A stretch of DNA of 64,000 nt, taken from contig NC_042998.1 of assembly GCF_006345805.1 (NCBI RefSeq), positions 139,934,001 to 139,998,000 of the forward strand, in the 5' to 3' direction. The translations under genes were made by a program, and so were the position numbers. This DNA comes from Octopus sinensis (taxonomy: Eukaryota). The notes below the pieces were generated by a model. It saw only the letters and a list, made by a program, of their open reading frames with translations, was not told the DNA's origin and made no database searches. Below are positions 1 to 64,000 of this stretch, piece after piece (within the stretch, counting starts at the first letter, position 1; the number at the start of each line of letters is the position of its first letter).

Positions 1-87
1 ACAGATGAAATACCGCTAAGCATTTTGCCCGATGTGCTAACATTTCTGCCAGCTCGCCCCCTTCATTTGTACGCATATTTAATGACA

Positions 88-246
88 ACAGGCATGATTG
101 TGTGGTTAAGAAGCTTGCTTCCTAACCATGTGTTTCTGAGTTCAGTCCCATTACACAGCACCTTGGGCAAGTGTCTTCTGCTATATTTCAGGCTGACCAA
201 AGTATTGTGAGTGGATTTGTTAGAAGGAAACTTAAATAAGCCCATT
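88..246 (+). mobile_element. tRNA-derived SINE, family A (5' part)
   Basis: Head 'caggcatgattgtgtggttaagaagcttgcttcctaacc...gagttcagtccc...accttgggcaagtgtctt' recurs many times in the window on both strands (e.g. ~780, 5398, 22465, 35590, 59765). Confidence 0.75.
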
Positions 247-289
247 GTGTGTGTATATGTATATGTATATATATATGTATATATATATA

Positions 290-328
<39 letters not shown>

Positions 329-943
329 CACCTTAAGAGTATGCCCTGGCACATCGCCACCATCTCCCTTGTTCTCTCTTCCTCTGACTGGGGTAATCCT
401 GTATCTCCTCCCCAGCAAGTCATCTGCTTCTGTCCTTCTGTCACACTCTAACCTCTTGTCACCTGGCACTTACTAACTGCCTTCAATACCACTCTCCTCT
501 CAAAGGATCTTTGTCTTGCAAGTTACTTGATGACCTCACCGGTGCTGGCGCTACATAAAAAGCACCCAGTTCACTGTGTGAAGTGGTTGGTGTTTGGAAC
601 AGCTTCTAGCTATAAAAACCATGCCAAAGGAGATCTTGCTGGTGCTATGTAAAAAGCACCTAATCCCTGATGATGGTGGTGGTGGTGGTGGTGACGACAA
701 TGACGGTGGCGGTGGCAGTGGTGGTGGTGGTGGTGGTGTGTGTGTGTGTATGTGAACTTTGTCATTCATCCTTCCAGGGTCAGGAATGGCTGTGCAGTTA
801 AGAATCTCACTTTCTAACCATATGGTTTTGGGCTCAGTCTCACTGCTTGGCACCTTGTTAAAGTGCCTTCTACTCTAGCCCTGGGCCAACCAATGCCTTG
901 TGAATGAATTTGGTAGACTAAAACTGTGTAGAAGCCTATCATA

Positions 944-2207
944 TGGGTCATCCCATAAATAATGTAGTTTTATCAATTGTATGAACTAAAAGTTGGATGG
1001 GGATGGGATAAACTACCTGCATCAACTTGCTATAAAAGCAGGTAATAATTTTACCTTGTTCTTATTTTTAGTGCAAGTTTTGAAGGGTGCAGTTCAATTT
1101 TAACAGTTATTTTTCAAAGTTATAATGGAAATGACAAAGGAGCATGTTCAGCATATTTTGCTTTATGAGTTCAATAAAGGCAACAATGCAATGGAAAGTG
1201 TGAGGAATATCAATGCAGTATATGGGGACTGGACAATAGGCGTAAGCCAGTAGTTCCAAATATTCCAAGCGGGAAACTACAACCTAGAAGACGAGCCTCA
1301 ACCTGAAAGACCTGTAGAACTTGACAAGGATGTCTTGCAAATCCCAATGTAGCTGTTGAGGAACTAGCAGAGAAGCTTGGATTTGGTCATTCAACCATTC
1401 ATCAACATCTGCATGTCATTGGAAAAGTCAAATTGGGTCAATGGGTTCCTTACAAACTTTCCAAGTCTAATTGTACACAGCAAGTGAATGTGTGCTCTTC
1501 TTTACTGTTACATCTCACCTCACAAATGAACCTTTTTTGGACCAAATAGTGACTGGTGACAAGAAATAGGTTCTCTATAAAAATATCAAGCATTGAAGAC
1601 AGTAGGTAAGGGAAAGGAGAAACACCAGCACCCCAGGCTAAAAGAAGTCTTTACCCATGTAAGGTGTTGTTATCTGTTTGGTGGGATATGGAAGGTTTAG
1701 TCCACTTTGAACTTTTAAACCCAAACCAAATGATAACAAAGGAGATCTACTGTGAGCAGCTTGTGCAGCCTAAGTCAGCGGTAGAAGAAAAACGACTATC
1801 TTGGGTTCCAAGACGAAAGGTGTTCTTCCATCAGGATAATGCTTGACCACATACAGCAAGGATAACATTCCAAAGGCTGGAACAGTTTGAATGGTAAATA
1901 ATGCCTCACTCACCATATTTGCCAGACATTGCCCCATCTGATTATCATTTATTCCGCAGTCTTTAAAATCATTTGGACGGAAAAGATATGAATTCTGAAG
2001 ATGAGGTAAGAACAGTAGTGGAGGAGTATCTTTTGTCATGGACAAGTGAATTTTGGAAGAGGGGCCTTGCAAGTCTACCAGATAGATTGAAGAGTATTGT
2101 AGAAAATGAAAGAGAGTATATTTTAGATTAAAAAAGAACTTTGTTTATCTTAATTTTGAAAAATAAAAGAAGTATAAATAAACTGCATTATTTATTGGAT
2201 GACCCAA
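944..2207 (+). mobile_element. Full-length decayed mariner transposon (~1.26 kb)
   Basis: TIR tgggtcatcccataaataatgtagtt (944) pairs with aactgcattatttattggatgaccca (2181-2206), TA-flanked. Transposase remnants: MEMTKEHVQHILLYEF (1125), WVPYKL, IVTGD, LLSVWWD, FHQDNA, PYLPDIAPSDYHLFRSL, with stops and frameshifts. Confidence 0.92.
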
Positions 2208-5200
2208 TATATGCTGTCAATATTCACTTCTAAGCCTTTATGTTTTTCATTTACAGTCCATCCAAATTTGACTTTTATCTTTCATCGTTCCTGAGACAAT
2301 AAAATAAGTTCAGGAGTTGATTGAAGTATCCTCTCTTCATATTTGTAGCCATTTGCCAGTATGAGAAATAACCATCGTTATTATTATAACTTACATTATT
2401 TAATTGTTTAGTTTGTATTTGTTGTATGCCCCCGCTAAGCTCTGTGTTCTGTGGATGCATAAAGGTTTAACTCACACTTTATTATTATTATCTGCACCTT
2501 TTGTTTCTGTGAACATGTTCCTTTATATACACAAACAAACACACACACACGCACAAAAAAAAAATAATAATCAGAGAAATGGTACCAAATCAGAGTAAAA
2601 CACAGCAGCAAAGTCAGCATTATTAACATTTAATTCGAGGTTCAGTCTTTGAAAACTATCATGAAACATGTGCTGTGATGTTAGTGAATTAATGTTTTCT
2701 TTGAGAACATAATTCGCTATTGTGTAACTTATGGCAAGTATCTTATCAGTCTGCAGGGATGAAAGAATGATTTAATATCTACTCGCTAAATATGGATGGT
2801 GACAGTGTGCCACAAATAAATATGACTTCGCCATTACATGGGAATTTGCCTGCAGTGCGGTTCGCTATAGAAGTGTACTTTTGTGTAGTTTATCAAAGAT
2901 GTTATGGTTTCCATAAACAAGTGAGCAGTGAATTCTTTCTTTAAGTGAGTGTTTTGTGAAAATATGGTTATTGATTTACCTATGTGGTGTTGTTATAGTT
3001 ATCATGATGCAAGCAGTGTCCTTTGGTTTCCAACCTTCCATGAAACCGTGTCTGGTTTAAGGGGAAATGTTATGTTGCTTGGAAAGAGGTGAGGGTTGTA
3101 ACAGGAAGAGCATCTGGCCTTTAAAAATCCATCTCAAAAATTCTATCCAACCCGTTGTGAGCATGGAAGAATAAATGTTAAAATGATGATGGTAAAGAAG
3201 AAGAAGAAGAAGCAAGGATCTCTGAAGATATTACATAGTTCACTGTGAATAGTTTATCGAAAGCATTATGGCATCCATCAACATGTTTACAGAGCAGTGA
3301 ATTCTTTCTTTGGAAAATATAGATATTCCTTGATTCACCTACATAGTATTGTATAATAAATATAAGGATGTTATATAATATTCCTGCCTAATAATCACAC
3401 AGCAAACACAAGGATATCTGAAAATATTACATATTTGTAAAATCTATATCAACTGAATTTTTTATCAAAATCTGAGACATTAACTTACTAGCAAACCAGT
3501 CATGAAGCCAACTGTGTGTCTATTATTTATTACCTATGTATGGTAATTTTCTGAAACCTATTTTAGAAAATATATACTTTCTTTGTTATGTACTTAGAGA
3601 AGGTAGCTGTGACAGGGAATGTATTCATAATTTCTTAAGCATCTTTTGACCACTGACTGGAGAAATCAGTGTAGTCAATGATCACTGAAATTCTGTTGGT
3701 CAAGACATGTAGGAAAAACACGAGCAACATCATCATCATTTTATGATATATCTTTTCTCTTTTATCGTTTCAGTCATTAGACTACAGCCATACTCAGGTA
3801 CCGCATTGAAGGGTTTAATCAAACAAATCAACCCTAGTACTTATGTTTTAAAGTCTTCTACTTACACTATGGGTCTCTATTTGCTGAACTGTGAGTTATG
3901 AGGGACATGAACAAATCCACTCTGGTACGCTGGTTGTCAAGCAAGGCCATAATCAAAAGGACATACAGACATATACATACAAACATACATACATACAAAC
4001 AAACAAACAAACAACAAAATTGTATATAGAGTTATCCAAGGTTTCGTACCTACAAAGCCTAAGTCATGTGGACTGTTCATCAGACTCTATATAGAGTCTG
4101 ATGAGCTGTCCACAAGGCTTTGGCTTTGTGGGTGCAAAACCTTGGATAACGCTACATAAAATTTTGTTGTAATAATTACTGCTCTGTTTTCTACAGTGTG
4201 CTTCATTCTGATATATGTTTTTTTTTATTAAATATATATATATATATATATGCATACATGCATGTATGTTTCTTTCAGTTTCTGTCTACCAAAGCCACTC
4301 AAAAGGCTTTGGTTGGCTGGTGGGTAATAGTAGAAGCCACCTTTTCTGTGTGCCATGCAGTAGGACTGAACCTAGAACCATGTGGTTGAGAAGCAAACTT
4401 CTTACCACACAGTCATGAGTATTATTAGTTGCTACATTTGTTTCACCATTGCAGTTATTTGGAGCTCAACACTGGATGTTCCACTACACTAGAATCTGAC
4501 TGGATAATGCTAATCTATGTGGAGGTCTAACTCTTACAGTAACAGTCATACATCAAACTGTTTGCACACAATTATTTATATGTATTTTTAGACTGTGGCC
4601 ATGCTGGGGCACAGCCTTGAAGAACTTTTAGTCAAATGCATTGACCCCCAAGTACTTATTTTTTAAAACCTGATACTTATTCTGTTGGTCTCTTTTGCTG
4701 AACCACTAAGTTACAGGGACATAAACACAATGATACCAGTTGACAAGCGGTGGTGGGGGACAAACACGTGCACACAGACACACACACATGCACCCATGGA
4801 AACAATGGGCTTCTTTCAGTTTCCATCTACCAAATCCACTCAAGGCTTTGGTCAGTCAAGTAACTCACAGGTCAAAGAAAAGACCTGTAACTGACTAAGG
4901 TTGGAGTCAAGAAGTGGTGGTTTTATGCAAGGCATTGAGATACTAAAGTATAATAGAGGGATCAGGAAGTCATGTAGCCCTGTGGTTAGGTTGTTGGACT
5001 CATAAACTTAAGGTCATGGCTGGTAAACATGTTGTGTCCTTGGACAAGGCACTTAATTTCATGTTGTTCTAGTTTCCTCAGCTGTAAAGGAGTACTAGGT
5101 GAGTTCTAGTGCAGCTCTCTTGACCACCAGCTGTCAGTCGATGAAATCAACTATACTCCTTCCCCAAATTTCAGGCCTTGTGCCTATAGTCCATGTTTTT

Positions 5201-5686
5201 GCTGGGGCATTGAGGGCGAGGTCAAGAGGGTATCTGTGTCCACTCATTACTACACAATCACCTAAAACAATTAGTGAAAGCATGATACATGCAATTAGGT
5301 TATACTCATTTGCTTTATGCATGAGTGTGTGTGTGTGTGTGTGTGAGTGAGTGAGTGCATAAATTGCCTAAATATTTCATTTCCATATTTCTTTGTGCAG
5401 GCATGACTGTATAGGTAGGAAGTTCACTTCCCAACCACATAGTACTGGGTTCAGTCCCACTGCTCAGCACCTCAGGCAAGTGACTTCTACTAGAGCCTCA
5501 GGCCAACCAAAGCCTTAAGAGTGAATTTGGTGGACAGAAATTTCTTCATGTGTATATTTGTGTGTGAAAGTGCTTGTGTCTCCTTTGAGTTCCAATTATG
5601 GTTAAAATATTTTTGTTTTTGTATAAAATAATTTCCGCTCATATATTTCTTCCTTTTTTTTTTTCTCTCTCTCTCTCTGTAATCAG

Positions 5687-5740
5687 CTTGCCAAATTTGA
5701 TCCAGAACTGTTTCGGCCATCAGTAAACAATTTTATTTGG
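5687..5740 (+). CDS. Coding exon 1 (in window) of an unidentified host gene: LAKFDPELFRPSVNNFIW
   Basis: Pyrimidine tract + aatcag acceptor; tgg|gtaagt donor; 54 nt, phase 0/0; only one frame is open. Confidence 0.72.
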
Positions 5741-6347
5741 GTAAGTTTGTCTTCTATTTTTAAATTAAACAATTTTCCTTCTTGAAACATCTGAGTTAGT
5801 TGGGGCATTGGACAGAATATTTTTTCGCTATTTGTTCTAACTTTGTGTGTTCTGAGTTCAAATCTCATTGAGGTCAACTTTACCTCTTACCCTTTCAAGA
5901 TCAATTAAGAAAAGTACCAATCCAAGGCAGTGGATTGTCAGAACTATCAGAAATGTTGGACTGGATGCCTTTGGGTTCTGAGTTCATATCCCACCCTCAT
6001 TTATGTAGGTGACAGATCGAATCTGTCGCTTGGTTTAACACCACTATGTGACACCTTGATTGCTTTTACTGTAGTCCACTCTCTTGCAAGCATTCTGACC
6101 AGAACCCTGATTTGAGGATATGTTCTGCCATCTCTCCCTCCCTTTCTTCCCCTCCCCCTCTCCCCCTCTTCTCATGCTAGTCTTGGAGGCACTGTAATGA
6201 GCCATAGGCTCTGCCTTCATTCTTCACTAAAGTATTAAAAAAAATAGCCCTTTCATGTCATTTTCTTTCTTTCAACATAACAAACTATTACTACAAAAAT
6301 AGAAAATGATTCAAAAGTCCACACACTGAGTGGCTGCACTGAATCTA

Positions 6348-6520
6348 AGTTTGTTTACCAACCACATGGTTCTGGGTTCAGTACCCCTGTGCGACACCTT
6401 GGACAAGTACCTTCTACTATAGTCTGGGGATGACTAAAGCCCGAGGCTATAGTGGAAGACACTTGCCCAAGGTGCCACACAGTGGGACATGAACCCAGAA
6501 CAGTGTGGTTGGAAGCAAGT
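6348..6520. repeat. Inverted pair of SINE-A fragments forming a hairpin
   Basis: accacatggttctgggttca...ttctactatag (~6360-6422) pairs with ctatagtggaagacacttgcccaaggtgcc...gaacccagaacagtgtggttgg (~6447-6512). Confidence 0.75.
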
Positions 6521-6965
6521 TGGCACTCTGGATGCCAAACTGTTCATATTTTAACCTCTCATCTAACCCAAAGCTGCCTCTCTTTCTACTGTAGTTCCAC
6601 GCAGTTGAAGGGATCTTAGTCTTACAAGTTAAATGGCAACCTTATTAGTGTTTATGGCATTAAGAAGGGCAACCAGCCATGGAAACGATACCAAAACAGA
6701 CATTAGAGTATGATGCAGTCCTCTGAAATGTCAGAAGATGGACATTATAAGATGATAATTGCGTGTGTGTGTGTGTGTGTGTATAGCGATCATTATCTTT
6801 TAATGTCCTTTTGTGAAGCACATGGTAAAATTTTGGAGGGAAAATATGAATTCATTTGTCTATATGGATTTAGCCTGTGTTAATTGTCTCATGCTATCTC
6901 CGATGGTGCGAGGTCGGGAAGCAAGAGGTATGTAAATTAACATTTGTAAATCTATCTAAAGGAAT

Positions 6966-7025
6966 GTTACGCTGAAGACGGGAATGGATTTGTTTATAAT
7001 TCTGACCCAGAAATGTGTCCGTAAC
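6966..7025 (+). ncRNA. Minimal type I hammerhead ribozyme motif (CpG-decayed), probably in a Penelope pLTR-derived element
   Basis: Stem I gttacg/cgtaac; core CTGAAGA (6972-6978); stem II cggg...ccca; GAAA (7010-7013), tgtg, TC. The element runs on into a (TA)n tract at ~7195. Confidence 0.72.
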
Positions 7026-7195
7026 TAACCGAAGACTTTGTTTTCGTTATTTTTCATCCTGTTTTACATATGTGAGTTACATGTATATGTTATATGTGGA
7101 GTTATATTTGTAGAAAATAGAAATAAGCAGTCTTTGACTGCTATTTCTAATTTTTCGGTATGTGGCTAAGCAACCTGTTGCTTGCCCTTTTTATT

Positions 7196-7249
<54 letters not shown>

Positions 7250-7355
7250 ATAGAACTTTTTATAAAGGTTCCTACCGATAATGGTTATATTTCCATACTG
7301 AAATCTACCCAGAAATAATTGTTGATTTTGAAATTAATAATTATTTACCCTTATA

Positions 7356-7360
<5 letters not shown>

Positions 7361-7403
<43 letters not shown>

Positions 7404-7456
7404 TATATATATAATATATATATATACATATATATATATAATATATATATATATAC

Positions 7457-7531
<75 letters not shown>

Positions 7532-7540
7532 TGTAAATAT
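7361..7540. repeat. (TA)n microsatellite, imperfect
   Basis: Direct reading. Similar tracts at ~250-325, 39430-39490, 40470-40805, 43905-44000. Confidence 0.95.
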
Positions 7541-7551
7541 ATAAACACACA

Positions 7552-7719
7552 TGGCACGTAAAAAGCACCCACTACACTCACGGAGTGGTTGGCGTTAGGA
7601 AGGGCATCCAGCTGTAGAAACATTGCCAGATAAGACTGGAGCCTGGTGCAGCCTTCTGGCTTCCCAGATCCCCGGTCGAACCGTCCAACCCATGCTAGCA
7701 TGGAGAACGGACGTTAAAC

Positions 7720-7750
<31 letters not shown>
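7552..7750 (+). mobile_element. RTE LINE 3'-end fragment ending in (GAT)n
   Basis: Reverse complement of the 3' UTR of the RTE at 8296-8480; ends ggacgttaaacgatgatgat... Confidence 0.8.
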
Positions 7751-8105
7751 CACACATAAGTATATACTAGCAGAGATACCTAGCATTGCCCGTGTCACAT
7801 GGAATTGAAGAATTAGACTTTACTTTTTTACATGTTGGCATGGGTTGGTTGGTTTGACTGAGGTCTGGAAAGCCAGCAGCTGCACCAGGCTCCAACATGA
7901 TCTGGCAATGTTTCAACAGCTGGATGCCCTTCTTAACACCACCATTCCAAGAGTGTAGTAGGTATTTTTTACATGCCAACTGGCACAGGAGCCAGCCAGG
8001 GGTCCTTGGCATCAATCACATTTGGATAGTGCTTATGTGTGTGTGTGTGTATATATATATGTATATATGTACACACACACACACACACATACATATGTAT
8101 GTGTT

Positions 8106-8155
<50 letters not shown>

Positions 8156-8216
8156 CATATATACATGTGTATATACACACACACATACAAATTCAGGGAG
8201 TGGAATGTATAAAATG

Positions 8217-8292
8217 CAGGCTACATATATTTCTTAGCTAACTGATCCTCTGATGTAATGAGGGATACTCAGGTTAGCTAATCATCAGGCTG
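8217..8292 (-). ncRNA. Minimal type I hammerhead ribozyme motif with intact catalytic core
   Basis: Minus strand reads cagc-CTGATGA-ttagctaac...gttagctaa-GAAA-tatatg-TA-gcctg: 9-bp perfect base of stem II, near-palindromic stem III, GUA cleavage triplet. Confidence 0.72.
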
Positions 8293-8295
8293 AGG

Positions 8296-10943
8296 ATCAT
8301 CATCATCATCATCATCATCATCGTTTAACGTCCGCTTTCCATGCTAGCATGGGTTGGACGGTTCAACTGGGGTCTGGCAAGCCCGAAGGCTGCACCAGGC
8401 CAGTCAGATCTGGCAGTGTTTCTACAGCTGGATGCCCTTCCTAACGCCAACCACTCCGAGAGTGTAGTGGGTGATTTTATGTGCCACCAACACAGGTGCC
8501 AGACGAGGCTGGCAGACGGCCACGCTCGGATGGTGTTTTTTATGTGCCACCGACACAGGTGCCAGACGAGGCTGGCTGACGGCCACGCTCGGATGGTGTT
8601 TTCTTATGTGTCACCGACACAGGTTCCAGATGAGGCTGGCGGACGGCCACGCTCGGATGGTGTTTGTCATTGCGTTACTGGCTACGGTCACGTTCGGGTG
8701 GTTTTCTTATGTGCCACCAGCACTGGTACCACAAGGGTACAAATTCCATTGATGTACATCTATTTTGATTTGGTTCGATTTGATTTGATTTGATTCGATT
8801 CTCACTTGCCTCAACAGGTCTTCACAAGTGTCACAAGAAGGAAGGTATGCACAGGTGGACTGACTACGTCCCAGGTAGGGGCCACGGATTATGGCTTCAC
8901 TAGTCTTGCCGGGTCTTCTCACGCACAGCATACTTCCATAGGTCTCGGTCTCTAGTCATTTCCATGGTGAGACCTAACGTCCGAAGGTCGTGCTTCACCA
9001 CCTCGTCCCAGGTTTTCCTGGGTCTACCTCTTCCACGGGTTCCCTCAACTGCTAGGGATTGGCACTTTCTCACACACCTATCTTCATCCATTCTCGCCAC
9101 ATGGCCATACCAGTGCAATCGTCTCTCTTGCACACCACAACTGATGCTTCTTAGGTACAACATTTCTCTCAAGGTACTAACGCTCAGTCGAGTAAGTACA
9201 CTGACATTACACATCCATCGGAGCATACTGGCTTCGTTCCTCGCGAGCTTACGCATGTCCTCAGCAGTCACGGCCCATGTTTCACTGCCATGTAGCATAG
9301 CTGTTCGTACACATGCATCATACAGTCTGCCTTTTACTCTGAGCGAGAGGCCTTTAGTCACCAGCAGAGGTAAGAGCTCCCTAAACTTTGCCCAGGCTAT
9401 TCTTATTCTAGCAGTTACACTTTCAGCGCACCCACCCCCACTACTGACTTGGTCACCTAGATAGCGGAAGCTATCAACTACTTCTAGTTTTTCCCCCCGG
9501 AAAGTGACGGAAGTTGTTTTCTGCAGATTTTCGGAGGTCAATGCTCCAGAGCATCTGCCACATACAAAAACTATCTTCCTAGTTAGCCTACCTTTGACAT
9601 TGCTGCACCTCTTATGTGTCCATAGCTTACACTGGGTACATCTTATAGAGTTTCTACCCACACCTTTTCTACAGATCGAGCAGGGCCATCTTCCTGAGGA
9701 TATTTGTGGATTGTCTACCTTTCTACTTATTAGTACTTTGGTTTTAGCTAGGTTGACTCTAAGGCCCCTCGATTCTAAACCCTCCTTCCACACCTGGAAC
9801 TTCTCCTCCAGTTCTGATAGTGACTCAGCAATTAGAGCGAGGTCGTCAGCATAGAGGAGCTCCCAGGGGCAACCTGTCTTGAATTCCTCCACAATTGCCT
9901 GGAGGACTATGATAAATAGGAGGGGGCTGAGTACTGAACCCTGGTGGACCCCAACCTCTACTTTGAATTCTTCTGTGTACATGTTGCCAACTCTAACCTT
10001 ACTTACGGCATCTCTGTACATGGCTTGCACAGCCCTCACCAGCCATTCATCTATCCCTAGTTTCCTCATTGACCACCATATGAGGGATCGGGGGACCCTA
10101 TCAAAGGCTTTCTCCATGTCAACGAAAGCCAGGTACAGGGGCTTATCTTTGGCTAGGTATTTCTCTTGCAGCTGCCTTACCAGGAATATAGCATCAGTGG
10201 TGCTTTTCCCTGGGACAAACCCAAACTGCATCTCATCTAAACTAACTCTCTCTCTAATTAGTTGGGCTATGACCCTCTCCGTAACCTTCATTACCTGATC
10301 CAACAGCTTGATACCTCTGTAATTATTTGTATCTAGGGCATCACCTTTACCTTTGTAGCAGTTGACTAGTATGCTGCTACACCAGTCATTGGGTATGACT
10401 CCTTCGTGTATCACCTGGTTGACTATACGGGTGACTAGGTTATATCCAACACTGCCAGATATTTTGAGCATCTCTGCAGTAATTCCTGATGGGCCTGGGG
10501 CTTTCCCTGTTTTCATGCTTCTAATTGCCTTAGCTACCACGGAACTATCAACTCGGATAGCTGGTCCCTCTGTTGGGTCAACATTCGGCAGACTCTCTTT
10601 ATCCCACTCATTTTCTTTATTCAGCAACCTTTCATAGTGGCATCTCCAAACCTCTCTCTTTGCATCCTCATTTAGCGCAAGTGAACCATCATCCATGCGA
10701 ACACACTTCTCTCCTACCACGTCACGATTCTCTCTCACACACTGTCTTGCAACACGAAATACCTCAAGTCTTTCATCCTCACGGCTCAGAGCATTGGCAA
10801 ATTTTTTCTTATCCGCTTCCCCTCTGGCTAAATAAACCTGTCTCCTAGCTTCCCTTTTGGCTGTCTGATACAATTCCCTGCTACCACCGTTCTTCCAGTC
10901 CTTCCAAGCCTGTCTCTTTTGTCTAATAGCTCTGTCAACCACA
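8296..10943 (-). mobile_element. 5'-truncated RTE-clade LINE, young copy
   Basis: Uninterrupted RT frame, ~580 nt 3' UTR with ~58-bp tandem repeats (8476-8660), (GAT)n 3' tail (catcat... on + strand at 8298-8322); endonuclease domain absent. Confidence 0.93.
8900..10942 (-). CDS. RTE LINE reverse transcriptase, 680 aa open frame, N-terminally truncated
   Basis: Motifs GKAPGPSGI, YKGKGD, NYRGIKLL, QFGFVPGKST, AFVDMEKAFDRV, GVHQGSVLSPLLF, LLYADD (YADD at 9842-9853), FRYLG, RRLHWYGHV, RGRPRKTW. Confidence 0.92.
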   Translation of the reverse strand: MVDRAIRQKRQAWKDWKNGGSRELYQTAKREARRQVYLARGEADKKKFANALSREDERLEVFRVARQCVRENRDVVGEKCVRMDDGSLALNEDAKREVWRCHYERLLNKENEWDKESLPNVDPTEGPAIRVDSSVVAKAIRSMKTGKAPGPSGITAEMLKISGSVGYNLVTRIVNQVIHEGVIPNDWCSSILVNCYKGKGDALDTNNYRGIKLLDQVMKVTERVIAQLIRERVSLDEMQFGFVPGKSTTDAIFLVRQLQEKYLAKDKPLYLAFVDMEKAFDRVPRSLIWWSMRKLGIDEWLVRAVQAMYRDAVSKVRVGNMYTEEFKVEVGVHQGSVLSPLLFIIVLQAIVEEFKTGCPWELLYADDLALIAESLSELEEKFQVWKEGLESRGLRVNLAKTKVLISRKVDNPQISSGRWPCSICRKGVGRNSIRCTQCKLWTHKRCSNVKGRLTRKIVFVCGRCSGALTSENLQKTTSVTFRGEKLEVVDSFRYLGDQVSSGGGCAESVTARIRIAWAKFRELLPLLVTKGLSLRVKGRLYDACVRTAMLHGSETWAVTAEDMRKLARNEASMLRWMCNVSVLTRLSVSTLREMLYLRSISCGVQERRLHWYGHVARMDEDRCVRKCQSLAVEGTRGRGRPRKTWDEVVKHDLRTLGLTMEMTRDRDLWKYAVREKTRQD

Positions 10944-11019
10944 TTTTAATTAAATGAAGGTTACATTGTTGTTTTGAATTTCTAAATTAACTCACTGCAG
11001 CTTGCAGCTTACAGTGAGT

Positions 11020-11050
<31 letters not shown>

Positions 11051-11989
11051 TCATCATCATCATCATCATCATCATTTGATGTCCATTTTCCCGGCTGGCA
11101 TTGGTTGGATGGTTTGATAGAGGTTGGCTAAGCAGAAGACTGCACCAGATTTCACTTTCTGTTTTGCCTCACACACTCACACACACAAAGCTTCCATACA
11201 GTTTCTGACTATCAAATGCATTCACAAGACATTGATCAGCTTGGTGGGACTGAACTAAAGACCAAAGCAAAGCAAACTCTTTAACCACACAGCCATACCT
11301 GTACCTGCAATAAGCAACAACACTTAAGACTCATTTCCAAATATGACTGAACATTATGATGAATTATTATCATTACTACCATCATCATCATCATCACCAT
11401 CATTATTGTTGTTGTTGGTGCAATGTTTTTTTCCTAAAATCCTTGATCTCCTTCTGCGTGACAACTAAGCAAAATATGTTTTTAATAATGAGAAAAAGAG
11501 TTGTTTTATTTATTATTTTTTTTTTGTGTATGTGTTTGTTATGCCATCATTGCTACTGTAAAGAATTTGCTAACAAATATAGTTGGCAACATCAACATTA
11601 AGTTTCATGAATGTGACAAATGTAGTGATGACTGCAGAAGTTAACTCTGAATGAGTGAGAACAACAAAGACTCCTTCTGTTGTATATGAGACATGCAAAA
11701 GAAAAGGAGGCAACGAGGAAGGCTATTCTTTGAAAGAAAATTGTAAAGGTGGAAAGCATTTTTACTGAAGAAAATGTGTGATTGATGGAGGAAGATTTGG
11801 GAAGTAAAAAACAAGTTTTGCTTTAAAGTGAAAGACCAGTTTATATTTTTATGACAAGCAGAAGTATTGGTAGAAATTGTAAATGGTTTTGTGTGATTTT
11901 TGAACCAAGGCAAAATTTTAGCATCTACTTTCCCATGGTTCAGACAAAATTTGTTGAGGTACATTTTCTGCAGTCCAGTGCTTTTCCTG

Positions 11990-12206
11990 TTTATTTCTTT
12001 ATTGCCCACAAGGGGCTAAACATAGAGGGGACAAACAAGGTCAGACAAAGGGATTAAGTCGATTACATTGACCCCAGTGCGTAACTGGTACTTAATTTAT
12101 CGACCCCGAAAGGATGAAAGGCAAAGTTGTCCTCAGCGGAATTTGAACTCAGAACGTAACAGCAGACGAAATACCGCTGGCATGCTAATGTTTCTGCCAG
12201 CTCACC
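11990..12206 (-). mobile_element. tRNA-derived SINE, family B
   Basis: Minus strand has gagctggcagaa head, B-box-like gagttcaaattc and ...gcctttcatcctttcggggtcgataaattaagtaccagtt; many copies in the window. Confidence 0.75.
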
Positions 12207-12399
12207 ATTCCTGTTGCCAACCCTCACCTGTTTCCAAATATGGTAATATTTTCTCTTGGTTAGACATGTTTTTCAAGGACAACTAGCAACGAACAACATC
12301 ACCTGTATGACAGTGATGCTCATTTACAACTGATATGGTATGTAGACAAGGATAAGCACAAACACACATACATACGTTATGTAAATACATACATACATA

Positions 12400-13276
12400 T
12401 GAGGTAGTACCAAAAGGTTCCCAGAATAATTATGTTTTATAAAAAATAACTAAGTTTTAACATCATCTCCATTGAAATAGTTGCCTTCCACAGCAATACA
12501 CCAGTCCCAGCATTGCTGCCACTTTTTTGTAAGCGAGTTGAGGACCTTCTGTGATTTGCTCTTCATCTTGACAACGGTGTTAAAACAGTGACTTTTGAGC
12601 TGCATTTTCATCTTGGGGAAGAGATGGAAGCCCACAGGTGCTAAATCTGGCAGATTGGGTGGGTGTGAAAGCAACACCATGTTGTTTTTGGTGAGAAACT
12701 TATGAGTGAGGAGAGCTCAGTGACAGGGTGCATTGTTGTCATGAAATATCCAATACTTTGCACTCCACAGATCCAGTTGCTTTCACCAAATGTCCTCCCT
12801 CAAACACTTCAAAACATCGCAGTAGAACTCTCGATTGATGGTCTGGCCCTGGGGGACAAATCCTTGGTGCACAACATTGCATTTCTGGGGGTAATACTCA
12901 TGGCAAGTCTTCTTGATTACTCATTGTCTTCCAAGGACAGTCTTCTACATTTGAAGCACCCATGCCCCTCAAAACATTCCACATGACCAATTACCTTGTT
13001 GCTGTAAGCTTGCTCAATGTCACTGTAGGAGACTTCACATGTTTAATGCAAGATTTAATGTTGGCTCTTTGTTCCTGTCCATGACAAAATCACAGATTAC
13101 AGCATACATGTGATTACAAAAACACAAATTTCACAACTTGCAAACTAAACATGGCAATGTCACTCAGCACACTACCTAATGAAGGACACTGCTAGCTCTC
13201 ACTGTGCATGCAACCATGTGCTGCCATCTGTTGGTGCACTACAGAACTAGTCCAGGAATTTTTTGATACCACCTCA
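12400..13276 (-). mobile_element. Internally deleted mariner transposon
   Basis: TIR tgaggtagtaccaaaaggttcc pairs with ggaattttttgataccacctca, TA at both ends; minus-strand remnant HPPNLPDLAPVGFHLFPKMK...WDWCIAVEGNYF. Confidence 0.85.
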
Positions 13277-13744
13277 TACATACATACATGCATGCATGCA
13301 TCATAGGCTTCTTTCAGTTTCTGTATACCAAATCCACTCAAGGTTTTTGATGGGTGAAAGCTATAGCAGGAGATGACCAAGGTGTCACACAGTGGGACTA
13401 AATGAAAATAGTAAAAAATCCAAAGTAAGCCACCAGAAATGAACACTTATGAAAGTTAGAATAACTTATAAAGCCATCCACTCCAATTACATCACTATAC
13501 CAGATTCTATAATACAAACTTCGCTAGACCTACTTTTCTTATTTGGTTCCACATTCTTGTTTTCTTCACTGCTACTAAACAAACCAATTCATACTACTAT
13601 AAATTTATCTCAAAAGCAGGGACAATAAGGACTCTGGAATGAAACCTAGCTTTATGCCATGACTTTTGTGTAAAACTAGAATATTGGGAAGAAAAATCAT
13701 GTCATCACTAAATCACTTTCTAAGTTTGAAAGTTAGAAAAGGTG

Positions 13745-14125
13745 AATTAGAAAAATTAACTGGTACTTTATTTTATAGACCCCAAAAGGATGAATGGCAA
13801 AGTTGACAATGGTGGTATTTGAGTTAAGAACATAAAGAGCTTGAAGAAATGCTACAAAGAATTTTGTCTGGCATTCCAATTAGTCAGCCAGCTCACCACC
13901 TTAATAATAATGGTTTGAAATGTTGGCACAAGGCCAGTAATTCCGGTGGGAGGGGGTTAGTTGATTACATCAACCCCAGTACTCAAGTGGTACTTATTTC
14001 ATAGACTCTGAAGGGATGAAAAGTAAAGTCAACTTCGGTGGAATTTGGACCCAGAATGTAAAGACAGACAAAATACTGCTAAGCATATTGCCTGGTGTGC
14101 TAATGATTCTACCAGCTTACCACCT
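13745..14125 (-). mobile_element. Two tandem SINE-B copies
   Basis: Repeated ...aactggtactttattttatagacccc...ggatgaa...aagt...gaatttg...ccagctcaccacctt units. Confidence 0.65.
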
Positions 14126-14449
14126 TCCCCAAATTAATGATAACAAGAGCACTCAAAGTGCACAAACCTCTGCCATGGCAACACCAATGTCCTCTCACTG
14201 ATTAGCTGGAGATGGTTTTTAAAATGAGAATATCTGAAATAAACTTGACTGCTCTCACAAACAAGAATACTAAAAATGAACTTGATCGCTCTCATAAATT
14301 AAGTGAAAAAAACTGGAATAATAATTCAGACTCCTTGTCCAGTACTTCATTGATCTTAATGTTAGTCATGGGATGTGAAGGTAGTTGTGCAAGCAATGTT
14401 TGTAATGCTGCGCGTGTGTGTCATCTGCAGTAGGAACAGGGACAGTTTT

Positions 14450-14615
14450 CTCTATGAAGGCCTTTTTTAGTCTATCCACTGATATAGTGTCTTTATGACC
14501 ATTAAAGTCTATAGTGAAAAGTTTATCCATTCCTGAAAGAAAATGGAAAGAACCTACATACGGTGCTGTTAACGAAGGTTTAACAACATTGTTGCGCACA
14601 GAAACGTGAGTCCAA
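14450..14615 (-). pseudogene. Ty3/Gypsy integrase C-terminal (GPY/F module) remnant
   Basis: Minus strand WTHVSVRNNVVKPSLTAPYVGSFHFLSGMDKLFTIDFNGHKDTISVDRLKKAF fits the typical '...PYxGPF...VS(I/V)DRLKPA' integrase tail. Confidence 0.75.
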
Positions 14616-14859
14616 GAAATAAAGCTTCCTTGAAGGCAGAGCTAGAAATGCAATTGTCAAGTAGGTAAGAGGTTTTAAACAGGAGCAATATATTCAAAAT
14701 TGGTAAAACTAAAAATTGTCAAGGATAAATCAAAGTTATTATTGTTACTGATTATGTTAGTGTTATTTAATTTCTGAACAGTTTTGCTGCCGTTTAAGTA
14801 GTTTGATTTCTTTATCCACCAGTTTCTACTAAGATAGAGATGCGAGTAAAATTAATAAT

Positions 14860-15197
14860 AAAGAAATGAAAATAAAACTTTGGAAACAGCAATGCCGCCA
14901 TAACTTACATGGAAACCATGAGCGTGCTTTCAAGGGAGATAATCAGAGAAAGACTTGAAAGTCAATGTAAGATCATAATACTACATGTAAAGTGAAGTAA
15001 ATATAACAAATAAACTCGAATCCTTGTCCGGTGCTGGATTGATCCCAAAATCTAATCAGTTTGTGCCAGTCATGGAGCCAAACATCCCTGAAAGTTTCAT
15101 CTGAATCCATCCTGTGGTTCTTGAGATATCTTGCCCACGGACAAACAAACAGGACTGAAAACAATATCTCTACCTTTTCTAAGGCAGAGGTAATAAT
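14860..15197 (+). mobile_element. Non-autonomous Helentron/HINE-like element
   Basis: 3' subterminal hairpin ctctacctt-ttct-aaggcagag followed by gtaataa; (aaac)n microsatellite; body motifs such as 'aagtttcatctgaatccatcc'. The 5' boundary is uncertain. Confidence 0.5.
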
Positions 15198-15433
15198 CCT
15201 TTCTACTGGAGGTACACGGCCTCATATTTGTATGGAGGGGACTAGTTGATTATACTGACCCCAGTGTTTCACTGGTACTTAATTTATCAATCCCGAAAGG
15301 ATGAAAGGCAAAGTCAATCTTGGTGGAATTTGAACTCAGAATGTTGCAGCAGACGAAATACCACTATGTATTTTGCCTGGCATGCTAACCATTCTGCCAA
15401 CTCACCACCTTAAAATAAAAGGCTTGCTGACTG

Positions 15434-16252
15434 AAGGCAGCAAGCTAGAAGAATCATTAGCGCACCAGACAAAATGCTTTGTGACATTTCTTCCAGCTTT
15501 ACATTCTGAGTTCAATCCTTCTGAGGTCAACTCTGCCTTTTATCCTTTCAGGGTCAATAAAATAAGTACCAGTCAAGCAGCACTGGGGCTGAAGTAATAG
15601 GCTAGTCTCCCCTGCTAAAATTGCTGGCCTTGTGCCAAAATTTGAAACTGTGCCAGTATGAAACTGCTTTTCATACAAGGTTCAAATTCTACTGAGCTTG
15701 ACTTTGCCTTTCATCATTTTATGGGTCAATGAAATAAGCACTTGTTGAGCACTGAGTTTGATGTAATTGACTAGGCCCCTCACCTGAATTTGCTGGCCTT
15801 GTGCCAAAATTTGAAATCATTATTATTATGGCTGCGTACTGGCAGAATTGTTAGCATGCCAGACAAAATGCTTAGTGGCATTTTATTTGTCTTTGCATTC
15901 AGAGTTCATATACCGCTGAGGTTGGCTTTGCCTCTCATCATTTTGGGGTTAATGTAATTGACCAGCCCTCTTCCCCAAAATTTCAAGCCTTGTGCCTATA
16001 GTAGAAATAATAATAATAATAATAATAATAATAATTATTATTATTATTATTTAGGGTGGTGGATTGGCAAAATCATTAGACTCTGGGGAAAATGCTTCAC
16101 TCTGTTTGTTCCAGCTCTTTACGTTCTCAGTTCAAATACTTTCTTTCCTCCAGGGTCAATAGAATAAAGTACCAGTTAAATATTGGAGGTCAATAGACTA
16201 ATTGCGCTTCCCCTCAAAATTGCTGGCTTTGTACTTAAATTTGAAACCATTA
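15434..16252 (+). repeat. Head-to-tail array of ~4 SINE-B copies, head-to-head with a minus copy at ~15200-15410
   Basis: Repeated ggcag...gctggcagaa...gagttcaa...gcctttcatc...ggccttgtgccaaaatttgaaa units. Confidence 0.7.
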
Positions 16253-17010
16253 TTGCACAAGTGTCTGTATTTCTTACTATATATTTTTTAATGCTCTGCT
16301 TTTAAAATATCATCTTTGTAAAAGCAAGTCTATTATCTTTTATCTCTAATTTTTTACTTGTTCCAGTCATTGGACTGTGGTCATGCTGGGGCACTGCCTC
16401 GAATATTTAGCTGAATGAATCAACCCCAGTACTTATGTCTTTAAGCCTGGCACTTATTCTATCGGTCTCTTTTGCCAGACTGCTAAGATATGAGGACACA
16501 AAACACCAACACCGATTGTCAGGTGATGGTGGTGGGGCAAACACAGACATAAAGCCACACATACATAGATATACATACATATATACATATATATATACAC
16601 TCACGTTGGGCTTCTTTTAGTTTCCATGTATCAAATCCACTCTCAAGGCTTTGGTCAGCCTAAGGCTATAGTAGAAAGCACTTGTCCAAGGTGCAATGCA
16701 GTGGGAATGAACCCAGAACTATGTGGTTGGAAAGCAAGCTCCTTACCACACAGCCAGTCCTGTATTTCATCAGTCAAATGTTTATTAGATGCAGTGTATT
16801 TTTACAAAGGAATATATTTATTTGTTTTCCACTGAGAAATTAAACTTTTTCTTTCTACCTGTTTGCTCAAACTCTTGATCATCTCACTCACAGTCAAGTG
16901 AATAATTTGTGGGAGTAGGAAATAGCAGGATTTTCTGGCAAATTTATTTTGAATAGATTGATGTCCTACTCTGGGGAGGGTCTATCTGCATCAGCTTCAT
17001 TCAAATCAAC

Positions 17011-17047
<37 letters not shown>

Positions 17048-17619
17048 CTTCTTCTTCTTCTCTTCTTCTTCTTCTTCTTCTTCTTCTTCTTCTTCTTCTT
17101 CTTCTTCTTCTCATCATCATTATTCCCACCACAACCGCCACTACTGTCATTATTGTTGTGGTTGTGGTTGTTGTTGTTGCTGCTGCGTATACAATGAAAA
17201 GTTAAGCACCAGCTGTATGGATATTTATAATAGGATTAACTTTTAACATAAGGGAAATATCCCTAAATTTACTTTTCATATTTTTTTTTTACTTTTACTT
17301 TCTCAATCTTTGGTAGAAGCCATTCTCAGAATATTACAAACATGAAAATGTGTTTTGCTGTTTATTTTGTGCTGTCTTTTTAAACAAGCTGCAGAGACAG
17401 TGGTGTGGTTAAGAAGTTCACTTCACAATCACATGGTTCCAAGTTCAATCCCATGCTTATAGCACCTTAATCAAGTGTCTTCTACTATATTTCTACTATG
17501 ATCCAATACCTTGAGAGTGGAATTTGGTGACCAGAAACTGTGTGAAAGCTCATCGTGTATCATCATCACTTAGCATCCATATCTCTTGCTGGTATGAGTT
17601 ATATATATGTATATACATA

Positions 17620-17666
<47 letters not shown>

Positions 17667-17667
17667 G

Positions 17668-18103
17668 GCTCACAGGACGGCCTGGTGTGCTAACCTTGGA
17701 TCGTAGAGTGACCCAATGTTCTTGAGGAGACCTATTGAGTCAAGTACGTCAATACCAACATCAAAATGGTAATCAAATGGAAATTGTACTTAAGATACCC
17801 GTGCCGGTGATATGTAAAAAGCACCATCTAAATGTGGCTGATGCCAGCGCTGCCTGACTGGCGTCCGTGTCGGTGACATGTAAAAGCACCAACCGATCGT
17901 GGCTGTTTGCCAGTCTCCACTGGCCCCTGTGCCGGTAGCATGTAAAAAGCACTCACGGAATGATTGGTGTTAGGAAGGGCATCCAGCTGTAGAAACACTG
18001 CCAGATCAGACTGGAGCCTGGTGCAGCCTCCTGGCTTCCCAGACCCCGGTCGAACCGCCCAACCCATGCTAGCATGAAAAGCGATGTTAAACAATGATGA
18101 TGA
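17668..18103 (+). mobile_element. RTE LINE 3'-end fragment
   Basis: Same 3' UTR motifs (aaaagcacc, gttaggaagggcatccagctgtagaaac, aacccatgctagcatg) and a gatgatgat tail. Confidence 0.7.
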
Positions 18104-18409
18104 TATAACATACACACACACACACACATGCATATATGCCATAATATTATACTGTTTTCTATAGTCATATATGAAGGCTTACAATTCTGTTTACATACAT
18201 ATACTTTTATTCTTTTACTTGTTTCAGTCATTTGTCTGTGGCCATGCTGGAGCACCACCTTGAAAGGTTTTTTAAGTCAAACAAGTTGACTGTAGGACTT
18301 CTTTTTTTTTAAAGCCTAGTACTTATTCTTTCAGTCTCTTTTGCTGAACCACTAAGTTACAGGGACATAATCACTGTTTGTCAAGCAGTGATGGGGGAAC
18401 AAACATAGG

Positions 18410-18443
<34 letters not shown>

Positions 18444-19844
18444 CATACAATGGATTCCTTTCACTTTCTGTCTACTAAATCCACTCACAAGGCTTCAGTT
18501 AGCCCGAGGCTATAATAGAAGACACTTGCCCAAGGTGCTGCACACAGTGGGGCTGAACCCAGAACTATGTGGTTGGCAAGCAAACTTCTTAACTACACAG
18601 CCATTCCTGTGCCTATGTGTATATATAAAAATGGAACAAAAATGCAATAGAGGACAATAAAACATTCAGACGGATAGATGAGACAATGGTGGACCAGAGA
18701 AACAACAATTAGAAGGACAGGCAAAAAAAGACAGGTCATTTGTGGCCTTCTTTCCTCAGTCAAGTACCAGAAGTCATGACCATTTTGGGCTGTTACGCTT
18801 AAGATGGTTTGATCTAGTTGCCCCCCAAAAAGTCTAAGCTAAGAGCATTAGACCCCTTTATAAGAAAGCTAGCGAATGTGTACAGCAACAAAGACAAAAA
18901 ATGGAGAACATGGTACACAAAAAGACAAAACACAGAAAACATGGTAGACAATTGCAAATACAAGCAACAAGAAAAAAATCAACTGGTGTCTTTCAACTGA
19001 GAACGAATCCAATTGAGCTGGTGTGTATGAAGTAAAAGCCTAAGGGCAGGAACATAGGAGATGGACATAAGAGGTTTTTGGCAGTCGGCAGTCAGGCCAA
19101 GAAAGAAAGATCATGGCTGGCAGGACACCTGTCACCTGAAAGGAGGAGAGATGGGTGGGGGGCAGCAGGATTGAAGGATTAGAAAACAGTCAGAGACAAA
19201 GAGAAAGGTACAAATTGAAGACTGTCAGCATTTTTGAAGAAGACTGGTCCCTAGCTACATTTTGGCATAAAAAAATTGAGATTTGATCCAGTAGAAAAAA
19301 AAAGTTTATATCAAAATTTGTTGGAACATTATAGGAGAGTAACGCCACCAATCAAGTTTAGATCTAAATAACTTTTTTTATTTCAAAAGCAAAATATATT
19401 TATCTGAGCTTCAGTAATAGAAAAAAGCATGAATAATTTCATAATTTTGTTTCCATGCAACAAAAATTTGTATCAAAAGTGTTGTGAGGTAAAATATCAT
19501 GAAAAAATATATGTAAGGCAAAAAATTGGATTTAAGTATAATTAACTTTTTATTTTAAAAATAAACTATATTTTAATTAAGCTTAAATGATAGAGCTTAA
19601 TTCAAGGAATTTCATAATATCAATCTCATGCAAGGAAGTTTTAAAAGAAAAAGTTATGAGTGTTTGTTTCTCAAATTTGAGGGTGATAATATAGTTCTAT
19701 ACTTTTTTTACGAATATAGTTCTATAAGGGGACTTTTAATATCTGTCACAGGCATCATTGAGGTCAGGAAAAATAATCAATGACTCTGCTATTTGACACA
19801 TTATTAAATAGCATAACAGCATATCCTGGAAAAAACATGAATTA

Positions 19845-21040
19845 CATGGGAAAATGTGAGCAAGAGAAATAATATTCTTAAGATCATGAACCTGGAAAAT
19901 TACAGGATAAGTTATTACACTTGGAAAAGTTCAGGACAACTTATTACATCTGGTAAAGTACAGAACAAGAAAATTTTTACTTAAAATATTGCAGCTAAGG
20001 ATAAAATTTGAATATTAAAAATTACTTGATTTTAATTTACAAAGTAACATTATAATTAAAAAAGGTACCAACATTTTGTTAAAATATTAACACACTAAAA
20101 TACTTTAAAAAAAATGAGGGCCAGAAGTACCAATATAGCTGAAGTTTTATGCAAAGTAGAATAGTATATATGGTAGGCAAATTCATTATGTAAAAAATAG
20201 GCATTAGGTAATGATTAAAAATGTGAAGACTTGTTAATAACTCAAACAAATTTTACTGTGAATTTGTTGTTATAGGTAGATTTTATTGCAATATATAACT
20301 AATTTTGTATTATTCTATTCATTGTCTAACTAATTATGTACTACTATTATTTTTTATAACCTATTTTCAAATTTTTAATTATCAATTAATAATTTAAAAG
20401 ATGATTTTTTTAAAGTGCAAAAAATATTTTGAGTTATTTTATATTTTTAATAGAAGTAACAAGTAATAACGTGGAAGCACATGGCCTAGTGGTTAGAGCA
20501 GCGGACTCGCGGTCGAGGGATTGCAGGTTCGGATCGCAGACTGGGTGATGTGCGTGTTTATGAGTGAAACACCTAAGCTCCACATGGCTCCAGCAGAAGG
20601 TAATGGCAAACTTCTGCTGACTCTTTCGCCACAACTTTCTCTCACTCTTTTTTCCTGCATCTAGCAGCTCACCTGCAATGGACTGGCGTCCTGTCCAAGT
20701 GGGGAACCTATACGCCAATGAAACCAGGAAATCAGCCCTTATGAGCCAGGTATGGCCCAAGAAAGAACAAACAACAAGTGATAACAAATAGCAGTAATAA
20801 CTTGTAATAAAATTTTTTCTTTTAATAAAAGCTAATATTTTCTAAATCTAAGATTTAATATTCTAAATCTATTTGAAAATTTATCCTTAGCTGCAATATT
20901 TTCGGTAAAAATTTTCTTGTTCTGTACTTTACCAGATGTAATAAGTTGTCCTGAACTTTTCCAAGTGTAATAACTTATTCTGTAATTTTCCAGGTTTATA
21001 ATCTTAAGAATATTATTTCTCTTTCTTGCATTTTTCCATG
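19845..21040. mobile_element. MITE-like element with ~165-bp TIRs and TA target, carrying a nested SINE
   Basis: catgggaaaatg...gcagctaaggataaa (19845-20005) is the near-exact reverse complement of tttatccttagctgc...ttttccatg (20880-21040); TA at both flanks. Confidence 0.85.
20471..20772 (+). mobile_element. tRNA-derived SINE, family C, with target-site duplication
   Basis: Head tggcctagtggttagagcagcggactcgcggtcgagggattgcaggttcggatc (A and B boxes); (aac)n-like tail; flanked by aacaagtaataac / aacaagtgataac. Confidence 0.82.
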
Positions 21041-21074
21041 TATATATTTATGTACGTGTGCATGTGTGTGTATG

Positions 21075-21105
<31 letters not shown>

Positions 21106-22652
21106 TTATTTATGTTATAGTTTCTTTTGTGTGTATGTGTTTGTTTCCTTGTCTTGTCTTGGCATCATGTGATAGTTGTAAACAAGTGCCACCATCATGC
21201 AATCAGCGTCGTTTGTTTGCAGTCTTCAGTGAAAACATGTTTCCTGATGGGGAAATATTACCTTGCTTGTAAACAGGGGAGGGTCAGTGACAAGAAGAGC
21301 ATCCACCTGTAAAAAATCTACATCAACAAATTTCTATCAGACGAGGGCTAGCATGGAAAAGCAGATGTTAAGATGATAATGGTAGTGATGATTCTGTGTA
21401 CCTGTGTTTCATATTTATACTGGTTAGCTGGCGTTGTGTCCCTTCATGTCACATAACTTAGCCATTTGACATATAGAGATCAATCACATGATACCAGACT
21501 GAGATAAGTCCTGGAGGTGCTATAACCTGCTACAGATTCTCAAAGGCCATACCCCACATGGCTGCAGTCCTATGACTGAAACCATAAAAAGAAATAATTA
21601 AAATTAGATGTTTCCTACGGTGGTTTTCGTTTTTTTCTATAGGGTTTTCCTATTGGCTGTTTTAGTCGGGGTCACCAATTTTCCTACGGCAGTTTTCGTT
21701 TTATTACCTTAAGCTTTCTCTTAGGTTATATTATTTTATTTGTCTTTTCTCTGAGTAAGGGAGAATATAATGATTCAACGTCACTTATACTCAAGTGTTA
21801 TCATTATACCTAAAAACCCTAACTACAGTTATAACTTCATATAGACATATACGCATGGAACGCTATATTAATGACATGTATGTTGAATATTTTAATCGTG
21901 TCCTTTAAACCGCTATAAGAAACATAAATCAAAGATTACAGAAATGCATATTTATCTATGCTCAGTTGAAAAATAAACGTGAACAGAAACATTTTCTTTT
22001 TAATTATTTTTTATTATATAAATATAGCATTTTATATTATTTACAGTGAAAAAGATAACTTTGTCGTGAAGAAAAACGACTATAAATTCCTTAGCTAATT
22101 TCTTCTTTCTATCTAATACATTAACCAACAAATCAAAATAGATTTGTGATTAACTTAGACATGGCATAAAAATTACCGATGTCTCCAAAAAAGTGAGTGA
22201 CGTGGTGTTACGTGACAACCAACGGACACTGAAATATTTTCCAAAATTCAGGGTTTTTATAACTGCTCAACTTGACTAAAAAAGAATAGAAATTCATGAT
22301 AATTATTCTTTTCGAAACTTCTAGAATCTTTATATGAGCAGTTATATTAACCAATGGAAAAAAACGAAAATTATAACTCTTCGGCAAAAACATTACGTCA
22401 TATTGCCAATTCGCGCCACATTTCAAAATGGCTAAAATGGTTATTGCTACAGATGCATATACAGGCACAGGTATGGATGTGTGGTAAGAAGCTTCTTTCA
22501 TAACCACATAGTTCCAGATTCAGTCCCACTGCATGTCACCTTGGGCAAGTGTCTTCTACTATAGCCTTGGGCTGACCAAAGCCTTGTGAGAAGTTTTAGT
22601 AGATGGAAACTGAAAGAACTCTGTCATATACACACATACACACATATAGATA

Positions 22653-22864
22653 CAGGGTGGCCCAAAAGTAGGTTTACAGTTATCTAACTTTCTCTTTCAC
22701 ATTCGTATATTAATAGTTTAGATCTTAGTTATAAAAATATATGAAACCATTATTCTACACTAATTTAGTTAATTGTAAGATTGAAATTTAAATGTAATAA
22801 AATGTTTTAAAAGAAATTTAAAGTGTCTACATGATAACTGTAAACCTACTTTTGGACCACTGTG
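22653..22864. mobile_element. Tc1/mariner-type MITE (~210 bp)
   Basis: TIR cagggtggcccaaaagtaggtttacagttatc pairs with gataactgtaaacctacttttggaccactgtg; TA at the 5' end. Confidence 0.82.
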
Positions 22865-22912
22865 TGTGTGTGTATATGTATGTATATATGTGTATGTGTG
22901 TGTATATATATA

Positions 22913-25030
22913 TTTAAAAAAGGAGATGTGGAACACGAGTTGTGATATATAAAAAAAAAGGAAATGAAGAAAATGCTGACAAAATAATTTAAGTAAGGGA
23001 GAGTGTATTTAATTAGGTGAAAGTTCTTTTTACCGGTTGCGCATTTGTTATGCTTATCAAAAGATATTTTTTAAAGAGAGATAGAGTTCCTTTCTGATAG
23101 ATTTTTTTCTCTTATCTGACTTTATGTTGGGTTTGCTGTCTCTTATATGTGAAAAAAGAGGCTCCAGAGTTTTTTAAGATTTGCTTGGTTTCGCGCCTAA
23201 AATTTCTTGTGGACAATGGTCAATACAATTTTGATTGGTCATTATAAAGGGGTCACGTGAATGTTTGAATGGAGGTTGGTGTTGGGGTAAGAAAATAGGC
23301 TCCAGAGATGTTAAAATTTGGCTAGTGCCGCGCCTAAAATTTCTTATTGGTCATAATAAAGAGGTCACGTGGATGTGGTCATAATAGAGAGGTCACATGA
23401 ATGTTTAGAATGAATGTTGGTGTATGGAGTTTTCGAAAATAGCGTTGTTGAAAATTCTTATTGTTCAGGCTGGTCAGTAGACGTCATGTGGATATTTTAA
23501 ATAGCTTTTTAGCGCGTAGTTAAGGAGTGTATTTTCTGCTTGACTGAATTTGAGCTGGATAAGTAAGTTCATTTAGGACAGGAAGAGCTATATGTATGTA
23601 TGTGTGCGCGTGCACACGTGTGTGTGTGTGTGTGTGTGTGTTTATATGTATGTTGGGGCGCGTGCGTGTATATATGTGTGCGTGTGTGGGTACAATTTTC
23701 AATATTTATAGTTCTGCTGGCCTTGTGCCTGTATTGGGAAGCAACGTGTTTGTGTGAAGTCAATATTTACAGTCATTTCCAAAAAGTAGTGTTGGATGTT
23801 TTGCACCCGTATCAAATTATGTGTATGTGTGGAACCATATATTTGCGTGTGTCATGGTGTTAATATCTGGGTAAAAGTGTGTGTAGGGTGTGTGCAGGTG
23901 TAAGTGTGTTTGTTGTGGGTTCGTGTTAGGGGGATGTGTTTAGAAGTGGTCTGTATTTATTAATAAGGTGGGATTCCATGGTTATTCGCTGGGTATGAGT
24001 GGCATTGTCTTTAAATTTGTAGAGGGGAAAGATTCTAAAATTGGGATGAAGTTGTGCGGCACAGGTATCAATATGTGCACTAAGTGCTATTTTTCTGTAT
24101 TCCTGTATTTTTATTTGGGATCTGTGGACAGTCATGCGTTGGCGGAGGCTATTTTTAGTTTGGCCTATGTAGTGTTCATTACAGCCCGAGCAAGTTAAGA
24201 CATATACTAGGTTTTCTGATGCGCATGTGAAGTTGTGTTTTACTGTGAAACGTTGTCCTTGTTTAAAAAGAAATTCTGGGCCTTCTATTAGGTTGATGCA
24301 TATACCACAGTTGGGTCTATTGCATTTGTTTACTGTGGGTTTAGTTGTTGTGGTTGGCAGTACTTTGGCATTTGTTAGGATGGTTTTCAATGATTTGGGT
24401 TGCCTTTTGCTCTTTATGATTTCGTGTGTTAGGAGGATTTGGTTCATTCTATGGTCCTTTTTTAATACAGGAATGTTTTGGAGGATGGTGTCAAAAGCTT
24501 CATTGTTGAGGGGGTTGTGTGTAGAGATGTATGGTAGAGTATGGGGTTTCGATGTAACAGGTTTAGGGCGTCTAAGTTCCTGTGTGCTGAGTTTTAGGGC
24601 GCGTTGGATCCCATTGTCAATTAGTGACGTGGGGTAATCCCTGCTTGTTAATGTGTCCTTAAGTTCTTGTAGACGTAAGAGACGGGTGTTTTTATTGGAG
24701 ACTATAGTGCAAATGCTCTTGGCTAGGTTGTAGGGAATGTTAATTTTAACGTGTCTAGGGTGGCATGAATTGAAAGGGAGGTATTGCTTGGAGTCTGTGG
24801 GCTTGTAGTATATGTCTGTTTCTATTTTTTTGTTGTGAATTTTAATGAGGTTGTCGAGGAAGGGAATTTGAGGGCTGTATTCCATTGTGAAAATAATGTT
24901 TGTGTTGAGCCCATTTATAAGGGTGTGAAATTCTTTAAGCTTCTCGACGGTTTCGGGCCAAAGGATGAAGCAGTCATCAAGATATCTCTTCCAGTTCTTC
25001 TCTATGTGTGTGTGGAGAGTGGTGCCAAAT
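22913..25030 (-). mobile_element. Penelope-like element (Neptune-type), left arm, 5'-truncated
   Basis: RT C-terminal half + GIY-YIG frame, followed by ~1 kb 3' UTR/pLTR ending in a TA tract. Confidence 0.9.
23926..25029 (-). CDS. Penelope-like RT (partial) + CxxxxCxxC linker + GIY-YIG endonuclease, stop-free
   Basis: The frame extends 48 codons upstream of the listed Met and contains WKRYLDDCF (YLDD at 24973-24984); also IPFLD, DIYYKPTDS, SCHP, CNRPNCGIC, LVYVLTCSGCNEHYIGQT, ESHLINKYRPLLN. Confidence 0.88.
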   Translation of the reverse strand, partial: FGTTLHTHIEKNWKRYLDDCFILWPETVEKLKEFHTLINGLNTNIIFTMEYSPQIPFLDNLIKIHNKKIETDIYYKPTDSKQYLPFNSCHPRHVKINIPYNLAKSICTIVSNKNTRLLRLQELKDTLTSRDYPTSLIDNGIQRALKLSTQELRRPKPVTSKPHTLPYISTHNPLNNEAFDTILQNIPVLKKDHRMNQILLTHEIIKSKRQPKSLKTILTNAKVLPTTTTKPTVNKCNRPNCGICINLIEGPEFLFKQGQRFTVKHNFTCASENLVYVLTCSGCNEHYIGQTKNSLRQRMTVHRSQIKIQEYRKIALSAHIDTCAAQLHPNFRIFPLYKFKDNATHTQRITMESHLINKYRPLLNTSP

Positions 25031-26364
25031 TATTTTCACAATGGAATACAGCCCTCAACAAATTTGCACTATAGTCTCCAATAAAAACACCCGTCTCTTA
25101 CGTCTACAAGAACTTAAGGACACATTAACAAGCAGGGATTACCCCACGTCACTAATTGACAATGGGATCCAACGCGCCCTAAAACTCAGCACACAGGAAC
25201 TTAGACGCCCTAAACCTGTTACATCGAAACCCCATACTCTACCATACATCTCTACACACAACCCCCTCAACAATGAAGCTTTTGACACCATCCTCCAGAA
25301 CATTCCTGTATTAAAAAAGGACCATAGAATGAACCAAATCCTCCTAACACACGAAATCATAAAGAGCAAAAGGCAACCCAAATCATTGAAAACCATCCTA
25401 ACAAATGCCAAAGTACTGCCAACCACAACAACTAAACCCACAGTAAACAAATGCAATAGACCCAACTGTGGTATATGCATCAACCTAATAGAAGGTCCAG
25501 AATTTCTTTTTAAACAAGGACAACGTTTCACAGTAAAACACAACTTCACATGCGCATCAGAAAACCTAGTATATGTCTTAACTTGCTCGGGCTGTAATGA
25601 ACACTACATAGGCCAAACTAAAAATAGCCTCCGCCAACGCATGACTGTCCACAGATCCCAAATAAAAATACAGGAATACAGAAAAATAGCACTTAGTGCA
25701 CATATTGATACCTGTGCCGCACAACTTCATCCCAATTTCAGAATCTTTCCCCCTCTACAAATTTAAAGACAATGCCACTCATACCCAGCGAATAACCATG
25801 GAATCCCACCTTATTAATAAATACAGACCACTTCTAAACACATCCCCCTAACACGAACCCACAACAAACACACTTACACCTGCACACACCCTACACACAC
25901 TTTTACCCAGATATTAACACCATGACACACGCAAATATATGGTTCCACACATACACATAATTTGATACGAGTGCAAAACATCCAACACTACTTTTTGGAA
26001 ATGACTGTAAATATTGACTTCACACAAACACGTTGCTTCCCAATACAGGCACAAGGCCAGCAGAACTATAAATATTGAAAATTGTACCCACACACGCACA
26101 CATATATACACGCGCGCGCCCCAACATACATATAAACACACACACACACGTGCGCGCGCACACATACATACATATAGCTCTTCCTGTCCTAAATGAACTT
26201 ACTTATCCAGCTCAAATTCAGTCAAGCGGAAAATACACTCCTTAACTACGCGCTAAAAAGCTATTTAAAATATCCACATGACGTCTACTGACCAGCCTGA
26301 ACAATAAGAATTTTCAACAACGCTATTTTCGAAAACTCCATACACCAACATTCATTCTAAACAT

Positions 26365-26625
26365 TCATGTGACCTCTCTATTATGACCACATCCACGTGA
26401 CCTCTTTATTATGACCAATAAGAAATTTTAGGCGCGGCACTAGCCAAATTTTAACATCTCTGGAGCCTATTTTCTTACCCCAACACCAACCTCCATTCAA
26501 ACATTCACGTGACCCCTTTATAATGACCAATCAAAATTGTATTGACCATTGTCCACAAGAAATTTTAGGCGCGAAACCAAGCAAATCTTAAAAAACTCTG
26601 GAGCCTCTTTTTTCACATATAAGAG
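26365..26625 (+). promoter_or_regulatory. Putative pLTR promoter motif cluster (mirrored at ~23140-23400 on the minus strand)
   Basis: CACGTG at 26394 and 26506; CCAAT at 26415 and 26527; GGCGCGAAA (reverse complement TTTCGCGCC, E2F-like) at 26568; TATAAG at 26618. Confidence 0.45.
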
Positions 26626-26699
26626 ACAGCAAACCCAACATAAAGTCAGATAAGAGAAAAAAATCTATCAGAAAGGAACTCTATCTCTCTTTAAAAAAT

Positions 26700-26740
26700 A
26701 TCTTTTGATAAGCATAACAAATGCGCAACCGGTAAAAAGA
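26700..26740 (+). ncRNA. Variant minimal hammerhead-like motif in the PLE 3' end (mirror copy 23025-23064, minus)
   Basis: tctt-TTGATAA-gcat(aacaa)atgc-GCAA-ccgg-TA-aaaaga: U3-A8 compensatory pair, 4-bp stem II, palindromic ACCGGT stem III. GCAA replaces GAAA and the stem I register is imperfect. Confidence 0.55.
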
Positions 26741-26804
26741 ACTTTCACCTAATTAAATACACTCTCCCTTACTTAAATTATTTTGTCAGCATTTTCTTCA
26801 TTTC

Positions 26805-26840
<36 letters not shown>

Positions 26841-26842
<2 letters not shown>

Positions 26843-27050
26843 ATCCAAACATGAGAACACCAAGAGAAAACACAACGCGAGAACGTGGAACAAATATAGT
26901 ATTATTGGATGCTCAGGAAGGAAGGGAAGAAGGAGGGTTTTACGTTTCGAGCGGAGTTTTCGTTAGAGACATAGGAAAAGGAAAGATCCAGAGAAGGGAA
27001 GATGGAGGAAAAAAAGAATCGCCAACGGTACACATGCGGTCACATTTTAT
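26841..27050 (-). mobile_element. Short PLE pLTR-like remnant with a degenerate hammerhead
   Basis: Minus strand 26970-26937: gtct-CTAACGA-aaactccgctc-GAAA-cg-TA-aaac; abuts (TA)n. Confidence 0.45.
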
Positions 27051-27075
27051 TATGATATATATATACATACATATA

Positions 27076-27420
27076 TCATCATCATCAGCATCATCTTTTA
27101 ACGTCCCTTTTCCATGCTAGCATGGGTTGGACGGTTTGACTGGGGACTGGCAAGCCAGGAGGCCGCACCAGTCCTCAATCTGATCTGGCAATGTTTCTAC
27201 AGCTGGATGCCCTTCATAATGCGAACCACTCCAAGAGTGTAGTGGGTGCTTTTTACGTGCCAGTGCCGTGGGAGCTAGTCAGGCGGCACTGGCATCAGCC
27301 ACGTTTGGATGGTGCTTTTTGCATGCCACCGCCACAGGAGCCAGTTGGGGCAGTGGGCTGGCATCGACCACATTTGGATGGTGCTTTTTATGTCCCACCA
27401 GCACGGAGAGCCAGTCAGAC
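27076..27420 (-). mobile_element. RTE LINE 3'-end fragment
   Basis: (CAT)n + tttaacgtcc...ccatgctagcatggg + internal ~58-bp repeats, as in 8296-8700. Similar fragments at 28504-28880, 37620-38160, 58970-59230. Confidence 0.75.
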
Positions 27421-29155
27421 AGAAGTGGCAGTGACCCACACATGAATATCTATGTGTGTGTGTATATGTCTGTGTTTGTCCCCACCATCACTTCTTGACA
27501 ACTGGTGTTGGTGTGTTTACATCAGTGTAACTTAGCAGTTTGGCAAAGAGACTGATAGAATAAGTACTAGGCATAAAAACAAGTCCTGGGCTCAAATTGT
27601 TCGACAGACACACTTTAAGGTGGTGTTCCAGCATGGCCACAGTCAAATGACTGAAACAAGTAAAAGAATAAAAAATATAGGTGAAGGAATTGCTGAGTGG
27701 TTAAGAAATTAGTTATGAAACCATGTGGTTTTCAGTTCATCCCAAAGCACCTTGGGTAAACGTCTTCTACTATAACCTTAGGTGACCAATGCCATGTGAG
27801 TGAATTTGGTTGATGGAAATTGTGTGGAAACCTGTCATATATGTCTCTTTTTGATTCACCCCCTCCCATCACCACCACCACTTGACAACTAGTGTTGGTT
27901 TGTTTATGTCCCTGTAACTTACCAGTTTGGCAAAGAGCTGACAGAATAAGCACCAGAATTAAAAATAAGTACTGGGATCAAATTGTTTAACTAAAATCCT
28001 TAAAACAGTGCTCCAGCATTGCTGCGGTCCAATGTTTGAAACAAGCAAAAGATAAGAGATAAAGGATGATGATATGCATGTTTTATATTGGAGTGGATGC
28101 TACGCAAGTAGAGGTTTTATGTAGCATCAGACATTCTCATAATAGTGAACCAGTATGTCTTCCAACAATGCAAAGGAGAAAAAAAAAAGCAACCAACAAA
28201 CAAATATAATTTGAAATTAATATATTTTGTAAAAAACAAGTAAACTTTTTTTCATTTAGAAGCAGAAATTTTGTAGAAAGTATTGAATGTAGCTAACTAA
28301 AAAAATCCTCTCAGATTCACCATTCTTGGTAAATGTTTCGGCTCCAAACATTAGGTGTGCACTGATCCAAACCATAATGGTAACCGAATATTAAAAATGG
28401 TTAAATATCAGCTACATGAAGATACTGTTACCACCTGCCTAACTTTACTAGCTCTACACCAATGGCCATATAAAGTCTGTTTTTTTTCTTCTGCTGCCTC
28501 CAACATCATCATCATCATCATCATCATCATTTAACATCCACTTTCTGTACTGGCATAGGTTAGACAGCTTGACTGGAACTGATGAGCTGGAGAGCTGCAC
28601 CAGGTTCCAATCTGATTTGGCATGGTTTCCGTGGCTGGATGCCCTTCCTAATGCCAACCACTCTGAGAGTGTAATAGGTACTTTTTACATTCCACTGGCA
28701 CAGGTGCCATTTACATGGCACTGGAAATGGCCACGATTTGGCTTAACAACTTTTCTCAAGCACAGCATATCACCGAAGGTCTTGGTCACTTGTTATCTCC
28801 TCCATGAGGCTCAACATTCAAAGATCATGCTTCACCACCTTGTCCCTCACCTTAGTGAAACCCAACATTCAAAGACCATTTCAAGGAGCATGCTACTGGC
28901 AGAAATTCAACCCGTTTCCAATTAACTTGGCTGACTGCCCCTGGTCCTATGATATAAACTTCCTGTTTTAAAGTGACCTAAATTCAAACTTACCATTAAA
29001 ATTTCACATTAATTTATTTCCCAAACACCAGCTTTATAATGGTAACGTTATTTTACTAAATTCTTCGTTCTTTCTAAAATTAATTGAAACAAAAGGCAGT
29101 GTATCTGAACATGGTAAGAAAAAAGTGAATAACATAATGTTTTCTGATTTTACAG

Positions 29156-29316
29156 GCTCGGGATAAAACTCCAGAATGGTTGACAGATGAACTTTTAGTA
29201 AGCTCTGACAGTTGCAGTTCATTCCTAAGCTCAGATATTAATGGAACTAATAATGGAGCTGAGAACAAGAATGATTTAGATTACAATTCTCCATCAGTCT
29301 GTGACTTTCAAGACAG
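29156..29316 (+). CDS. Coding exon 2: ARDKTPEWLTDELLVSSDSCSSFLSSDINGTNNGAENKNDLDYNSPSVCDFQD
   Basis: tttctgattttacag acceptor; cag|gtttgt donor; 161 nt, phase 0/2; matches the phase of the next exon. Confidence 0.78.
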
Positions 29317-31076
29317 GTTTGTAAACTCAATGTTTGAATTGGGGGGTATTATATTTTTCCATTGTCATTATTATTATCATAAACTTTTTAATATTTTACT
29401 TGCTGTTTGTAGAATGTAGACAAAACTGATTTATTAACCAACAATGAGATGATTAAGATGCTGGACTCAAGTCCTTATAAGAAGCATTAAGTACTGCAGT
29501 GTTTGTGGGTGGTGTGTGCATAGTATCATAGAGTGAAGTCAAACACATGTGGAACAGTGGTTCTCAGCTGAGGTCCATATGGCCCCTGAGGGTCCACATC
29601 AGATTTTTGGGGTCCATACAACAAAATGGTAAATTGGGAATCCACAATGATATTTTAAGGGCCACCAAAAAAAAAAAATTGCTTTAGACATGTATTGGTA
29701 TGTATTGCAAGAAAACTGATTTCTTTCTCTGATATTTTACATAGTTCAACCTACACAAATTAATGTGTAAAAACAATAAATAACATTCTATGAAACTAGT
29801 TTTTAAACATCGAATGACTATGGGTGGTTTGGGCTGTGTGTATGCATGTGATAGATACCTTATTATTTCTCGAAAATATTTAGTTTTGAGTGTGACGGAA
29901 GTAAGAGTATTATTTGTGTTAAGTGATGTTTTTATAAAGGAAAGCAAAGCTTAAGGTTCAACCCTGATCAAGCTTTGTTACTGAATCAAGAATTTATCTA
30001 AAGAATGGAAAGTTGATTTTACTTTGAAAAGCATCTCATGGCTTTGTCTTTGTACTGTATAACAGAAATTATTTTAAAACTTTAAAAAATCTTCAACATC
30101 ATTATTGTGATCATTATCATCTAATGTTCATTTTCCATGCTAGCATGGGTTGGATGGTTAAACAGAATCCACTGAGCTGCAGAGCTGCAGAGCTGCACCG
30201 AGCTCCAGTGTCTGATTTGGCATAGTTTCTCTAGCTGGATGCCCTTTCTAACATCAACCACTTTACAGTGTTACTGGGTGCGTCTCTTATACCACTGGGT
30301 CTAGTGAGGCTGGCAAGCAAGACAGAAAAGAACAGGGAAAAAGTTAAAAAAGAAAAATTGGTTGAAGATATTCTTTAAGGTGTCTCTTCTGGCTGCTTAG
30401 TTGATATCTAGCAAATAGTTTGTTAGTTGGTTGAAATAGAGGTTGCTGAAGATTGCACTTGTTTTATCATAATGCAATGATTCAGAGATGCAATGATAGA
30501 TTGTAGAGCCAACAAAATTAATCAATATAGAGAACTAATTACAGTTTCATAGAGAAAAATAGCAATAACATTTTTTAAACCATTCAAACAGGTGCAGGCA
30601 TGACTATATGATTAAGAAGTGTTTCCAAATCACATGGTATTGGGTTCAGTCTCTCTGTGTGGCACATTGGGTGTGTCTCCTATTTTTGTTCCTGGACCAA
30701 CTAAAGATTTGTGAGTGGAATTTGGTTGACAGCAACTGAAAGAAACCAAACATATGCATCATCATCATAATCAATATTCATAATTTAGTATCCGTATTCT
30801 ATGTTGGTACAGAATGGATGGTTTGACAGGATCCAACAGATCAGGGGGACTGTGTTGAGCTCCAATGTCAGCTTTGGCACATGGTTCCTATGGCTGGTTA
30901 TCCTTCCTAATGCCAACCACCTTACAGAGGATTATACATACATACATACATACATACAGGCATGCATGCATGTATGACAAGCAGAAGGACCTGGTTTCAT
31001 TTGGGTTATAAACTCATAGCCTTAACACAGTACTCTTTGTAGTTTAATTTGACACCTTTCTTCTAGGTATTGTTAG

Positions 31077-31554
31077 GTAAATATTTCATAAAGGACCTGT
31101 TCGTACCTTGGTGTGAAATAATTTTTTCCCCTGTGTTTTTACGAGTGCATTCAACATATCTGAACTCCAAAACTGTCGCAAGCCATTTTTTTTTTCAGAA
31201 AAGAAGTGGTCACGTCGGAGTTTCCCACCAACAGAGTTTTGTTTTTCTTTCCAGGTTATTTTGCTTACTTTCAATGAATGTAACATCGAAATTATGCTTA
31301 AATGGCTCCTTCCTCCAGAAAAGGAAAGATTTAGCTGCTATTTCTAACACGCCCTAACACCATGTAACAGCAATTTGCGATAAAGGACCCACCAATATTT
31401 CACTGTGAAATAATATTTTGACCCCTTCTTTTCTGGAAAAAAGTGGTTTGTGGCAGGTTTGGTGGTCAGATACATTGAATGCACTTGAAAAAACATGTGG
31501 CAAAAAAAATTATTTCACACTGAGTTACAAATGGGTCCTTTACAAAATATTTAC
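31077..31554. mobile_element. Decayed MITE with ~135-bp imperfect TIRs
   Basis: gtaaatatttcataaaggacc...gaaaagaagtggtca (31077-31212) pairs with tgaccccttcttttc...ggtcctttacaaaatatttac (31419-31554). Confidence 0.75.
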
Positions 31555-34264
31555 TCATAGTTATTTACTGATACACAAATACACTGGTACAGCGTTATTG
31601 TTTGACCCTTCAACCTTTCAAACATTTTGTTTATGTGTTGGTGTGCACAAATACACTGCTACAGAAGATTGTAAACAATGATAGCTGTAATAATTTTTTT
31701 GGTACCAGATATTGTTACAATGGTAAACGCTAGACCGAATGGTTGATAGAATGAATAGAGTAAGAGATAGAAAGAGAGGAAGTATTTTTAATAAAAAAAT
31801 AAACGAAGTCCCTATTTTGTATCCGAGGTCAAATTATGCATCCCAAGTATGGAACCAATTCACAGCCGTTTTCATGTGAAAAGCGATACACACAGAGGTC
31901 TATTTTATATTTAAGAAGTGTTGTCATGGTGGTGGTATAAAATGTCCTTTACTATCTCATATGTAACGAATGCATAAACACATACACACTCATATACAAA
32001 ATGTGACGTTTATCGACATGGTATAAAATGTCCGTTACTATAGTTGACCATAGAAAGACTATTTTCGAGAAAATGCTATATTGTTTCAATCCAAATGAAG
32101 ATAAAAATTACATGCTGACACTCGCAGGGGGTAATACTATTACCTTGTAAAATTTGATTTGATGGAGCCATTTGAGAAGGCATAGAGAACAGACAGAGAA
32201 GATAAGGAATTTTATATAGAGAGAGATGTTTGTGTATGGTGGGGATGTTTGTGTCTCCTTGTTTTGACATTGTACCTAACTGAGCCATCCCATACCATAT
32301 TTGTTAGTTATAAACTCTTTCAAGTGAAGTAGCTTTGCTGAAATTTTAGTTCATCATTTTATTATGCTTCATTATTTTGTTTAATTATTCTTGAAATTAG
32401 ATTATTTATTGAAATTTTATTCTTTAAAATAGCATCTTGGAATCTTTTTCTTCTTGAGAACCGCATGTAATTTAACAAACTGTGAGAAAGGAACTTTGAG
32501 ATAATAAATATCTGAAATAATTTAGGGCTGAAAATGTAGGATTGCTCCTAAATGCTGTTGGCTTCTCATGGTCTCACTGATGACCATTAAAAGCTGATAA
32601 TGAATAGGACTTTTGCAAACTCTGATTGCTAACAAACAAAAATTTTGTTGCTAAGAGCTAAAAAAGACAAAAAGAAATTTGAACTCACTACATAAACTTA
32701 TACTCTTAAAAAAACAAATGCAGCCAGATTCCTTCTGGACAGGACCAGAAGAAGCAGCAGATGTTGATATCAGGTGGCAGCAAGTGGATGGGTAGGTAAA
32801 AGATGTAATGGGAATAGATTAAAAAAAAAGGAAAAAACATAGTAGTTAAAAGAGGTGGTGGTAGTGGTAGTGGGAGAAGCCCCTATGATGACAACATCAA
32901 TGGTAATGTTTAGAATAAGGAAACCTAATCAATACTATGCTCGTTGCTATTTACTGATATTGCTATTGACGACAGCTTTATTTTGGTTACTCATCCCAAC
33001 GTAAGCCTCTTTAAGTTTTGATTCATATAATTTTCCTTTTTATATCGTATTACAAAAGCCAGCGTAAGCCCATAGCTATTAGCCTCTAGGGGTATATAAT
33101 CTTCGTTTCGACTCGCAACATCAAATTTGCTTCATCTTTCTAGATCAGAGCTGTCTTTTAAGTAAAAGCTATAACAAAGTAACTAATGCCTCATTAAACT
33201 TGGAGTCAATTTTACTTAAGACTGAATAATACTCTTCTTGTAAGCTTTTACAGGCAGTTTTTGTACTTTATGTCACCATTAGATGGAAGATTCTCCAATC
33301 AAATTATAGAACTTCAGTGCCAGTCATGTTAATATTCTTGAATGTCTATTGAAGTGAATATTATTGAAAAATATGTAGAATTACCGTGAGGGGAAAAATG
33401 GGGGTGGGGAGGGAGCAAGAGATTTTTAAGTGAACTAAACATCAAAGAAAAACCTAGGAAGACACTAATTTCACTGTAACTAAATGTCTCTAATAGCTAT
33501 ATTATAGTATTAGTATTATTACTTGTGTAGCTTATTGCTGATTTTATTCATGATAGTTTTAAATTAGTCTAGGACAGTATTATTTACCCATTCAACAGCT
33601 TACAGTCGTGTGTCTGTACAGATGAAATGATGAATTAGCACGACAGAAGCAATAAGCTCAATTATGTAGATGTTTTAGCATCAATAATGTTACTTGCAGT
33701 AATGATATCTCTCTCTCTCTCTCTCTCTCACTCACGCACACACACACACACACACACACTCAAACACACATATGCACATACAAATAGATATAGAGACAGC
33801 CAGAGGAAATGATATTTATTTTAAACACAGTCCTCTTGACAGTATTACTGTTTATCACATTAGCTACAATAAAAGCAATGTAATGAAAAAAATATTGTTT
33901 AGACTTATGTTAGTCAATAAAACAAAGCAGTTATGAGATTAAGATGCTAAACGGCTGTCAGTGTGGTTGTAAGTTCAAGTTTGTTGCACGCTTGTGTTGT
34001 ACCCCATGGTCTTCTTTGTTCAGTTTGTCAGCCAAGCAAATCGTTTCTTCTCTTATTGATTGGTTAATAACGTGAAGGTGAAAGCATGTGGCATAGTGGA
34101 CAGGATAAATAGCCCTACTCTACCTCTCCCTCTTAGAACACTTGGAAGTTCAATAAAATTCATATTACTAATCACTAGATTTCCTGTCATAATTCTTCAG
34201 TTTGTTGTACAAACTAAAGTACAAAGGAAATGCTTAGAGATTTTTCTCTGTCTTTTGTTTTAGA

Positions 34265-34880
34265 AGGTTCATGGCCTAGTGATTAGGGTGTTGTACTCAT
34301 GGTCATATGATTGTGGTTTCAATTCTCAGATTGGGCAGTGCATTGTGTTCTTGAGCAAAACACTTCATTTCACATTGCTCTTGTTCCATCAATTGTAAAT
34401 GAGTTCTAGCAATATCCAGGAAGTTGACCCTGTGACAGACAGGCATCCTGTTGAGAAGGGACTGTTGTAATCTCAGTCACTTATTTGCTTTGGAAACTGG
34501 GTGTTAAGCTCCAGCCTTATGAGTCTTAGGGCTCATGACAGACCTAGGTCTAAGTATGCAATGGCTCAGTGGTTAGAGCATTGAGCTTATGGTTGTGAGG
34601 TTGTGATTGTGAATTCGATTCCTGGACCCGGTTGAATGTTGTAGTCTTGAGCAAGACATTTTATTTCACATTGTTCCAGTTTACTCAGCTTTAGGAATGA
34701 GTTGCAACATAACTGGTGCCAAACTGTGTTGGCCTTTGCCTTTCCCTTGGATAATATCAATGGCATGGTGAGGGGAGGTTGGTATGCATGGGGTGACTAT
34801 TGGTCTTCCATAAGCAATCTTGGGAACTTTCTAGGTGCCATCCCCTGGTCATTCATGACCAAAGGGGGTCTTTACTTCAC
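34265..34880 (+). mobile_element. Two tandem tRNA-derived SINEs (family C-like heads)
   Basis: atggcctagtgattagggtg... (34271) and atggctcagtggttagagca...aattcgattcc (34561), each followed by ttgagcaag/aacactt-atttcacattg. Confidence 0.6.
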
Positions 34881-36067
34881 TTTACTAATGTTATGAAGGA
34901 AAAAAGTACCTTCTCTCTTACCAATTCTAGAAAAAGATTTGTTCAAACAATGAGCAGTTCCTCCAGTTTCAAAGCAGCACACTCCAGCATGACCACAGTT
35001 CAAAGACTGCAACAAGTAAAATATATCCAAAAACAATTGTAACTTTTTAGATGAGTGTTTTAACTAGCCATGTTGATAGGATATTGGTGTTCTGACTTAC
35101 AGTACCCTAGTACCTACTTAGGAATAGATACTTTTAGAAGTTTTTGAAGGCTTAAGTTCCAACATAAGAAAGAGTTAGTGTTTCATTTGATTAGCTCAAA
35201 AACTTTGAAAGCATTATCATCATCTTCATCTTTTTCACATCCATTTTCCATACTCACATGGGTTGGATGGAATTGCTGATGTGGATTTTGTACAGTCAGA
35301 TGCCCTTCCTGTTCCCAGCCTTAACCTATTTCCAAGTAAGGTAATCTTTCCTCTGGTCCAGACATTTTTGTTTTTACACAGAAGATTGGAAACAAAACAC
35401 AGTGCTTTTATGATGATGATGATGGTTGTTTGCAACTATTATGCAATGTTAAGACAAGCACATATGCACATACACTTCTATATATGTATACACACACACA
35501 CACATATATATATGTACAATGGCATTCTTTCAGTTTCTGTCTTCCAAATCTTCTCACAAGGCTTTGCTGGAATCTGTTCTTGAATAGGTGCAAGCATAGC
35601 TCTGAGGTAAGAAGTTTGCTTCCCAACCACATGGTTCTGGCTTCAATCCCATTGCATGGCACTTTGGCCAAGTGTCCTCTACTATTGCTTTGGACCAACC
35701 AAAGCCTTGTGAGTGGATTTGGTAGACAGAAACTGAAAGAAGCCCATTGTATATATACTTATGTGTGTGTGTCTTTGTATCTGCATTTGTCCCCTACCAC
35801 CTGTACTGGTATATTTATGTCCCCTTAACTTAGTAGTGCAGTAAAAGAGATCAATAGAATAAATACTAGGCATTTTTAAAAAAAGTTCTCGGGTTGATTT
35901 GTTCAACTAAAACCCTTCATGGTAGTGCCCCAGCATGGCCACAGTCAAAATGTCTGAAGTAAGTAAAAGATGGTAAAAGATATGTACCTGTGAATTATAG
36001 CATGAAGATGGTGGTCTTAATACCCAATGAAATAGGGAATATATTTTAATATTTTAGATTATATATA

Positions 36068-36943
36068 CATGGTCTGATCAATGAGTATCTGGACTGTTTC
36101 CATAGTAACAAAGCTAAAGCATGCTGAGTGAAGCTGCTTGGTACAGATTGACCTTGAACTCTGCCATGCATGTGCACTAAGTTTTAGCATTCTAGCTCAC
36201 TTCTGCTATTTACAGCAGTACCTGGAAGGAAGGTGTATAGCGTGTGATCACCACATTGACCATGACAGAAAGTTGAGCAGAGAATTTGCATCCAATTTTG
36301 TCAATAGCTTGGCAATATCTACTCAGAGGCCTACACAAAGTTTTCAAAAAGTCTTCATTGTTCTCAACAAAATTGAGGAGATCTTGTGCAACTGAAACCT
36401 GGGTGTCTTTTTGGTCAGCTGAAAACAGTTTAGACACACATCTCATACCCAAATCTTCAGTGATAATGGACTGAACTAAACCATAACTAATCTGCACATC
36501 CTCTGATAACTCACGAATAGTGATTCAACATTTTCCCCTCATATCTGCATGCACATTGCGATGATTTTCTCAGTTCTGTTGGTTGTGGGTCTCCCAGAAC
36601 ATTCATCAATATCGATATTTTTCCAGCCATCTTGGAAATGTCTGAACAACTCATACACTTGTGTGTGGCTCATACACTCCTCTCCATACACTTTCTGCAA
36701 CTTTGCATAGGCCTCTGAGCAGGTATCGCCATAACAACTTTCTCTGTCATGGTCAATGCGACGATTACTCACTACACACCTTCCTTCAAGCATTGCAGTA
36801 AACAGTGGGAGTGAGCTACAATGTTAAAACTTTGTGCACATGCATAGCAGAGTTCAAGATCAATCCTTGCCAAGCAGCTTCACTCTACATGCTTTAGCTT
36901 CATTACTAAGGCAACAGTCTGAATACTTATTGATCAAACCTCG
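36068..36943. mobile_element. Fold-back mariner derivative with two left (5') ends
   Basis: ~205-bp inverted repeats 36068-36275 / 36736-36943, TA-flanked; transposase N-terminal remnants on both strands (EQRICIQFC on +; EAYAKLQKVYGEECMS...SGRP...ISYGLVQSIITEDLGMR on -). Confidence 0.82.
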
Positions 36944-36983
36944 TATATATATATATTATTTCATCTATCTATCTATCTATCTA

Positions 36984-37016
<33 letters not shown>

Positions 37017-37183
37017 TTTTATACTTTTACTTGTTTCAGTCATTTGATTGCAGCTATGCTGGAGCAGTGCTTTAAAGGGTTTTAGTTGAAGAAATCGCCC
37101 CCACAACTTAATTTTTGTAACCCTTGTACTTATTCTATTGGTCCCTTTTGCCGAACTGTTAAGTTATGAGGACACACACATAA

Positions 37184-37227
<44 letters not shown>

Positions 37228-38181
37228 GATGGGCTTCTCTCAGTTTCCATCTACCAAATCTACTCACAAGTTTTTGGTTGGCCCAAGATACTTGCCCAAG
37301 GTGCCATGCAGTGGGACTGAACTTGGAACCATGTGGTTGGGAAGCCACGCTTGCACCTCCACACAACCACACCTGAACTAATGAATGAGAAGGGAACAGG
37401 AGTCATATAATCTGCTTCATTGGCTTACAAATCTTTCTGCTATGAAAAGCAATGCATTCAAAGCTGTGTGCCTGTTGAACATCCTATACCTTCCTTGGAC
37501 CCATTAAAATGCAGTGTATATTTATTTCAGAAAGCATTTGTATATATATGTATATTGAAACATTTAGATTGTCTCCTAAATTTTGGCCAATATCCAGGGG
37601 TTGGCAGCATTACTTATCTATCATCATCACCATAATTTAATGTCTGCTTTCCATGCTGGCATAGGTTGGATGGTTTGAATGAGGACTGGCAAGCCAGTAG
37701 GCTGCACCAGGCTCCAATATGATCTGGCAAGGTTTCTACAGCTGGATGCCCTTCCTAACGCCAACCACTCTGGGAGTGTAGTGGGTGCTTTTTATGTGCC
37801 AGCGGCACAGGAGCCAGGCAGGGGACACTAGCATCGACCACATTTGGATGGTACTTTTAACGTGCCACCAACACAGGAGCCAGTCAGGGGGCACTGCCAT
37901 CGACCACATTTGCATGATGCTTTTTACATGTCTCTGGTACGAGGAGCCTGTCAGGCAGGACTAGCATTGACCACACTCAAATGGTGCTTATTAAATGCCA
38001 CCAACACGTGTGCCAGTCAGGCTGCACTGGCCACGACTATGATTTCAATTTCACTTGACTCAACAGGTCTTCTCAAGCACATCATATCGCCCGACGATTC
38101 AAGGGCACTTTTAAATGGGCTGGTTATGCAACACTGGCATGGGACATGGCTGCGGTCATCTATGTTAATTTCTCTCTAAAG

Positions 38182-38380
38182 CAGTAGTTCTCAACTGGGA
38201 TCCATATGGCCCAGTCAACAATACACAAAATATTTTAACAGTTTCTTTCGATACAGTTCCTGATAATACTTAATTATAAAAATATATGATTTTTTTAAAA
38301 CATAAAATGGCTAGGTGAGTCCATCCAAGTAAAATAGGAATCATAGGGATCCAAGGGCAAAAAATGGTTGAAAAAAACTG
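38182..38380. mobile_element. hAT-type MITE with 8-bp TSD
   Basis: Ends cagtagttctcaac / gttgaaaaaaactg; flanks ctctaaag (38174-38181) and ctctgaag (38381-38388); related 5' end at ~29555. Confidence 0.75.
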
Positions 38381-39429
38381 CTCTGAAGCATCATATTTTG
38401 GGACTATCACTTTTCTCTGTTGCGTTTGTTGTTACCAATTTTGAACAACGTAACAAGTAAAGTTTTTAACATGAGGAAATCCATTAACAGTTATATATTT
38501 CTATTCAGCTTTATTGCATAGTAACTTCAGTAAAACTATTTCTGAAAATATCATACTTCCAAAGTTACAGAAATAATCAGAAAATGCAAAAATATCAACA
38601 ATATTAAGAACAAGAAAAACAACCATTACATTTGCTGTAGTAATGGTTGTGATATTTAGCAAAAGTAACAGTGGTGACAGCTTAGATTATTTTCCGAGAA
38701 ACTTGTAAGCACATATGCGTGCACGTGCGCACACACATACACACACACGCGCGTGCATACACAAACATATGCATACTTACTATACATGTTCATATACAAC
38801 GTACCCAAGAAACCTTGTTAATCAAATTTTTGCTCAAGTTTTTATCTTTCTAAACCAATGCAATAATAGCTAAGAATGCTTACAATCATGATGCTATCTC
38901 TCTAGAATTATTGCTGTGTTACTGCTACTCCGACTTGTCAGATTTTGGAACATTCTCCAGGGAAATTATAACCACAAGTTGTTACAAGCTGAAAGCATAA
39001 CAATTTTTGCTTTTTTCCCCCCTATTTTTTAATTTCATTTTCCTTTACCTTTTTTTTTGGCAATGATTTTTCTCTCTTTCTTTTTTTTGCTTCCTCATTC
39101 TCAATTATTCATTATTTGCCACTCACCTTTTGTTGTCGCTGATACCCTAACTTAGCTAAGTATTTTTATATATCACATTTGTGGAAAAAATTGACTGGAA
39201 ATTCTGGGTTCATTGAATTTTTTAGTCTTCAATTGTTTAGAAAGAATGCAACAAGAATGTAATTTCGAATGACTAATTTTTTTCTTATCTATTGATATAT
39301 ATATATATATATAATATATATATATATACATATTTCATATATATATATATAATTTTGTGATCCAAAATTGTTTTTATTTATTTCTATCATCTGAATGTTT
39401 TGGGGACAACCAGAAATATCTTACTTTAT

Positions 39430-39493
<64 letters not shown>

Positions 39494-40443
39494 CTATCTA
39501 TGTATGTACACATATACATGTGTGTGTATATATCTATACACACATACACACACTCACACACATATTTATTTGTGTTTATTATCAAGTTGTTCATTTTATT
39601 TCATAATACTGAAGTCCTCTCATCCATGCAAAACCCTTTTACTGCTGAGCAGTTTAATATTGTATCACTAAATTACGATCTACGTCAACAGAAATATTTT
39701 ATTATTTGTATTTGGTTGTTGGAAGTGGGGTGAGCGGAGAGAGTTTCTATCCTCTGTTTTGTTTTGGGGTTTTTTTTTCCTATTTTTTCCCTCCTTCATT
39801 GCACAAACATAGTTATATTCGAACATTGCAAAAATTAGAGTTAGAATCAATTTAAAAAGAAAAAAATAGTAATAATAAAGAAGATACAAATCCAATTAAT
39901 TAGAGCTATTTGTAAGATATATCCCATGATTCTCTACTGTACTTATTTTGTAGCATTATTTCAAGATGTCATTCTCAATTCAGTTAGTGTTGAAGAGCTA
40001 GCAGTATATAGCTTTAAAGAGAAATTAATATCTCTTATTTCTTTAGTAAGCTCTAAGGAGACATAAATTTTTACACTTGATTATGTTTTGCAATATTACT
40101 TTTATTAAAAAAATCATGACTGCTAGTGACAGTAAATCTGATGGCTTCTGGACAAATTAAAAAAATAAAATAAAATGAAATAAAATGGGGAAAAAAATTA
40201 TATTATTAAAACTTTCTAGTTTTCTTAGTAAGAAAGGTGCAAACTTAATTTTAATTTGTGTGTGTGTGTGTCTGTGTGTGTGAGTGAGTGTGTATATATG
40301 TGTGTATAAGATGAAAATTGAGATTTATTAAAAAAAACTACAAAATAGAAATATTGAAAAATTAGTTTTGTTGGTTATATGATTGTAGTTAGGATAGAAT
40401 GAATATGTGTGTGTGTGTGTGTATCTATCTATCTCTCTACCTA

Positions 40444-40506
<63 letters not shown>

Positions 40507-42429
40507 TATATATTTATATATATATATATACTTATATATATATTTATGTACATATATATTTTTATATAACTTTATATTTATATATATTTATATATATTAT
40601 ATATTTATATTTATATATATATATATTTATATATATTTTTTTAATATAAATTTATATTTATATATATTTTTATATAAATTTATATTTATATATTTATATA
40701 TATTATATATATATATTTATATTTATATATTTATATATATATTTTTATATACATATTTATATTTATATATATGTATTTTTATATATATTTATATATATAT
40801 ATATAGAGAGAGAGAGGGTGGGTGAGATCTAGACATATATAGTTATTTCATTTTCGTTTTAACGTCTGATTTTTCCTACTACTATGAGTTAAATGAATAT
40901 GTTGGTGGATGTACAAAGATTAGCTAGTTTTGAGGAGCAGAGGCCATTACAGTAGTGATAGAAAAGACAGAGAGAGGAGCACACTTGTGAACCAGAGGCT
41001 GAGGATTGTGTGCATGTGTGCATGTGTGTGTGTGTGTGTGTGTGTGTGTATGAATACCAATCAAAGTAGCCCTTCTCTGGATTCAGTCCAGGATGTTTGG
41101 CTTCTTCATGTCCCAGACTTTCTTTGGATTTCTTATTTCATGTCGCTGATAAGTAAGCTATTTCCTACAGCTTATAAATATAGGTTCTTTAAAAAGAATA
41201 GTATTTCAAAGTTTTGTATAAGGCCAGCAAATTTGCACTGGGGTTGATGCATAACTGGTACTTATTTTATCAACCCCAAAAGGAAGAAAGGCAAAATCAA
41301 CCTTAGCAGAATTTGAACTCAGAATGTACACAGATGGATGAAATACTACCTAGAATTTTGCCTGGCATGCTAATGATCCTGCCAGTTTACCACCTTAGAA
41401 TAACATTAAGGGTCACCAGAACTAACATTAATATTATTTTCTCAGAGAACCCAACCCTACAGCTTCCAACTACTTCTAGAAAGCTGACAGGGTATTTTGA
41501 GAGAATCTATTTTCCATGTGCTATTAGTCCTTCTTGCTCCTGAACACCAGCCACTGATTAAGTCAAACTTATTTCTTAGCTTGCTTATGGTGTCACTAAA
41601 CTGTATATGTATCCATTGTTTGAACCAAGTATATTGTATGGCGTTTTTACCTACTCCTTTTCTACCTACGGAGCATAACCATTTCTTTAATGGTAACATC
41701 ATGATGCATTTTATTCATTCACATTTTATATATCCTGGTGAATGGGAAAACATTTTTTTTCTTGTTCCAGCCAACATTAATTACTGAATTTTTTGTTATG
41801 TGTTTTTAAACCCCAATTTTTTAAAACTCCCATAGAAAGGCACAGGTGTGGCTGTGGTAAAAAGTTTGCTTCCTAACTACATGGTTTCAAGTTCATCCTC
41901 TTAGTTCTGGACAGACCAAAGCCTGTTGTGTGTGTGTGTGTGTGTTACTGTCTCCTTGCTTTAACACTGCATGTAGCTGTGAGTGCCACCATAACACAAA
42001 CAGTGTCCCTCATTTCCAGTCTTCTGTGGAAACATATTTGACCATGGCAAAAATATTTTGCTTGGAAACAGGTGAGGGCTGGTAACTGGAAGGGCATCCG
42101 GCTGTAAAAACAACCCACCTTAATGAATTTCATCTGACCCATGCAAGCATGGAAAAGTGGACATTTAAATGATGATGATAATACAAAATGTTATCATCAT
42201 CATCTCCATTCTAAACAAAATGCCAATACAATGTTGTTTTGTAATGCGGCAAACTGGCAGAATCATTAGCAAGCTAGGCAAAATGCTTTATATTGAGTTC
42301 AGATCCCACCAAAGTCATCTTTTCGGAGTCAGTAAAATAACTACCAGTTGAACTCTGGGTTGATGTATTTGACTTGCCCCTGCCCCTGAAATTGCTGATA
42401 ATGTTGTTTTTGTTTGTTTATTTTTTCAG

Positions 42430-42517
42430 ACACCAGCCCTGGTCATCTCACTTTAGCGAGCATATGATGGCATTTTCTGATTGTTCTCTAGATAAAAACC
42501 GTGGAAATTTGAAACCG
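42430..42517 (+). CDS. Coding exon 3: (R)HQPWSSHFSEHMMAFSDCSLDKNRGNLKP
   Basis: ttttttcag acceptor; ccg|gtgagt donor; 88 nt, phase 2/0. Confidence 0.8.
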
Positions 42518-42557
42518 GTGAGTTTATATGTAATTGTAATATTACTGTTGTACTTCT

Positions 42558-43250
42558 AAGGTGGCAAGCTGATGGAATCATTAGCATGCTTTGCTAAACG
42601 CTTAGCAGCATTTTGTCTATCTTCACATTCTGAGTTCAAATTCTGCTCAAGTCGACTTTGCTTTCATCCTTTCAGGGTCGATAAAATAGATACTAGTTGA
42701 GTACTGGGGTCGGCATAATCAACCAGCACCCACCCTTGAACTTCCTGACCTTGTGCCAAAATTTGAAACCAATATTACTGTTGTGCTTGAAGGCATGCTG
42801 GCAGGATTGTTTTCATGCCAGGCAAAATGCTTAGTGGCATTTCATTTGTCTTTGTTTTGAGTTCAAATTCCACCTAGGTTAGAATTTAAACTCGTCCTTA
42901 CTTTTCATTCTTTTGGGGGCCAATAAAATAAGTACCAGCTGAACACTGGTGTTGATGTAATCATCTTACGCTCTCCTCCAAAATTGCTGGCTTGTACCAA
43001 AAATTGAAATCAATGTTAGAAATGGCTAACATGGAGAGCTGGCAGAATTGTTGGCATGCCTTACAAAATACTTAGTGGTATTTTGTCCATCTTCACGTTC
43101 TGAGTTTAAATTCTGCCAAAGTCAACTTTGCCTTTCATCCTTTCGGAGTCAATAAATTAAGTACCAGTTGAACACTGGTGGTTGATGTAATCAACTTACA
43201 CTCCACCCACCAAAATTGCTGGCTTTGTACTAAAATTTGAAACCAAAATT
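42558..43250 (+). repeat. Head-to-tail array of three SINE-B copies (~230-bp period)
   Basis: Each unit: gctggcagaa/gga..ttagcatg...gagttcaaattc...aagtaccag...aaatttgaaacca; 'aatattactgttgt' occurs before and after the first unit. Confidence 0.75.
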
Positions 43251-43867
43251 ATTGTTTTACTACATGTACTGAAATAAGTTACAACACTTAAATATCGAAA
43301 CTACTAAAGCTCTCCACTTCTTTCCACTTACCACACAACATAATGTCAACTTTTTGCTTTTATTCTCTAATATTGCACTTCACTTTGTTATCTCTTAACT
43401 TTTACATGTTTCACTCCTTGGACTACAGCCATTCTGGGCCACCACATTGAATGGTTTTAGTCAAACAAATCACTTGCATACCCATATTTATGTTGTTTTT
43501 TTTTAAGCCTCATATGTATTCTATTAGTCTCTCTTCCAAAATAACTAAGTTATGTGGACTTAAACAAACCAACACTGGTTGTCAAGTGGTGTTGGGGTGA
43601 CAAATACAGGCACAAAGACACTTACACACACACACAGACACACACGCACACACATCTGTATCTTTTCTCTTTTGCTTGTTTAGTCATTAGACTGCATCCA
43701 TGCTGGGGCATGGTCTTGAAGAAGTTTTAATGAATCAACCTCAGTATTTTTTTTAAAGCCTAGTACTTATTCTTTTGGGTTCTTGTTTTCAAACTGCTAG
43801 GTTACAGGGACATAAACACAGCAACACTGCTTGTCAGGCGGTGGTGAAAGACAAACAGTTACACAAA

Positions 43868-43901
<34 letters not shown>

Positions 43902-43902
43902 G

Positions 43903-43955
<53 letters not shown>

Positions 43956-44749
43956 CATATACATATATATATACATGCATACATACATATATATATATAT
44001 GACAGGCATCTTTCAGTTTCCATTTACCAAATCCACTCTCAAGGCTTTGGCCAGCCTGAAGATATAGTAGAAAGCACTTGCCCAAGCTGAACACAGTGGG
44101 ACTTAACATGGAACCAAGTAGTTGGGAAGCAAACTTTTCTACCACGTAGTCACAACTGCACCTCTCCCCTCCTCTCTCTCTCTCTATATATATATATATT
44201 TATATAGTCATATGTAAAGGTAATATCCAAGGATCAAGGTGTAGGAAGTTAGTAAGCTTCAAGCAGTCTGTAGAAGGTATAAAAAACAACTTTCAGGAAC
44301 AGTGGTTTATTGATGTAGATTTTTCCCATATTGAAGTTTGATATGTTGAAAAAAGTTATTTTATAGTTCATGGTTAACAACTGGGGTTGCTGTGTATGCA
44401 AATAAAATTCCAAATTTAGGAGATGGAGCAGGTATATATATAATTTGAGGAATCAGCTGCTAACTATAATAAGTGAAGGAAAATATGTGAAAATGGCATT
44501 AGGAGCCATGGCAACACAAACATTGAGTATCTTAGGTGATCTTAAGCAACATCAAAAGAATGCAGTTTCTATTTCAATGTTTTGTGTGTGAAGGATGCAA
44601 AAACAAACTAGGTCTAGTGTCTCACAGAAGACATGTACCAAAATGTGCGGCAAAGAAAGAAAGAAACTAAAATTCTTTGACTCTCACACATCAAACAAAG
44701 AAAGTGTCCATTATATATGTGTGTGTGTTTGTGTGTGTGTATATCTCTC

Positions 44750-45140
44750 TTTTACTCTTTACTCTTTTACTTGTTTCAGTCATTTGACTGCGGCCATGCT
44801 GGAGCACCGCCTTTAGTCGAGCAAATCTACCCCGGGACTTATTCTTTGTAAGCCCAGTACTTATTCTATCGGTCTCTTTTGCCGAACCGCTAAGTGACGG
44901 GGACGTAAACACACCAGCACCGGTTGTCAAGCAATACTAGGGCGACAAACACAGACACACACTTATATATATATACATATATATGACAGGCTTCTTTCAG
45001 TTTCCATCTACCAAATCCACTCACGAGGCATTGGTCGGCCCGGGGCTATAGCAGAAGACACTTGCCCAAGATGCCATGCAGTGGGACTGAACCCGGAACC
45101 ATGTGGTTGGTTAGCAAGCTACTTACCACACAGCCACTCC
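44750..45140 (-). mobile_element. Well-preserved full-length SINE-A
   Basis: Minus strand: ggagtggctgtgtggtaagtagcttgct...gggttcagtccc head, central (TA/CA)n, tail ...actgaaacaagtaaaagagtaaaagagta; retains CpGs. Other full copies at ~16350-16760, 18200-18610, 35590-35980, 37020-37375, 43670-44160. Confidence 0.82.
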
Positions 45141-46619
45141 AAATATATATATATTTACATACACACATCATGGGCTTCCACCTACCAAATTCACTCACAA
45201 AGCTTTGGTCAGTCTGGGGCTATAGTAGAAGACACTTGCCCAAGACTCCACACAATAGGACTGAAGACACTTGGGAAAATATGAGGCTTCATTTTACTAC
45301 CAACATTAAACTGATTGCTGGAAACCTAACTTATTATTGAGATTTATGCATGCACACACACACACACATGCATGCACACATATGCATGCACACACACAAA
45401 ACACACTTTCTCCCTTTCTCTTTCTCTTACAGTAGTTTCTTATATATACTATTCAAGACATCTGTCTGTATTACACTCTTTGACTATTAAAATATATTCA
45501 AATGTAAAATGTTTCATTAGTTTTAAAACGGAAATACTAGAATTCATTAGTTTTTAATTATATTGACACAATATTATGCAATTTATTTCAAAAACAAAAA
45601 AAAAAACAAAGGAAATAATATGCATGTTAATAAATGTCTTATCGTCTTGAAATATGCCAGCAATTTGTGGAACTAATCAGACAATCTATCCGTCTGTCTG
45701 TGAATTACTATTGGTAAAAGTTGTGGTTTATTTCTGCATATTTCAGCAAGATAAAAGTTTGAAGCTGGTGGATCTCAGTTTAAGAAGAAAATATGAGATC
45801 TAAATAAATTTATCTTCCTCATTAAAAATTGTTATAGATGCAGACATGGCTGTGTGATTAAGAAGCTTTCCATGTAGTTTTGGATTTGGTCCCACTGCAT
45901 GGCACCTTGGGTAAGTGCCTTCTTCCTTAGTCCGAGGCTGACTGATGCCTTGTGGGAGGATTTGGTAGATAGAAACTGTGTGGAAACCCATTATATTGTG
46001 TAACAAAATTTTGTATTCTTTTGTTTTTGGTCAGTAGGTGTTATTTCCTATTTGCTTCTATCTAGAAATCAAAGGAAATGACTACTATTCCTTTCAAACT
46101 TTGCTTCTGTGACCTGGACATCAATGTTTTGAAACTGACCTATTTTCCATGACATTTCAGACAGATTCAGTGCTGAGTTGCTTAAGCAGAAATATTGTTG
46201 TAGTAAATATTCTGCTCAATACTGCAGATTTGCTTGTCAGTTGCTTGATGGTAACCACTTGAGCATGTCTCTTAGTGGCTGACGATATGTACATCTCTGA
46301 TCATGAACAGGAGTAGTTGGGGAGCATCATAACCTTGTGTTGAGAAGGATTCTTTGGGGTTTGGATAAATGTAACAAAAGCAAAGTCTGAAGGAAATATT
46401 AGCCATTTTTCATTACTATAGTTAATTTGTTTGAATGACCCCTTCAAGGCAGTGCTCCAGCATGTCTGCAATCCATTGGTTGAAACAAGTAAAAGATAAA
46501 TGATGCAAAATTAAGATCTCCTAATTATGGAAGTAATTAATCCTAGATGGTTAAAAATGAAACTTATACAGATGTGATTTAATTTCAGTGCACATCCATA
46601 CCCATTTCATTAAGATTAA

Positions 46620-46839
46620 CCCTTTAGCATTCAGCTTAGTTTGTCAAGTGTAATGCTTATTTATTCACATTGTTTTGAATTAATCAAGCATTATCTTGTA
46701 GCTTTGAGATTTCAATGATGTGATTGTTCATTTTTAGGATGACATTGTGGGGTAGATGGGAGAAGCTGGCTGTGGCCAGTTTGAATATAAAACAAATAAA
46801 ATATTTTGGCTGGATATGGCCAGTTTAAATGCTAAAGGG
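46620..46839. mobile_element. piggyBac-type MITE (TTAA target)
   Basis: ttaa|ccctttagcatt ... aatgctaaaggg|ttaa; same family at 53566-53785 and, inverted, at 61749-61968. Confidence 0.85.
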
Positions 46840-48588
46840 TTAAATGCCTTTGAGTGCTTAGCTATGTAGCATCCATCTGTCGACAACTAGGCCAGCTCGG
46901 AATCCAGGGTTGCAAAAGAATAGCAACAAAGAAATGCTTTTCAGAGACAGCTGAGAAGAGCTCAATGTGGTTATGGGTGAAAAGGAAATAATGTTGGAAC
47001 TGAAGAGGAATACATACAGCAAGCCATTGGACACTGGAGGAAGGTAACCTAGTTTGAAACATTGTAAGCTCACACAGTAAACTATGTGGCCAAGCAATAA
47101 GCTCACCTAAAGGCTCTAAGTTCAATTCCCACTGAAGGTGTCATTTAAATAACAGTAGGACGACACCTAGGAGTCACTACCTAGGTGGGCCCTGTGCCTT
47201 TAAGAGTGTCTGGAACTAATGGGCCAAAACAGTTGTTTGATGGGAGTTCTTCCTTTAAAGATTTCTTCTGCTGTCTACTTGCCCTGTAGAGAGTCTCCAC
47301 TCACCACAGTTCAAAGTGTGCACAGGTCATCTTTGCTGGTCACCCTTCCTGGGTCAATAAAAAAAAGTAGTTGCAAAAGAATAATGGGGGTTGATCTACT
47401 TGACTCTAGACCCTCAATTTTTTGGCCTTTCCCATTCCAGAAATTGTTGATATTGTTGTTGTTGTTTCTGCAGTGGATTGGCAGAATTATTAGAGCAACA
47501 GATGAACTAACTTGCAGTATTTCTTCCAGCTCTTCACATTCTGAGTTCAAATTCCACTGGGGTTAACTCACTCTCTCATATGCACCCTTATTTACTACCT
47601 CTACCCATTCTACCCTTTCCAATCTTCTGTCGTCACTCACTTCTGGTGGTGGTGGTGAGGTGAAGGCTCCAGTTCATTAAAAACAAGTTTTTCCTTTTAA
47701 AATAAACCATAACAATATTGATTTCAACTTTTGGCACAAGGCCAGCAATTTTGTGGGAGGGGTTTAGTCGATTACATCAACCTCATTGCTCAACTGGTAC
47801 TTATTTTATTGATCCCGAAAGGATCAGTGAAATTTGAACTTAGAACATAAGGACAAATAAAATGCTGCTAAGTGTTTTGCCCAGTGTTCTAACAATTCTG
47901 CCAGCTTGCCACCTTAAGCCATAAGAATATTAATAGATAAATAATGTGAATATTTGATGTTTTGTAGTAGCGTAGCAAGGAATCTCAGTACTCAGTGGGG
48001 CAGAAACGCTTTGGGCACCCACACTTTAAGAACTGCACCCACCAGAGGCAACTGCTACTCCCTCTTGCCACCACCTCTTACTATACCTCTGTTATTTTAT
48101 CAACTAATTTTCAGTATTATTATTGAAAGCTTTAAGGCAGCGAGCTGGCAGAATCATTAGTACTCTGGGCAAAATGCTTAGTGGCATTTCATCCATCTGT
48201 ACATTCTGAGTTCTAATTCTGCAGAGGTTGACTTTGCCTTTCATCTTTCCGGGTTTATAAATGTAATTGACTTACCCCCTCCCCACAAATTTCAGGCCTT
48301 GTGCCAAATCTTGAAACCATTATTGAAAGCTTTAAGATGGTAAGCTGGCAGAATTGTTAGAGCATTGGAAAAAATACTTTGCAGTATTTCTTCTGACTCA
48401 TTAAGTTCTGAGTTCAAATTCTGCCAAAGTAAATTTTGCTTGTCACCTTTTCAGGGTCAATAAAATAAGTACCAGTTGAGCCCTGGGGTTAATGTAATAA
48501 ACTGACCCCTTTCCTCTAAAGCCCCTGGTCTAGTGTCAACATTTTTAGCCATTAGAAGAAGGCAGCAAGCTGGCAAAAACATTCCCAC

Positions 48589-49400
48589 ATCATCATCATC
48601 ATACATCCGCTTTCCATGCTTGCATGGGTTGGACAGTGACTGAAAACTGGTAAGCCAAGAGGCTGCACAAGGTTCCAGTCTGATTTGGCTAGGTTTCTAC
48701 AGCTGGATGCCCTTCCTAATGCCAACCATTCTGAGAGTGTAGTTGATGCTTTTTATCTACCTCTGGCACAGATGCCATTGACCTGACACTGGCATCAGCC
48801 ACTACTACAGTCTCACTTGGCTTGAGAGATCAACACAAGCACAATAAATCACCAAGGGTCTTGGTCAGCTGTCACTGCCTCCATGAGTCCCAACGCTTGA
48901 ATGGTGCTTCTTGTGTGCCACCAGCACAGGTGTCGGCCAGACAGCACTGGCATCAGCCATGACTACAATTTCACTCAGTCTGATAGGTCTTCATAAGCAC
49001 AGCATATCACCCAGTTCCTCAACACTGGCATTGGCCACGACTACAATCTCACTTGGCTTGACAGGTCTTCTCAAGCACAGTATATCTTCAAAGGTCTCAG
49101 TTGCTTGTCATTACTTCTGTGAGGCCCAATATTCAAAGATCGTGCTTCACCACCTCATCCCATGTCTTCTGCAACTTTCCTCCACCATTACAGTGCAACA
49201 CTTCTTCACACAGAAGAAGATGGCTGCACTGGTATGGTCCTATGATGCATCATAGGACCATACCAGTGCATCCGTCTCTCTTGCACACCACATCCAATGC
49301 TTCTCATGTCCAACTTTTCTTTCAGGATGCTTACACTCTGTTGTGCATGTACACTGACATTACACATCCAGCAGAGCATACTAGTTTCATTTCTTTTACA
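48589..49400 (-). mobile_element. Decayed RTE 3' fragment
   Basis: (CAT)n tail, 3' UTR motifs and minus-strand remnant RNETSMLCWMCNVSV...VQERRMHWYG, similar to the C-terminus of the 680-aa ORF. Confidence 0.8.
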
Positions 49401-49732
49401 CACTCAGCAGAAGAAAATGCAAAGCAGCATTTCTTGTAGGTTTTTACATTCTGTGTTCTAATTCCACTGATGTTGATTTTGCCTTTCATTGTTTTGGGGA
49501 TCGATAAAATAAGTACCAGTTGAGCACTGGGGTTGATATAATTGACTTACATCATCATTGTCATTAATCCCAGAGTATTATTGTTATGAGTCCTAAGACT
49601 CATAGGGTGAAGGCACATGGTTAAGTGGTTAGGGTATTCAGTTCAAGAGCATATGACCATCAGTTCAATACCCAGCAGCGCATTGTATCCTTGAACAAGA
49701 CACTTTATTTCATGGTGCTCCTGTCTACTCAG

Positions 49733-50122
49733 TTGTGTTGTTGGAACTCCGTCAGTTACGACAACGAGTGTTCCAATTGATCTGATCAACAGAACAGCCT
49801 GTTCGTGAAATTAACATGCAAGTAGCTGAGCACACCACAGACATGTATACCCTTAACGTAGTTCTCAGGGAGATTCAGCATGACACAGGGTGTGAGAAGG
49901 CTGGCCCTTTGAAATACAGGTACAACAGAAACAGGAAGAAAGAGTGATAGAAAGTTGTGGTGAAAGAGTACAGCAGGGTTCATCACCACCTCCTGCTAGA
50001 GCCTCATAGAGCTTTAGGTGTTTTCACTCAATAAACACTCACGACGCCCGGTCTGGGAATCGAAACTGTGATCCTAAGACCGCGAGTCCGCTACCCTAAC
50101 CACTGGGCCATTGCGTCTCCAC
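49733..50122 (-). mobile_element. SINE-C inserted in inverted orientation inside a related SINE (~49607-50305, +)
   Basis: Minus-strand head tggcccagtggttagggtagcggactcgcggtc...gtttcgattccc; its tail (49742-49920) is complementary to the host tail (50125-50302). Confidence 0.75.
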
Positions 50123-50608
50123 AATGTATTTCAAATGGCCAGCCTTGTTACATTCTGTGTCATGTTGAATCTTCCTGGGAATTACATTAAGAATATGCCT
50201 GTCTGTGGAGTACTCAGCCACTTACATGTTAATTTAATTAGCTGGCCATTCTGTTGATCAAATCAACTGGAACCCTTGTTGTTGTGACCAATGAAGTACC
50301 AGTTAGTTGTAGGATTCATAGGGCCAGTTACCTGCTTTTCCATGACTGAGATGACAACATTGGTCCTGAATAGGGTACCGGTCCATTGCAGGAGTACTTA
50401 TATTTACAGCTGAGTGGAATGCAGCAATGTGAAATGAAGTTTTGTGCTCAAGAACACAATGCATCGCCTGGTTCAGGAACTGAAATCATGATGTTTGTAA
50501 TTGTGAGCATAACACCCTAACCACTAGGCCACATGCCTTCACTGATCTACTTACCCCACCCCACCCCTCACTTTAAAATGGCTGACTTTGTACCAGAAAT
50601 AAGAAAGA

Positions 50609-50644
<36 letters not shown>

Positions 50645-51201
50645 TTGATTGATTGAGAGAGCAGTGCATGCCATCAAAGTGACATGGGTAAAATATACGA
50701 AGCCCTTTATTCCCATCATGATTATCCATCTGATAAGGGTACACCAGGCACATGCATCACAGCCATATGTGTGCGACATGGTGATCTCATATCAAGATAA
50801 ACAGCATATGACCTTGCAGGTGGGGCCCAGTTAGAATTTTCTTCTGGTTGAGTAACCCATCCCGCTCAAAAGGTCCCTGAATAAGGGTTGTTTAAGAATG
50901 TTGAACAAAATACCCATATTTCCTGAGATGAATTATTCAAACCCCAAAGAATCCCCCTCAACACATGGCTATAATGCTCCCCCACTACTTCTGCACGTGA
51001 TCAGAGATACACATATCATTTGCCACTGAAGGACGTGCTCAACTAGTTAAGGTCAAACAACTGACAAGCAAATCTGTGGTATTGAGCAGAATATTTGTTG
51101 CAGCCCATCTTTTATACCAAGACAAAACAATGTACATAATAACACTTCCAATCTGTTAAGATCAGAAGCCACGAGAGCCACTGCCTAGTACTACATCAGG
51201 G

Positions 51202-51236
<35 letters not shown>

Positions 51237-51237
<1 letters not shown>

Positions 51238-51241
51238 CATT

Positions 51242-51291
<50 letters not shown>

Positions 51292-52150
51292 TTAACGTCC
51301 GTTTTCTGCGCTAGCACGGGTTGGACGGTTCGACCAGGGGCTGCACCAGGCTCCAGTCTGATCTGGCAGAGTTTCTACAGCTGGATGCCCTTCCTAACGC
51401 CAACCACTCTGCGAGTGTAGTGGGTGCTTTTTACGTGCCACCTGCACAGGTGCCAGGGGGGTCTGGCATCGGCCACGATCGGTTGGAGCTTTTAACGTGC
51501 CGCCGTCACGGAAGCCAACCAAGGCAGCGCTGGCAACGGCCACGTTCGGATGGTGCTTTTTATGTGCCACTGGCACAGAAGCCAGTCGGGGCGGCGCTGG
51601 CATCGGCCACGTTTGGATGGTGCTTTTTATGTGCTACCGGCACAGAAGCCAGTTGAGGCGGTGCTGGCAACGGCCACGTTCGGATGGTGCTTTTTATGTG
51701 CCACCAGCACAGGTATCACAACTACTATTTCCATTGATATTTATTTCGATGTTCATGTTCATGTACTTGACTCAACAGGTCTCCTCAAGCACAGCGGGAC
51801 GTTCTGGAATCCAGGGTACTTTGAATGGGCAGGGGCTATGCGGAACTGGTGCAGGAAGCAGCCCGGATCTTTGCAGTCACAGCATATCTCCAGAGATCTC
51901 GGTCCTTCGCCATTGCCTCAGTGAGGCCCAACGCTCTGAGGTCATGCTTGACTACCTCATTCCATGTCTTCCTGGGTCTACCTCTCCCCCTGATACCTTC
52001 AACTGTTTGGGAGTGGCACTTCTTCACACATCTCTCCTCATCCATCCGCAGTACATGACCATACCATCGCAAGCGTCGCTCTTGCACATCACATCTGATG
52101 CTTCTTATGTCCAGCATTTCTCTCAGGGTGCTTACACTCTGTCATGCGTG
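51237..52150 (-). mobile_element. RTE LINE 3' fragment with ~59-bp tandem repeats
   Basis: ORF 51836-52117 (VQERRLRWYGHVLRMDEERCVKK...RGRPRKTW); ~4 repeats of ggccacgttcggatggtgctttttatgtgcc (51470-51710); (CAT)n tail. Confidence 0.88.
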
Positions 52151-52153
52151 CAC

Positions 52154-52195
<42 letters not shown>

Positions 52196-52230
52196 TACTG
52201 AAAGCATTTTATGACATATTTGTTTTGCAG

Positions 52231-52327
52231 GTAATATCTTCATCTGCTGAGTCGATATCTGTTGGCAGCTTTGCCCCTCCACCTTTAGCTGAACACTCAT
52301 CAAGCTGCAGCTATGTCTCAAATACAG
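52231..52327 (+). CDS. Coding exon 4: VISSSAESISVGSFAPPPLAEHSSSCSYVSNT
   Basis: tttgttttgcag acceptor; cag|gtataa donor; 97 nt, phase 0/1. Confidence 0.72.
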
Positions 52328-52629
52328 GTATAAAATTGAAAATTACATTGTTTATATCTCAGCAAACCAATCAAGTTTATTATGATCCAATAATTAGATT
52401 GAAATAAGCATGTCAGCAAAAATCACCCCCACATAAACCAACTTACAACATCATCATCATTGTCGCCATCATCATTATCATTTAATGTTCACTTTTCCCT
52501 TGCTTGCATATGTCAGATGGAATTTGTTAGGGTAGATTTTCTACAGCCAGATGCCAGGTATCCTGCAAATTCATGTGTATGTAAAAGAAATAATTGTTAC
52601 ATTTTACATGGTGTGTGTGTGTGTGTATA

Positions 52630-52826
52630 CGAGGAAGTGCGGCAAAGTTCCTGGCTTTGAGGGTATAGCAAAAGGCCCAGTTGGAGGCCCAACCTTCTGA
52701 GCTCTTTTACAAGGCTTAGAAAAACTGAAGGGCTGCTACAATAAGTGTATGAATCTGAGAGGGGAATATGTTGAGTAAAATTCATAATTAACTGACTCCT
52801 GTATTTTCTTTTACCCAAAGTCAGGA
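52630..52826 (+). mobile_element. Mariner-derived MITE (internal deletion)
   Basis: ta|cgaggaagtgcggcaaagttcctggctttg end; transposase C-terminal remnant GLEKLKGCYNKCMNLRGEYVE*; partial right TIR caaagtcagga. Confidence 0.6.
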
Positions 52827-53122
52827 TGTGTATGTATGCATACACACACATAGTTAAAAGGATAAAGCTCCTTTCTGAGTCATATAGACTCATAAGGCCA
52901 GTTTCTTGGTTTCTATGGCATATGTATTCCCAACTGGACAGGACGCCAGCCTGTCACAGGATTACTCATTTTTTGCCAGCTGAGTGAACTGCAGCAACAT
53001 AAAATGAAGTGTTTCACTCAAGAACACAATGCATTGCCCAGTCCAGAAACTGAAATCACAATCTTATGATCATGAGTCCAACACCGTAACCACTAAGCCA
53101 TGTTCCCCACACACACTCATAT

Positions 53123-53225
53123 ATATCTGTCTGGAGTTGCCTCTCTTTGATGTTTCTCACTGATAACAGCTAAAGAACTAGAAATGCATCTGAGAATCTG
53201 ATTGGGAGAGGCATCAGATAGATAT
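53123..53225 (+). ncRNA. Minimal hammerhead motif with extended stem I (G8A-mutated)
   Basis: ttctca-CTGATAA-...-GAAA-tgca-TC-tgagaa (53154-53196); palindromic ATGCAT stem III; outer pairings tgcctctc/gagaggca and atatctgtctg/cagatagatat. Confidence 0.65.
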
Positions 53226-53565
53226 AGTATCTTTACACCTTTTTACCATAAGTGAGAATTTTTTCTCCCTGATAGCTGCAGTGAATTTGCCTTTAAAAGT
53301 TGAAATATGTCACAAACATTCTAACTAACCTAAAGTTTGTTCATGTCTAAACACAGCTTGGTGCTGATACTACTGTAATACGTATGCATGTGTGTGTGTG
53401 TATATTCACACACACACATGCATGCACACACACACACACATACACACAATTTCTGCCTACCAAATTGACTCACAAAGCTTGCTTTGGTTAGCCCAGAGCT
53501 ATAGTAATTTCATGTTAATTTATGTTTCAAACATTAGCTCAGTAATGACAAAATTGCTTTATTAA

Positions 53566-53785
53566 CCCTTTAGCATTCACATTACTTTGTCAAATGGAAT
53601 GCTTATTTATTTATATTGTTTTGAATTAATCATATATTATCTTGTAGCTTTAAAATTTTGATGATGCAATTGTATATTTTTAGTATAATATTGTAGGGTT
53701 GGTGTGGGAGACCAGGTCTGTCTGGTTTGATCATAAAACAGGTAGAATATTTGGGCCAGATATGGCTGGTTTTAATATTAAAGGG
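53566..53785. mobile_element. piggyBac-type MITE nested in another repeat
   Basis: ttaa|ccctttagcatt ... ttaaaggg|ctaa; the flanks rejoin into the repeat seen uninterrupted at ~29000-29090. Confidence 0.75.
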
Positions 53786-54625
53786 CTAAATTCTTCATTA
53801 TTTTTTTAAAATTAATGAAATGATGAGTAAATTGGTTAACTTTATGTTAAGAGATGAGAGACAAAAGGTGGGCAGAAGCATGAGAGAAGGGGCCAGAAAA
53901 GAACAGGTTTCTTGCTGTAGAGGAACTACACAGTTACTAACATTTTAGAATAGAGGTTGGGAATGATGGGGTGGAACTAAAGAGTGATGGTGGGGTGAAT
54001 AGATGGTGGCAGAGGGGTAGCTGTTTCATTTCTGAAGATATGAAAATAAATGTCTGTTATGGTTTTGTCTTTGTAATATAACAGTTTCTGAAAATGTAAT
54101 TTCCGTGAATTAGAACTGCTGTATTATTAATTGGAAGTCGTAAAAAAAAAGACACCAAGTACTTTTCCTGATATATTTTCATTTAAAATTCCTTTTAAGA
54201 TTCTCATTTCACATATGAAGACACAACCCTTAAAAATGCAAGCACATTTTAGTCACAGAATATTGACACAATTTAAACAAGATTGATTTAAAATTTTACA
54301 CTTCCTATTATTAATTTTACCCCTATTATAATTATTTTTATTCCTACTATCATTTTTATCCCTAAAGTGATGATCTGGCAGAACTGTTAGCATGCCAGAC
54401 AAAATACTAAGCAACATTTCTCTCACATTTGCATTTTGAGTTCAAACATCACTATAATCAATTTTGGTTTCCATCTTTTCAATGAAATAAGTACCAGTCA
54501 AGCACCGAGGTTGATGTAATTGACTAGCCCTCTTCCTCAATATTTCAGGCTTTCTGCCCATATTAGATAAGATTATTATTTTTACTCCTCTTTTTAATTT
54601 TTACTCTTCCTACATTGTTTTTCAG

Positions 54626-54657
54626 ACAAACCAATCGCTTCTAGAGTTGAAATTCAA
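54626..54657 (+). CDS. Coding exon 5 (32 nt): (D)KPIASRVEIQ
   Basis: ttgtttttcag acceptor after a long pyrimidine tract; caa|gtaagt donor; phase 1/0. Confidence 0.75.
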
Positions 54658-54904
54658 GTAAGTTATTTTGCATTTTATTAAATGTTATGTTCATGATCAA
54701 GTCATTGTGTTGTTTCTTTCATTTCCAGTATCATTCATACTTTAGTAGTCCTCACTTGTCAATCAATAATTTTTAGCTAATTGTTCTTGAAATAAATATA
54801 GTATTTTAATAGTAAGTACAAACATATGTAAACATAAAGACAATGCATTTATAATTCAACAAGATAGAGAAATAATAAGGCAACTTTAACATTATATATA
54901 TATA

Positions 54905-55365
54905 CTATAAATAATATATAAATATATGCATATATACATACATATATGTACATACCTACATCTATATGTATATATACATGCATATATGGGTACAGGACAT
55001 AAAATAACGTTGAACACAATGAGAAACAAAAACATAAAAACAAAATCATGGAAACAAACTCTTTTTTCAAACAACGAAAAAGACAGAATACAAGACATAC
55101 AACAGAAGGAATATTCCCCCTTTTCAGTTGTCCCTATTTTGTCTACTCCACGTAACTGAAGAAGGGGAATATTCCTTGTGTTGTATGTCTTGTACTCTGT
55201 TTTTTCGTTGTTTGAAAAAGAAGTTCATTTCCATGTTTTCATTTCTCATTCTGTTCAACATTTTTTTTGATGTCCTGTACCCATATATGCATGTATATAT
55301 ACATATAAATGTAGGTATGTACATATATGTATGTATATATGCATATATTTATATATTATTTATAT
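54905..55365. repeat. ~220-bp-arm inverted repeat with a 24-nt spacer
   Basis: 54905-55129 pairs with 55154-55365; both outer ends run into TA-rich tracts. Confidence 0.88.
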
Positions 55366-55406
55366 TATTATATGATCGAACGGCATGCATATTGACCAAA
55401 TAAGTT

Positions 55407-55490
<84 letters not shown>

Positions 55491-55529
55491 ATATATATAT
55501 ATATATACATATACACACACACGCATATA

Positions 55530-55710
55530 ATTTAATGAATACAGGATTTATATGTGAGCTTCTTAAAGTTTCATGCTTGGATGGTTCAGTGATCAGATGG
55601 GCTTGTATAGTGTATTGTGCATGATCTGTCTATATAAGCCTGTCCAATTACTGCTATATCTGAGCATGAAACTTTAAGTAGCTCATGTATAACTTCTGTA
55701 TTCATTAAAT
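55530..55710. repeat. ~80-bp-arm imperfect hairpin
   Basis: atttaatgaatacag...cttaaagtttcatgct...cttgtatag pairs with ctatataag...agcatgaaactttaag...ctgtattcattaaat. Confidence 0.8.
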
Positions 55711-56227
55711 CATACTTATCTCTTACTAGACTGAGTACTGTTTTGCTGATCCTATCAACAAGAAATAATATACTACTACTACTGATTTTTTCTCACTAAC
55801 TCCTCTAAATGTAAGAAGAATTTGTTCTGCCCCAGCCCTTTCCTAATGCCAACCACTTTATGGAGTGTATTAGGTACTTTGTTCATGGCACCAATGTCTT
55901 GCAAAATTAAGATCCTCTTCAATGGAGTGGGACTACAGTGAATAGGGGAGTGCTTTTATGCTAAGAGGTGAGAGGTTAAAGTATGAAAGAAAAGGCCTGA
56001 ACTGAACGGGTTTCTTACTGTAGATAAACTTCATGGTTACTCATATTACTAGGTGGAGTAACTGGGGTGAAACAAATGGAAAACAGGGCAAGTAACATAA
56101 AGAATGACCCTTCATCAGTTGTCAACTGTCTGTCAACTCCTCATTTCAAGCATTGAAAAACAATATGAGTCTTTGAAGACAGTTGCTCTCATAAGTACCA
56201 AAATAAAATTTGGGATTTATGAAGGGT

Positions 56228-56480
56228 AAAGAACAATACATAGGCCAAACAAAAAACAGTCTATGTAAAAGAATGGCTCTGCACAGATCCCAGATCAAAA
56301 TTCCCCAAAACAGAAAAATAGCATTCAGCTAACACATAGACATTTGCGCCAATAACAAAAATCCAAGCTTCAGAATTTTTCCCCTCTACCAATTCAGGGA
56401 AGATACAACCTGAAGCCAATGAATCAGTAAAGAGACTTTCTTTATTACAAAATACAGACCCCTTTTGAACGCGTCTACGA
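56228..56480 (+). pseudogene. Penelope-like GIY-YIG endonuclease remnant (related subfamily)
   Basis: KEQYIGQTKNSLCKRMALHRSQIKIPQNRKIAFS*HIDICANNKNPSFRIFPLYQFREDTT*...KYRPLLN aligns by eye to the C-terminus of the 23926-25029 protein. Confidence 0.85.
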
Positions 56481-56902
56481 CAAACGACATATCCACCACG
56501 GCCTTAGAATAACACAAATACACACGCAAATATCAAAAATGATACACTCAAGAGAATCCCAAGAATTCATTAAAAAACAGTCCCAATCACTGCTATAACC
56601 CATAACGAGCCAATTTTAAATCACTTGACTATTTAACACCTTACTACTTTCATATGACCTACATTCTTTCTTATTCTCCCTTCTCTTTCTTCTTTTTCGT
56701 CTCCTTCCTCCTCCTTCCTAACTTTACCACTATTGCGGTTTAGAATAACATCTATGCAAATTTTATAAACAAAACATTCAAAAGAGATGTTTCAGGAATT
56801 CTACAATTACTACTACCATCCACAGCAGGTCACTTGACCATTTTACTACCGTCCACAGCGGGCAGTTGACCATTTAACATACTACTATCATGGCACCTCC
56901 AC

Positions 56903-57088
56903 CTTCTTCTTCTTCTTCTTCTTCTTCTCTTCTTCTTCTTCTTCTTCTCTTCTTCTTCATCATCATCTTCTTCTTCTTCTTCTTCTTCTTCTTCTTCTTC
57001 TTCTTCTTCATCATCATCATCTTCTTCTTCTTCTTCTTCTTCTTCTTCTTCTTTCTTCTTCTTCTTCTTCTTCTTCTCCTCCTCCTTC
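56903..57088. repeat. (CTT)n/(CAT)n compound microsatellite
   Basis: Direct reading; a similar (CTG)n(CTT)n tract lies at 17015-17110. Confidence 0.95.
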
Positions 57089-57433
57089 TATATATATATA
57101 TATATCTTATATATATATAATTTATATTATTATTTATTTATATATATGCATATATATAATTTATATTATTATTTGATTGAATGCCACACATTCATTTCCA
57201 AGTATATATATAGATTGTTCTTCTATTCTAGAATCTTGGTTTCACCAAGATGGGGTGGGAATCTTGAGCACTGCATATTACCAGTCATCCTTGAAAGTCC
57301 TGAGATCAGTCTTCACTATTTCATTCCATGTCTTCTTGAGTTTCTGTCTTCCACATATATAACATTTATTATATTTTGTAGTTGATTTAAGTGTTGACAA
57401 TTGTAATTTTTTTACTGTTTTGCTTTCTTATAG

Positions 57434-57503
57434 GGAGGAGCAACTGTACACTGGGAGAACCCAATAGATTCCATTTCCTCAGCAACTGCTGTATCAAGGA
57501 AAA
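57434..57503 (+). CDS. Coding exon 6: GGATVHWENPIDSISSATAVSRK
   Basis: tttcttatag acceptor; aaa|gtaaga donor; 70 nt, phase 0/1. Confidence 0.75.
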
Positions 57504-60500
57504 GTAAGAGAATTATTTCTTTTCATCATCATTATCATCGTTATCACCGTGACTACCCCACATTATATAAGGGTAGGTGGGAGTAGTTGGAAAGAAGACT
57601 TTTGCTAATTGTTTTAGATACTTATTTAGTCGCAAGCAGACATAAATATCCTCTTATTAGCTTTCCTAACCTTTGGCCCATTGGAACATAAAAGATGTGA
57701 CAGATGGAGTGAGTGAGAAAGAGGGTTGCACTAGCACTCAGCTGGTACTTGTCTTCAGATGGGTGTACTGGAACAACATGCAATGAAGTGCCTTGCTTGT
57801 ACAAGACATGCCTGGTCCATGAATGGAATTCATGATCTTACAATTACAAGCCCAATACTCTAATCACTGGATTACATACCTGATTGCAAGTACTCGGTTT
57901 TTATGGAATTTGTGTAATTATTTCAATTTAAAACAGGATTAAAAAACCCATCTGACACTAAACCCTCTTACTAATAACATGCACAGTAGTGTCAAATTAG
58001 AAGGAATGGTTTTTTTAAAACACCTTTTTTTTTACAAGAATTTTCCATGTAAGAGCTGGTTTTGATAATTCATGTTTTTAAACAAGTATTTTTACAACTA
58101 GCTGCTGCTTTCTTAATACTATAGACTCTTTTGTAAAGTACATGTTGCAACAGCAAATGCACATTGTGCACCAGTCTAAACTGTCTTAGTAATCATTATC
58201 ATCATCATCATCATCATCTAACGTCTGTCTTCAATGATGGCATGGGTTGGACGATTTGACAGGAGCTGGCCAGGCAGAAGACTACCTCAGGCTATTGTGT
58301 CTGTTTTGACACAGTCATAGCATGCCCTTCCTAACACCAACCACCCTGTAGAGTAGACTGAGTGGTTTTTATATGGCCCCAGCACAGGTGCGATCAGTTT
58401 TGGCATAGTTTTTACAGCTGGATACCCTTTCAAATGCCAACCACTTCACATTGTGGACTGGATGCTTTTTAGGTGATAACTAAAAGAAAAACAGTAAAAT
58501 ATTGGCTTCAAACTCTGGCATAGGGTCAGCTATTTTAGGGGAGGGGGTTAAGTCAGTTACATTGACCCCAGTATCCAACTGGTACTTATTTTATCGACTC
58601 TGAAGGGATGAAAGGCAAAGTTGGCATCGGTGGAATTTGAACTCAGAATGTGAAGACAGACGAAATGACACTTAGCATTTAGCCTGGAGTGCTAACCACC
58701 TTGAAAAAAAATGATAAAAATATTGACCACTTGAAGACATCAGAATTTTTTATCTGCTGCACCCTACAGAAGTAGTTATCTGTTGTCAGTCAGGCAGAAT
58801 GTGGCAAGCAGAGTAAGATGTTCTTTATAGGATGCAATACAAAACAAAAAATTTCAACTCTTGGTCTATATCATAAATTTGTAGCTGCTTTACTTGTTTA
58901 AATTGATTTAACTCTTAGACAATAGGACTTAATTAGATTTCCTACAAAAATATATATATAGTTTTCATCATTATCATCATCCTCATTTAATGTCCACTCT
59001 CTATGCTGGCATAGGTTAGACAGTTTGACTGGAGCCAATGAACCAGAGAGCTGCAAGAGGTTCCAGTCTGATTTGGCATGGTTTCTACAGTTGGATGCAC
59101 TTCCTAATGTCAACTACTCCAGGAGTGCTATGAGTGCTTTTATGTGCCACCAACATGGGTATCATTTACATGACACCAGCAATGACCACAACTATGATTC
59201 ATAGGTGCCATTTACATGGCACTGGCAATGATACAAAAGTAATTACTTTATTTTTTTATGATTTTTTCGAAAAATAAGTGTGTGACCTCTGTAGGGCTTG
59301 TGAAAAGGGCTCCGTCTTGTTGGCATTGCAACACCAAATGAAGCTTCATCTCTAAAAGGTTAAGAGCTACCTTCTATATTCTCTTCTTAGCCCATCCTTG
59401 CCATCATTCTCCTCATTGCTGGTGGTGGCATTGTGATTAAATTCCATGCTTGCATGGTTCAGAGAAAACTTTGTTGAGGCAGATTTTTCTACAGCCACAT
59501 GCTCTTCCTGTCACCAACGCTCACCTTTTTCCTGACAAAGTAAAATTTTTCTCTAGTTCTTTTGAATAACAAGTAGTTCAATGGCCAGACATGCTTTCAT
59601 AGAGAATTGCAGGCAAACAATGCTTTTTCTATGATGGTGTTCTTTGTATCACAATAAACATGCTCATTTCAGGACAGGGGAATGTACACACACATGCACA
59701 CACACACATACACATGCACTCACTCACACACACTCATACTCTTACACATATCTGTATAGAAATACTTGGCTATGTAGTTAAAAGGTCTGCTTGCTAACCA
59801 CATAGTTTCAGGTTCAGTCCTACTGTGTAGCACTTTAAGCAAGTGCCTTCTTCCATAGCCCTGAGCCAACCAAAACTGTGTGAGTGGAGTTGGCAGACAG
59901 AAACTGAAAGCCTATCGTATATATGTTTGTGTGTGTGTGTGTCCTTGTTTTGGCATTGCATGATAGTTGTAAATGATTGTCACTGTCATACAAGCAGTGT
60001 CATTCATTTCCAATATTCTGCAAAAATATGTCTGGCCAGTGGGGAAATATTATCTTGCATGGAAACAATGAGGGTTGATGACAGGAAGGGCATCCAGCCA
60101 TAGAGAAACTACCTCAATAAATTTCATCTAACTCATGCAGACATAGAGAAGTGGACGTTAAATGCTGCTGCTGTTGCTGCTGATGATGATGATATAGTTC
60201 CTTCCTACCAAGTTTCTCTCATAGGCCATTGATATATTGCTATAGTAGAAGGCACCAACTGATAGTGTCCATGCCATAGGAATGAACCCTTTACCACCTA
60301 GTTTCAAAGCTGACTTCTTCATCACACAGCCATTCCCTAGGTATGATGCAGCATTAGCTCATTACTATGTGTGAGAGTAGCAGCCTCCTGCTACTCTCAT
60401 ACAGACACGCTACAGCAATGAAAGTGATTATTAAAGGCTGATAAATTTTCATTAACCTTTCAAAATTCCGAACATAAGGAAAAAAATTCCCAAATTTGTA

Positions 60501-60549
60501 AAACTCTATTCATAGAAGTTTAATTATCTCCTCATATTTTATTTTATAG

Positions 60550-60599
60550 GCTTAATCGATGATTCTCAAAGATTAATTCAGTCTAATGAACGCTATGAA
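60550..60599 (+). CDS. Coding exon 7: (S)LIDDSQRLIQSNERYE
   Basis: ttttattttatag acceptor; gaa|gtaagt donor; 50 nt, phase 1/0. Confidence 0.72.
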
Positions 60600-61748
60600 G
60601 TAAGTATTAAGTGTTTTTAGACAAACCTATACAAAACTATTCCATGCTATTCCATTTTCTATGAAAAATTTGATCCTGGTCAGAGTTTCAATGATATCAA
60701 ACAGTACAGATTAAACCTGCTTTTGGAATCTAGCTTCCATTCATATCTTTTATAAACACACCTCTTTCATCTGTCAATGGGGGGGAATTGGTAAATATCT
60801 GCACATTTTTATTGTTTTTAAATTACAAAAGAATGATTGAAATTTTTGCAATACAAAGAATTGCTTTTGTTTGTATTGATATGCGTTATGTTTATAGCAA
60901 GTATATTTTATAGCTAATAAACCTCATTTCAACTGAGTTTTTATTTAGCTTCAGATGATATTCTTTTGATTAAATATCAGGTTGTAATGTAATTAAATTG
61001 TAAAAGAATGCCGATGTATTGTGGTGAATTGTAATCATAAATTGTAATATAATAAAGTGCAAATATAACACAAAGCCGTTGCAATAGCAATAAAGTACAA
61101 TGACTTCGAAGCCACGACAACGACTTTGTTTTATTGACTATCTGTTGTTGTTCAGCAGCAGCAGCAGTAGCAGGCAACACTATTTCTTACCTTAGAATTT
61201 CGAAATCTAAAAGCTACAGTCAATTGTGAGCAAAATTACATTTAAATATTCCCCTTATAATAAAAATTCTCTTTGAATGCACAATACTAAATATTAATTC
61301 CGTTTGATTGAAGGAAACTCAAACAATTAATTTCTCTTGGTTTGTTTCGAGCTTCTCAAGTCAAGAAGGACAGTTTTATAATAGATTCTATGATGTCATT
61401 GTTACTGGATGATATTGTTTGGCCGATGTGTAAGGCACAAATTTAATTAAATATTTCTTGTTAAAAGATGTGTAGGAAAAGTTATAACTTGAAATGAGTG
61501 GATAATATATTTCTAGTAGTTTTATATTTAGTGAGCTTGATACTGCAAGCCAAGTTTGTGGACTCTGTCGTGATTTCTATTTCATGCTATTTTCTGTTCA
61601 GCTTCACAGGATAATGTCTTTACAGAAAGGCATGACTATCACAACACACCTTATTCACTTCTACTTCAAAAAATATTGTGTTGCATGTCTACCCCCAAAA
61701 GGTAGTAGGAAACTATTCCAATGTACTCATTTTGGTATACCTTGTTAA

Positions 61749-61968
61749 CCCTTTAGCATTTAAGCCATCCATATCCGGCCCAAATATTTTACCTGTTATA
61801 TGGCACAATTGAACTGATCTGGCTTCTCACACCTATTCTACAATGTCATTCTAAAAATAAACAATCATATGATTGAAATCTCAAAGCTATGAGATAATGC
61901 ATGACTAATTCAAATTAGTGTGAATAAATAAGCATTACATTTGACAGAGTAATCTGAATACAAAAGGG
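61749..61968. mobile_element. piggyBac-type MITE
   Basis: ttaa|ccctttagcatt ... caaaaggg|ttaa; reverse orientation of the 46620 copy. Confidence 0.8.
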
Positions 61969-63781
61969 TTAAAGTTATTGTGGGTTGTGTCTAGAAATGG
62001 ATATGTTACTAATATAAGAAAGTGGCATCATATTTATGTGAAGTGAATATATGTAGACTAGTGGTTTGGGTGTTGGGGTTCAATTCCTGGACTGGTTGGT
62101 AACCATATCTTTTTGAACAAAGTGTTTTTCATGTTATTCCACTTTCTCCATCTGAAAATGAGTGCCAGCTTTGTGCTGTGGCACCCCCATCTCTCTCTCT
62201 CTCTCTCCATCTGTCACATCCTCGATGTTCTGCTAGATCAATTCTGAAGAGGTGTCTATGTCTGCATGTGACATAGGTACCTAAAATAATTAGCAAAAGC
62301 ACATAGGACCAAGTCATACTCGCTTGTGAATCACTGCTATGACATCCACATGTCTACTACAGAGATTATGTATAAATATGTTTAAATATTACCATTTTAC
62401 AGGGGTGTAAAGATTCAAATCTATAGTGAATGGGAAATGGGAATTTATAAAAGCAAATCTTTCCCAATGATATAAGTGAATTCCCCATTCTTTAAATGAA
62501 TTCTCTATCTTAAGTCAGCAGAAGTTTCACAGGGACACTAATGATTCAAAGGTTGACTTGTCCTGTACTAATGACCTGGTGGGTGGAGAAGTTGGAAACA
62601 TGTTGGAATCTACTAAAATTGAGATATGCAAATGATTCATTCCTAAGATTTCAACTGAAATTTTGGTTAATTTACTTGATGTTACACAAACAGAAATCAC
62701 AAAAGCTCTCTTGGTACCTAACTGTCTTGTCATTCTGTATCATGGAGGCAGAAGCCCCATTTCCAGCCACCCAAACTAACTCTGTAAGCTCCCTCCTCCT
62801 ACCTACATAAAAGTAACAACTTTTATGTAGGGCCACTTAATTAGACCTGGCTTGGTAATTAAGCCCCTATTCCATTCCATATGAAGAAGTTTAACTTCTT
62901 AACTATAATGAAAGTAACACGACTATGAAGCTGTGTACTCTGAAGAAGAACTTGACATCATTTAACATCTGTTTTTCCATGTCAACCTTCATCAAGCAGC
63001 CTTATGATCAAACACATCCAAACCTTCACTCTACCATTTCTATTTCTATTTATTAAACCTTGCTGTTTCTGTTTATGGAAGGAAATCATTTAACATTTCA
63101 GAATAGTAATTATTAGTATTAGCAGAGGGCTAAATAATCCAAATGTGTACTGCACCAGACTGAGTATAGGCACAAAGTGTCTCTGAAAAACTTTGCCTGT
63201 GTTAGACTTTTATTATATTGAAATAGAAGGCAGCAAACTGGCAGAATCATCACCACACCAAACAAGATGCTTAATAGCATTTCTTCCAGCTTTTTATGTC
63301 CTGATTGCAAATGCTGCTGAGGTCAACTTTGCCTTTCATCCTTTGCGGGTCAATAAAATATGTACCAGTCAAGTTCTGAAGTTGACGTAATCAACTAACC
63401 CTCTCCCCATAAAGTAAAGTAATATTTCCATGTCTAGACATGTTTCCACAGAAGATTGGAAACAAAGGGCATCACTTGCATGGCAGTGACACTCACAACT
63501 CTCAAAGCAAGGAGACAACTAAGTCACTCTCTCTCTTTTTCTTTCTCTCTCTCTCTCTCTCACTCTCTCTCCCTCCCTCCCTCTAACATACACACACACG
63601 CATCTGACAGGCTTCTGTTAGTTTCTGCCTACCAATTCCACTTTGGTTAGCCCAGGGTTATAATAAAAGGCATTTGCCCTTGGTGCTTGAAACCATGTGG
63701 TTAGGAAGCAAACTTCCTACCACACAGCCATGTCTATACCAGACAGTCCGACTGTATATACATGAAAAGGTCTCACCTTAA

Positions 63782-64000
63782 CCCTTTCGTTACTGTATTT
63801 ATTTTGAGATGTTCTGTGTTTCTTTCAATAATTTTAAATATAAGAAAGAATTTAGTAAAATAACTCAGTTATCATTCAGCTAGTGTTAGGAACATAAATT
63901 GTGACTAAGGTTTGGTGGTATATTTTAATGCAAAACTTATGAAAACAAGACATTTATACTACAGAGCCAGAGCCGGTTTTGGCCGGACTGGTAACGAAAG
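63782..64000. mobile_element. piggyBac-type MITE, second family, runs off the window end
   Basis: ttaa|ccctttcgttac ... gtaacgaaag at the window end. Confidence 0.7.

What the first reader, a model, noticed from the sequence alone, without database searches (positions are those of the whole stretch)
22913..26840. 3.9-kb Penelope palindrome: two 5'-truncated copies joined head-to-head, both 3' ends anchored in (TA)n
Seen: arms ~22946-24714 and 25062-26812 are near-exact reverse complements; the differences I found are a handful of transitions and small indels. A further 30-bp match pairs 24868-24897 with 25029-25058. The ~130-nt spacer is not foreign DNA: it continues the left copy's RT and includes the catalytic YLDD. 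Each arm has lesions the other lacks: the left reads PQI where the right reads PQQI, and the right has a 153-nt in-frame deletion at an ATT microhomology plus a +1 frameshift. Known: PLEs can form inverted partial copies, and Neptune-type PLEs associate with microsatellites. Inference: this is one insertion event in which reverse transcription was primed on both target strands at TA microhomology and the two cDNAs joined at their 5' ends.
Basis: partly seen in the sequence, partly recalled or inferred. Interest (0 to 1): 0.75.

Follow-up and report, generated by a model that had tools for sequence, protein, structure and literature searches.

The report
Double-primed Penelope head-to-head insertion
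This 3.9-kb mirror-image repeat is one insertion of a Penelope-type jumping gene, in a layout that is common in its family and already described, and the family's copies show that it was likely built by copying RNA from one source gene twice, once from each cut DNA strand.

Summary
The palindrome is real: the arms are 98.7% identical. It is two 5'-truncated copies of a young RT+GIY-YIG Penelope-like element, joined head-to-head at a 3-nt overlap. It is ordinary for its family: 60 of the first 100 listed 3' ends sit in 30 outward pairs. The layout is published (PMC3846280, PMC8557442).

This one-tail rule holds in 61 of 65 pairs. The tail is on the longer arm in 17 pairs and the shorter in 13, which argues against one arm being a fold-back copy of the other. 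The arms share variants found in no other sampled copy, and their differences are private: one source, not two.

Best reading (0.68): both target strands primed reverse transcription at two RNA sites ~40 nt apart, and end-joining fused the two cDNAs. TA pairing fits only the tail end. One RNA molecule versus two is unresolved. No long reads or empty site were obtained. The scan has noted this mechanism on other DNA.

The parts
22862..22913 (.). Left target microsatellite: mixed GT/TA repeat ending in about 5 TA units
   Evidence: sequence
22910..22955 (-). Penelope tail, on the left arm only. It is element sequence: in tandem copies it reads through into the ORF start. Its last 4 nt are shared with the TA repeat.
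22910..25031 (-). Left (longer) 5'-truncated copy, from RT motif region through thumb, linker, endonuclease, 3' region and tail
23926..25029 (-). Left ORF remnant, 367 aa: YLDD, C-x4-C-x2-C linker (CNRPNCGIC), GIY-YIG domain (Pfam PF01541, E 1.4e-6)
22910..23118 (-). Left pLTR-like terminal unit, from the site where short family copies begin to the tail end
24898..25028 (-). Central spacer: RT sequence of the left copy only, with the YLDD codons
25029..25031 (.). Inversion junction: 3-nt overlap (ATT) shared by the 5' ends of both copies, no target DNA between them
25029..25064 (+). 36-nt 5' piece of the right copy (keeps PQQI), followed by a 153-nt deletion whose junction occurs once in the genome
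25062..26810 (+). Main body of the right (shorter) copy, without tail, ending in a 4-T run; extra C near 25750
26647..26810 (+). Right pLTR-like terminal unit; 26647 matches the inferred RNA 5' end of short family copies
26701..26740 (+). Degenerate hammerhead-like motif (U3-A8 core, short stem II, palindromic CCGG, C in place of A13). Read by eye; no Rfam match; mirrored in the left arm.
26811..26840 (.). Right target microsatellite, (AT)15
   Evidence: sequence

Best explanation
This is a dead, head-to-head pair of 5'-truncated copies of one Penelope-like retrotransposon family, likely made in a single insertion in which both strands of a cut (TA)n target primed reverse transcription of RNA from one source copy. 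Shown: the anatomy, the one-sided tail, the shared source, and that the layout recurs across the family. Inferred steps: (1) the GIY-YIG endonuclease, probably acting as a dimer, opens both strands of the microsatellite; (2) one 3' end primes at the tail end of the RNA, with up to 4 nt of TA pairing, and the other primes about 40 nt further 5', inside the U run, with little or no pairing; (3) the two cDNAs stop independently, here after about 2.1 kb and 1.75 kb; (4) host end-joining fuses their ends, here with a jump of 153 nt at AATT, 36 copied bases and a 3-nt overlap; (5) second strands are filled in, and the arms then drift by point mutation. When priming occurs in the RNA's first terminal repeat, both cDNAs would run off the RNA 5' end, giving the common ~350-bp palindromes.
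For: Outward pairs: 30 among the first 100 of 1655 3'-end hits, against 2 inward and 0.5 close pairs expected at random; 9 outward pairs among 65 hits of another 27-mer. One tail in 61 of 65 pairs, p 2e-14 against a 50% rate. L098 has a tail by eye. In L052 and L087 the second 'tail' is a read-through into the next unit. Tail pattern 840 hits versus 1655 3'-end hits. Tail on the longer arm 17, on the shorter arm 13, equal 27, both unique 3, other 4, of 64 scored. Arm lengths are not significantly correlated among 29 long pairs (rho 0.31, p 0.10). Same source: this locus's arms differ by 0.40%, against 1.25% to the best of 21 other loci; 4 shared substitutions are absent from all other sampled copies; one of them occurs only in these two arms genome-wide. 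In 19 long pairs, 142 arm differences are private and 8 are family polymorphisms. Overlap of 2 nt or more at 8 of 15 clean junctions versus 14.8% expected, p 6e-4. In vitro, a Poseidon PLE cleaves and extends both strands, starts at two sites that bound the tail, and is predicted to be a dimer (PMC11167929).
Against: At this locus alone the tail is on the longer arm and the right arm lies within the left arm's span, so fold-back is not excluded by this locus. Shared private variants could come from gene conversion between arms after insertion. The partner arm is the strict nearest neighbour in only 13 of 19 long pairs and 7 of 39 short pairs. 18 of 33 scored junctions show inserts rather than overlap, some probably miscalled. 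About 40 of 100 3' ends are unpaired in the listing. No long read spans the locus and no empty site was seen. The in vitro element belongs to another clade and primes without homology.
Confidence: 0.68

Rival explanations
1. Fold-back or self-priming: one cDNA, or an antisense RNA as proposed in PMC3846280, folds back and is copied, and the hairpin is then opened into a palindrome.
For: Explains shared private variants directly. At this locus the right arm lies within the left arm's span and its first 36 nt match the left spacer region. Published proposal (PMC3846280 Discussion).
Against: Predicts that the tail sits on a fixed arm class. Observed 17 longer and 13 shorter. In those 13, each arm has sequence the other lacks (e.g. 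L058, 3.4 kb). The right arm here keeps CAA that the left lacks, though that loss may be later.
Confidence: 0.13
2. Both arms are first made with a tail, and the endonuclease trims one arm at the internal T-run/ATATAT site while resolving the intermediate (the reading of the tail in PMC8557442).
For: The internal site resembles the (TA)n target. The ragged T run at tail-less ends (3 to 5 T in 48 of 57) could be cutting and resection. Published suggestion.
Against: In vitro reverse transcription starts directly at both tail boundaries (PMC11167929). It needs a reason why exactly one arm is trimmed in nearly all pairs.
Confidence: 0.1
3. The palindrome was copied whole from a transcript of an older palindromic copy.
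For: Short palindromes recur with nearly the same centre.
Against: The deletion junction and the PQI variant each occur once in the genome. Long junctions are all different. Short ones differ in fine junction and carry different subfamily variants, shared by their own two arms.
Confidence: 0.04
4. Two independent insertions from different source copies, or a later inverted duplication.
For: The family targets (TA)n repeatedly (L130 shows two copies tail-to-tail in one repeat). L034 is an inverted duplication that includes its flank.
Against: No target DNA at the junction, shared locus-private variants, the one-tail rule, and different flanks on the two sides.
Confidence: 0.03
5. Assembly fold-back artefact.
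For: No listed contig or read spans the junction; a second run of the same sample shows no cover of the junction bin.
Against: The arms differ by 7 transitions, several at CpG, and by the tail. The flanks differ. The same rule holds at about 60 other loci. Run X1 covers the junction bin at depth 35.6 while family parts are in the thousands.
Confidence: 0.02

Closest known systems
Typical insertion structure of endonuclease-positive Penelope-like elements: an inverted 5'-truncated copy at the 5' end and a 30-40 bp tail at one end (PMC8557442 Fig. 2 legend and passages; Pen2a_Av in PMC3846280, passages and Discussion read)
   Same: Head-to-head inverted copy, tail at one end only, microhomology junctions and deletions, (TA)n target. 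L052 in this family has the full canonical layout.
   Different: Here both arms are long (1.75 and 2.1 kb) and reach into the ORF. No target-site duplication can be read inside (TA)n. The papers state the one-sided tail qualitatively; in the passages seen they give no counts by arm length or source.
PAc (Poseidon of Anolis carolinensis) in vitro (PMC11167929, parts 1-2 of 4 read, whole text searched for 4 terms)
   Same: Both strands cut and extended, AT-rich target, two initiation sites that bound the tail, predicted dimer.
   Different: PAc is of the Penelope/Poseidon clade, which lacks the CxxC linker. Its start sites lie in the ORF and need no homology. Here the tail lies 5' of the first ATG seen, and one site shares ATAT with the target. 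The paper does not discuss inverted insertions ('inverted' occurs once, for a reagent; 'palindrom' never).
L1 twin priming (recalled, not read here)
   Same: Both target strands prime on the RNA, and the cDNAs are joined by microhomology.
   Different: In L1 the second primer starts internally, giving a 5' inversion without duplicated 3' ends. Here both arms include the 3' end and differ only by the tail.

Membership tests
EN+ Penelope-like element (C-terminal endonuclease) | One ORF with RT followed by a GIY-YIG endonuclease | tested here: met
   Pfam GIY-YIG on the window's ORF; RVT_1 and GIY-YIG on family copy L024; YLDD in the window
EN+ Penelope-like element (C-terminal endonuclease) | [quoted passage not shown] | tested here: met
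   LVYVLTCSGCNEHYIG followed by two His, read by eye against the description
EN+ Penelope-like element (C-terminal endonuclease) | Partial tandems with pLTR, inverted 5'-truncated copy, optional 30-40 bp tail | tested here: met
   Read-through from tail into ORF start in L052, L068, L087; inverted pairs and tails
EN+ Penelope-like element (C-terminal endonuclease) | Type I hammerhead ribozyme in the pLTR | tested here: inconclusive
   Degenerate motif by eye at 26701-26740; no Rfam hammerhead hit to E 10; no folding signal (z -0.35)
Neptune clade | CX2-5CxxC linker between RT and endonuclease (shared with Nematis) | tested here: met
   CNRPNCGIC; definition in PMC8557442
Neptune clade | RT phylogeny with Neptune rather than Nematis or Hydra | not tested
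Naiad/Chlamys | Endonuclease N-terminal to RT | tested here: not met
   Endonuclease is C-terminal
MITE or other DNA fold-back element | Fixed terminal inverted repeats copied as a unit with a constant centre | tested here: not met
   Ends asymmetric and junctions differ between loci

The most novel reading that the evidence does not exclude
Double priming is the normal Penelope integration route. A dimer holding one RNA molecule places its two reverse transcriptases about 40 nt apart and copies the same RNA from both ends of a double-strand cut, so the tail is the footprint of the spacing between the two active sites, and single copies are events in which one cDNA was lost.
Probability: 0.35. 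Interest if true: 0.72.

Novelty: new member of a known kind. Interest (0 to 1): 0.42.

Why it matters
The locus itself is a dead, ordinary copy of a published layout. Its value lies in the family. How Penelope-like elements form inverted repeats is named as an open question in PMC8557442, and the proposal in PMC3846280 is antisense self-priming. Here the long arms let one test which arm bears the tail and whether the arms share a source. The result favours double priming and links the inverted copies to the two start sites seen in vitro. That gives a direct assay: remove one start site or the second cut, and palindromes should vanish. A practical point: the ~350-bp palindromes of this family can be mistaken for MITEs. 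I did not find this link in print in 7 searches, but three older Penelope papers that may hold a model were not available, and no supplements were read.

Tried and rejected
Empty-site test on the right flank: uninformative. The tool skipped the repeat at the boundary, and the flank is itself a very high-copy repeat. Raw-read run X22 laid nothing on the junction stretch, so it is no test. X5 and X18 show no cover of the junction bin, which proves nothing for contigs.

RNA-editing test for one RNA molecule, a lead from e1-10280452: no support here. Shared rare changes were 8 A>G versus 7 T>C (p 0.81); share of A>G, shared versus arm-specific, p 0.09; 61 loci.

Search for the source or sister copies: one shared variant occurs only in the two arms. 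Another occurs at 3 more loci; two of these (L136, L137) carry the family state at the other sites tested, and L133 gave no scored alignment.

Hammerhead cleavage as the RNA 5' end: rejected. Only 1 of 128 arm 5' ends is at that site, against 40 of 128 near the upstream site, a count raised by my choice of 20 short pairs.

Rfam scan: only chance hits. A sequence look-up in earlier findings returned nothing. No homologue search, fold or complex prediction was run.

Full report
Observation. The window holds an inverted repeat of 1772 aligned columns at 98.7% identity, 22945-24714 against 25062-26821. The global alignment shows 7 internal substitutions, all transitions, a 12-nt difference in a CA repeat and one extra C in the right arm. 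The left copy continues to 25031 through RT sequence with YLDD. The right copy starts at 25029 with 36 nt, skips 153 nt (51 codons) and resumes at 25062. The two copies overlap by ATT at 25029-25031. The ends are not symmetric: the left copy runs about 40 nt past the point where the right copy meets (TA)n.

Identity. The left ORF remnant has a Pfam GIY-YIG domain, and the longer family copy L024 has RVT_1 followed by GIY-YIG. The linker CNRPNCGIC fits the CX2-5CxxC motif that PMC8557442 gives for Neptune and Nematis (passages). No tree was built. The family is young and abundant in G000: 2070 candidates, 40 scored, 97-98% identical, and 1655 exact hits of a 3'-terminal 27-mer.

How common the layout is. 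Of the first 100 listed 3'-end hits, 60 form 30 minus-then-plus (3'-outward) pairs within 8 kb, against 2 inward pairs, 1 tandem pair and 0.5 expected at random. 22 of the 30 span 347 bp or less, and 3 exceed 3.5 kb, so this locus is at the long end. I fetched 100 larger stretches: the 54 other places, 6 chosen for suspected pairs, 20 short pairs, and 20 further places (5 pairs, 1 inward pair, 14 apparent singles). Three of the 14 singles proved to be pairs, and one has a tail-only mini arm. The sample is enriched for pairs but was not chosen by tail state.

The tail rule. The extra 40 nt is element sequence, since in L052, L068 and L087 it reads through into the ORF start. It is the Penelope 'tail' of PMC3846280 and PMC8557442. 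Among 65 outward pairs the script found it on exactly one arm in 61, on both in 2 and on neither in 2; two of the 65 are tandem duplicates. L098 has a variant tail by eye. In L052 and L087 the second 'tail' is an internal read-through. L034 duplicates its flank and is a different event. Genome-wide the tail pattern has 840 hits against 1655 3' ends, and among its first 100 listed hits the only outward pair within 8 kb is L087. Of 41 unpaired ends, 16 have the tail.

Which arm has the tail. Of 64 scored pairs (L103 failed), the tail arm is longer in 17, the tail-less arm in 13, they are equal in 27, both have unique sequence in 3, and 4 are other (17 against 13, p 0.58). A few of the 13 (L089, L125, L129) are poorly covered by the reference. 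A fold-back copy cannot hold a tail its template lacks, nor 5' sequence beyond it, so simple fold-back predicts one class only. This window's locus is in the tail-longer class and does not decide the point alone.

Source of the arms. The arms differ by 0.40%, against 1.25% for the best and 2.28% for the median of 21 other loci. They share 4 substitutions seen in no other sampled copy, and one checked genome-wide occurs only in these two arms. At the 6 differing sites outside the microsatellite, one arm has the family base and the other a private or rare base: left derived at 4, right at 2. The PQI variant and the deletion junction each occur once in the genome. Over 19 pairs with 400 or more shared columns, 142 differences are private, 8 are family polymorphisms, and 15 pairs share private variants. 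The partner is the strict nearest neighbour in 13 of 19 long and 7 of 39 short pairs. One source is the simplest reading; gene conversion between arms could mimic part of it. A test for shared RNA-editing marks gave nothing, so one RNA molecule versus two is open.

Priming. At the tail end the template reads T6-AAATAT-CATATC, and 57 of 77 tail ends keep T(n)-AAATAT before the TA repeat, so up to 4 nt of pairing is possible. At the tail-less end the template reads T6-7-ATATATCAC, yet the T run is 3-5 in 48 of 57 arms and shorter than in the partner in 50 of 57 (p 1e-9). Synthesis therefore mostly begins inside the U run, not at the ATATAT match. Homopolymer errors would not be expected to act on one arm class only.

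Junctions. Of 33 scored junctions, 15 are flush or overlap, and 8 of these overlap by 2-7 nt, against 14.8% expected. The other 18 carry inserts, several copied from nearby element sequence and some probably miscalled. L035, L049 and L071 have, like this locus, a short 5' piece and a jump beside the junction. This looks like microhomology-mediated end-joining (inference). Short palindromes pile up at one 5' site, matching window 26647, in several subfamilies and with different fine junctions. This suggests run-off at the RNA 5' end after priming in the first terminal repeat (inference; no RNA data).

Artefact check. In run X1, assembled contigs cover the junction bin 25040-25052 at depth 35.6, while family parts are in the thousands; X5 and X18 give 0 there, and no listed piece spans the stretch. 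X1 may be the sample the assembly came from, so this is weak support. The arm-specific transitions, the different flanks and the family-wide rule are stronger arguments. The empty site could not be tested.

Comparison with the literature. PMC8557442 (passages) describes the inverted 5'-truncated copy and one-sided tail, ascribes the tail to endonuclease resolution, and lists the origin of inverted structures as open. PMC3846280 (passages and Discussion) proposes antisense self-priming. PMC11167929 (parts 1-2 of 4; term search) shows both-strand cleavage and extension and two start sites bounding the tail, without treating inverted copies. PMC4209133 (passages) reports the U3-A8 hammerhead variant and opposite-strand motif pairs 100-700 bp apart. 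PMC9977147 and PMC13282606, passages only, add nothing on palindromes; bioRxiv 10.64898/2026.07.22.740005 (part 1 of 5) was not relevant. Earlier notes of this scan reach the same double-priming reading on other DNA. I had formed my reading before seeing them, and they are not counted as support.

Verdict. A real and ordinary Penelope-like insertion of a known layout. The family data favour double target priming from one source (0.68). Interest 0.42.

Noticed in passing
L091-L111, L121, L126 (G000 C1): Many ~250-380 bp palindromes made of two terminal repeats of this family, both arms starting at nearly the same site; they look like MITEs but have one tail and locus-specific junctions.
   Followed up: yes
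window 26701-26740 (+) and its mirror in the left arm: Degenerate hammerhead-like motif with U3-A8 and C at position 13; activity untested, no Rfam match.
   Followed up: partly
L034: Two tail-less ends with the same flank on both sides: an inverted duplication that includes host DNA, or a misassembly.
   Followed up: partly
L039 and L110: A whole short palindrome repeated twice in tandem, sharing a (TA)n spacer.
   Followed up: no
L130, about 5030-5300: Two tailed 3' ends facing each other in one (TA)n repeat, probably two insertions into the same microsatellite.
   Followed up: no
L069 and L060: Inverted internal ORF piece joined to a non-overlapping piece in the other orientation, like an L1-type 5' inversion.
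   Followed up: no
window 23154-23442 (mirror 26323-26611): About 140-bp tandem duplication, 74% identical, in the element's 3' region.
   Followed up: no
window 56226-56470: A 70%-identical relative of the endonuclease region, from an older or different Penelope-like family.
   Followed up: no
window 54896-55373, 19843-21042, 49742-50301: Other inverted repeats (82% over ~480 bp; 94% over 170 bp; 80% over 177 bp), not examined.
   Followed up: no
window 26850-27050: The right flank is a repeat of very high copy number in all four runs laid.
   Followed up: no
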